From the human T2T-CHM13v2.0 reference genome, Homo sapiens, in the NCBI RefSeq assembly GCF_009914755.1, contig NC_060925.1: 64,000 nucleotides of DNA; one strand, 5' to 3'. The translations under genes were made by a program, and so were the position numbers. How positions within the stretch are numbered: position 1 is the stretch's first letter; each line of letters starts with the position of its first letter. The notes under the pieces were generated by a model. That model saw nothing but the letters and a program-made list of their open reading frames with translations. It was not told where the DNA came from and searched no databases. This document shows positions 1 through 64,000 of this stretch, one piece after another.

Positions 1-178
1 AACAGCTGGGACTGTAGGTATGTACCATCATGCCTGGCTAATTAAAAAAATTTTGCTTTTTAGAGATGGGGTCTTGCTATGTTGCCCAGGCTGGTCTTGA
101 ACGCCTGAGCTCAAGTGATCCTCCTACCTCAGCCTCCCAAAATGCTGGTATTACAAGTGTGAGCAACTGAGCATGGCT
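1..178 (-). mobile_element. Alu (older, AluJ-like), cut by window start
   Basis: Antisense Alu motifs: gctgggactgtagg, tagagatggggtcttgctatgttgcccaggctggtcttgaa, cctcagcctcccaaaatgctgg. Confidence 0.92.
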
Positions 179-934
179 GAAAAACTGTTTTAAGTCAGCA
201 GGGTCTTAAGCAACTTTAAACAGCATGTTTAAACGCCCCTTCTCTTACTGCCTAGAGAGATTTAGGGCTCAATAATAAAACTAAATTTGGCTTTAAAAAA
301 GGTAAAACCTTTTTTTACACATCTGAGCCATACGTATAATTTTTGTATTTCTACATATATCAAATAATAAATATAAAAGATACAAAAGGATTAGGATTAG
401 TAGGGTGAAAACAAAATAATACAACATAGTTAAGATGAATCAAAAAGTGGGTACACTATATGCCATAAATGTCTTCTCAGTTATGAAGTGGGCTTCAGTT
501 TTGGCTCTGAACTTCTTTGCAGCTAGAATAAGAAGAGAACACAATTAGTCACAGGTGTCACATTTTTAGAAGGTGAAAGAAAAATAGTTGCTCTGAAGAA
601 GATTTCTAGACACTGAAGTTGGGGAGACCATGAGGTGCTTAGTGATGCATTAGACAAATAACACCTGTGGGAAACAACTTGATGGGAATTTGTTAATTTT
701 TTCAAGAAATATTTATAGAATGTGCACATTATGCTTATCATGCAGGTACTGGGGATGTGCAATGGACTGATGTTTATGTCCCCCCAACAGATTCATATGT
801 TGAAATCTAACCCCCAGCTGCAAGGTTTGAGCCAAGACCTCTGGGGATATCTGATAGAGTCTGCTAAGAGGAGAAACTTGAGCTGGTTCCTGGAGGATCA
901 GGGACAACCATGATAACAAAAGCAAACTTTTGTT

Positions 935-1140
935 TGGTGCTTACTTCGTCTATTCTAGGAACTATTCTAAACAATTTTCCATCGAATGTGTTGGTTAGCT
1001 TATTTTAATATTCACAACAGCTCTGTGAAGCAGGTAGTACTATTATAGTCCCCATTCTACAGATGAGGAAACAGAGACACAGGTAAGTCAGGCATCATGC
1101 TGTGGATTTCCTAGCTGGTAAGCAATGGCAAGCAATGGAG
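935..1140 (-). mobile_element. MIR SINE
   Basis: Reverse MIR core cccattctacagatgaggaaacagagac; boundaries approximate. Confidence 0.75.
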
Positions 1141-3059
1141 CCCCCCTTCCCCTCCTCCGTGAGGGATTTACTTCTACTCATCCTTCCAGTCTTCTCTGGG
1201 AGACCTTTCCTGATTCCCTTGATGAGGCTGAGTTTTCTGGTTGCGTGTTCTAACAGCATGCTGTACTTGCCCTGCTTAGAACTTACCACATTATATGATT
1301 ACAAATTTATCTATGTACATTATTCATTCAATCTGTTAAATTATTTATAACTTACTAGATAATTATTACATATTGTTATTTATAACATATAAATAAAAGT
1401 TATTTAATGTCTGTTTCTCCCTGTAGACTGTAATCTCCATTAGGGCAGAAACTATGCATGCATTTTCTCATTATTTGATCTCTAGTGCAAGAGTTTGACA
1501 CACATAAGGCACTCAATAAATATTTTTTAAGTGAATGGAGCCAGGATAGGGCTTGAGCTGTAGGAAGAATTCATGGTAGAAACCTAAGGTGGCTGGGAAC
1601 GAGAGTGGGCATGGGGTTTGGAGATATTTTAGGACAAACCTTCCACAAATCATACCATCTATGTGGATTCCTCCTTTTTTGTTGTTGTTTGCCTTCAAAT
1701 AAACTCTGACCAGAATTACCCACCCAGGAAGGTAAGCTGTTTGCCTTTCTGGCGCAGAGGCAAGAAAGAAGGAAGGAGAGCTGGAAGAGCCGCTTTTCCT
1801 TCTATGATTGCATTGGCCTATTGCATGTTTCCTGAACCAGTATAGCAGTGCAGAATATGCCAGGACACATTTTTATGTCTTAATTTTCTTTTCCTCCCTG
1901 AGTCTCTAAGAGATAGAGGCATAGAGGACCTCATGCTGGGAGGCAGCTTGTGTTACATTTTCCTTTGTTCCCTGTTTCCCATTTTTGGAAGGCCCCTCAC
2001 AGCTTGGGGCAGGAGAGGGTGAGGGGTGGCTCCCACTGTCTGTCTTGCTGCAGGGTTGGCGGGGATGGGAACTGGTTTTAGTTTTTTGACATCATGTCAC
2101 TCTTCCTCTGTATCCTAAGCTGCTGTCTCCTAGTTTTCTATTTCCAGGGGAGGATGGTGGCTGAGTCTATATTTGATGGGATTTTCTGCTTCTCTTTGTC
2201 ACATTCGACTCAGTGAAGGTGAGTTAATTAGACCCATTAAAGAGTCTGGAAACTGGCACTGGAGTTTTGTGGCCTTTGCTACTTCTGTACCCCTGAGGCT
2301 GTCAGGGATAATGTGGCTGTTTTCAGCTCAGCTCCTCCTACCATTTGCATGATGAGGAGCTTAGCTTCTCCCAGGAAGAAGAACTGGTTAAGGAAAGAGT
2401 TTACTGTATGGTCCCTTACCTTGAATGCCCCCGCTAGTTTTATGAGTCAAATTCATGTATTTGTTCATTGAGTAGATGTTTACTGAGTGCCTTCTAGGTG
2501 CCTAGGTCTATGACAACAAGCACTTATAAAGAACGTAAAAAGGGGTTACATGAAAATCATGGACAGTTGTTACCAAAGGAGTTGAGAGGACATAGAGATT
2601 AAATATTTTTTGAGTAATCAGAATAGACTTTATAAGAGAGGTGGAGTTTTAGTTGGACTTCTAAACATGGATAGGAATTTGATCAGGGGTAGAGTTGGGT
2701 GGAAGGGGAGATGCTAGAATTCTGGAATTCTAAGTGGAGGTGATTGTGTGAGCAAAGGCCAGAATAAGAATAAAGACCTGTTTGGGGTCTGGCAAATGAA
2801 TTGATATTATTGTAGCAAAGAGTTCATATGGTATTTGTGGTGGTAGAGAGATGTGTTTAGAGATGAATGCTGGGGTTAGAGAGTAGGATCACTTTGGAGG
2901 TTATGTGGGGAGCCATCAGGGGTTTTACAGCAGGGATGAAATAGGATAAAACTTAAAATTCAGGAAGCATCTTCTAAAATAATTATCTTCTGGAGGATAA
3001 ATTAAAGGGAGGAGAAATTGAAAGCAAGGAGACCAGTTCAATTCAAGCCCATAATATTA

Positions 3060-3310
3060 GCTAACACTTAAATAATGTTTACTGTGTATCAGGTACTGTT
3101 CTATGCACTTCACCTAGGTTAAATCATTTAATCTTCACAATAACTTCTGATATTGACACTATAATAATTCCTGTGCTACAGTAAAAAATGAATGCATAAT
3201 GAGGTTAAATGACTTGCCCAAGATCATATAGCCAATAAACAAATACAATGAGCTAGTATTTGTACTCAGGCAGTCTGGCTCCAGCATTCCATACTCTTAA
3301 TAACACACTA
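3060..3310 (-). mobile_element. MIR SINE
   Basis: tcatttaatcttcacaataac ... gaggttaaatgacttgcccaagatcatatagc ... ggcagtctggctccag. Confidence 0.75.
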
Positions 3311-4867
3311 TCCATTCTCTTTGGATTTATTGAAGCCTAACAATGTGCAGGAGCTGCTAGCAACATATAGACATAAATAAAATGCACATAGTTTTGTCCT
3401 TCATCATTTAGTTAATCGGAAATTATTTTGGTAATTCAGATGGCCATTAAGATTTTAACTATAGTGATGGTAATAGAAATGGGTAAAAAGGGAGTAATTG
3501 ATAGAACTTAGCACTAGACTTGTTGTGGGATTTGAGACCACTTACAATTTGGAAGCTTGGGCTGATCCTTCCTTCAATTTTCTTATTTGTGATATAGGTG
3601 TAATAATAATAACAGAGATCTGGCTTCTGGCCAAGATGGAGCAAAAAGGACCATATTGAACTTCCCACCTGAAATAACCAAAAATCACACATGGTATATG
3701 AGATAAGAGTTTGCAAGATCTTGAACATCAGGCAAAAAAGGACAGTAATCTTTGAGCAATGGCAAGCACATGAGGTGAACTCCATGATTGCCTTACTTTA
3801 CTGTCTTGAGAGAGATTCCAGGCTGCATTTCAGGGAATAGGAACCCAGGTAGATTCCAGCAGACTCCCTGAATTGAGGAGACAAAGCTGAGAGCCCAGGG
3901 AGACCAAAGAGATTAGAGTTTACAGGACAAAGTGACAGACAGGAGAGACTTGTACACAGAGAGAACTCTGGAGATTTGGAAAGGATTCCTTTTAAGTATT
4001 CAGCTGAGTACTTATAAGTGCATGTATGTGAGGAAACTACCCAAGGCTGGGGAAATAACTGCTGGATAGGATTAGAGGTAACAGTGCCCAGAATTCACAC
4101 AGAGACATAAATAGTGCCTATTCTCAGTAGGCTGACTGGAAACCTCAAGATTCAAGGACAGTTGGTAGAGTACACAGAAAAGTCTTCTTCAGTAGTGGGG
4201 AAAAACTATGTCTAGAGCAAACATCACTCTGATTCTGCAAAACAAAATTTAAAAACAAGACACAAAAGGACTGAAGTGTTTCCAAGTAATTAGATCTCAG
4301 AACAAGGCTCACAAATATTTATGGGGAAACAATTTCCAGCATCCAATAAAGTAAAATTCACAATGTCTACCATCTAGTTAAAAATTACCAGGCATGCAAA
4401 GAAGCAGGAAAATACACCCATAATGAGGACATAAGTCAATCAGAATTGAGGTAAATGTAAGAATTAGTAGACAAGGACATTAAAATCATTATTATAACTG
4501 TATTAAATACGTTCAAAAAGTTAAGTAGAGACATGGGAAATAAACAGAGGCCAAGTCCATAGCAATAAAAATATGCAAAGTAAGACAAAGGAAAAGTGTT
4601 TAAAAAAAGAACAGAGCATTAGTAAGCTGTGGAACAACTTTGGGCAGCCTGGTATATATGCAACTGGAATCCACAAAGGAAGAGACAGAAAGGAGAGAAA
4701 AAATATTTGAAGAAACAATGGCTGAAAATTTCCAAATTTAATGAAAACTATAAATCTACAAATTCAAGAAGCTTACAAACCACAAGCAAAAGAAACATGA
4801 AGAAAACTATACCAAGGCACATTATAATCAAATTGCATAATCAAGGCATATCAAATCAAAACCACTA

Positions 4868-5220
4868 TGTTTTAGTCGGTTTGAACTGCCTTAATAAGAT
4901 ACCACAAACTGGGTAGCTTATAAACAACATTTATTTATTGCAATTTGGTAGGCTGGTAAACGTGAGATCAAGGCATATTTGGTGTCTGGTGAGGTCTCAC
5001 TTTCTGGCTTATAGACAGTGCCCTTTTCAGTGTGTCCTCACTTGATGGAAAGGGCTAGCTAGCTCTCTGGGATCTCTTTTATAAGAGGGCTAATCCCAAT
5101 CATAAGGTCTCTACCCTTATGATATAATCACCTCCTAAAGGCCTCACCTTCTAATATCAGATTCATGATTAGGTGTCAACATATGAATTTGAGGGGGACA
5201 GGAACATTTAGATCATAGCA
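4868..5220 (-). mobile_element. MaLR solo LTR (MLT1A-like) inserted in L1
   Basis: TG...CA ends; tgttttagtc...ccacaaactgggtagcttataaacaac...tttagatcatagca matches MLT1A/MST-type layout. Confidence 0.8.
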
Positions 5221-5377
5221 CATGATAAAGAGAAAATCTTAAAAGCCGCCAGAGAAAAAGCCACATAATGGATAGAGGAACAGAGGTAAGGATGACAGCA
5301 GATTTCTTTTGGAAACAATGCAAATGGGAAGTCAGTGGCAACATCTTTAAAGTAGTGGGAAGGTAGACTGTCATAAG

Positions 5378-5466
5378 ATATATATATATATATATTTATA
5401 TATATCATAAGGTAAATATATTTAATATATATTTAAATATAATATGTATTTGATATATATATTATA
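5378..5466. repeat. AT-rich / (TA)n low-complexity tract
   Basis: atatatatatatatatttatatatatc... directly visible. Confidence 0.85.
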
Positions 5467-6297
5467 AAGCCTAAATCAACCATTAAAATAGCAAAGAGTT
5501 GTAGGTAATAAGCCAATAATGGAAATAAAATAGAACAATACAAAATATTCAGTTTATCCAAAAGAAGGCAGAAAAAGAGGAAAAAACTTATCAATAAATA
5601 CCGCACTTGAAAGAGGCATTGTCAGATTGGATAAAACAAGACCCAACTACATCCTGCCTACAAGAAACATACTGCAAATAATAAAGACACAAACTTTATA
5701 GTACTAAATGCTTATTTTGGAAAAGAAGAAACATCTCAAAGTGGTGACTTCAGCTTCCATCTTAAGAAATAAAAGAAAGAAGAGCAAAGTAAACCCAAAG
5801 TAAGTTCAAGAAAATAATAAAGATCAAAGCTAAAATCAATTACATAGAAAACAGAAAAGTCCGATAGCAAAACCAGACAAAAGATATAATAAGAAAAGAA
5901 AACTGCAAATCAACATCCCCCATGGACATAGTTGCAAAAATAGTTTGTTTGCTGAAACAAAATTTCAGCAAACTGAATTCAAACAAGTGGCAAATAAGCA
6001 CATTAAAGTACACTCACTATTGTTGGTTGTTAAGAAATGTAAATTAAAACCTTAACAAGGCACCACTACATGTCTATTAGGAAAGCTAAAATTAAAAATA
6101 CTGATGGTATGAAGTGTTAGTGAGGATGTGGAAGAAATGGAACTCTGAAACACTAATAATGGGAATATAAAATGATAGAATTATGTTGGAAAACAGTTTA
6201 GCAGTTTAAAAAAAAATTAAACATATACCTACAAAATGATATAACCATTTTACCCAAAATAATTTACCCAAGGGTAATGAAAGTATATGTCCATATA

Positions 6298-6702
<405 letters not shown>

Positions 6703-9095
6703 TCAACACAATGGAATACTATGTGGCAATAAAAAGGGATGAACTATTGATATGAGCTACAACATGGGATGGATCTCAAAATAAGTATGCTGACTGAAAG
6801 AAGCCAGGCAAAAATGAGTATGTAATATATGATTCCACTTACATAAAATTCTAGGAAATTCACATTAATATATAGTGACAGAAAGCATATCAATGATTGC
6901 GTGGAGAAGATGAGGAAGTGGGGAGGGGTAAGGGGAAGATTGCCAAGGGATACATACAAAGAAGTTTTTTGGGAAAATGGCTATGTTCGTTATCTTGATT
7001 TTGGTAATGTTTCATATTGTACTCAATTCTACTCCAATAAAGCTGTTAACATAGTAATGAAAACTTCAGTGATTAGTGAGATGATACATGAAAGCCCTTT
7101 ATATGCTGTACAATACTATAGAATAGTTAGTTATTAATTCTATACAAGGAATTAATTACATATAACTGTGAGGTTGTAAGCTTATGAAACTAGAAGTGTG
7201 GTGGTCGGATCAGCAGAAATAAGAAAGGAATAGGAGCTGGTTTGTAAAAGATTGTGAATTCTATTTTCCCAAATCTATGTAGGGAACATATAGTTGGGAA
7301 CATATAGCTGAGAAAACCCAGGAGCTAGTTGAGAATGTGGAACTACAGCTGCAGAGAGGTGAATGCTACCACGAAAATGTGCACATGAGCATGGAGGTGA
7401 GAGCAGAAGGCAGGAGAGTAGATGAGATCTCTGGCCAGAAAGCATGGAGCAAGGGAAGAGAAGCCTGGGGACAGCCCCTAGGCTGGAACAGTAAATAGCG
7501 AAGGGGCTATTTGGAATAGGGCAATTAGAGGTCATCCAAAATGGTGCCCTTTGAGCTGAGCCAGCCATATGAAGATGAGGGGAAAAGTGTTCCAGGCTGA
7601 GGAACAGTGATTGCAGAGGCCTTGAGATGAGAAAGACCCAAACTGTTCTCAGAACAGTTCAGGAGGGCAGTGTGGCTAGAGTTGGTAAGGGAGAGGAAGG
7701 TAGTGTGAGACTGGGTTTGGCTGGTAGGCTGTGGTGAGTTTAGATTTTATTTTCAGGACAATAGAAAGTTATCAATGGGTTTTTAGAAAGGTCACTCTGG
7801 CTGCAAGCGAACAAGTGCTTGTGGAGTGGGGAGGAGTGGAAGCCAGAATCAGCTAAGATGTTCTTTGAGTAGTTCAGGTGCATCCAGTGACTTGGGCTAG
7901 GTTAATGGCAGTGGAGAGGAAGAATTTAAGGTAGGAAGAGCAGGATTTGATAAAACCCAGTGTGTCTAGGAATCTTGTTGATGACCAAATCATTTGGGCC
8001 TTGAAATTTTAGAGTTGGAAGTGAGTTAGGGATGGCCTAATATTACTCCTTGACCAACCACCTTATTTTCCACTCTGCTCTGTACAAATACCTTAGCAAA
8101 TAGCAATAACAATCTTCTCTCAAATGTGTGTGGTCCTTTAAAGCTTCCCGTGTGCTTCATAATCAATGTTTCCTTTAAGGGCATGGCTTGACCCAACCTT
8201 TAGCTCAGCCCATTGCTCAGGTGCTCTGCTCCAGCTGATCTGGTCTTATCTTGCTAGTCAGATGCAGGGAATGGTGGTTCCTGTGTTGTAAAGTGGGACT
8301 CATGCAGAAGGGGCGGAGGCTTAGGTGGTGGGATGAAGCTGGAGAAGTGACTCCTCTCCAGAGACTGGCTCTGAGTACACAGCCAGCCATCTTGTCTTAA
8401 GACAAGGCCAGGACAGCTGCCTCCTCTTCTGGGGACCTCCTCCCCACATTCCAGCCTGTTCAAATCAGGCCGTGTTCACAGTCCATATTGTAATGTGTTC
8501 TCCTTAATGGGATCTTTCTCTGCTTTCCCCCCGGGGCCGCATCTCTCATTCCTTTGAACTTCCCCATTGGTATCTCTTTTCAGGCATTTATCTCAGCCCA
8601 ATTGTTATACTTACTTCCAACTTTCCTTGAGTTATAGTGTCTTTCACTTCTTTATTCCCCACAGCCCCACTTGCATGTAGCTCATGCATATAGCACAGTC
8701 CAGTGAAGGTTGTTTAATTGAACTCATTCAAGGTCAAATACATCCTTTGGATGTGGTAGGTGCACAGAAAAATTAGAAGGGAGCTAAGATTCCCTGGTGA
8801 ATGCTGATTCATTTATCTCTACACAGGTATGATGATGAGGCAAGCGGGGGCAGAAAGGAAGCAGAAGTAGTAAACGGAGCAGTTGGGAGTGCTTAGAACT
8901 AAGAAAGTATGTGTGTGGCAAATGCCTTTAGAAAACTCTGACTGAGCAGGAGCCTGACCACCATCTTAACTCTTCCTCATTTAAAATTTAAAACGGTCTG
9001 TGGGGAGAGACTCTCCTTTTAGGATCATCAATCTGATTTTGTTCCAGAACTCAGTTGGGAAATTAGGTTTTTATTTTAGGAATTTGCTAGAATAT

Positions 9096-9660
9096 ACTGT
9101 GGCAGAAACTGGCAAATGCTCACTAAACCCATTTCCTTTTCTTCCTGGGCACACAGCTCAACTATATTTCCCTGCCTCCCTTACGGGGTATGAACATGTG
9201 ACCAAACTCTGGCTGTGGAGCGTAGGCAAAAGGGATGTGTGGCACCTCCAGACCTGACCCACAAAACCTCCTACATCATCATCCAGGCCTTTTCTCTTAT
9301 TTCCTGCTGGCTGCATGCCAGAGATCTGGCAGAGGGCAGCACTGCCCAACAGAACTTTCCACGGTGATGCAACTTTCCATGCCTCTGCTATCCACTATGA
9401 TAATCATGTGCTCACTGAGCGCTGGAAATGGAGCGAATGTGACTGAAAAACTGCATTTTTTACTTTATTTAATTTTAATTCATTTAAACTGCCCTACGTG
9501 GGTATGGCTGCCACATTGGGCACCACAGCTTTTGATGCAAGGAGTCTGGTTCCTGGGTGACTGGATGGAGCAGAATCTCCTGTTTACCTGCACTGCGCAG
9601 TGAAGTACATGAGAAATCAGTATGGTGTTAAGACACGGAGATGCGATATCTATGCCATAA
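9096..9660. mobile_element. MLT1J-like LTR with a nested MER3-like hAT MITE (~9335-9530)
   Basis: tgtggcagaaactggc...atttccctgcctccctt...catgtgacc; inner cagcactgcccaacagaactttcc...ccacattgggcaccacag. Confidence 0.6.
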
Positions 9661-10172
9661 AGTGAGGGATACCTGCTGATTCACCTATACTAAAAATTCA
9701 TATAGTATACATCTCAGCTGGATACCAACGTGGCTGGACAAACCCAGTATCTAATGTCAAATCCAATTATCCAGTGTCATTCTTAGAAGGAAAATCTACT
9801 CTTCTTTTGCCTCTCTTGAGCTCCCAATCTTTCTTCACCCTATTTTATTGGGGAAAAATGGAGGCCCTCCAAGCAACACTACTTCCTTTTTCCATGTAGG
9901 GTAGCAGAGTGAACTCAGGGTTCTCGTTTCTTCTCCATCATAGCTCACTGTGTGACTCAGGCAAGTTACATTTCTTCTCTGATTATTGGCTTCCTCATCT
10001 TTAAAGTTGCGATTTCTGGTTTTGGTTCTTTTTCTAAAATGCTCCTTTCAAATATCTGCTCTCTCTCTGCACCCTTTGTGCTTCTCCTCCTATCTTGGAA
10101 GGGACGATCCTCACTCCTGGTGTTCCCGGTACAAGCCCCTCCCAGACCCTGCCATGTTCCATTCTGCCCTCT

Positions 10173-10320
10173 GATAGCATTAGGAGATATACCTAATGCT
10201 AAATGACGAGTTAATGGGTGCAGCACACCAGCATGGCACATGTATACATATGTAACTAACCTGCACATTGTGCACACGTACCCTAAAACTTAAAGTATAT
10301 AATAATAAAATAAAATAAAA
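10173..10320 (+). mobile_element. Young 5'-truncated L1 3' end (L1PA3-like)
   Basis: gatagcattaggagatatacctaatgctaaatgacgagttaatgggtgcagcacaccagcatgg...ccctaaaacttaaagtat plus A-rich tail; has GAG rather than the L1HS-Ta ACA diagnostic. Confidence 0.93.
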
Positions 10321-11084
10321 GAAATCTTTCCTGCTTTCCTGCCTCTTTCCTCTTTACCAATGATTAAGCCCATACCTGCTATCACTACTGCCTTCCATTT
10401 CACTTACCTTCACTCTTTCCAGCCTAGATTTTGCCCTGATGTCTCTGCTGAGATGGATTTTGGGAATATCACTGTAAATACCCTCCCTTCAGCTTACAAA
10501 GGGCGGTCTCTGGGGACAGGGTGAGTCTCTCCTGTCTCAGCAGAGAAAGACACTTAATCCTGTTGCATGGCTCTTCTCCTTTCATCTATAAATTCTAGAC
10601 TCTTACCTCCTACACTGCCAGGGTGTCATGAGAATTAAAAGTTTGTAAATTGCCTTGAGTTCCTTGGAGATAGCTAGCGAGTGCAAGTAATAAAAATCAT
10701 TTCATATAAAGCTGTTGAAAAACAGGCAGTGAATTGGTTCACAGTCTCCCTCATTGGGTTATGATTATGAACATCTCCGATGGAATATCACATTACAGCA
10801 AGACAGGTGATGCCTGTGTTCAGCTGCTAATTGTAATAAAGAGCTTAATTTGCACTTCTTCTATTTTTCATTTCACTGGGTTGGGGAGTGGAGGTGACAG
10901 GGATGGGGATATTCAAGGAAGCTTTATAAGCGCGTCCTTGAATTGGTGATGGGGAGATGATTGTTCTAGCATTGTAAATAGCCAAAGCTAGACGGCTTGC
11001 TGCCATGAACTCTCCAGCTATTCTGTTACTTAATTACTATTGTTTTTCCTGTTTCCTAAGGCAGGGACTTTGAATCCGTCATTT

Positions 11085-11340
11085 CTGCCCCTACCCCTTC
11101 CTTCCTTTTGTTTTCCTTACTTTTATTTCCTTCCCTACTCCACTTCCTTCCTTTCCTTCCTCTTTCCTCCTCTCCTCTCTTACTTCCCTCCCTCCTTTCT
11201 TCCCTCCCTCCCTCCCTCCGTTTCTCCATTCTTTCCTTCCTTTGTTCCTTTCCTCCTCTCTTTACCTTCCTTTCTTTCCTCTCTCCCTCCCTCTCTTCCT
11301 CCCTTCCTTCATTTATTTTACTCTTATTCCTCATAATTTT
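11085..11340. repeat. Polypyrimidine (CCTT/CCCT) low-complexity tract
   Basis: About 250 nt of almost pure C/T. Confidence 0.9.
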
Positions 11341-11939
11341 GATCATCTACCATATATATACTGAAGAGAGTAGAGATAAAGTAGCAAATGAGGTAAATAA
11401 GATTTTTGTTCTCATGTAATTTGCAAACTATGATGGTTGACAATCAACAACACAAGGAATTCTAACAAAGTGTTATTTGTTCATTCATTCTTTCATTTGT
11501 AAATCAATAAGGAGAGCTTACTATGAGCCAGGCAATGTTCTAGGCACTTGGTATAAATCAGTGAACAACTGATAGTGGGGCTCTGATGGTCTAAGTACAG
11601 ACTTCTCTGAGAATGCAAAGCAAGAGACCTCTTCTTATCCAAGGGGTCAGGAGGGAAGGATATCCAAAGTATCCCAGGGAAGGGATACTTTGACGGTGAG
11701 AAGTTAGCCTGGCAACAAAAGGGGCAGGGGAGGTGTTCCAGCTAGCTGCTGAAGGGAGCAGCTTGTGGAAGGTCAGGAAGAAGCTCAATCAGTGTGGCTG
11801 GCACACATCACATGTAAGGTCAGAATGGCAAAAATGAGTCCTGAGAGCAAGGCAGGGGCTGTCTGAGCCACAGTAGGCAGTTTGAGGTTTATTCTAGGTC
11901 ATCTGAAGGACACCGAAGGGGGTGAGGACAATCAGGATC

Positions 11940-12130
11940 AGAGCCATCCAATAAAACTTTTTGCAGTGATGGAAATTGGTCTCTGGCCAACATGGCAGCA
12001 GCTAGCCATGGAAACTATTTATTGCACACTTGAATTGTGACTAGTATAACTGAGGAACTGAGTTTTAAATTGTATTTTATTGAAATGTAAATAGCTCCAC
12101 GTGGCTAGTAGCTAGCATAATGGACAGTAC
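11940..12130. mobile_element. MER3-like hAT-Charlie MITE
   Basis: tccaataaaactttttgcagtgatggaaat...gtggctagtagctagcataatggacagtac. Confidence 0.7.
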
Positions 12131-13743
12131 AAATCAGTATTGTCTGCTCATCATATCCAGAATACAATCAAATTCCTCCTGCACCCCCATGTAGGCCCTT
12201 CTGCAACTCTTAAGCCTTCCCCAAACACTGAAGCCTCTTGTACTGACTGAATCTCTTGGTTAATTGGGTAACTATGTGTGTTCCCATTTCTCCTCAATGA
12301 GTCTGCACACGCTTTGAGTGGGGACCGCTCTTGGGCTTTTGTTTTTGCCTCATCGCAGGCCACATGGCCTGAGTTCATTGAATAACTTTTGTTCGATTGA
12401 TTGACTCCTGATTTCCTTGGGCTGATGGGTAGAAAGTGCAAGGATGCAGATACCAGTGTTGCAGATGGGCTGCCCGTGAGGACTGTGTGCCCCAGCCCTC
12501 CGAGAGTACACAGGGGATGTCTGTCCTTGAGAAGCCAAGCCGTGTGACCTCTGGGAGCCCTTCCAGAGTCTCATTTGCCCAGCCCTCGGGTGTTTCTGTG
12601 CTGTGAGTGGGGTGAGGTGGAGGGAGTTCTCAGCTTTCCTGCAGAAAGGCAGGCACCTGTCACCACCCTGAACACTTGGGCTGCTCCTTTGAGTGCTTTA
12701 CAGTGACAGCGAGCTTGCTTTCCATTCCTGTATTTTCTCTGGACAGTCAAATCACTTTCCCACTGAGGCTTCTAGTTTTAAAATGATTAAAAAAAGGGCC
12801 TATTTCCATGCTTATGTTTTAGGCTCAGCTTGAGGCATAAAAGGAAATGTCCTCATAGTAATTGCTCTGAATGGATTTGGGGGTAATAGATGATCTGCCT
12901 CTTCCCCAGCTCCCCTCAGCCACAGGAGCCAAAGGTATATGAAGCTCCTGCCCCAAGGGAGAGCTGCTCCTCAGTGTGTTCTGTTGTGTGGCAGCAGAAG
13001 GCCCACGACACGGTGCCCAGGGCTAGTTCTCTCTAACTGGAAGTGCAGATGGTGTTGCCCCATTTTCAGAGTACACGGAGACTGGAGACGTGGTAATTTT
13101 AGTGTTGGAACAGGGATCCTGCCCTGGCAGAGTCTTGGTTCCTACTTGGGGAACGTATTTTCATAGAATAACAGACTTTCAAATGTAATTTAGTCAGTGC
13201 TTGCATTTTTTGTGTCCCTTCCTGGTGGTTGTCACTTGCAGCGACGTGGACTACATTACCATATGAGGCTGCCCTCCTGACCTCAGGACCTCTAACTATT
13301 GCAACACATTTCCCTAGGTTGAGCTAAAATCTGCCCTTTGTAGTGTTCACTCCTGGGTCCCAACCTTCCCCCTTGGGACCCTATAAAGCAAGCCTGATCA
13401 TCCCTCCTTCATGTGAACTGGTATTTGATGATAGCTAAGAGTTCCTTCAACATTTGCTCTGAGGATAAGGTCTCAATTCCTGTGGTCACCTTGGCCGATA
13501 GACATTTGTTTCTCCCCGGAGAGTGGAGCACCCAGCGGTGGTCTTAGCAGAGCAGCCAGAGCACGGCCATCGCTGGAACATCATGCTAGATGTTCCACTC
13601 CTTTGACACAGCCTAAGAGAACCGTGGGAGACTACAGAGCTCCAGTTAGTGAGTGCTCCTTATCTGCGGTAACGTTCTAGAAGGTCGCCGTGAGCCCTCA
13701 ATTAGCCAATGCTGAGCCATTGCTTCTAGACAAAGAGGAAATA

Positions 13744-14395
<652 letters not shown>

Positions 14396-15714
14396 ATAGG
14401 GTTAGGTTTCTGTGAGCTTCTGCTTACAACATTTTCATCAAATGATCAATCCATAAGCTTGTTTCATGTATGTTTTTGTTTAAAGACATCTTCTTTAATA
14501 TACATTTTTGATTAATTAGCATTGAACTCTCAGCCAATAGCCCTGTAGCTCATGCCTGAACCAAGCTTACGTAACGTGTATTTTCTCCGTGAGGCACATT
14601 GCAGCTTTCTTGCACTTAGGAACACTAGACAGCACTCAGTACTATGTTTGGGGCCATTTTAGCAGCACCATCATCAACAGAAGGTGCAAAAATGCAAAAA
14701 TCATGGCACTAAATAGACCACAAAAGGGGCCCTTGTGTACAGCATGAGAGCTGAAACAAGGAGACTTCGTGTTACCTGTCTGAATTCAACTGAGAAAGAG
14801 TGTGTTGGGCGACTAATTTTTTCACACCCTGCATAGGTCCACAGATGAGCTGTGAGTGTTGGTCTTGGGGTTACAAATCAACGTTAGTGACTAGACTAGT
14901 TCACAAGTACGGAATCTGCAATTAATGAGGATGGACTGTACCATGACCCTAAGGAAGCAGAAAAATAGTGGTTGGCTTCATGCAGGATGTGGAGAATAGT
15001 GCCATAGCAGAAATTTCTTGCATGCGTGTGTCGCAGGGAGGTCCCAGGTAGTGGCTTGTGTCTGTGTGTGTTTTACTTTTGGTCCCGTGTCCTCAGATGG
15101 ACTCTCAGCTCCAGCTGGACAAGCCTCTCATTTCCATCAGCCATGTCTGGCACAGTGTTTCACCCAGAGTGGCACTTGCAAATCTTTGTTACTGGGGCTG
15201 CTGAGGAGATCAGTGCTGATTTAGAGCAGAAGGAGCTGAGGGAGAGAATGAAATGTGACAAGAGATGTGCATAGGTCCTAAGAGATACTTCAAGTGAAGA
15301 CACAGAGATTTAGGTTAATTCAGAAAATCAATGAAGAGGCAGTGGAAGAAAGTGAAGGAGGAGACTGACGTGGCTGCAGCCACAATACAGATGATTTTAG
15401 AGGAGGCTGACTGTGCTTTGGCATGGGACTGGTGAGAAGCTTGTTTTCCTTTTCCCAGGAAGGACTTTCCTTCCTGAGAGCACGAGGACTTTGCTGCCGT
15501 GTGATTGACTGCTGTTCTTCGTGACGGTGCCCCTGAGCCTAGGCAGGGCTATGTGTCCACTGTTCAGAAGAGCAAAGTGGGAGGGGGCTTAAGCCACCTT
15601 CCCAAGGGAACAGGATCAGCGATGGCGCCAGGGTTCCCACTGTTGCTAACCTGACCGCCTTAGGAGGGGCTTCTGCTGAATGCAGTGATTACCCAGGAGA
15701 GGAGAGGAGACACC

Positions 15715-15744
15715 TTATTTATTTATTTATTTATTTATTTATTT
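15715..15744. repeat. (TTTA)n tetranucleotide microsatellite
   Basis: About 7 units visible. Confidence 0.9.
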
Positions 15745-17295
15745 GTTTTTTATGAGAAGTTAGGAAAGTGAAAGAAGTCGAGAGAACCTGTAAAAGGAGA
15801 GGTGTTGTTTTTGTTGCTTGGTCATGACAGCTTGATTCAGTTCAATAGACATTTGTTGAGCTTCTGCGTGTCCTTCCTGCCACAAAGGATGGAATCATGG
15901 GCTGGACAGAGAAGAATTCTGGGCATGGAGGTCAGTGACAGCTGCCCGTAAGTAGGAGAGTGTAAATCCATGAGTCAGGGAAGCACATCAAGGACTGGAA
16001 GCGAGGGCTCAGAGTGGTTGCTGAAAGCCATATGCTTTTGTGTAGTACGAGGCTTGAGCCTGAAATCTGTTGCCTAGAGATGATTCTGTTCTGTTAGGCT
16101 GCCAGCTCGGTGCTTTTGCCCTGTGGCTCAACATCCTAGAACCGTAAATGCTGTGGAGGTCAGAGAGTTGGAGATACAGTGAGCTATAACACATGGCATT
16201 CAAGCAGGGGAAAAAGTCAGATGGACATGTAACTATGTAATTATAGTGTGTCTCCAGTGTTGTGTGATTACAAAGGAGGGAGAAATTGCTTCCTGTTGGA
16301 AAGATGCCCGAGGCTTCATGAAGGAGGAGATGATTGATGTGCTGATTGGCCGCCAAACTGCCCCTGCCCTTACCTTTCCATCTCTGTAATTTCCACCCAG
16401 TTACTTAAGCCAAAAATCTGGAGGAGTTATCACCAATTCTCTCCTTTTCTTAATCTTCCCCACATCCAATCTATCACCAAATTGCTTAGCTTCTGTCTTA
16501 AAAAGAGAGCTCAACGCTCTCAATTTTACTCTTTATTCATTGCCACCACTGGAGCCCTGGGCACATCACCTGTGGCTGAGACTACTGAAAAAGCCTCACC
16601 TAAGGGTGGTTTAAAATTCTACTCATTTTCCTCTTTTATCAGCAGTTTTTGCAGCAGCCAGAGTAATCTTTCAAAAAATAATCTAAGATCCTGCCACTCC
16701 CCTGCTTAAAAACCTTTGTAGATTTCTGTATTAGTCGGGATCCAGCTGTGAAACAACTTTGGGTATTTCAAGCAGGGAATATTAATACAAAGATTTGGTT
16801 GCATAGGTACAAATAGAGATGGAAGGCAACCCAGGGCAGGCAGCCGTTACCATGTTTACACTGGAGGCACCCAAGCCCTGGAACCTGGAACCTACTCAAC
16901 CATGGTGAGTCCTGCCTGGGGGTAGCTGGGAATTCAGTGGGAGGGGCTGTCTGGGGGGGAAGCTCCGTGGCAAAGGAGACACCACCATGGCCAACTAATG
17001 CCAGCTAGAGCCAAGAGGGAGAGGGGAAATACTCGGGCTCCTCTTTTCTTTCTTTCTTCTAGTCTCCCCCTGGGGCCTCCCAGTGGTCAAACCTTGCTAG
17101 AGCCAGTTCTCTAGGGAGTCTGGGGAATGCTGAAGGGTGGAAACAGATGTGACAGGAGTGTGGTGCAGTAAATTTCAGGCACTGGCTGAACTATTTATGC
17201 AGACTGGGTTTGGCTCGTAGGTGGAATAGAAGGCTGTTGGATTTGTCTGTCAGAAAGTACCATAGCACAGGAATCTGGTCTGCCACTCCAGATCT

Positions 17296-17337
17296 TCTCT
17301 CTGTCTCTGTCTCTCTCTCTGTCTTTCTCTCTCTCTG

Positions 17338-17394
<57 letters not shown>
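17296..17394. repeat. Compound (CT)n-(TG)18 microsatellite
   Basis: Imperfect CT tract followed by a pure TG run at 17358-17394. Confidence 0.95.
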
Positions 17395-17396
<2 letters not shown>

Positions 17397-18589
17397 AGTG
17401 GAAGGACAGACCTCTTTTGGGCCAGGGATTGGTGAATGAGGAAGAGCCTCTCTTGGCCTCCTGTTGAGCCTGGGAGGATAAGCACAGAATATTCTTAAGA
17501 GAGGTCTGTGGTAGATCAGCACAGAAAGGGTAAGGAATAGGGAGTTTGGTACCTCCAGAATACAATCCCAGTGTCTTTTAATCTGGCATTAAAGCCTTTT
17601 AGGTTCTCATCCAATCTTACCTTCCATGTTTCTCTAACTGGAATATTTTTCCTGACGCTCAACTCAAGACTTACTAATTTCACCCTCCATGCCTTTGCAT
17701 GTAAGATTCCTTTCATTCAATTCCTATCATTCTTCAAGAATGGTTCAAACCTCACCTCTTCCAGGAAGCCTTCCTGGTTTCCTCCAGCACTCAGGGATCT
17801 TGCTTTCCTTCTCAGAGCTCCTAAAAGGGTTAAGGTTGCTTTTACTACTTGGTAAGATCATAGTTTTGCCAAAGAAGGATAGTTTACCTCTCCAAAAATA
17901 TTTCAGGCTCTTCCATGGCCAGGACAGGGAGTCATTAAGTCTTTGTATTCACCAGAGATGTCATCACTGTGTGCAGGAACACAGCGGATGCCTGACCAAC
18001 ATCTGTGGAAGGGAAATGTATTCAGTCCTAAAGATCAAGTAGTCAGTGTTCAATAAAACAAAGGAGAAGAAGCTGAGCAGGTAGAAATGTGTGATCAGTG
18101 ATCTCAGAACCCCAAAAGGGTGCTTTAGAAATAAGACAGAGCAATACAGTCATTGGAACCAAATGTGAGACTGTGACTCATGAAGAGAAGGGAGGCTGCC
18201 CCTAATTAACAGGAAGCTGGAAAAAAAGACAGTGGCAAGAGAGAGGCTGAGATGGGAAGCAGGCTGAGGAAGCTTAGCATGGAGGTATTGTGTGATATTG
18301 GCAATTTTGAAATGTTATGTTTAGCAATGAGTAATACATAACTGATCTAGTGGAAAATGTAGGGCTGGTTCTTCAGGGAGGTAAGAATGAGATCTGTGAA
18401 ATGATAAGGAGTTAATTGCAGATATCTGTGTTGGAAGTTATAATGTCAGTTTGCCAATGCAGGCATTGCCATGAGTGTGAATGGATTTTCTTTGTGGAGT
18501 GCTGGAGGCATAAACAGCTGCAGGTGTTGTTTACATGTTCCACATGCTTTCATGCTGAAATGTGTTTATCAGCTAAATGCATGCTGTGG

Positions 18590-18805
18590 GGGAAGGCTGC
18601 CGGGGTTCAAATCCTGGCTCTACCAATTACCAGTTATGGGATTTTAGGAAAGTTGATAAACCTGTGCCTCAGTTTTCCTCATCTGTAAGATGGGGTTAAT
18701 AATAATACCTTCCTTACAGCATTATCATAGGATTAAACAAGATGTAAAGGATTCAAGAATGTCTAGCTTATTGTAAAAGCTGACAGGACATTAGTTATTA
18801 TTACC
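18590..18805 (+). mobile_element. MIR SINE
   Basis: gggttcaaatcctggctctacc...ctgtgcctcagttttcctcatctgtaagatgggg. Confidence 0.85.
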
Positions 18806-18863
18806 ATTAGTTGTCTTTTATGTCGTCTTCAAGGCTTTGAGGATGGAACTGTTGGAGGGGTAG

Positions 18864-19171
<308 letters not shown>

Positions 19172-19185
19172 AAGAAGGACTGGTG

Positions 19186-19339
19186 ATCTTTTCTGATGGG
19201 GGCAGTGAGTACTCATCTGGACTCAAGACCTTAAAAACCATTACATTTCAAGTACTTGGAAAAAATGTTTGTAACTTTCAACAAGCAGGTACCAAGAACC
19301 TTTTCCTGGGTTTGTGCTTTTGAAGAGCAGCTCGGGTTA
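19186..19339 (+). repeat. 154-bp local duplication, copy 1 (copy 2 at 20942-21095)
   Basis: Ungapped hand alignment, 9 mismatches in 154. Confidence 0.95.
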
Positions 19340-20941
19340 TGTTGTGTGACTGTCAGCCACTGTGGGACTGAGTGGGACTGAGTGCCTGAACCTGGGGATA
19401 GGAAGAAAAGTAGGGATTGGCTCCTAGTCTCTAGACAGGGCCTGTAAGGTACCCTGCAAGAGTGTGATGTGGTGACTTCAGTTGGCCAAAGGTGGCTTCT
19501 CAGGGGACGGTTGGTTGCTGACTCAGTCCAGGTGTGTGTGGAAGGTGCTTGATACAAGAATGGGAAGAGTGGTGGGGGAGTTTACTTTATCTCCAGCCAG
19601 ACCTGGGTTCAAATCAGAGTTTGCCTTCTCACCACTTATGTGACTTTTGGAAACCACTTAACTTCTCTGAGCCTTGTAAAATGGGAGGTTTAAATAAGAT
19701 AGCATATTTAAAGTGTCTGGCACATAGTAAGACTGATAAATGTGAATTCCCTTTTCTCAGTTTCTTCATCTGTAAAATGTGGATAATACAGAACATTTTG
19801 TGAGGCTTTTGTAACAATTTCAGATAATTTACTCATTCACTAAAATATTTTTAGTGTTGACTACATGCCAAAAATCCTTAAGGGTTTGGGGTATCTCATC
19901 AAATAAAACAGACATAGATACCGGCCCTTTTCTAGTTTAGATTTTAGCAGGGAAAGATAGACAATACACTATCATAAACAAATACAGCTTCTAATGCGTT
20001 GAAAGATGATAAGTGCTATGGGGGAAAAGGGGAAAATAGGATAAGGGGGATTGGGAGTGCTGAGGGTGGGGCAGTGTGCAGGATTCTACAGGATGGCTAA
20101 GACAGGCCATCATTGTTAAGGTGATATTTGAGCAAATATGTGAAGAAGATGACGGACTTAGCCAGAATGATATTTAGGGGAAGAGCATTCCAGACAGAAG
20201 AAACAGTCAGTGCAAATGCTGTGGGAGTGAGCCTGGCATGTTCCGAGAACAACATGGAGGCCAGTGTGGCTGGAGCAGAGGAAAGAGAGACTAGAAGGAG
20301 GTAGAGTCTGGGAAGTAACAGGAAGCCAGATGGTGCAGGGCCTTGCTGACCACTGGGAGGTCAGCTGTGGCTGTTACTCTAAGTGAAGGGAGGGTACATT
20401 GCAGGATGCTATGCAGAGAGGAATGATGTGCTCTGCCTATTTAAGAGGCTCACGCTGCACATTGGTTACTGTGTTCAGAATAGACTGTAGAGGGGTAAGG
20501 GTGGAAATAGGGAGACCAGTTAGAAGGTTGTTGCTGTGTCCAGATGAGAGATGATGGTGGCTTGTACCAGGATGGTAGCAGTGGATGGTGAGAAGTGACT
20601 CGATCTTTTTATATATCTTGTAGGTAGATTTAATAGCATTCACTGATGATTGGATATGGGGAATGAGAAGTATAGGAGTCAAGGACAGCTTGAGCAACCA
20701 GAAGGACAGAGCTGCCGTCAATTCAGAAGGAGATTGTGAAGCAGGCTTGGGTGGGAAAAGTTAGGAGTTCACACTTGGGCATGTTGAATTTGAGTTGTAT
20801 GTTATATATCCAAGTAGAGAAGTCATGGAGGCACCTGGTTATATGAGTCAGAAATTTGGGAGAAAGGTCTGAGCTGAGTTATAAATTTTGGAGTTGACAA
20901 CATATATGGTAATTCAAATCACATGACTGGATGAGGTCACC

Positions 20942-21095
20942 ATCTTTTCTGATGGGGGCAGTGAGTACTCATTTGGACTCAAGACTTTAAAAACCATTAC
21001 ATTTCAAGTATTTGGAAAAAATATTTGGAACTTTCAACAAGCAGGTACCAAGAACCTCCTCCTGGGTTTGTGCGTTTGAAGAGCAGCTGGGGTTA
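20942..21095 (+). repeat. 154-bp local duplication, copy 2, inserted within L2
   Basis: Matches 19186-19339; L2-like sequence resumes on both sides. Confidence 0.95.
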
Positions 21096-21282
21096 AGAGC
21101 GGCATGAGGGCCTCCAGCTTAAAGAATCGAGGCAGAAGAAGAAAAGCCAGCAAAGGAAGTTGAGAAGTGATCCATGAGGTCGAAGGAAAACCAGGAGAGT
21201 GTGATGTCGTGGAAGCCAGATGAAGAAAGTGTTTCAAGGGGGCAAGAGTGATCAATTATGTCAAATAATGTGATGAGTCAAG

Positions 21283-21790
21283 TGTATTTGCTATCTATCA
21301 TTGTGTAACAAATCACTCAAAAACTTAGCAGCTTAAAACAACAAAAATGTATTATCTCACAAAGTTTCCAAGACTTAGGAATCTAGGAGTTGCTAAGGTG
21401 GCTAGTCCTGACTCATGATCTCTTGCGGGTTGAAATTAAGTTGTTAGCTGTGGCCGCAGTCATCTCTAGGGTCAACTGGGGCTGGAGAATCCCATTCCAA
21501 ACTCACTCTTGCAGTTCTTGGCACCCTATTTCCTGGCCATGTAGGCCATCTGAGTGGCCTCATGACATAGCATCTGGCTTCCCCCACAGCAAGTGGCCCA
21601 AGAGGGAGACAGACTGCAGGAGAGCACCCCAGACGGAAGCCACAGTCTTTTGTACCTAACTGTGGTAGTGTCATGCCATCACCTCTGAATGTTCTTGGTT
21701 ACACAGACCAACCCTGGTACAGTGTGGGAGGGGACCGCACAAAGGTGAACATCCCAGGAGGTGGGGTCATCTTGGAAGCTGGCTACCACA
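21283..21790 (-). mobile_element. MaLR solo LTR (MLT1F-like)
   Basis: TG...CA ends, 5-bp TSD tcaag at 21278-21282 and 21791-21795; gtaacaaatcactcaaaacttagcagcttaaaacaac. Confidence 0.85.
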
Positions 21791-22649
21791 TCAAGCATGA
21801 CAAGAACAATTGGTCATTGGGTTTAGCAATGTGGAGGGCATTGATAACCTTAACAAAAGCGTGGGGAGAAAAGTTTGATCAAAGTTGGTGTAAGAAGGGA
21901 TGGGAGGAGGAGAACTGAGACAGTGAATAGAAATGACTCTTTTGAAGAGTTTGTCACAAAGGAGAACAAAGAAATCAGGAAATAGCTGATGAAGGAAGTG
22001 GTTTTTCTAAGATGAGAGAAACAACAGTATGTTTGCACATTGATAGGAGTAATCCAACGAGTGAAAAATTGATGACGCAGAAGAGAAAGGTAATTGCTGG
22101 AGCCTGGTCCTGAGTAGAACAATGTGGAATAACATAGAAACAGAGATTCCCTCAACCCAGAATAAATAGTTTACGCTAAAACAGATAAAATTACCCACTA
22201 CATTCTTATAGAGACAAGAGGTATCAGATCTCAAGAGTTTAAGGAAAATAAATCACAGGAGAGAAATCTTAAAATTGGGAAAATTATTTCCATTAACTAC
22301 TTCTTCTTCTGGGACTTGGGTAAAGACTGGAGCTACTTTATTTTAAGAGTAGAACACATCTGTCCAGCCTGCAGAAGATGCCTGGTTTGAACACCTCTGC
22401 AGCGAACCTGGCCAATGGAACAGCTGGGACTCCCTTGCAAGCTGCAGACCTGCTTTGTAGGGTAGTTCCAAGCCCTGAAGATAGGTGGGTTTTCTGCCAC
22501 CAGATGAGGGAATTCTAGAGGCAACCAAACAGACCTTCACAGTAAAAAAGGGCAGAGGTCTACAGGAGCTCTCAGAATGTCTCTGGGAGGGTCAAGAGCA
22601 TCAGTCCTCACTGATGCCTCCCATGCTCCCAGCAGGCCTCACATTATAG

Positions 22650-23300
<651 letters not shown>

Positions 23301-26300
23301 TGAGAGATCCTGGACACTCTCCTAGCAACTGTGCCAGAGCTGGTGGCCATCGCCTTTTTGCAGAGACAGATGCTCCTGTAACAGGAACAAATCAATTAGC
23401 CAGCCTGCTGCTAATGTGCAAATGTCACCTTATTAAGCTAGTGTCTGCCTGGGGAAGCCGCCTCTTTCTCCTGTCCCCACTCTGAAGCTCAGCCCTCTGC
23501 TGTTGCTTCAACCTCTGTCTCTTCTGAGGTCAATTGTAAAATGAAACTGCTGCCATCTGAACATCTATGAAAGCCACAGGCTCTACCCAGATGCCTTGGC
23601 TGAGAGGAGGGGCAGTTTAATTTCCCTTCCTTCTCTGAAGAGTCTTGACGTGCAAGGACCAGCTCTCCCTTTATCACCATTTCCAGAAAAACACAAACAA
23701 GGCAAAACAAAATAAAAACAAAACTTTGCACCTATTTTTGGTGCCAAAACCTTAAATTAGATTAAGATCACATCAATTTCTTCCATAAGCTTTGTAGCTT
23801 AGGAAGTGCATGCTCACACTTTATTTTATTTAACCCTCATAATAAATCTATTGGAGGAAAGGACAATTATCTCCATATTACAGATGAGAAAACTGAGGCC
23901 CAGAGAGGTTGGCTGACTTGCTCAAGGATATTAAGCCAGTAAATTGCAAAGCCAGGGCTGGAAGAAGGGCAAGAAGGGCCAGAAAAGCTGATTCAAAGCG
24001 CAGGAACTCTGGAGGCACCTCCTGGCAGCTGGAGCAGGGTGTGCGGAGTGCCCTCCCTCCATGAGCTAAAGGAGGACTGGCTTCCATGAAGCACCAGCAT
24101 TGCTCTGTCACCCCCACCCAACCTGGTCACCTTTCACTATGACCACTTTCCATCCTGTCTCACTTTCAGAAACGAGGTCTGAGCAGTGCAGCTGGACCTA
24201 CTATAGTCATAGTTTCCACTGGCTTTGACTTCATCAAGCGAAAACCAACACCCCTTTGAAATCTGTAGCCCCATCCCTAAAAATCAGCCTTTCAGCTTGA
24301 ATCAAAAGGCAAAAGGCAATGGAGATCCAACTGGAAACAGAGCTCCCTTCCTCCCTTCCAGGCAATGCTGCTGTGTAGAAGGTCACTTCAGAAATTCTGT
24401 CTACACTATGAGGACATAAATATTAGGGAGAATCTCCTCTGCCTCACATGAACCTGGGTCCTTCAGTGAGTCCCCCCACCACATCCCCTCAATCCTTTGA
24501 TTCTTCCCAGTATTGTGACCTTTCCGTCCTTCCTCTGAAGTTGTAGGAGTTGATTCTTCCCAAAATAACCTGAGTAATGGCTTGCAGGAAAGTTACAATT
24601 AGCTTTTCACAGGGAAGAAAGTTTAGAGAGTTTTTTTTTTTTTAAAGGAAAAGAGGTAGAAGGAAAAAAAAAAAGCAAATGAAAAATCTTGTGGTCTTCT
24701 AAGTCAATTTAGAAAACACTGAGTTATTTCCGTAGAGCTATTCTGACAGGAGATACATTGATTTTTGGCCTCTCTTCATTGTTTTTATTGCTGATTACAT
24801 CCTCTTTTTCTAGATTGTCCCAGGTGGCCACAGGTGAATGAATTGTGTTTACTTACAGACCACTGATTTCTGTGTTGACACACATTGATTTCAGCTCAGA
24901 GTAAGAAAGATCATCCTAATAGAGCTATCTAAAGTTGGAATAGTTGCTTGGGTGGTGGGGGAAAGAGGGTGGTAATGAAATAGTGAAATCCCTGTCAACG
25001 GAGGTGTTCAAAGACTGAATGACTGTGGAGGGAATGTGATCGAGCTGACTCCAGCAGGACTGGGAAGATAGCTCGGGGGATCTTTAATGTTCTCACCTCA
25101 TGTTCAGCATTAACACCTGAGATGACTGTTTAATATTATGTAGATACTACGTGCCAGTGAGGACAGTGTTTCCCAAAGTGTGACTTGTTAGATGTTTCCC
25201 ACAGGGTGGTATGCTTGATGATTTTCTTTGGTAAGGAATTTACTGTTAAAATAGTAAAAATACAATTAGTACAACAAATCACAATTTCATGGATATCATT
25301 GCCTGGGATGAAGCTAACAAAACCCATGCCATAGTAATGGACATTTAAACTGTAAAAATTACAGGTGAGGCCCTAAGTGGTAACCTTGAACATTTAAGAC
25401 CTTCATTGCTAAATTTTAGCCTTAAATGTTTTGAAGGATGAATAGTACAGGTGACCCAGATAAATAATAGGGAATCTGATCTACTGTAGTTCTATGCTAT
25501 ATCTCAGTGTTCCCCCCCACCAGGGGTACATCGTGAAGCAGATTTGAATTTGCTTCACAAAACTCAGGTTATAAAAATCTAGCATTCATTATTTCCAGGA
25601 TCTTGCTAGATTTCTGAGTTTCCAGCCACTTTAGTGGAAAACAACTTGATCTTTTTAAATTTATGTTTTACCTTATTTCTAGCCAGAGGTTTTCTAGTTA
25701 ACTGATGATTTATCATTCTTTTGATTATATATATCATTCCTTTGATGTATATACAGTCAGCTGCCTGCTACCCCTCCTTTCCTGAAGTTTATGTGGCCTG
25801 ACGTTGGGGTGGGGCATCTGGGCTGCAGACCCTCTGGGGAGGCTGCAGACTGGCCGTGGCTGCAGGGAAGAGGGCCCTCCTTGTCTGTGGGCATTGACAC
25901 CTCTCCCCCACCACATCAGCTGCTGAAGCATCCCCATGCCCTACCAAGCCTCTTGTCTCCTGATACATGAACCCTGTCTCCTCCTTGCCCAAGCCTCGAG
26001 ACCCCTTTAGGACCATTGGCAAGGTCCCCGTGCCCCTCTTTGGCTCAAGGTCGTGTGCTGAAGACAGGAAATCTTCAGAGAGCCTCCTGCACCACTCAGG
26101 AGACACAGGAGCTTTAGGGATAGGGAGTGGCCATCACGGGCTCTCTCTCTCTGCCTCTCCCCAGTCCTGATGGCCTGTGTTTTCCCTTGGGGTACATTGA
26201 GCTCCTATTGATCAGGCACTTTGCAAAGCTGTCTCTGTCCAGGGTTTGAGAGGGTCACGCTTTGCTGTATTATGGCTGCAATGGCTTCCAACTGGTCTCC

Positions 26301-29300
26301 CTGCCTCTTCCCCTGCTCTCCCACGGTCTGTCCTCACCAGCAGCTACACAGGAGTGTCATGCCTGCTTAAAACCCTCCAAAGGCTTCCCACTTACCTCAG
26401 AGCAAAAGGCAAAGGCCCTCTGTGATCTGCCCCCCAACATTACATCGCCGATATCATCTGCTGCTACTCCTGTTCTAGCCACACTGGCCTCCTTGCTGCT
26501 CCTAGCAAGGAACATTCTAGGCATGCTCCCTCATTAGGCCTTTGTGCAGCTTTTTCTGTCTTCCCTATATCAGAATTGCCACTTCCTCACTTATTTCGAA
26601 TATGCTGAAATGTCACCTTCTTGGTGAGGCCTACTCTGACCACACTGTTTCAGTTGCAGTCCACCCTAACTCCCATCCTTCCTGCCTTGCTGACCCTGAC
26701 ATGATGCACAGTTCTTAGCTTAAACACCCTGTCCTCCAGGCAGCCTCCCCAACTCCCCAAGACCCTCTATAGCCTCCCAGAGAACCTTATTTGTTTTTTC
26801 CACTTGAGCACAAATCAAGGTTCATGTTAGAATCTGTTTATTTTTCTGTTTTAAGCTCTGGTGGCTGGCACAATGTTGGGCAAGTAATAGGTGCTTATTG
26901 TCAATGTATTGAATAAGTAAATGGTTGAATGAATGAGTGAATGACTCAGTTCACTTTAAAAAAAGCTTGAAGATTGTTGAGGAGATTGGCTAGTAAGGCT
27001 TGTAAAACCTCCAGTATGGTGCTTGGCTCAAAAAAAGGAAGTTTATATTTATAATTCCTATGATAAAGGAGGGCTTCTTGTCACAGAGCTTCTGTATTGT
27101 CTGTGATTCAACTAGTTTCAGTGAAAACTGCACGGATTTTTATGTAGGAAACATCAGGCTAAAATGCTTGAAAGATGTGTGGCAGGAGGAAGTGGCAGCC
27201 CTGCACTTTGAAGCATTGGATCTTTCTTATGCCTGCTAGCAGAGGCCCCTCTTCTTGACTCCTCTTGGAATTACTGCCTGGCTGTTAAGTGGCCCAGCTC
27301 CCTAGAATACCGACACCTTAAATACCGCCTATTTATGTCAGCGATTTTCATCTCCAATGAAGAGCCTGGCCCTGGGGCACTTGTGTTTGGTCTGAGAAGA
27401 AGTAGAAGAAATGTAGGATGGCCACTTTGGAGCTTGTGTGTGATGATTGATGGCCCAGACATTCTCTCACTCCCGTTTTGTATCATTACATATTTTCAAA
27501 GAAGGTGATCTGCTAACACAACTAAAGGTATACTAATTTTTATAACCAGATGAGATATTTCTTATATATAAATTTGCGAATCAGAAAAAATATTCTTTTC
27601 AGACCAGTTATCTTCCTTTTTGGATTGAAGAGTAGTGTTGCCATAATCATGGGGGATTTTGTAGAATATTATGGTGAAGACAGGAATTTGGCAACAGTTA
27701 GAGGGTGGTGTGAAGACCCTGGCAGCTGGGGGACAGAGGTATAAGTGGTGAGAGAGAGCCCAGGGGCCAGGGAAAGAGGTGGGAAGGGTCCCAAGACTCA
27801 TTTTTCCCATTCCTCCTAGTTTCCTCCCAGAGCAGAGCCATCACTTCATTCCCATCAGGCAATCACAAGATCACAAAGGATGATCCACCTCTTCTTTCCA
27901 TTACCTCTTGGGGCAGTCTGAGAGCTTGCTCTGTGATGATGCTGCTTGGAGAGGCCCAGGACTGCTGTGCCAAGCCAGAGCGTACTCCGTCCCCATGCAG
28001 TACTGTCCTTAGTTAGAAAGTGCTGCTGACAACAGCTCTGCTTCCTCTACATGGACCTGCATAAAGACAAGGAGCCAGGCCTGGGGGAGGGGTCAGGTGG
28101 AACCTGGCACAAACATGTATGAACTTATTACCCCCCTGCACACACATGTACATATGTACATGCCATCACTGAAACACACAGTCTTATACCCAAGGGACAG
28201 GACTATTTGAGGGCCCATCTACTTTCAAAGTACAACCTATACTATCCTTACTTCAACTTCCAGAGAGACATTAGGTAAGGAATCAGATTTTGAATTCTAG
28301 GTACAGTGTTACTAGCTATGTGACCTTGGGTAACTTTCTGTGCCCTGTTTTCTTATTTACTTAATGGGAAAGATAAAAGTACTTACCCAATAGGTTGGTT
28401 AATAAACATGAATTTCAGGTCTTGAGTTCAAGAAATGGAACTAATACCATTATTAGAGCCAGCATGGTGCAGTAGATGGTGGCATGGCATTTGGAGTCAG
28501 TCAGATCTGGATAAGAGGCTCTTCCGTTTAATGACTGTGTGATCCTAACCTCGGGAAAATTATTTAATCCTTTTAAGTCTCAGTTTCCTCATTTGTAAAA
28601 TTGAGTTCACAGTAATAGTTATTTCATAAGATTTTTTTCGAGAATTAAGTAAAAATGTAAAGGATTTGTTGCATAAAAGCCCCTTATAGTATCTAGTATA
28701 AAATTAAGAACCCAATAAATATTAACCATTATTTTTATTGATGATGGTGGTGGAGGTGGTGTCTAGTATGACCCCTCATCCTCATTCTACCCTACTGAAT
28801 TGCAGAAAGGCCTTTTACATATAACCCAATTGCACTGTTCACTTCCCCACCTCAAACTTACTGCTTGCCCAATTGAACTTAACTTTATTCAGTTTAGATT
28901 GGGTCATTTTTCCATTATTCTGAGGATTGTTAGAATACTGACCAAGAATTTTATGCAAAAGTGAAGTCTCAGTGTCCATTTATAGAGGATGAACTACAAC
29001 CAAAAAACATAGAGAGGGATAAGAAGACTCCCTCCTGCTGTGATCAGAACAATTAAATGGCTTTGTAGAATGTGGAGTATTTAAAATCTTATAATTTTGC
29101 AGGTGAATATGGGAACTCCCTCAACTAATGTGCTTTGGGGTGTAAGTAACAGAAAACCTGACTCAAATGGGCTTTGGCCAGTAGGAGCTGTATTGGCTCA
29201 TATTGCTGGTGGTCTAAGGTGGGGTGGCTTCCGGGTTGATTGAATCTGGGGCTCCCTCTCCATTTCCTGTGATTTTCTTGGCCCTGCTCTCCTCCATGTG

Positions 29301-31129
29301 GCAGGCTTATCCTCAGCTGGCAGTGATGTGGTGGCAGCGGTTTCACAGTTTGCATCTGTGCAGCACACTGTCCAGAGGCAGAGAGGGGCCACTTCTTTTT
29401 CTAGCCTTCCCTTAAAAGCTGGGAGATTTTCCCTCCAAAACCCTAGTAAATGTTACCTTATACTTCATTGGCTTTAAATGAGTCACATGCCTTTTCCTTA
29501 ACTAATCACTGGCAAAGGGATGTGGTTACCTTGACTGGATTAGTCTAATTAGAACCTGCTATGGAGCTGGAGCCCATCCCCCAAACTGTACGGACGGTGC
29601 ACAAGGTTGGGGGATGGAACGATCTTGAGGAGGTAAACATAATGCCTACTACAGTTTTCCTTTTTAGATCATTGGAGAGATGTGGGCACTTTCAATTGGA
29701 TTGTAATTGTTGGTCTAATCTTACAAGTGCCTTGTGTCTTATTGCAGAACGTCAGGGAACACCTGTCTGAGTTGTGCACCTGGAATTGCCAACATCGTGC
29801 TCAGTATGCATTTATTGAGCTAAAAATCCTTCAGGCCACATTATCTCTAGAAATGTGAATTTTGTTCTCAATGAATTCTTTGGCTTAAAAAGCAGGTTAA
29901 TTATAACATAATTGTTGGTAATCATGTCGTAAAATATGTAGTAAATGACCAGAAAGAAAAAGCATAAAACAGAAGTCAGAGGGCACAGAGAAGAGAGTGG
30001 AATGAAGAAAAGATCCTAAAAGCTTTCAGAGATCAGACACGCTTTGGAGGCACAGGTATGCCCTTCTTCCATTTCCATCAGCTCCTGAGTATCCAGATCC
30101 TAACCCAAGATCTTCCCACTCATTGTCAAGCTTCTTTGAACTTCCCACGTGTTTGATCACAGCTGAGGTGTGCAAAAAGGCTGGGTTCTGAGATAGGTCA
30201 GATGGAATCTGACCAGAAGGGGCCAGGCCTGGCAGCCAGATGGGGAAGAGCTCAGGCCACCAGCACAGAGGTTCACAACTGGCCAACATGTGAGGCACTC
30301 GAGGGCTGTGAGGTGTCCTCCATGAAGACCACATTGTAGGCCCCATATGTCCAGCTTTGGGCTTTGTTCTTGTTTCCCTAGGTGGCAACTCAGACTGGCT
30401 CTCCCAGTCCAAACCGTGTTCCCTACTTAGAGCTGCAGCATGAGGGGTTGCCCCTGGGCTAGTACCTTTGAAAGCCTGTGCTGCTGTTATGACCCTACTC
30501 AGAGAGGAGATTTAATCTGCCAGCACAAACAGTGCTGTCCATAACTTTACTGCAGTACCAACGTACTCCCTTTAAAAGACAATCACCTCCAAGAAAATCA
30601 CTTCAGGTAATCTTGGTCTGAGTGGGTGGGAGGGATATTACGAGGCTCTAATTGGAGATCCCCAGTGCTACTGGGATTGATACTTGAGAAATGTTTTGAT
30701 AGAAAAGAGGCTATTGGAGAAGATTTTGCAGCATTGCAGATGCCATTGTCTGAGCCTGATGCTGCAGTGGTTTGGACAAACACCCTTCAGGGACTATATA
30801 GAGGCTTCTGGAAGTTAGCCCCTAGCCCTTCTCTATCCCAGTCTAGATAACTGGCATTTCAATTTGTTTCTCCAAGTCCAAGGGGTTGTAGCATTTTGTT
30901 TTCTTTCCAGTTAACTATTACTGACTCCTAGTGACTTTTCCTTCCAGAGACTGTCCAAGGAGTAGTTTTCTGTCCTTAGTTTTCTACCTCCCTTAAGTTC
31001 CTTAGAAAAGTATGGGAAACTGCAAAATATCTTCTTTCCTCCGTACCTGTTTACCTTTCTCCCTCTCTCCTCCCCTCACTCCTTCCTTTTATAAGCACTT
31101 ACTGAATGCTTACAATTACTACATTTCTG

Positions 31130-31700
31130 CTCTCCAGTGGTTAAGCAGGGCCAGGTGACTGAATTCTGGCTAATGGAATGTGGAGAGTTGATATACACCA
31201 CTTCTAGGCCTTGCCTGTAAGCCTCATGCAAAATCTTTCAAGTGCTTAGTCTTTTTCTTTGTCTCCCAGCTGGAGAGAAAAAGAGTTTAGGAAGACTCTG
31301 AGGCCCAGGGCTTGGGTGTTAGCAGGACCAGGTGCCTGTTTTTGTAAATAAAAAATTTTATTGAAATACAGCCGTATCCATTTGTTTATATATTGTCTAT
31401 GCTGCTTTCACACTGAAAAGGCAGAGTTGTGTAGTTGCAACTAAGATCTTATGGCCTGCAATGGCTAAAATATTTACTATCTAACCCTTTAAGAAAAAAA
31501 TTTGCTTAACCCTTCCCCAGGGGATGGCAGAGCCACTGAATGAAAGGAACCTGGTTCCCTGAATGACTATGTAGAGCAGAGTCTCTCTTTCCCATCTTCC
31601 AGGCCAACTTGCATCATTAGACAGTGATATTGGAGAGAAATAAGTTTTTATTTTATTAAGCTATAGATATTTTGAGGTTGTTTAATACAAACATAAGTTA
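31130..31700. mobile_element. MLT1J-like LTR with nested MER58-like hAT element (~31325-31520)
   Basis: gtgactgaattctggctaatggaatgtgg; inner tttttgtaaataaa...ggcagagttgtgtagttgcaac...aaaatatttactatct. Confidence 0.65.
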
Positions 31701-31807
31701 TTTTACATAATAAAAATGGTAGCTAATATTTATTGGGCATTTTTTATGGCCAGGTGCTGTTCTATGAGCTTCTGTATTTAATTCTCACAACTTTATGATG
31801 TATCTAC

Positions 31808-32075
31808 CTTTCTTTTTTTTCTTTTTTTGAGATGGAGTCTCGTTCTGTCTCCCAGGCTGGAGTGAAGTGGCGCGATCTCGGCTTGCTATAACTTCTACCT
31901 CCTGGGTTCAAGAAATTCTCTGCCTCAGCCTCCTGAGTAGCCGGGATTACAGGCACCTGCCAGCATGCCCGGTTAATTTTTTTGTCTTTTTAGTAGAGAC
32001 AGAGTTTCACCATCTTGGCCAGGCTGGTCTCAAACTCCTGACTTTTTGATCCACCCGCCTCAGCCTCCCAAAGTG
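31808..32075 (-). mobile_element. AluS, 5'-truncated, inserted in a MIR
   Basis: poly(T)-gagatggagtctcg...cctcccaaagtg; TSD gatgtatctac at 31797-31807 and 32076-32086. Confidence 0.95.
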
Positions 32076-34494
32076 GATGTATCTACTTTACATGTATCTA
32101 CTTAATCTGTAAAATGATGTATGATCATTTTACAGATTAAGATATGCAAGGCTATGTAATTTGCCGAGGGATTCAGTTGGTGAGCGTGGAGTTGGGATTC
32201 ATACCCAGCTTCAGAGCGTAGGCTCCTAACTTCTATTTTTTTGCCCCATATTTACCTAACTTACAGTTCCAAGTTCCTCCCCAGATACTATGTTGATTCT
32301 TATCACAGGCTTCTGTAGGGCAGGTTATATTATTATCCTCATTGTTTATGTGAGAAAACTGACCTAGAGAAGTCAAGCTAAAGGTTGCTTGACTAGCAAG
32401 TGGCAGAAATGTAGCCTGAACCCAGAGCTTCTGATACCAGAATACGGACTCTTTCAACTCCTCCGCAGAGACTCAGACTGACTTAGTGCACACTCCATAT
32501 TTGAAGCTGTGTTTTCCTTGAGTCTTGGTTTACATTCAGAATGCACCAGCCTGTTAAATTGCTGTTGGACATTAGCCCATCCTTGAACAGTCACCATAAC
32601 AACATAGGCACATGGAGAGGAATGTGGGGTAGGCAAAAACTGATGCCAGTCCAGGGGAGAATAGAGCTTTGCAGGGAGTGGGGGTGGGTCAGGGAACACT
32701 TCCTGGGTGTGTTTTGCTATGTTCTTTTCATGATATAGACTGGAAATGATTGAGAAGGACACTGTTCTAGTGGCTTTTAGCAACCTGACTCATCCAGGAC
32801 AATACCTCTTACCAACTTAGCACAACCTCTCAGGCTGACACACTGCTTTTAGGACAGTGTTTGAAGACATGGTTCCTAGGGGGAAAGGGTGTCTATTAAC
32901 AATGTAGGTTCCTGAACCCACCCAAGATCTACTGCATGAGAATCTCTGAAGAGACATCCAGGAATCTGCATTTTTAACCAGCAATGTAGATGGTTCTGAT
33001 GTACATTAGAGATTGAGAAGTGCGGTCTTAGGAAGTCATGGTAAATGAAAATCATGCCCAGCTTTTACTCCTCCTTTTTCAGTCAGGTAGCAGGCTGGCT
33101 CAGCTAAGAAAAATCCCTAGATGAATATTTATTTCTGCACAGGGAATGTTTCCTCTCAGAGTAGGCGGGTGAGTATGCTGAGTAGGTCATTCCCTGCCAT
33201 TCCTATTGCTGGGCAGGAAACCCATTTTACTGTATCAGTTCTCTCTCAAGAGAATCATTTTTAGAATTAACTCAACACGATATATAAGTTGTAGAGTATC
33301 ATATCTCAAAATTTGTTTCCATCTTATAACTTTTAATTTCTAACAGGTGGGAATTAGGACATCTTTACCCTCATCCAGCCTATGGCAGACAGAGGGTACA
33401 GAGCCAAGATAGCTCAGGGCCAGCTTGGGGACACTTGTATGCCTACCACTCACCTCGTAGTGTTCATCAGTTCCATTTCTGTCCACTATCTCTTAGCCAA
33501 TGTGCTTGGTGGTCTATGCAGTGGAGATTTCTTTGCTGAACTCAGAACTTTCAGGGAATAAAGATAGTAGACTTAGAAAAGCATGAGTTTCATTGACTTG
33601 CTGGTGTATCCACTTCTCACAAGGTAAGTTGGAGGATGCACATGTTCTGGAGGAATCAGAAAGAGAGTGGTGGAGGGGTGGGAATAGGATGGGCATGCAC
33701 CCAAGGAAAGGAAGATGAATGTCCTCAATGTGACAGACTCATCTTTAAGGGTCTGAGAGGCACAGATAAGCCAAAGGGGTGCATGGACCATTATTTCTAA
33801 AGCAGTAAAAAATAGATGAATTAAGAAGTAAAACTCTTGATAGGGTATAAAGGGAAAGATGGTGCAAAGGACATAATATTTCTTCATGGACAAAGATCTT
33901 GACTTTGACTCTGGAAGGGTGACAGGGAAGACAATTTCAGAAGTAGGCTATGAGCTCGAGTGTTTTTGGCAGTGCAGGGTGCTTGTGTGGGGGTGGAGGA
34001 AGAGAGCCCTTATTCTGCCATTCCACTGTGCCCTGACAGGGAAGGGAAGGGTTTTTCTGGGGCTGCTGGATTACACTAAACGCTCTTCCACCCCAGGATC
34101 CCCATAATTTAAAATCACACCCTCTGCTCATTAACCAAACTTAGCAATGAAGAATAAGAAGAGAAGTAGGTAGGAAGCAAGGGTTAGAGTCAGACTGGTG
34201 CTCTCAAAGCTTTCATTAGCTCGTTCTTGGGCAAGTTTTGCAGAGCTCATCTTATAACTTTTAATTTCGAAGCAGGCCCTCTTCTCCCTCTCTTCAGGAG
34301 TGTTGAGTGTGAGCTATAGGACAGCAACTTTGCTCTCAGGAAGCTGCTCACCTGGGTCCACCCCTCATTCTCTTTTGTAGATCTCCATTTCCTATTTTTG
34401 CCAGGTTCTCTGTAGAACCTGCTTCCATGGGCGTAGGCTGAATGACAATAATGGAGTCCAAGAGACGCAGATGAAAGACCAAAGTTTACAGGAC

Positions 34495-34720
34495 TTTATA
34501 AATAAAGTTTTATCAGAACACAGTCATTCCCATTCATTTACATATTCTCTGGCTGCTTTCATGCTACAACAGCAGCGTTTAAATAGTTGCAACAGAGATT
34601 GTGTGGCACGCAAAGCTCAAAATATTTATTTTCTGGTCCTTTGCAACAGAGATTATATGGCATGCAAAGCTTGAAATATTTATTTTCTGGCCCTTTGCAG
34701 TGTTTGCCAATCCTTGCTCT
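34495..34720. mobile_element. MER58-like hAT element with an internal 54-bp tandem duplication
   Basis: tataaataaagttttatcagaacacagtcattcccattcatttac...; gcaacagagatt...ctttgca present twice. Confidence 0.8.
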
Positions 34721-36630
34721 AGAGAGTTTTGTATGGGCATTTAAATGCTACCCTTAAGTAACATATATCACTTCCACTCACAACTCACTGGCCAAAATGG
34801 TCACATGGCCCCACTCAACCATAGAGGGCCAGGAAGTACATCCTACTGTGTGCCCAAGAAGGGGATAATCAGAATATTTGGCAAACAGCACTAATGGTCA
34901 CCATAAGCACCTAATATGAATTGAACTCAGTACTAGGTGCTGGGTATAGAAAGAAGAACAAGACAAAATTGTTGATCTCAAGGAATTTAAGGAATGCCAG
35001 AATTTGGGGATTGGAGGGGGAAGGCTAAGTATAGATTCGAGTGTCCTTTCCTAGAAGATATAGACTGGCTTGTCTGAATTGCTTGAGATCTCGGCTTGGT
35101 GCTAGCCAGAACTGGGGACTGATCGGCTTGGCAAGCAGTGGGGGCAACAGACCCTCCTGGTGAACATTTGTATCAATAATAGAAGGGTTGTTTAACAGAA
35201 ATTCTTAAAGGAAAGATGAGATAATTTCATATTTTGATATTCATAACATAAAGCTGGAGCTCCGCAGTGCATATTATTGCTGTTGTAATTTTGGCAAAGA
35301 TGTGATTCAAATTGGCAAAGTGTCTGGGAAGAGGAAATCATGTAAGGAGAGAGGGTGGGATGGGTCAGGAAACAGAGGTGGGGAGCCAGGTACTGGTGGC
35401 CTGGTGAGAGCTGGGAGGGTGGCCCAGGAGCCTTTGTCACAGACAGACACGAGGGAAAGGAGGCTGCAGCCAGCAGGGCCTGAGAATTCTTGGAGTTGCT
35501 GGAGATGCTAAGGCCTGGGGAGGGAGTGGGAGCAGCAGGGGAGGGGTGTGCGCGTGCATGTGGTGAGGGAGAGACATTTAAACATCGTAGGAATGAAGGA
35601 TAAATTTAAAATCCCTCAAGGGGAGTTGAGACAGAATGACAACGTGAGGAACGTGAATCACTCTTTCTAGGGACCCACCCAGCTGTTGGCATGATTTGGA
35701 ATACATTTTCTTCTCCTTACCAAGCTCATTCTGGACTCCTTATCTTCCTTCTCCCTGATCCCTTGACCTGGCCTTGGTGGCCAAGTACCGAGTGTTGGCT
35801 ACCATGTCCTGGGAGCTTCAAGCTCAAAAGCATTGAGGCCTTAGGGTGTGGTGCTGGTAGGGCAAGGAAGACCAGTCCAGATGCTGGAGATGGAGAAGGG
35901 GACGAATAGAGAAGGTATCTTAGGGCTCCAGGGGCGTCCGAGTCTACTGAATGCTCCCATCAGGCTTTATCATGTATGCGCTAAGATCATCCTCTCATCC
36001 AGACTTTTTGTTTCTATTTATTATCTTAGCATAACGAGGAGGGGGGCTGGGAGAGGCATTTATGGATTCTGCTTCATGTGGTAGAGACACTGTGATCAAT
36101 ATAGTGGAGAAAACCATAAGCTAGGACTTGAAATCTGAGTTCTCTCCCAGCTCTGCTTTTTATTGGCAGTGTGATCCTGGGTGGGGCTCTCTACCTTTGT
36201 GGACCTCAGCATCCATAAAATGATATGGTTAGATCATTATAATTCCTAACCATTGAAATAGTCTTTGTTTTTGTGACTTGCAATTTGACTTGCCGTCCAA
36301 CCCAGGGAAGGCGGGGTGGGAGATGGTGTCTGGAGGGCAACTTTCTGGGAGGATGCCACCCTGGGGGCCCAGTACAGCTCCCAACACATAGTGGGTGCTC
36401 AACCATCCAACACTGGTTGAATGATCTGGAGGCCAGAGTTCCTCTGAGCATGTAGAGCACGGGACACTTCTTAGATGCCACCTGTGGTCACTGAGACGTG
36501 TGGTTGGGAGGAATTCTGGTTTTGGGCTCCTGGCTAGGAGGGAGGCAATAAGCAGGTATCTTGAAAAGGTGGTAAGTTCAGGCCCTCTCAAGCCACAAGG
36601 ACTCCCCCCAGTACTTAGACCTGCTGTGGG

Positions 36631-37462
<832 letters not shown>

Positions 37463-37702
37463 TAGTGCCTGGCACAGTGCCTTGCACATGGTAAGTTCTC
37501 AGTCAACGCTGATTGAATACGTACGTCTTTCAGAGGCCAATCTGGTTATGTCCTCCTTGGCATGGAAAAGGAGAATGATGCCAAGGGGAGCAGCAGGGGC
37601 ATCTGAGTCACACGTGGCCCCAGGTCCTGAGGCAGGCACAGGCATTAAAAAAGGAGGAAGGAACCTGCATACAGGACCCAGTTCTCAAGAAGAGTTCTCC
37701 TT

Positions 37703-37990
<288 letters not shown>

Positions 37991-38499
37991 GAGAGACCAC
38001 CTTGTGGCTTGGTGCCCCCAGGCACGCACTTGGGAGGCAGGGCAGCAGGTGGTGGTGGCAATCCCCCCAGAGTGGGCCCTGGGGAAGGGGTTAGAGGGAT
38101 TCTTCTACCAAAAATGGGAGGGAACAGCCAGCTAGCTGTCCGAGGTGGGGCTGAGATGTGCGGCCCTCGGAGTTCTCTCCTTATTGCAGCACCTCTAAAC
38201 CTTACCAACGCGGCATATCATTATTTCTTTAATCTGTGTCTTCTGCAGTAGACTGTAAGTTTATGAGGGCAAGAATCCAGTCCACTTTGTTAAATTCTGG
38301 ACACCTGGGGGCCCAGCCTGGTCCGCCGCGGATGCTCCTAATTTCAACATCATTTATCGAGCTCCACTGTGTGCCAGTTTGTGGGTCAGGCCCGGGATGT
38401 AGCACTGAGCAAGCCAGAAGCCTTGGCCTGGAAGGCAATGCCATTAACCTCTTTCTTTCTCTTCTCTATTTCCCTGTGACCTTGGCCCCATTCTTCCTC

Positions 38500-38546
38500 C
38501 CTCCCTCCCTTCCCCACTCCTTGTCTCTGCCCTCTCCCTCCCACAG
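38500..38546 (+). promoter_or_regulatory. Polypyrimidine tract and 3' splice acceptor
   Basis: ctccctcccttccccactccttgtctctgccctctccctcccacAG|. Confidence 0.85.
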
Positions 38547-38559
38547 AGCAATGTTCTGT

Positions 38560-39130
38560 GATGGTGCCCGAGATGCGTGGACTGAGCCCAGACCGCAGGC
38601 TGCCCGAGCCCGCCCCCTGCCCGGCTGCGGGGAGCCCTGAGCCCAGGTCCGCGGGCCGCCGCCAACGCCACGTCCTGGCCCTGCCGGAAGAAGAGGCATG
38701 GCGGCCCCAGCAGTGCGCTCTGCTCGAGGCCGACGCCTCGGACGAGGTGGGCATGCTGCCGGCTTCCCCGCGCGCCGCCTCTGGCTTCGACAACTTCTTC
38801 CAGGTGCAGGAGGGCGAGGGCCAGGGCTGGGAGGGCGCCATGGCACTGGAGGCGGGCTCCAGCCCTTTCCTGCCGGTGAGCCCCGAGGTCATGAAGCGGC
38901 GGCGCGGGGGCCTCATCGAGCAGCGCGACATCATCAAGGCCCACGAGGCGCACAAGATGCAGAGCACCCCGCAGGCCCGGCGCAAGGAATGGGAGTGAGT
39001 ATGGCGGGGACGCGGGGGCGGGCATGGCTGGCTGGGCCTGAGGTCGGGGTGGGTTCCTGGAGCGGATGGGCCCCGTGAGGCCGCCCTGGAGGGTCGGGAG
39101 ATGCTTTCGCTGTGCTGCGACTAACGAGAG
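38560..39130. promoter_or_regulatory. Intragenic CpG island over the coding exon
   Basis: Very high GC and dense CpG compared with the CpG-depleted rest of the window. Confidence 0.85.
38561..38994 (+). CDS. CACNA1E: Coding part (434 nt, phase-2 donor) of exon 38547-38994; probable alternative upstream exon of CACNA1E encoding an N-terminal extension MVPEMRG...ARRKEWE of Cav2.3 alpha-1E
   Basis: Seen: acceptor, 14-nt leader, gtgATGg start, open frame, nearly all of the last ~35 codons end in G/C, GA|GTGAGT donor, downstream G-runs. Recalled, not searched: a CACNA1E transcript with exon limits c.-14 to c.434 joining to the exon that starts MARFGEAVV. Confidence 0.75.
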
Positions 39131-40673
39131 GCTGGACCCTCTGGATGAGGTCCTCGTGGTCAGTCCCTGATCTCACCACCCGGCTGTAGGCCTCGTCCAG
39201 CCTCACTGAGGCGTTCAGCTGTCAGATGTGGGTGAATCAGCCTTGCCCCCAAGGCTCACTTGTTTTACTAAGAGCCTGTGGAGAAAGAACTGGGGTCTGT
39301 TTCATTCTCTGAGCTTTCCTGAAAGCCAGGGAGAATCCTTCACAACGTGGATCATCTATTTCATCTTTACTTCAGGAACTGCAGCTAACCCTGCCTTTTT
39401 AATATCCTCCTTGGATGAATGATTACATTTTGGGCACATCTCCAGTGGATGGAGGAAAATGTCCAAGATCTGTGTGGCCACTCCTGGCTTTATTTCTGCT
39501 CTGTTTGTGTAGGGCAAAAGGCCAACTTTAATTCACACCTGTTGAGAATTTTGGCTTTTTCTTCTTAGGAGTCCTAAATTAAAGGAAGATGGGATTTCAC
39601 TTAATTCTCTCGGTTGCCCCAGGTTTTTGCTCCATAGAAGGACTTTGCTTTGTCCTGTGGATGCCGGAGTTTACTCGGCATGCTGGCATGCCCTGTGGTC
39701 TGTATGTCTTCATCTCTTCTTGCTTTAGATTGTTGACTTGCTAGATGTCATCAAGTACAAAGAGATTAGTCACAGATGTATTTTGATGGTGGTGGTCGTG
39801 GTGGGATTTACCTACTTGGTTTCAGTGAATGTTCTGGATGATACAAGTAGGGGTAAATGAGCTGATCTCTGTTTCATAAGGATGTTAATGTTTGTTAGTT
39901 CGCTCATTCATTCATTCAGTGAGTCCGAATGTATGCCGGGCTCCTGGGATTCAGAGAGGAGTTGGGCACAGCCAGCATTCAACAAATCTCTTGGTTGTTC
40001 ATCTCTCAGCACTATTAGTATTTAGAGCCTTGCATACCTGTCTTTAAGTGCCAGGCAACATTCCAAGCACCTTACATATATCCACTCATGTTAATCTTCA
40101 CCATAACTATGAGGTAGGTACAGTTATTAGCCACATGTAACCAATGAGGCACAGAGAAGTTAAGTGACTTTCTCAAGGTCACGTGGATAACAACCGCATT
40201 GTTACTGTGATTTGATATTAATTAGTAATTTGAACCCTGGCAGTCTGGTTGTGGAATCCATGCCTTTAACCATGATGGCACAGTGCCTTTCATTCTAACT
40301 CTCAAAGTACTTCTCTCAACAACCTATTGAGATGCCATGGTAAGAGCACTGGTGTTGGGGTTTGGAGACTTGGGTCTAATTCCCAGGGTGACCTAATTAG
40401 TGGTGTGACCTTGAGTAAGTCACCTCATCATGACTTCGAAAGACAAGTAGGAGGGAGTAGACTTCCTTTAAATACAATGCAGCTCTGATAGCTGGCCTTT
40501 CTTCATATTTAGAAGTACTATTTTTTAATGCACCTCCATCTTATCTTTCTAAGAGGACCCTGAACAACTTGAGGGCTGAGACTGTCATGCACATTGTTCA
40601 TGTCACTCAATGCCTATCATCTGGCCTAACCCAAAAAATCCCACAATACTCAATGAAAAACTAGCTTTACCAT

Positions 40674-40938
40674 GACTAGCAATGTGGAAATAACTTTTAT
40701 GTCTCTAAGTTAAACTTTACTGATTGGAGGATGTCAAGATCTAGTACCAGCCACCTACCTGGGGTGCTGGCGGGGATGATTGGGAGACTGTTTTCACTTG
40801 GGCAGGTCCATGAAGAGGTAAACCAGGGTACACACATCAATGGCCTTGGGGAATGTCAGCCTTTAGGGGTGTGGCAGTGGAGGAAGAGCACATGAAGGAG
40901 GTGAGAAGGAGTAGAAGGAGGTGGGAGGGTAACCAGAG
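40674..40938 (+). repeat. Diverged local duplication, copy 2; runs into antisense L2-like sequence
   Basis: Matches 36631-36853 with substitutions and indels. Confidence 0.88.
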
Positions 40939-41303
40939 GGTATAGGGACAAAGAAGTAAGGAAAATGGTGTGTTCAGAAGGAAGGTCATCATCTCCATAG
41001 AATGTTGCTGAGAGGTCAAATAAAATGAAGATAGAGAAGGAAACACTGGCTTTGGCAACACAGAGATGACCTGAATGGGAGTAGTTTCCACAGGGCGATG
41101 GGGTCAGTAGCCCAGTTGGAGTGGGTTGAAAAGAAAATGGGAAGTGATAGAGACAGTGATGTTGCCCCATCCTTCTCTGCTCCCCAACACTCACGGCCTC
41201 ATCATGGCTTTTCCCCTCACCACCCAAATTCCTTAGCCTCATGGCTCTGTACATGCCTTAATTTGATCTTCTCCACACCCCTCCCCAGTTCTACGAACCC
41301 TAA

Positions 41304-41922
41304 TGTTACTGAGCAAAGAGGGCTTGCTGCTCGGGGCACTAGAAGCCAATACTACAGCACTGGGTTTTTGAGAAGAGAAGCTTTTTATTGCATGTCAATT
41401 CACAAAGAGACGGGATGTCAAGCCCAAATCTGTCTCTCTGTCCTCGCTTCAAGGCAGTATTTTCATTAGAAAAGGTTCAAGGGATTAGTAAGTGATTGGT
41501 GGAGGGAAAGGGGAGGTCTGGAAAGTCCTTGGACATGCTCAGTTATCTCTTCATGCTACCTCACAGGTCGCATGTGAAAATTCTTGAGGACTTAGTATGA
41601 AACATGTCATGGAAGTTCAGGCTGTGGTGTCAGCAGGCTTGTTCTGCAGACGCCAGTAGGCCAGGCCATCTTGGTTCCAACCGATGTCAGCCAGTTTTTT
41701 CTTGATCTCACGTTGTGGGGAATTTCAGCATTTCTGCAAGTTGTTTCTTTTCTTATCTGCCATTCTGCAAGCTCAAGAATATCTGTTAGTCATTGGTTTC
41801 TTACTCTTTGGGGCACAGTTTCAGCTTCAGCTTTTCAGCAGGTTGTTTCTTTTCTTATCTGCTATCCTGTAAGCCAAAGAATGTAGTCATTGGCCTCTTT
41901 AACTCTTTGGGGCACGGTTTCA
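41304..41922 (-). mobile_element. ERV1-class solo LTR (possibly LTR26-like)
   Basis: TG...CA ends, 4-bp TSD ctaa (41300-41303 and 41923-41926), tttatt (AATAAA on minus) at ~41383. Confidence 0.85.
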
Positions 41923-42139
41923 CTAATACACTGTCTGGCACTCATGTTTCATCATCAGCAAAGTCCTGTTCATCCTCCTCATCTTCTCTGGAAGTCCCCT
42001 TCACTCTCTTATTTCTGCTGGAGCCTCCCCCCAGGAATGCGGCTTGCTCTGCAGCTGCCTCATGTGACAGCTGCTTTCCCTTCCACGCTGCCTTGGACCC
42101 TGGAGTCTAGAGAAGCAATTTGCTCCTCACTATTGCTTC

Positions 42140-45110
42140 CAGACCATTACTCCCCTCTCCTGTCCTAAAAATGCCAGCTGTGGCGTGCATGTCATCAGAT
42201 AATACCACCTACTACCCCTCGTTGCCACCATCTACAAACTCCCAAGTCACTTGCTTCATTCCAGGAAGAATGGGTTAGCCCTGGGTTTACTGCCTCTCTT
42301 CCCCACGTCTTCAGCTGCTGGCAGTTCTTAGTGATTTCAGTATCCATGTAGATGACCCTTCCTGCACCCTGACCTCTTGGTTCCTTAGCCCCTTCTGTTT
42401 GGTGACTTTGCCTTCTTGCTTCCTGCTGACAGCTCACCTCCATGGTCTGCCTGGACATTGTCGTAACTGCATTACTCCATAATCTCGGTTTCAAGCATCC
42501 CACTGTGTGATCACCCCCTCTTTTCTCTCCACTCCCTCTAGTGCTCAGTTCCCAAGATTCTTTAATCTTACTGCATCCACAAGACACTGATCCTATTACC
42601 TTTTCACTATCCCCTTCCCCAGTCATGTCACCATTTCCCATCTTATCAAACTGAACTCCATCATAAGCACCAAACATATTTTCCAGATAAAATAGTGACC
42701 TTTCACTTGAAGTCTCCTCCTACCCTCTCAAGCTCTTTCTTCTACCAACTTCTAAGATAGAATGAATCATCCACAAAGGGCAAGAATGCTGGAGCTCAAG
42801 TTGGTTTCTAGTGTACTTCATGCTTCACCATCATTATAATCTCCTTATTTTCACCCTCAACTTTGTTGTCCCTCTGCTGCTTTGTTATACCTTGTCTGGC
42901 AAGACTTCAGCCCTGCTAAATCCCACTTTCCCCTATTCTTCATGTACATATGGGCAGGTGACCATAGCTATAGAAAAAGTCACAACCACGCCGATTGACC
43001 TCACTGTGAATTGATGACTGCCACCTCCAGTTGGCCCTTAGTCCTGCCCAGAAATCTTACTACTTTTCCCTTTTCTATTCACTCTCACACTCCTCTAGAG
43101 ATTATTTCACATGCTTTTCCCTTAACTCTCAAATCCCATCATTTCCTGCCAGCTCGCTCCTAGCTCATGACTACAATTGCCTTCCTACTTCACTGGGAAA
43201 ATAGCAGCAATCAGGAGAGGCATGTACAGGCTCCATCCACTGCACTGACCGCCTGCTGCATCTGGTCCCTGGTACCAGGCCTTTACCTTCTGTTACTGTG
43301 GACTGACCACCCCTCAAGTTCCATGTGGAGTCTGTTGCCCATGTAGAGAAAAATGAGCCCCTTTGTTTATTCTGTCTCCATTTTTTTTTCTTACAATTTT
43401 CTCTGGAACCCATTCCAATCAGGTCTTTGTCCCAGGCAAACAAACAGCTGTTGACATGGTGACATTGGCCTTCCCAAGGCAGAATCCAATGGGTGTTCCT
43501 TCGTGTCCATCTTCCTTGACCTAGCAGCAACATTTGATCACTTCCTCTTTCTTGAAACTCTTTTGTCCTTATTTTTTATATTTTATGTTTTTTTAGAGAC
43601 AGGATTTTGCCGTGTTGCCCAGACTGATCTCAAACTCTTGGCCTCAAGTAATCCTCCTGCCTCAGCCTCCTGAGCTAGGAGTACAGGTGAAAGTGTTTTG
43701 TCACATGGCTTTTACGATACCCACTCTTGGTTCTCCTCCTATGTTGTGGGTTGCTTCTCAATCTCTTGCTAGTTTCCACTTCCTTTTCCCAATCCTTACT
43801 AAACACTGGATGTCCCAGGGCTTGGTCCTCAGCCTGTTCTCTTCTCACCAGTGCTTACTTCCTAGTGCTCTTGCCCAGTCCCAGACCTTTGGTTAGCATC
43901 GTATACTGCTGACCTCTAAATTGGTGTCTGTACTCAGGACCTCTTCCCTGAATTTAAGATACCACCCACTTATTCACCATCTTTACTTGTACATCCATCG
44001 ACATCTCAAGCTGAACATGTCTAACATCAAAATATTGATTTCTCTCCAAACCTGCTTCTCTTGTAGTTTTCTCTTTCATTAAACCTACATTTTTTCTGTT
44101 GCTGGGGCCAGAAATGTTGAAGTCATTTTGATTCTCACATTGACACTCAATTCTTGCCAATCCCCAGTGTCTCCCCCCTCAAAATGTATCAGATCACCAT
44201 TCACCACCTCTGCTGCTGTCTCCCTGGTCCAAGCACCTTTTATTATTTTTATTCCACACACGTATATGATACTAGATGCCCAGCACTATTCTAGGTACTT
44301 TATAAATATTAATTAATTTATCCATGTAATAATTGATTGAAGCTGGTACCATTATTACCATTATTGTCCCCATTTTTGCACTTGGGGGATAGAGAGTTTA
44401 AGTCACTTGCCCAAGATCATAATGTCAACCACCTCTTAATGAGCCTCCCTGCCTCTGCCCCTCCCTGCTAGACTCTGTTTCCCCAACTGCAGCTAAAGAT
44501 CCTTACTTTTTCTTTTTTGATTCACAAAGGATTTAGAAAGGTAGAACAAGTAGTTTCTGTCCAAGAGTCTTAAGAAATATTTCATATCAGTCCTTAGCTC
44601 AGTGCATGATTTCCATCTTCTCCCTCTTCCCCCTGCCCAGCCAGCCTCCTAAAGATGCATGAATGTCTTTGGTTTGATTTCTTCATCTTTCCCCTTAACT
44701 CATTCTGCACTGGCTACACTGGTCCCTTGTTATGCCTTGAATGTACTCAGACCTCCCACATCAGGCCTCTGCCTTTTGCTGGTCCCTTTGCCTAGAATGC
44801 TTTTCCCATTTATCAGGATGGCTCCTCTCTCATTTCATTTAGGTTTCTGCTCAGAGAGAACTTCCTGATCACCCTATTTAAATAGCATTCCCCCATTGTC
44901 ACTCTCTTTCCCTCTTTATTTTGCTTTATTTTTCATCATAGCCCTTATTGTTTCCCCAACGGACACACAAACACACACACATACATACAAGCACAGATAT
45001 TTTGCACTGGAGTGCAAGCTTCTTGAAAGCAGGGCCTTTGTCTTACCTTCAGGGTCCAAAACAGTGCCTAGTGTGCAGTTGACTCACAATAAGTGTTTGC
45101 TGAAAGAATG
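42140..45110 (+). mobile_element. Long fragmented L2 with nested Alu monomer fragment (~43585-43687) and MIR
   Basis: Pyrimidine-rich L2 motifs (ccttgacctagcagcaacatttgatcacttcctctttcttgaaac; acatctcaagctgaacatgtc) and 3' end caataagtgtttgctgaaagaatg. Confidence 0.7.
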
Positions 45111-48100
45111 ATGAAGTAAACATATTGAGGGGAATTGATATCCATTCTAATCAGCTAAGTTCCAGGGAAGGAGGCAGCTGAGTTCCCTGTGTCCACTGTG
45201 TGGTTGTACAGGTTGCTGACTGCAGAGTCCTCCAGTTGAATAGTCAGCAGTGGAAGTGGGGAGTCTGTTCTCTGCCCCACTTCAGGGCTGCCCAGGATCT
45301 GCATGCACTTTGTAGAGATGGAAATTTTTCCTCCCTTCTGTCTCCTGCCTTTCAGCTTCTCCTGACTTATGTTCTTTAGACAGGATCCCTTTGGCTCTAG
45401 GACAGGGGCAGCCTGGTCCTTTCCCAGGGCTTGGATTTACTGTAGTGGGAAATCAGGCAGGGTTCTCTGTGGGCAGCCCTGACAGCATCTTGCTCCTCCC
45501 AAGGCCCTGTCCACTGCTTATACAGGTGAAAGCCTGGGACACATACCACCAGCTTTACAAATCCTGTCTCCTAGACACTGAGTCAGGACCCTGGTGATAG
45601 TGAAACAGACTAGAAACCAACCTGGGAGGTCTCCTGCATTTTTTTTTTGTCTTTGGCTGGGTAAGCCAAATGCTGATGGGAGAAGGAGTACTTTAGGTGA
45701 TTTCAGATGAAGCAGATTTTCTTGTACAGAATGTTGTTTTCCTAAGAACCTATTTAAAGGTTTCCTCAGGCCCACTTTTCAGGTGATGAGGACCTCTTGG
45801 TTAGCACCAAGTGTTTATTGTGTACTAAGTTTTATAACTTTAGCAAGTGGGCATGTCACAATGTTTTACTAATACTTTAATATAGTTCTCTCCAGCTTAA
45901 AACATTTTTCATACATATGATCTCATCTGAGCCTCACAATGACCTCATGAATTAGCTGTTATTATTTATAATTTACAGGAGAGAAAAATGAGCTCCGAAG
46001 TTAGAGGTGGTACTAGGTCAAAAACCTATGTCTTGATAATGACTGCCACCATTTATTGAGCACTGGCTATATGGTAGGTGATTTGCATGTATTATTTATT
46101 CTAATGGAAATAATAGGTACCATGATGAAGAACAGAAACATTTTGTATGGCACTATTATTGCATATGGGTCTGGAAGAAAGGAAATTATGTGTAACTTTA
46201 AAGTCTGCGTAGGTTGGTATGACTTACTCTATAAAGAGGGAGGGGGTATTTCCATAATCATAGTACTTAGCACACTACATTGTAATTGCCTGTTTACATG
46301 TCTGTGTCCCCCACTAGATTGTAAGCAGAGAAGTCTGTCTGCTCCCCATTGTGTCTCCTTTACTTAGTACTGTGTTGGGCACATAATAGGCACTCAGTAG
46401 ACATTTGCAGATGAAAAACAACAACAACAACAGCAACAACATGATTTTTCATATTGGGAAACTGAGGCTTGATAAGGTTAAGTTACCTGCCCAGTATCAC
46501 AGAGCCAGTGAGGATTCACTCCAGGTCCTCTAATTCCGAAGCCCATGTTTGTTCTACTGAGCCATCCTACTCACTGGTGTCCCTACAGTAACTGGCACAG
46601 CACTGGGTAAATGACGGGAACTCAGTTCATGCTTGAATTCTTGCAATGCTACTTGTAAATTGTGGGCTTGGGCACTTTGTAACCTCCGCATTTTTTGAGT
46701 AGAGGAGAGAAATAATACCTACCTTGCAAGCCTGTTGCAAAGTTTGACCACATTTATTAGATCATATAGTCTGGTGGGGGGTCCTCAAAATGTTGATGAG
46801 CACCAGGGTTATTCTGGGCCTCTTCTCTGCCTACAGCCTCCCTGGGTGACCTCACCAGGTCCACATATCTGCAGATGACTCTCAAATGTAAATTTCCAAA
46901 GAACCCTTGACTCTTGAAGCCAAATGCTTGTCTGGCATCTCTGCACTGTTGTCTATCTAATCAGCTTCTAAAACATAATGTGGCTAGAACAAAACTCCTG
47001 ATCCTCTTCTGATCCTGTCTGGCCCCTCATTTTTCCTTATCTCAGTAAATGGCACCACTATTTCTCCAGTTGTCCGAGCCAAATATTCTCATTATCTTTT
47101 ATTTCTCTCCATTTTTCCTCACTTCTGATCAGTGGTAAGCCCTGTCAATAACATCTCCCAAACATATCCCAAGTCCAAACACTTCTCCATCCCCACTGCT
47201 ACCAATCTCTTCCAAGCCACTATCCTTTGGACCATTGCAATGGCCTGCTAACGTGTCTTTGCATCTTTGTTTCCCTAGAATAAGAGAATGTGATCTATTG
47301 ACACAACAGGCAGGGACAATATGAACTCTTTTTGCTGGCTCATAAAGCCCTATCCGACCTGAGCTTTGCTTAACTCCTGGCCTCATCTACTCTCTCCCTT
47401 GTTCCCTGTGCTCCTGCCCACTCGCCTTTTATTTAGGCTATGCCTGTTTATGTCTCTACCCTGGCTCCTGCCGTTGCCTGGAATATTTCTCCAGATCTCA
47501 ACAGGGTTGGTTCATTCTTGCCATTTGGACCTTAGCTCAAATGATACTTCCTCAGAGAGGCTGTCCTTCATCACACAGTCTAAAATAGACACCTGGTCAC
47601 TGTGCCATATCACCTATGCAGTTGACCACCAACCCCCACAAGAATGTTGGTGCCGTGAGATCAGTGATTTGACTGCCTCGTTCACTCCATATCCCCAGTG
47701 CTGAGGGCAATGCTGACATATGGGCCCTCAGTAATTATTTGTGAATGAATATTTATGAATGTTCCGTAACAGTGGCTATGGTTATAGTTACGATCTATGT
47801 GTTCACCTGGCCTCTGATAGCCCTAGCCATACCAAACGGTCTAGTCCAGGAAGCTCAGGACACCACTGGCTCTAGGTCTAGACCAGGGTCAGCCCCTGGG
47901 GTGTGGAGATTCATGAGCTGTAAAACACAGGTTGGTTAACTTACAGGTTGTATGAGAACTGTCCTCCTTCAAGCTATTGTTTGATCACCACAGAGCCATG
48001 TCTTATTTGACTTTGGGTAAGATATCCAACCTTTGTGGGCCTCATTTTGCTCTTTTGCTAGATTGTGGATGAGTACAGCAACCTTTTTGAATTGTTATGA

Positions 48101-48198
48101 AGGAAAAACAGCATGTAAAGTACTTAGTCCGATGCTTGGTTGTTTTTCTCCTTGATGTCTGGTTCCTCACCTTCAGGAGCCTGTCACTTGCTATCACT

Positions 48199-48262
48199 TA
48201 TAGTTTAACCAAAACATTAGATTGTGAATCTAACAATAGAAGCCTGCAACTTCTTGTCTACC
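48199..48262 (+). pseudogene. mt-tRNA-His pseudogene (5' ~5 nt missing)
   Basis: tatagtttaaccaaaaca-ttaga-ttGTGaa-tctaa...tacc. Confidence 0.92.
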
Positions 48263-48321
48263 GAGAAAGTGTACAAGAACTGCTAACTCATGCCCCCATG
48301 CCTAGCAACATGGCTTTCTCA
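48263..48321 (+). pseudogene. mt-tRNA-Ser(AGY) pseudogene, 59 nt, D-armless
   Basis: gagaaag...aagaactGCTaactcatgcccccatg...ctttctca. Confidence 0.93.
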
Positions 48322-48392
48322 ACTTTGAAAGGATTAGAGTCATCCGTTGGTCTTAGGAACCAAAAACATTGATGCAACTCCAAATAAAAGTA
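48322..48392 (+). pseudogene. mt-tRNA-Leu(CUN) pseudogene, 71 nt
   Basis: actttgaaaggat...ttggtctTAGgaaccaa...gcaactccaaataaaagta. Confidence 0.93.
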
Positions 48393-48592
48393 GCAAACAT
48401 GTATTTTTCCACTACCATAATAACCCTAATCCCCTTAATCTTACCCATCATTACTACCTTAGCCAACCCCTATAAAAAAGGTTCATATCCAAATTACGTA
48501 AAAACATCTATCGCATGTGCCTTCATCATCAGCCTCATCCCTACAACAATGTTTATATGTACAGATCAAGAAGTCATTATCTCAAACTGACA
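48393..48592 (+). pseudogene. MT-ND5 5' fragment pseudogene (~66 codons)
   Basis: ...[46 protein letters not shown](=Trp in mt code) matches the ND5 N-terminus. Confidence 0.94.
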
Positions 48593-49160
48593 GGCATCAG
48601 AGGTTTGCCGAAGCCCAAGGTGCAGAGGTTGTAGTTAGGCTTGGGATCAGCTGTATACATCAACGGACCACAGCAGCATGTGGGAGACTACAGGAGGGAA
48701 TGCACAGTGCCTGGCACAAGGTCAACAGTCAGTGCATATGAGCCATTATTATGATCATTATTATTATTCATCTGGTCTAGCTGCTTCATTTACAGGTGAG
48801 GAAGCTGGGGTCCTGAGAGCCTGGGTGACTGCTGGTGCTTTATGTGAAGGTCAGTGGACTGTGGTGAGTGACAAGGTAGGAGGAACCAGTCCTGCAAGTC
48901 CCACCCACTTCTGTCTCATGTGCCCTGCAGCTATGCTGACTTAGTAGGGGTGATCACATTCAAACAACAGTCTCACTGGCATTCACACCGCATTCAGCAT
49001 CAGCAACATATTCTGTAAGGCAACACCTGTCTCAACCTTGAAGCTTTATGGGTGAATTTAAGGGCCATTGGGCCAATTTTTTTTTTTTTTTTGCTGGCCT
49101 TTTGAAAGGCGGCCAGCCTCCTGCAGATCTAGTGAGACTAAGTGGAGACCTCAGTCCACA

Positions 49161-49178
49161 TGCTGCCACCTGCTGCCA
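49161..49178 (-). promoter_or_regulatory. Candidate CTCF motif
   Basis: Minus strand TGGCAGCAGGTGGCAGCA, one mismatch to the CCAGCAGGTGGCAG core. Confidence 0.4.
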
Positions 49179-50453
49179 GCATCAGACATCACTCGGGTTG
49201 TTAGAATACAGGAATCTGTGGAACCACTATTGCCAAAAGGGTGCATGGCAGAATTTGTTCTTATATATGAGTGCTTTGTTGAATTATCGGATATTTTAAT
49301 TTTATTTAAATGTGTATGTTTTTAGAGGGGGCAGGAAGTCTCCAGGTCACTGTATTCCCCACCATTCCCTACTGCCTTAGGGCTATTAGAGGACTGACTT
49401 GGTCCTGAAGGCACCTGAGTTTGCAGGTCTGCAAAATCCAACCTTCTCACTCAGAGACGAGGCATTTCAGGATCCTAGGGCTGTAGTATAACAGGGTTGC
49501 AGAAACCAAAACATATGCCAGTGGAACACAGAAATCATGAGCCTTCAACACACTGGGTTATCACTAACCAACAGCAAGTTTGAAAACCACCAGCCAAGAA
49601 GAGACCGGAGCACATGCCCTGCTTTCTTGGAATTCTGAGCAGAGCAGGAAGGTGCAGAGAATCCAGAGAATTGGGCTTCCCTTAGGAACTGACACAATTT
49701 GGGTGATTTCTAGAGATTTGCTTTAAGATGATCCTTTGGGGAACTTCAGCACACACCCTTGAATTTTCCTTACCTGTCCTCCCGGGATTAGAAAAAAGAG
49801 GCTGTTTCTAGATCTGGTCTCTGGTGACTCGCCTTTCCCTTCAACCTTCCGCAGTTCTAGAAATGCTTCCCTAGAGAACTGGGTTTGAGAATAAACAAGG
49901 TGGTGCGCGAGCAGCGCGGTTTTCTGTGCTTGCAGTGGAGACCGCCTGTGACAAGGAGGGTCCTGTACTGGGAAGGAGGGGGACTGGCCCCCTGCTAAGT
50001 GCCTGGCGACTCTCATCTCTTGCAGAGAACGAATGCATAACCTCTCTGCCACTCCCTTTCTCTTTCTGAAGCCATTGGATGCCCTGAGAGAAAGCAGAGG
50101 GTTTCCATCTTTTCCAGAGCACAGTGCTGGGAGCAAGGGCTGGGGGAGATCTGTTGTCCCAGTTCTTCCCTTCTAAGGCAGGCCTTGGGGGAGGACTCTC
50201 CCCCAAGACTCTGCAGCCTGGTGCTCAAGCCGGATCGGCCCGTTCTGTGCTTCCTTTTGTGGCACCATCAGAGTCTCCTCCCTGTTTGGAGGCTCAGGTG
50301 AATCAGTCCCCTCTCTCCCACCCTGCCCTTGCGCTGGGCTGCCTCCACTCTGCTCCCATGGCCATATCTGTAGAAGGAGGCTCTTCAGTCTTCTGAACAT
50401 GTCAAGATTCGGAAATTCTGCCCCCAGCCACCTTTTTGAAGAAAATGGGAAAA

Positions 50454-50473
50454 GCGGCGCCCTCTAGCGCCAG
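50454..50473 (-). promoter_or_regulatory. Candidate CTCF motif
   Basis: Minus strand CTGGCGCTAGAGGGCGCCGC close to the CTCF consensus, with retained CpGs. Confidence 0.55.
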
Positions 50474-51599
50474 CTGCTCAATTTGTTTTCCCTCTTTTTC
50501 AGAAGAGATATTTTTTCTTCTTTTATGGTGCCCCCAAGTGGTTGTTTCTGTGTATTGCAGCCGCAGTCTCACTGGGATGCTTTCCGCTGTGTAGCTGGAG
50601 GGGCTGGGGCAGCCTGGTGGTCAGCACTCACATCACAAGAAAGGAAAGCGAAGCCAGGAGGAGAAGGGCCTTGGCAGGGCACGATGAGCGCCCCGAGACT
50701 CCCACCGCAGTCCAGGGCCTTCCCCCTCCCTGACCACTGGCAACCCCTTGCCATCTTTAAGGGCTTGCCTGGACCCATGGCTGCAAATGAGCCAAAGGCG
50801 TTTTCCTCTTGGATGTGAGGGGATGGGTGAAGACACGTGCAGAAAAGGAAGTGCTCATTGTGGAGGAGGTGAACATAATTGGAGGAATTCGCTTTGGCCT
50901 TTTTGGCTGAAAAAAATATTTATGAAATTGCTGTACACCCCCGCTCCCCCCCCCGACCCCAAGCAGAGTTAGACACCTATAGAATTCCAGGCACCGATGA
51001 AAAGACCTTTAAAATTAATCGCACATAACTTCTCATTGAAGGTGCAGGTGAGAAGGCTGAGGCGCAGAGAAGGAGGTGGGCGTGGGGCACCCTTCTGAGG
51101 ACCCCACCTCAGCCGCTCATACCCCAGCCACACTGTCCTCCTTCTCTTCTCTTCTGCTTTTAGCTCCTTTAACCATCTTTCTCTTCCTCTTTTTCTCTCG
51201 AAGCCTGTAGCAGGGAGGGAATGAAGGCATGCAGGGTTGGCGTGTGAGTGAGGAAGAGGGCTTGTCCCCCTTTCCCCTCTGTCCCTGCCCCCGCCTCTCC
51301 TGGGGACCTCCTTGCAGACCCTCTGCAGCTGTGCTCACATCCCACTACTCAGCCTCACTGCTGTTCTAAAAAGGCAGCATTACTGCCTGCTGATCAGGTG
51401 ATGAGGAACCTGCAACCCTTCCCAAATTTATAAAGAAAACAGAGGAATTCAGTAAATTCTCTTTCTGCTCTTGGAGTAGGACAGACCAGTGGTCAGTTCT
51501 GGGGACAGTGCTCCTGGTGTGGAGACAGTGTTGGCTGGACACACCCAGCTTGGGTGCACTGGGGTCAGGTGGTCAGGTCTAACTGCATCCCCCTCCTGT

Positions 51600-53130
51600 C
51601 ACTCCATCTCAACAATTCCCCAACCCAGTCCTACCCCATCTCAACCCTTCCTCAACCCAACCTCTCTCCATCTCAAGTCCTCCCCATTTCAGCCACTATC
51701 CGTCTCAAGCCCTTCCTATGTCAACCCTTATCAATTAAACTCCTCCTCATCTGAACCCTTCCCTAACTCAACCCAGCTCATCTCAACCCCTTCCCATCTC
51801 AACCGCTTCCCATCTCAGCCACTTCACAACTCAACCCCTTCACAACTCAACCCCATTCCCATCATGGCCCCATCACAACTCAACCCCTTCCCATCTCATT
51901 CCCTTCAAAACTCAACCCCTTCCTGTCTCAACCCCTTCACAACTCAACCCCTTAACAACAGAACCCCTTCCCATCTCAACCACTTCACAACTTAACCCCT
52001 TCACAACTCAATCCCTTCCCATCTCAACCCCTTCCCAACTCAACCCCTTCCCATCTCAACCCCTTCCCATCTCTACCCCTTTACAATTCAACCCCTTCAC
52101 AACTCAACCCCTTCCCATCTCAACCCCTTCCCATCTCAACCCCTTCACAACTCAGCCCCTTCCCGTCTCAACCCCTGTCAATCTCAACCCCTTCACAACT
52201 CAACCCCTTCCTATTTCAACCCCTTCCCATCTCAACTCCTTCCCATCTAAACCCCTTCACATGTCAACCCCTTCACAACTCAACCCCTTCACATCTCAAC
52301 CCCTTCACAACTCAACCCCTTCCCATCTCAACCCTTCACAGCTCAACCGCTGCCCATCTCAACCCCTTCACAACTCAACCCCTTCCCATCTCAACCCTTT
52401 CCCATCTCAGCCCCTTCCCACCTCAGCTTCTTCACATCTCTACCCCTTCCCATCTCAACCCCTTCACAACTCAACCCCTTCCTTACTCAATCCCTTCCTA
52501 TCTCAACCCCTTCACAACTCAACCCCTCTCCATCTCAGTGTCTCCCCAACTTGACCCTTCAACATCTCAACCACACTCATCTCAACGCCTCCCTATTTCA
52601 CCCTCTCCCCATCTCAAGCCTACCTCATCTGAACTCTACCCATCTCACCACACCCATCTCAACCCTCACCCATCTCAACCTCTGCCCCATCTCAACCTCA
52701 CTCATCTCAACTCCTTCCCTATCTCTACCCCTGCCCGTCCCAACCCCTCCCATCTCAATTCCACCGCCATCTCAACTCCTCCCCCATCTTAACCCCTCCT
52801 CACCTCATTCCTTCTCCATCTCAACCCCCTCCACCTCAACTTCTCCCTCATCTCAGCCTCTTCCTCATCCTAACCCCTCCCACCTCAACCCTTCCCCATC
52901 TCAAGACTTCCCCATCTCAACTGCTCTCTACCTCAACTCCTCCTCCATCTCAACCCCTCCCCAACTTCAACCCCTCCCCCACCTCAACTCCTCTCCAACT
53001 TCAACCCTTCCCCCACCTCAACTCCTCTACCATTGCAACTCCTCCCCCATCTCAACTCCTCCTCCATCTCAACCCCTCCCCCACCTCAACCTCTCCCCAT
53101 CTCAACTCCTCTCTCATCTCAGCCCCTCCC
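51600..53130. repeat. C-rich 16-bp minisatellite (CTCAACCCCTTCCCAT / CTCAACCCCTTCACAA) with degenerate flanks
   Basis: Regular 16-nt period in core ~51775-52540; extreme strand asymmetry. Confidence 0.95.
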
Positions 53131-54279
53131 CCAGCTGCCATCTGTTATGGTTGCTTCTTTCCCCTGTGTTTATACTTAAGCTGGGAAAAATTCCCCCTCC
53201 CTCCCTCCCTCCTCCCCTTCCCTCTTTCTGTGATGAACATGAAATTATATTACACATATAGGTCTTTGTTTTGCTCTTATTCTTTTAGTTTTTAAAAATT
53301 ACAGGATATGGTGTGCATCTTTCTTTGGCCATTTCTGGAAAGATGTCCATAACATCTCTTTCACGCTGCAGAGTATTCCTCAGCATGACTGAACCACAGT
53401 TTATTCCAGCAACCCTATCAATGGATGTTCCCAGTTGCTTTGCAGTTACCAGCTGTGCTGTAGTAAGCCTCCCCTACATGCCTTTAGGATGTGCACTTTC
53501 ATTTCTGTAGGGTCAAGTCCTAGAAGTGGGACTGTGGACAAGTCTTTCCCACGCTATGCCCTCACTCTCCGGAGGACTGGCACTTCTCTCAACACCCCTC
53601 CTCAGCATCTCAGCCTCAAATTGAAATGTGAACTTTCACAGTCTGTGTTATCTCTCTGGCCCCACTGGAGAGGCCCGATGAATTAATAATATGCCAGCAG
53701 GAAACAGAGAGATGGAGTTATTAATTGTCAGTCCATGAGCCCACCCTCTCAAGGTCCTAATTAGCATGCTGACAGCTTCGGTTTTATCCAGAGCTAGGGC
53801 AAGGCTCTGGGGACACTGTGGCTCAGCTAGGGGCATCCGGCACAGAGTGGAGAGCCCTGGTGCCTTTCTGGGTGGGGTGGAGGGGCGCTTGCAAGAGGCT
53901 TGTGAATTCAGAAGTTCCTTCAGGGATCCCTTTGTGCCTGCTGTGGGGTAGGGGAGAGAAACAGGCTGGGAGTGGGGGCAGGAATGGGAGTTTTAGTGTC
54001 CAGGTGGTGGTGATGGTTGGTGTGTGCTGCTCTTGGGCCCCAGTGGTGGGTTTGTGATTCTGGTTCTGCTGCAGGACAGTGACACTCACCAAGCTGTGTT
54101 GGGTGTAGTTGTCTCAGGGAGGTGCCTGCTTTCAAACCAAAGTTCCTTTGATGGGGAGGACTGACCCCAGGAAGACTGATTGCGTATCAATATTACTCTA
54201 ACCCATGGCCCTCTTTCATAACATGCACACTCCTGGAAAGGATATCATTAAATCTGGCATTGGTGCATGGCCAGGCTCA

Positions 54280-54669
<390 letters not shown>

Positions 54670-55584
54670 TCACCTCTCTGGGCCCTTTTTAATGTGGATT
54701 AGAGGTGGTCCTTATTTTGGTTTGCTCCATACTGGGCAGCCAGAACCATCTAGAACACCAGCCAGGACTTGCTCCCCAAGGGTGCTCCTCTGTTGCGGTG
54801 CCTGCCTCTCTGCCCAATCTCTCTCCACACAGTGGAGGCTCTGAGTCTTTCCTACTTTGAGCCCTCATCTCCACCAGCATCTATGCGTAGCTCTGCTGTC
54901 TCAGGCGCCTCTCAAGAAGTTTCAGGCAGCAGAGTTGGTGGAAGCTGAAAAGTCATTTGAATTAGTTTGCCTGGGTCTATTGCTCAGGAGCCTGGGCACA
55001 TCTCTTAACCTTTCTGGGGCTGAGGACACCAGCATTCAGGGTTGTGTGTGAGGTGCTTAGTATGATTATTACTCATGTTTGTTATTAGGCTCTGTCCTGC
55101 TTCCCCCAGGCTGTGGCCGGGAAGACAGAACAGCCATTTACACAGTAAGCTGCCCAATGACCCTGCCTTTCCCATTCCCAGTCTGCTTTTAAAAAATATG
55201 GGTGTCTAGACCCCAACCCTCAAAGATTCAGATCAGTTCATCTTAGGTGAAGTTTTAACAGGAAGATGTATATAGATGTATATATTTTACAAGCTCTTCA
55301 GGTGATTGATTAGTTTAAGAACCATTGATTGAGACCCATGGCAACTGGGCGGGCAGGTACCTTGTGCTCATGGGGCCTGCCCAGCCAGACACAGCCTTTT
55401 TCAGGAGCAAATCCCCCTATCTCCCTTTTGGGACACAGCAGACTGTCTGAGATCATCTGATGACCTCTACATACTCTTTTCTGGGACTAAGCTGCCTTTC
55501 TGGATCAGTTAGAAGGCAACTGGAACATCTCTGAAAGGTTCTGGATCTCTGTGCACATACAGTAAGGGGACAGAGCTCATTCTG

Positions 55585-56201
55585 TGACAGTCTTACCAAT
55601 GCACCACAATGTAGCAGTCTCTCGTTGTAAGGCATCACCCGGAGTTCTTCGTTTCATGACCAAAAAAATTAAGGAGTGTGGACAAAGGGTGAGGTTAGAA
55701 CGAAAGTTTAATAAGCAAAAGAAGAAAGTCCTCTGCCACAGAGGGGACCCGAAAGAGGGTTGCCTTTTTACAGTTGAATTCAAAAGCTTTTATAAGAAAC
55801 TCCCCTCATCTCTGTAGCTGTTTGTGTAATTCCCCTTATCTGTGCAGCTGCGGGCATGTCCTTAGGCAAGCACAAAGCACAGCTTCTCTTGTTCGGGTTA
55901 CTGTGGTTATGTTTTGGGTAGGTCCCCCACCTCCCTGTGCAAGTTCCCATGGAGCCCACTGTGTACATGCCCGAAAAGAGGAGGAAACCTTTCTGTGGGA
56001 GCCCACTGATTACACCAAGAACAAAGGCTGCTATGTTGGGCCTTACTTGCTTGTCTGTGCAGCTGCAGCCTGAGTTTTCCCCAGGCTGCTCTATTTGTGC
56101 CTGTAGCTTGATTTTTCAGGCTGTCTTTCATTTTGAAAGAATTTTACCAAAGACAAGCTTTAGCTGTCTGCCCAACTAGTTTTTCCTTTTCTCCTCCCTC
56201 A
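55585..56201 (-). mobile_element. ERV1-class solo LTR (MER61/LTR27-like)
   Basis: TG...CA ends, near-TSD tctg/actg; minus strand begins TGAGGGAGGAGAAAAGGAAAA. Confidence 0.8.
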
Positions 56202-56954
56202 ACTGGATCATAACTTATGACTCTGAGGCTGAGTCCTGGGATAGTTGGATGTAGAGGGGGCATTATCTGGATTTGAACCCAGTAATTCTTAGCTGTCTGA
56301 TATTACATAAGTTACTTAGCCTTCCTGAACCTCACTTTCACCATCTATAGGACAATATGTGCTTTGCAATAATAACATTAGATTTCTAGAAACACACACA
56401 CATGCATAACACCAGGAACAAATTTTCCTATAACTTATTTTATTGATTTCTTTTACATATATGAAATAGAAAAATGATATTCCAAAGAATTATACCTCTC
56501 AATTTTTTTTAGGAAAAATGTTTAAAAAATAAAAAAAAAAGAATTCAAATTGTGCAAGTAAAACAAAAGGTAAATTGGAGCTCTGCTTTAAAGTAAATTT
56601 CAATAGAAGATTGTTGTTGTTTTCTTTAAGTAAGAAGCTGAAATTGCGGAGTGAGTTTTGATGTGGCAGTGTGTATGCTGTCTTGGTTATCCAGCTGTTT
56701 TGACTCGGTTTTGATGGCAACATATACTGACCATGAAACTCAGAGGTAAGTAATTTCACCATTTTGAAGACACCCACAGCTCTTGACATTTTCAAAGGGT
56801 GGTTCCCAAAATAGGAGTTCTTTTGAGATGGCATTGGTATATTCCAGGGTGATGGATGCCAGAGATTGGCTGGGTGGCTTGATCTGGGTTGCAGACAGTT
56901 AAAAGTTAAAGAAAAGTAGGGTAGCTTCTACTTCCTTCATGACCTGGTCCAGGA

Positions 56955-57781
56955 TATTAACAGACATGCCAGTGGACCTGGGTGCTTGATGTTACTTAAC
57001 ACAGGTATCATTTCCACTTTTTCCCTCTGCTCCAAGCCACAGGGAAACTCAGCCATTTCCAGGGCCCTTGGTTTCAGGAAGGTCTCTGCAGTTGCATGGA
57101 GCCTGCTTTGCCTGGCATTCTGCAGGATTCTTTAGTACAAGGATTTTGACTGGGTCAAATCAGAGATTTGGGCAAATTCCTGCATTTTAAAATAGTCTTC
57201 TCCTAAAACCCTTTCATTCTATGTGATGGACAGATAAGAGATACAGGGCTCCTGTATCAGAAATTTTATTTGACTTTTGGAGTAGAGTGACCTGAAGAAC
57301 AAATTGCAGTTTTATTTTTCTCATTACAGCAAGTCAGGAGGAGGCAGCCTGGGCCTGGTGGGGCACTTCTCTGATGTCAACAGGGTCTGCCCACCCTGCC
57401 ATCTTTAGTGTGGCTTCCTGCATCGCCGATCGACCAAGTGGCAGACCTGAGGGCAAAAGGAAGCCTGATATTGGAGTCAGCCCCCTTTGGAAGAACTTTC
57501 CCTACAGCCCACCTAGTAACTTCTGATGATACCTCCTTGGCCTGATTTAATTCAGTGCACCAAAAATATTATCATTTCAACACAAAACCAATGCAAACAA
57601 AGAATATGCCCCTAAATGAAATGGTGGGATCTAGTTTAATTTTTATCAAGAGACCTTCCTGAAGCCAAGGGCCCTGGAAATGGCTGAGTTTCCCTGTGGC
57701 TTGGAGCAGAGGGAAAAAGTGGAAATGATACCTGTGTTAAGTAACATCAAGCACCCAGGTCCACTGGCATGTCTGTTAATA
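56955..57781. repeat. 133-bp inverted repeat (arms 56955-57087 and 57649-57781), one mismatch, 561-nt spacer
   Basis: Base-by-base reverse-complement comparison. Confidence 0.97.
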
Positions 57782-57827
57782 AAAAAATTTTTTAATGTTT
57801 TCATTCATGTATCGTTTCAACTGAATC

Positions 57828-57888
57828 ACATGTACCCTAAAACTTAAAGTATAATAAAAATAAATAAATAAAATAAAATAACAAAAAA
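57828..57888 (+). mobile_element. Extremely truncated young L1PA 3' terminus with A-rich tail
   Basis: acatgtaccctaaaacttaaagtataataaaaataaataaat...; aatgttttca flanks both sides. Confidence 0.88.
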
Positions 57889-58214
57889 ATGTTTTCACAA
57901 AGACAGTTTTCAAAGTAACAAAGGACATTGAGAAAAAAAATCCTTTGGTTGTTCCAAGTGTACAGAACATCAGATAAAAATAACATCAATTTTCCACAGA
58001 GAAACCAAATATGTCATTTAAATGCTTCCAGAATTAAACATTTGATGTGTATGTTGGGTGAGGAGGCAACAGGATTGGATAGGGTGGTGGGAAGTCTGAG
58101 TTTTGGTCTCCCCTCTCTCACTAACTAGCTGTGTGGCTTTCACTAAACAACTCCAGCCCCTTAACCTCACTAGCTCAGTTTTATCATCTGTAAAATGAAA
58201 GGATTGGTCTCGAT

Positions 58215-58520
58215 CAGTGCTGTCCAATAAAAATAATATTTGAGCCACCTGTATAATTTTAAGATTTTTAGTAGCCATGTTAAAAAAGCAAAAGGAAACA
58301 AGTAAAATCAATATATTTTATTTAATCCAATGCACCAAAAATATTATCATTTCAACACAAAACAAAATTATTGAGAAAGTATTTTACATTTTTTTGCACT
58401 AAGTCTTTGAATGCTGTGTATAATTTACCCTTCCAGCACATCTCAGTTTGGACTGGCACAGTGTCAGGCGCTCAGCAGCTGCACACCTCTCCTGGCTACT
58501 GTTTTGAATGGTGCTGCCCT
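58215..58520. mobile_element. MER33/MER3-like hAT-Charlie MITE
   Basis: cagtgctgtccaataaaaataat...gcacatctcagtttggactggcac...ggctactgttttgaatggtgctg. Confidence 0.75.
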
Positions 58521-60277
58521 CCAGAGCTCCAAGGTTTCTTTCAGTCCTGACCCTTGAGGATTGTCACCTTTTTTTCTTGACTCAGCTTTGAGTGTCTTGG
58601 CCTCTCTTTCCATCCCCCAACCTGGGGCTTCTCTTCAGGCATGGGGTGAAGGGATCAAAACCCTGAGGGCCACCCCCACTCCATGATTTCTTTCTGCACT
58701 GTCTGCTCTCTGTCCTGTGCTTTCCTGATTTGGAATCACTTCCCTCGCTTTTTCTCAGGCTGAGATCCCTCCCAGCTTGCCTTATCTCTGCCTGGTCCCT
58801 GAGGTAACCCATTTGCAGCCTCCCATTCCTGCTCTGTCTAGGCCATTTCATGTTCTCTTAATTTTGCATTCCATTGCCTTTAAAATCTTCAACCACTTAA
58901 AAATGTAACAATATACATTTTTTTCTTTCATTACAAAAGACGTGCTCATTGTGAAACAATTGGGAAATATAGGAGCTTATAAAGAATAATATAAAAATCA
59001 CTCATAATCCACTCACTCCAACCCAACCACTGCTAATGTTTTGATGTGCTTATCTTTGGTCTTTTTCTAAGCATTACGTATACATGTAAATGTGTTTTAA
59101 ATTTCTTTTTCTGGAGATTTTACAGAATATATAGTTTTCTATTCTATTTCTTTCACTTTTCATTATACTGTGAGCGTTATAACAATATCATTAAGTATCG
59201 TTTGAAAACATCATTTGTAATTGCTAATGGCTGAGGTTCAGGGAGAGATTTTGATAATATTATGTCACCATTAAGCTAGGGACTTAGATAAACTTAGTAT
59301 CTGCCCTGCTTCTCATTCCTCCTTGTTGAAGAGCTCTTGACCAATGTAAAAAGCAATAGCCAAATGTGAAATAAAGAACTACCTTATTAACAGCTCAGCA
59401 AGCACTGGAGACCGGCATGTTTGCATTTCCACGCTCATTGGTCTAGGTGAGGCTTCCTGGTCCCCATCCCTGGAATCTAAGATGAGCTGGGCTTGTGGAG
59501 CAACCTTGGGCTTGACTTTCCTACTTGGCTCAGACTGGCTTTGGCAAATTGCTTAACCGCTCTGGGTATGTCCTTATCTGTAAAGTGGTGATTATAATAG
59601 TGCTCACCTCATAGGTCTGTTGTGCAAATTAAATGAGAGAGACATATAAAGTGCTTATCATAGTTCCTGGCAGATAGTAAATGATCCATAAATGTTAGTT
59701 TTACCATTTCCCTATTTTTGGACACTTAAGTGGCTTAATTTTTTTTACTATTATAAATTAATCAGTTTATCAGTAACAAATATTTATTGAGTACTTACTA
59801 CTGGCCAATTTTTTTTTTTTTTAAATACTAGAAATTACAGGGGTAACCAAGACCAGACAAGTGTCTGATCTCATGGAATTTAAATTTTAATGGGAGACAT
59901 GATCAATAAGCAGGGTAAGTTTGGATATGGAAAAGGCTATCAATCACATACAACAAGATGATGCCCTGAGCTTCAGGTAGGGTGGGCAGCGAGGAGCTTT
60001 CTGAGTTAGGTGATGTGTGAGCAGACATCTGAATGACAAGGGGGAGATCTGGGGAAGAGCAAGTTAAAGACCTTGAAGTGGAAGTGAACTTGAGGAGTTC
60101 AATCAAAATTCAGAAGCAGGGAGCGCAGGGGGTTTGGTGTGGTGGGAGGAGCTACGGGAGGTGGGCAGGAGCCACCTGGTCAGGGAACACTTCGGAGCTC
60201 AGGGTGAGGACTGTGGACTTCATTGCAAGGTGTGAGACATGCACTGGAGGCTTCCGTGCAGCGGAGGGATGCCTACT

Positions 60278-60626
60278 CAGTGGTGTGCTGGAGCGGGCTC
60301 ATGGGAGCTTCTGAGAGCCTCTTGGCACGTCTCTTCCCAGCTCCTTATTCAGTGAAATCATGTTGATAAGTGGCTTGATCTGGGTTGCAGACAGTTACAG
60401 ATTCTCCTCGATTTATCAGGACACAATCTGATCAACCCATTGTAAGTGAAAAATATCATCAGTCAAAACTGCATTTAACACCATCTAAACCCTTCCTAAA
60501 GTCAAAAGATCATAAGTCAAACCATCATAAGCCCAGGACTGTCTATATTTATAACACAGGAGTTTATAGCAGATGCTACTCTTCCCCTAGAGAGCTAGTT
60601 GTTAAATGTTTACCAGCACACCACTG
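60278..60626. mobile_element. MER63-like hAT-Blackjack element with nested Tigger5/MER47-like MITE (60398-60545)
   Basis: Perfect 14-bp TIRs cagtggtgtgctgg / ccagcacaccactg; inner TA-flanked cagattctcctcgattta...ggactgtcta. Confidence 0.8.
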
Positions 60627-61356
60627 GAACAAACTAATCTAGGTTTTAAAAAATTCTCTTTGCCTATGCTCTGTGAAGAATGAATTACAGGGAGGCAATA
60701 TGCAGTTTTGACTGTAGTTTTGAGAATTTCCTTAGGATAAATTACTGGAAGTGAAATTACTACAGAAAATTATCTAATTGCTCCCCCTACTGAAAATGTT
60801 CATCATTTATACCTCCACTAGCAGCAAGGTACCATTTCCTTGTACTCTTACTCACACTTAGCTTTAGCCACCCCCATAGAATGTTCCTTCTATCTAGAAC
60901 TTTGCATTCTGTTCTCTATGTGTAGCTGATTATTTATTTATTTATTTATTAATCCTTCAGGTCTGGTCTCACATCTCTCTTCTCAGAGGACTTTCCTGAC
61001 CACTCTATTTCATTGTAATTACTTATTTGCCAGAACCATGGCCATTTATTTATGTCTAGGACAGGGTCTGCCACATAGTAGGCTCCCAATATATATTATT
61101 GAATGAATGAATGCATCCGCCTACCTTTCTGAATTCTCAAATTGATACTAATACAGTCAAAGGAGTTCCTTTCCTTGGAATGTCTAGGATTGGCTTTTTT
61201 CAGCTTAATGATATTTCTGGAGTTGAGGTATATTAAGTCCAAAGAGTTCAATAATTGATAACAAAATACTGTGCAATAACCTAACATTATAACAAGATAT
61301 TTTGCAATAAAATGCAGCTTTAAAACATCTGTTATCCAAGTGAAGTGATGACTCAC

Positions 61357-62430
61357 AGAGAAAATATTTCCAAACCATACATCTGATAAGGAGTTAATAT
61401 TAAAAAGATATGAGGAACTCAAACGACTTAAGAGCAAGAAAACAAATAACCCTATTAAAAAATGGGCAGGGGACCTGAACAGACATTTCTCAAAAGAAGA
61501 CACACAGATGGCCAGCAGATCCATGAAAAGATGCTCAACATCACTAATCATCAGGGAAATGCAAATTTAACCACAGTGAGATATCAGTTCACACCTGTTA
61601 GAATGGCTATAATAAAAGAGACAAACAATGAATGTTGGTGAAAATGTAGAGAGAAGGAAATTCTTATGTATTGTTGGTAGAATGTAAATTGATACAGCCA
61701 TTATGGAAAATAGTATGGCGGTTCTTTAAAAGCTAAAAACAGGACTACCATATGATCCAGTAGTCCCACTTCTGGGTATATATCCAAAGGAGATGAATCA
61801 ATATTTTGAAGAGATATCCACACTCCCATGTTCATTGTCTCATTATTCACAATAGCTAAGATATGCAAGCAAGCTAAGTGTCTATCAATGGGTTAATGGA
61901 TTAAGAAAATATGGTGTGTATACACAATGAAATACTTTCAGCCTTAGAAAGAAGAAAATTGTCATTTGTGACAACATGGGTGAACCTGGAGCATATTATG
62001 CTAAGTGAAATAAACAGGCACCGAAATGCCAATATCATATGAGCTCACTTATATGTGGAACCCAAGAAAGTTGAACTCAGACATACAGAGTACAATGGTG
62101 GTTACAGAGGCTGGGGACGAGGGGGGTGGATGAGAAAGGGGTGAGGTTGTTCAAAGGGTACAACATTTTAGTTAGACAGGAGGAATGTGTTTTAGAGATC
62201 TGTTGCACAGCATGTTACTATAGTTAATAATAGCAGATTGCGTATTTCAAAATTGCGAAAACAGTAGATTTTAAATGTTCTCACCACAAATAGGTATATG
62301 AGGTGATGGATATGTTAATTAGCTTGATTTTATCATGTAAAATCTACAATTTAAATATATATGAAAACATCACATTAAACCCCATAAATATATACAATTA
62401 TTATGTCAATTAAAATGAATTAAAATAATA
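61357..62430 (+). mobile_element. L1MA-class 3' fragment (ORF2 end plus 3' UTR)
   Basis: gagaaaatatttccaaaccatacatctgataagg...aacagacatttctcaaaagaagac...gtagattttaaatgttctcaccac. Confidence 0.9.
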
Positions 62431-62499
62431 GAAAACCCCCAAAAAAGCATGTTATCCATTAAAACACGAAAAACCAAGAGCCGTCAATAACTGCATGTT

Positions 62500-63470
62500 T
62501 CTAGTGAGACTACAGCAATTTCTCTGTGCACTTGCCAGAGGCTTCTCTGACATGTGGTCACCCTGGAGCCCATGCAACACCCTCTTATTGCCACAGACTT
62601 CTGTGCTCACTGCATGGCCAATATGTGTAGACTAACTTCTGACAGTTTTATATTCTCTTTTAAAATTTTCCACATTTGCTCTTGATCTCATTCTTTCTTT
62701 TTTCTGTGCTATAAATTTCTCCAGCTCTACTAGATCATCCCACCAGTGTAAAAACATGCAATAGAATGTCACATATAAGAACAAAACACAAGAATCCTTG
62801 CTACCTCATACGCCTCTTTATCCTCGGTCCCATTTCTCTGCTCTCCTGTATAGCAAAACTTCTCAGAAAAGTGGCGAATGTTGTCCCCACTTTCTCATCT
62901 CCTGCCCCTCCTAACCACTCTAACAGGTGGTCTGCTCACAAAAACTGCTCTTGTTCAGGTCATTAGTGATGCCCACATTCCTGAGTCCCATGGTTCTTTC
63001 TCTGTCTTTATTTGATTTGACTTCTCAGAGTACTTAGACTCTCATTCTTGAAGCATTTGCTTCTCTGGCTTTTGTGGTAGCATGCTGTTCTAGTTTTCCT
63101 ATTTCACTGGCTGTCCCATTCCAGTCTCTGTTGCTGGTTCTTGCTCCTCTGCTATACCCCTGATGTAGGTGTGCCCCAGGGCTGGCTTCTGGGCCCTCTT
63201 CTCTTCTCTGTCTATGCTCACTCCCAGGATCTCACCCATTTTTGTAGGTTTACATAAATCCACATGTAAATGACTCCCACATTTATAGATTCAGCCTTCA
63301 TCTCTCCTCTGAGCTCCTGAGGCTGAAATCCAGCTGTTCCCTTGACATCTTAACTCAGGTGTCTAATGAGAGTCTTCAACTGAACAGGTCCAAGGAACTT
63401 TTGACTTATGCCATCCTCCAGTCTATTCCTCCTCATGTCTTCCTTTCCCCACAAATGACACTACCATCTA
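62500..63470 (+). mobile_element. L2 fragment
   Basis: ctctgctctcctgtatagcaaaacttctcagaaaagt; gggccctcttctcttctctgtctatgctcactcc. Confidence 0.7.
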
Positions 63471-64000
63471 TGGTGTGGCTCCAATTCCAGATTATACTAA
63501 ACAGTTAAGGGAGGTGTGTGGTGAGAATGGTGGCCATACTCCCTTGGGGTGCTGTCACCAGGACCAGTCTTGAGCCCAGTTCAGCCCTCCTTGTTTAGTA
63601 GCATATGTCTCAGAACATGATATGCACGGCCACTTCCACCCACTGCTTTCACTTCCGGCCCCTTTTCTTAGGAGTTTTGGTCTCATAATGGCTCTAGAAG
63701 CAGAGGAACTGAAGGCTAGAGTGGGCAAAAGTATTCTCTCTACTTCCAAAATTATATTCATGCAAGAGAAGTTGACTTCCTGGTTTTCTGGGTAGTACAA
63801 TCCCTAGGTCCATATGATGTGGAGCTGGAATTGTGGATGGGGAATGGTGCATTTATGGAAATTCTTTCAGGGCAGTAGGTTTGTTCCAATTCCATTCTCA
63901 TTTTTAAAAATACCATTTGCTTTTGCCTTTTTATTTTTTTAAATCATCAGGTGGGGAGTGGGAAAGTCTAAATCAAAGACTGTCATTCAGATGGTATTTT

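What the first reader, a model, noticed from the sequence alone, without database searches (positions are those of the whole stretch)
38561..38998. Dual-outcome exon: N-terminal extension of a Cav2.3 channel when spliced, self-terminating small protein when not
Seen: the donor lies inside TGG GA|G TGA GT, so the unspliced RNA reads W-E-stop, a complete 145-aa ORF. Recalled: splicing joins GA to G-ATG of the canonical CACNA1E first coding exon, giving W-E-MARFG. Both routes yield the identical ...RRKEWE module, either tethered to the channel or free. Cav2 N-termini are established sites of G-beta-gamma modulation and dominant-negative suppression, so an extra module could act in cis or in trans (inference). 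Candidate intronic poly(A) signals: ATTAAA 39578-39583 and AATAAA 41019-41024. Caveat: GTGA donors often contain in-frame stops by chance.
Basis: partly seen in the sequence, partly recalled or inferred. Interest (0 to 1): 0.8.

Follow-up and report, generated by a model that had tools for sequence, protein, structure and literature searches.

The report
Conserved upstream coding exon of CACNA1E
This is a real, deeply conserved alternative first coding exon that adds about 145 extra residues to the front of the Cav2.3 calcium channel, while the stop codon just behind its splice site looks like an ordinary by-product of the splice signal.

Summary
ATG 38561 to TGA 38996-38998 is a 145-codon ORF, and the exon ends at 38994 inside TGG GA|GTGAGT.

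The recalled junction also holds. 70 kb downstream, the canonical CACNA1E start codon is preceded by ...CCTCAG|G ATG, so splicing gives ...KEWE-MARFG in frame.

The exon is coding and old:
- Its last ~40 residues are nearly invariant from sharks to mammals.
- 47 gene models join it to M-x-RFG.
- A paralogous exon with the same GA|GTGAGTATG donor lies 94 kb upstream of CACNA1A, whose ATG has the same acceptor one base upstream. CACNA1B has neither.
- Paralogue dN/dS is 0.16.

The "self-terminating" half is not special. Any phase-2 GTRA donor reads T-R-A. 15 homologous ORFs read on past the donor. Poly(A) hexamers are not enriched.

No transcript or protein data were examined, and seven literature searches turned up no paper on this extension.

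Verdict: an annotated but apparently unstudied N-terminal extension isoform, with no support for a free peptide. Interest is moderate.

The parts
38547..38994 (+). Alternative 5' coding exon of CACNA1E. The acceptor AG is at 38545-38546 and the exon ends two bases into the last Glu codon.
   Evidence: Hub annotation lists it as an exon of other CACNA1E transcripts. Sequence read.
38561..38998 (+). 145-codon ORF. The start ATG is at 38561 (context GTGATGG) and the stop TGA at 38996-38998 lies in the intron. In spliced RNA the frame continues into MARFG.
   Evidence: Orthologous starts MVPEMRGLSP in rat and mouse.
38876..38995 (+). Conserved 40-residue module VSPEVMKRRRGGLIEQRDIIKAHEAHKMQSTPQARRKEWE. 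Seventeen columns are invariant across 10 Cav2.3- and Cav2.1-type sequences.
   Evidence: Paralogue dN/dS is 0.16 over the last 33 codons.
38921..38962 (+). Only predicted secondary-structure element, a helix at residues 121-134. The rest of the extension is predicted disordered.
   Evidence: AlphaFold2 on alignment A2: mean pLDDT 58.9, and 87 for residues 121-130.
38995..39003 (+). 5' splice site GTGAGTATG in phase 2. It contains the in-frame TGA. The CACNA1A paralogue has the identical nine bases.
16836..16904 (+). Upstream non-coding exon of some CACNA1E transcripts. It carries two upstream ATGs (16852, 16902). After joining to 38547 their short ORFs end at the junction and at TGATG overlapping the main start.
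   Evidence: Hub annotation.
38551..38640 (+). Out-of-frame upstream ORF of 29 codons that starts 10 bases before the main ATG and overlaps it.
39578..39583 (+). ATTAAA hexamer proposed as an intronic poly(A) signal. It is at background density.
41019..41024 (+). AATAAA hexamer proposed as an intronic poly(A) signal. It is at background density.

Best explanation
The exon 38547-38994 is an ancient alternative first coding exon of CACNA1E, used by transcripts that start at a distal upstream promoter. Translation starts at ATG 38561. The exon is spliced across about 70 kb to an acceptor that sits one base before the canonical start codon, inside what is otherwise the 5'UTR of canonical exon 1. 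The result is a Cav2.3 channel with 145 extra N-terminal residues.

Most of the extension is disordered and evolves moderately fast. Its last ~40 residues (KRRRGG-LIEQRDIIKAHEAHKMQ-STPQARRKEWE: a basic cluster, one short helix, a second basic cluster) are almost frozen. They most likely act as a docking or regulatory motif placed just ahead of the N-terminal region that controls G-protein inhibition and dominant-negative suppression in Cav2 channels.

The TGA right after the donor is an incidental consequence of a GTGAGT donor in phase 2.

Shown here: the sequence anatomy, the frame compatibility, the conservation and the paralogy. Inferred: that the extended protein is made in human brain, and what the module does.
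For: 1. Anatomy: ORF, donor and phase. The acceptor CCTCAG|G-ATG has 15 of 20 pyrimidines upstream, at window coordinate 109162-109164.
2. Annotation: the hub table lists 38547-38994 as an exon of other CACNA1E transcripts.
3. Orthologues: 41 proteins at E<=0.01. They include Cav2.3 models from rat, mouse, Podarcis, Gallus, Anas, Ascaphus, Megalops, Gadus and Rhincodon, with ...KEWE directly followed by MARFG. Of 253 proteins then held, 156 carried the motif, and 47 of those are joined to M-x-RFG.
4. Paralogy: a second copy lies at G000:C19:13725990-13726139(-), 94 kb upstream of the CACNA1A start. It shares 24 of 33 residues and the same GA|GTGAGTATG donor. The CACNA1A ATG is preceded by CTCTTTGCAG|A-ATG, with 14 of 20 pyrimidines. 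P/Q-type models in Panthera, Galeopterus, Scotinomys, Dromiciops, Mauremys and Caretta join KEWE to MARFG. CACNA1B has no such exon, no AG before its ATG, and 7 of 20 pyrimidines.
5. Protein-level constraint: over the 33 shared codons pS is 0.57 against pN 0.15, giving dN/dS 0.16.
6. Structure: one helix at 121-134, the rest disordered.
7. Background: the neighbouring canonical N-terminus holds the RAR motif needed for G-protein modulation and dominant-negative suppression (PMC4940211, passages read).
Against: - No RNA, Ribo-seq or mass-spectrometry data could be examined. The hub table does not say what kind of record the human transcripts carrying this exon are; they are simply not the selected one.
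- In transcripts that include exon 16836-16904, three upstream ATGs precede the main start. This should lower its use.
- In human CACNA1A, the two short proteins that a source names as CACNA1A (81 and 89 aa) join the paralogous exon to other exons (C19:13644827-13644901 and C19:13580547-13580606), not to exon 1. The in-frame route is therefore not the only one used there.
- The module matches no Pfam family and gave no lead in the protein atlas. Its function is a guess.
- The AlphaFold model is of low confidence overall.
Confidence: 0.8

Rival explanations
1. Dual-outcome exon. Besides the extended channel, unspliced or intron-polyadenylated RNA is stable and translated into a free 145-residue protein ending ...RRKEWE, which acts in trans on Cav2 channels.
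For: - The unspliced frame does stop at once, and the split codon gives Glu either way.
- Of the 96 homologous ORFs not joined to another exon, 81 also stop right after the donor.
- In human CACNA1A, source-named short proteins of 81 and 89 aa consist of the module plus a short alternative tail. Early-terminating products of the paralogous exon are therefore at least annotated.
- Free Cav2 N-terminal fragments can influence channels in trans (PMC4940211).
Against: - The stop is forced by GTGA in phase 2.
- 15 of the 96 read on for 5-360 residues, 12 of them starting WV or WG. Precise termination is therefore not preserved.
- These 96 are not independent lineages.
- Poly(A) hexamers are not enriched after the donor.
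- A retained intron would make the RNA an NMD target (inference).
- The conserved phase and the conserved acceptor one base before the ATG in both paralogues argue that selection acts on the fused product.
Confidence: 0.08
2. The exon is transcribed but serves mainly as a regulatory or non-productive leader. uORF-laden upstream-promoter transcripts would make little extended protein.
For: - Three upstream ATGs sit in the joined leader, one of them overlapping the main start.
- The human CACNA1A fragments splice the paralogous exon to exons that end the frame early.
- In human CACNA1A the ancestral start MLSRPSYYDAL lies in a different frame from the module.
Against: - The module is frozen at the amino-acid level from sharks to mammals, while synonymous sites between the paralogues are near saturation.
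- The whole 145-residue ORF is 87-89% identical between human and rodents and recognisable in salamander and teleosts.
Confidence: 0.07
3. The ORF belongs to an independent small-protein gene that gene predictors wrongly fuse to the channel.
For: Many database entries are stand-alone proteins of 80-290 aa from this exon.
Against: - Those entries end at the donor, read into the intron, or carry exon 1 plus intron 1 read-through. This is typical of intron-blind ORF calling.
- The exon lacks its own terminal features.
- The phase-matched acceptor before the ATG is present in the two genes that have the exon and absent in the one that lacks it.
Confidence: 0.05

Closest known systems
Predicted N-terminally extended Cav2.3 and Cav2.1 isoforms in public annotation (source-named isoform X models; human CACNA1A fragments)
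   Same: Same exon, same KEWE-MARFG junction. The hub annotation already lists 38547-38994 as a CACNA1E exon.
   Different: These are database models. The searches found no paper that describes or tests the extension. Channel numbering in the paper read starts at the canonical Met.
Canonical Cav2 N-terminus with the RAR motif (G-protein modulation, dominant-negative suppression)
   Same: Cytoplasmic, N-terminal, basic and highly conserved. The new module lies about 45-60 residues upstream of it in the extended protein. It has a loosely similar Q-A-R-R stretch (my comparison by eye, not tested).
   Different: The RAR motif is in exon 1 of all three Cav2 genes. The module is on a separate distal exon, only in CACNA1E and CACNA1A. 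No function has been shown for it.
Alternative first exons of Cav1.2 (CACNA1C) that give long and short N-termini (recalled, not checked here)
   Same: Promoter choice changes the cytoplasmic N-terminus of a high-voltage-activated calcium channel.
   Different: There the first coding exons replace each other. Here the extra exon is added in front of the complete canonical N-terminus, through an acceptor inside canonical exon 1.
In-frame stop codons embedded in the 5' splice-site consensus GTRAGT
   Same: With two codon bases in the exon, the next codon is T-R-A, i.e. TAA or TGA. This is exactly the W-E-stop seen here and at the CACNA1A paralogue.
   Different: Nothing differs. This generic property is why the second 'outcome' carries little information. 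The share of phase-2 donors that behave this way, roughly two thirds to three quarters, is recalled from consensus frequencies and was not computed here.

Membership tests
Alternative 5' coding exon giving an N-terminal extension of CACNA1E (Cav2.3) | Lies in the gene, on the same strand, upstream of the first canonical coding exon | tested here: met
   Hub annotation. Canonical MARFG exon found at window coordinate 109165 on the + strand.
Alternative 5' coding exon giving an N-terminal extension of CACNA1E (Cav2.3) | Consensus donor and a matching acceptor that keep one open frame into the channel | tested here: met
   GA|GTGAGT. CCTCAG|G-ATG with 15 of 20 pyrimidines. GA+G = Glu, then MARFG.
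Alternative 5' coding exon giving an N-terminal extension of CACNA1E (Cav2.3) | Protein-level conservation of the exon's frame | tested here: met
   Orthologues from shark to rodents. The paralogue has 24 of 33 identical residues and dN/dS 0.16.
Alternative 5' coding exon giving an N-terminal extension of CACNA1E (Cav2.3) | Spliced transcripts and protein observed in human tissue | not testable with these tools
   No expression, Ribo-seq or proteome data on hand. Only annotation models.
Exon with a functional intron-terminated product (intron retention or intronic polyadenylation giving a free small protein) | The stop right after the donor is preserved beyond what the donor consensus gives | tested here: inconclusive
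   81 stop at once and 15 read on, out of 96 ORFs not joined to another exon. The rows are not independent, and the expected share is itself high.
Exon with a functional intron-terminated product (intron retention or intronic polyadenylation giving a free small protein) | Poly(A) signal placed to end the RNA soon after the stop | tested here: not met
   3 hexamers in 38995-45000 against 83 in 64 kb on the + strand. The nearest is 580 bases away. No enrichment.
Exon with a functional intron-terminated product (intron retention or intronic polyadenylation giving a free small protein) | Stable unspliced or intron-terminated RNA | not testable with these tools
   No RNA data.
Any described protein domain family | Significant match to a curated profile | tested here: not met
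   Pfam gave 0 families at E<=10. The atlas gave no usable hit.

The most novel reading that the evidence does not exclude
The frozen ~40-residue module is an ancient regulatory element shared by Cav2.1 and Cav2.3 and older than the split of cartilaginous and bony fishes. It would work both tethered and free.
- Tethered: it docks a partner, or acts as an autoinhibitory basic-helix-basic motif, next to the G-protein-sensitive N-terminus. Its RRRGG-L/V core resembles kinase pseudosubstrate sites; this is recalled and untested.
- Free: a mini-protein made from early-terminating transcripts (intron read-through in CACNA1E, alternative short exons in CACNA1A) competes for the same partner in trans.
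Probability: 0.1. Interest if true: 0.7.

Novelty: new member of a known kind. Interest (0 to 1): 0.4.

Why it matters
CACNA1E and CACNA1A are major presynaptic and dendritic calcium channel genes and important epilepsy, ataxia and migraine genes. Clinical variant interpretation and nearly all functional work use proteins that start at MARFG.

If the extended isoforms are made, three things follow:
- About 145 residues (Cav2.3) and about 65 or more (Cav2.1) of coding sequence lie 70-94 kb outside the region usually screened.
- Those residues include a motif as conserved as the channel core.
- They sit next to the N-terminal determinant of G-protein inhibition.

The work also shows that a stop codon just inside a GTGAGT intron should not by itself be read as a designed alternative product.

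Tried and rejected
- Pfam on the 145-aa ORF and on the four overlapping ORFs of both strands: no families. The minus-strand ORFs of 182 and 193 aa are taken as by-products of 71% GC.
- Protein atlas on residues 100-145: no usable hit.
- Profile search of 1.84 billion representatives with alignment A2. The profile unintentionally kept the exon-1 columns, so most of the 150 rows listed (of 212 hits) are ordinary Cav2 exon-1 matches. Only 43 of the 140 new proteins carry the module. All are close to the vertebrate A or E types. The search therefore says nothing about invertebrates or jawless fishes.
- Module-only profile search: 361 hits, of which only the best 120 are listed. All that carry a name are vertebrate. 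The weak tail was not visible.
- Third paralogue near CACNA1B: not found at E<=10 with either copy.
- Hydrophobic-moment scan: the predicted helix is not among the most amphipathic 18-mers, so I do not call it amphipathic.
- The tail of the Bos mutus protein P0178 (KEWE joined to another sequence) has no convincing match in the window or in the 60 kb after it.
- Fold search was not run, because the model is mostly below pLDDT 70.
- No complex prediction was run, because no partner is proposed on evidence.
- Literature:
  - Searches found nothing on this extension.
  - One search was badly framed and uninformative.
  - PMC5448149 and PMC6889285 were checked by term search only and do not discuss it.
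  - Supplements and most subscription-journal papers were not searched.

Full report
**What is in the sequence**

On the + strand, ATG 38561 opens a 145-codon frame that ends at TGA 38996-38998. The hub annotation gives 38547-38994 as an exon of non-selected CACNA1E transcripts. The bases bear this out: CCCACAG|AGCAATG at the 5' end and TGG GA|GTGAGTATG at the 3' end. The exon thus ends two bases into a Glu codon (phase 2). ATTAAA at 39578 and AATAAA at 41019 are present.

The ORF length is not evidence by itself. The region is 71% G+C with CpG observed/expected 0.70. It carries four other ORFs of 125-193 codons in other frames and on the other strand. None of them matches Pfam.

**The recalled junction is correct**

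The window's genome is held, so I fetched the 60 kb after the window. I found MARFGEAVV... at G000:C1:180839165, which is window coordinate 109165. The bases before it are TGTGTGTCTTCTGTCTGTTTAAACCTCAG|G ATG: an AG with 15 pyrimidines in the 20 bases before it, one base ahead of the start codon. Joining GA to G-ATG gives ...K-E-W-E-M-A-R-F-G across an intron of about 70.2 kb. Canonical exon 1 can therefore serve either as a first exon or, from this internal acceptor, as a second or third exon.

**The exon is coding and very old**

A word-indexed search of 5.8 billion proteins gave 41 hits at E<=0.01. They include source-named R-type channel models from rat, mouse, two Podarcis lizards, chicken, ducks, geese, passerines, the frog Ascaphus, tarpon, cod and whale shark. 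In these the extension ends ...RRKEWE and is followed directly by MARFG.

Human is 87-89% identical to the rodent proteins over all 145 residues. The start MVPEMRGLSP is shared with them. Weaker blocks (HVLALPEEEAW, S-F/Y-D..L/F-Y) are recognisable in turtle, frog, salamander and teleosts. The last ~40 residues, VSPEVMKRRRGGLIEQRDIIKAHEAHKMQSTPQARRKEWE, hardly change.

**A paralogue in CACNA1A, none in CACNA1B**

Searching the human genome with the ORF gave one other match, G000:C19:13725990-13726139 on the minus strand. It reads ...RRRGGVVDHRDVILAHQAHKIHSTPQARRKEWE, with 24 of 33 residues identical. It ends in the same GA|GTGAGTATG.

The CACNA1A start codon lies 94.4 kb downstream at C19:13631585. 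It is preceded by CCCTTTGCTCTTTGCAG|A ATG, again an acceptor one base before the ATG, with 14 of 20 pyrimidines. Source-named P/Q-type models from jaguar, colugo, a singing mouse, monito del monte and two turtles join KEWE to MARFGDE.

CACNA1B shows neither feature:
- There was no match at E<=10 with either copy.
- There is no AG at that place.
- Only 7 of 20 bases before that position are pyrimidines.
- None of the 47 joined models continues with the Cav2.2-type MVRFG.

Over the 33 shared codons the two human copies differ at 57% of synonymous but only 15% of non-synonymous sites (Nei-Gojobori, dN/dS 0.16). Selection has therefore acted on the peptide.

A module-only profile found 361 proteins, of which the best 120 are listed. 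Every one that carries a name is a vertebrate: cat sharks, bamboo shark, an electric ray, sturgeon, arapaima, salamander, snakes and mammals. The exon therefore predates the split of cartilaginous and bony fishes and the A/E gene duplication. My searches cannot say whether it is older. The large profile search was swamped by exon-1 matches because the profile kept those columns.

**What the extension looks like**

AlphaFold2 with the 20-sequence alignment gives mean pLDDT 58.9 and a single helix at residues 121-134 (QRDIIKAHEAHKMQ; pLDDT 87 for 121-130). Everything else is coil.

Across ten A- and E-type sequences the invariant positions, in human ORF numbering, are R114, R115, G116, G117, D123, I125, A127, H128, H131, K132, T136, P137, A139, R141, K142, W144 and E145. 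The last 38 residues have net charge +4. The first 107 have net charge -7.

This is the pattern of a short linear docking motif in a disordered arm. No Pfam family matches it and the atlas gave no lead. In the extended protein it lies just ahead of the canonical N-terminus. The conserved RAR motif of that N-terminus is required for G-protein modulation and for dominant-negative suppression in Cav2.1 and Cav2.2 (PMC4940211; abstract and passages of the introduction, results and discussion read). That paper numbers residues from the canonical Met.

My mechanism is an inference: promoter choice adds a partner-binding or autoregulatory motif next to that determinant.

**The 'self-terminating' half**

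With two codon bases in the exon, the first intronic codon is T plus donor positions +3 and +4. The consensus GTRAGT makes it TAA or TGA. So W-E-stop is what most phase-2 donors give. The share, about two thirds to three quarters, is recalled from consensus frequencies and was not computed here.

Of the 253 proteins held, 156 carry the end of the module:

| Outcome after the module | Count |
|---|---|
| Stop right after it | 81 |
| Joined to M-x-RFG | 47 |
| Read on with a T-initial codon | 15 |
| Joined to something else | 11 |
| Cut off | 2 |

Of the 15 that read on, 12 start WV or WG, as from GTGGGT, and run for 5-360 residues. These rows are database clusters, mostly teleosts, not independent lineages. 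They show only that the stop comes and goes with ordinary donor variation.

Poly(A) hexamers: there are 83 on the + strand of the window (54 AATAAA, 29 ATTAAA). Three lie in 38995-45000, where about 7.8 would be expected at the window's average density.

A fully processed mRNA that kept this intron would carry a stop far upstream of many exon junctions, and so would be an NMD target. This is an inference from the established rule.

None of this disproves a free peptide. It removes the sequence-based reasons for expecting one.

**Points against, or complicating, the main reading**

- I saw no RNA or protein data.
- If exon 16836-16904 is included, the leader has three upstream ATGs:
  - 16852: 17 codons, ending in a TGA formed at the exon junction.
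  - 16902: 5 codons, with its TGA overlapping the main start as TGATG.
  - 38551: 29 codons, out of frame and overlapping the main start.
- The main frame is open through that whole exon but has no in-frame ATG there.
- In human CACNA1A, two short proteins that a source names as CACNA1A (P0261, 89 aa; P0220, 81 aa) join the paralogous exon to other exons. One lies at C19:13644827-13644901, between the upstream exon and exon 1. The other lies at C19:13580547-13580606, beyond exon 1. Both end 24 and 16 residues later. So early-terminating products of the paralogous exon are at least annotated, by alternative splicing rather than intron read-through.
- In human CACNA1A the conserved start MLS-R/P-PSYYDA lies in a different frame from the module. 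The human ORF in the module's frame starts at MTPCTT, giving a 65-residue extension.

**Comparison with what is known, and novelty**

The exon and the extended proteins are in public annotation as gene models. In that sense the feature is known.

I found no paper on it:
- CACNA1E or CACNA1A with 'N-terminal extension'.
- Cav2.3 or CACNA1A with 'alternative promoter'.
- The peptide strings themselves.
- CACNA1E with 're-annotation'.
- Two annotation papers checked by term search only.

The library lacks most subscription journals, and supplements were not searched. I cannot claim that it is unpublished.

It is a further example of a known kind, an alternative first coding exon that lengthens a channel's N-terminus. 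It is unusual for the degree of conservation and for being shared by two of the three Cav2 genes. The dual-outcome idea adds nothing that the splice-site consensus does not already explain.

**Verdict**

- Observation: confirmed.
- Interpretation: half supported.
- Best explanation: a conserved N-terminal extension exon with an incidental stop, confidence 0.8.
- Interest: 0.4.

Noticed in passing
L002 (G000:C19:13724490-13727639), minus strand, about 1600-1720: In the human CACNA1A upstream exon, the conserved start of the extension (MLSRPSYYDAL, matching MLSPPSYYD in marsupial, snake, shark and salamander proteins) is in a different reading frame from the conserved module. The human ORF in the module's frame starts later, at MTPCTT.
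   Followed up: partly
L017 (G000:C19:13644827-13644901, minus) and L022 (G000:C19:13580547-13580606, minus): Two further exons are joined to the CACNA1A upstream exon in short source-named human proteins of 89 and 81 aa. One lies 13 kb upstream of exon 1 and the other beyond exon 1. Both end the frame soon after.
   Followed up: partly
L011 (G000:C1:144571096-144571380, minus): A second copy of the first coding exon of CACNA1B on chromosome 1 scores exactly like the chromosome 9 copy (61% to CACNA1E exon 1, E 8e-26). It is probably a segmental duplication.
   Followed up: no
L007 about 5432 (window coordinate about 109432); also L012 and L010: The first coding exon of all three Cav2 genes ends ...TGG CC|ATATCCT. 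This looks like a U12-type AT-AC 5' splice site. The class assignment is recalled, not tested.
   Followed up: no
window 38558-38563: After joining exon 16836-16904, the 5-codon upstream ORF from ATG 16902 ends in a TGA that overlaps the main start codon (TGATG). This arrangement is seen at termination-reinitiation sites, but it may be chance.
   Followed up: no
window 38250-39250: A CpG-island-like composition (GC up to 0.71, CpG observed/expected up to 0.70) is confined to the exon and the first ~250 bases of the intron. The intron start has several GGG runs in both CACNA1E and CACNA1A.
   Followed up: no
protein P0178 (Bos mutus, source-named hypothetical protein): The E-type module is joined after KEWE to an unrelated 41-residue tail (RTRDEISEATW...). 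That tail has no convincing match in the human window or in the 60 kb after it.
   Followed up: partly
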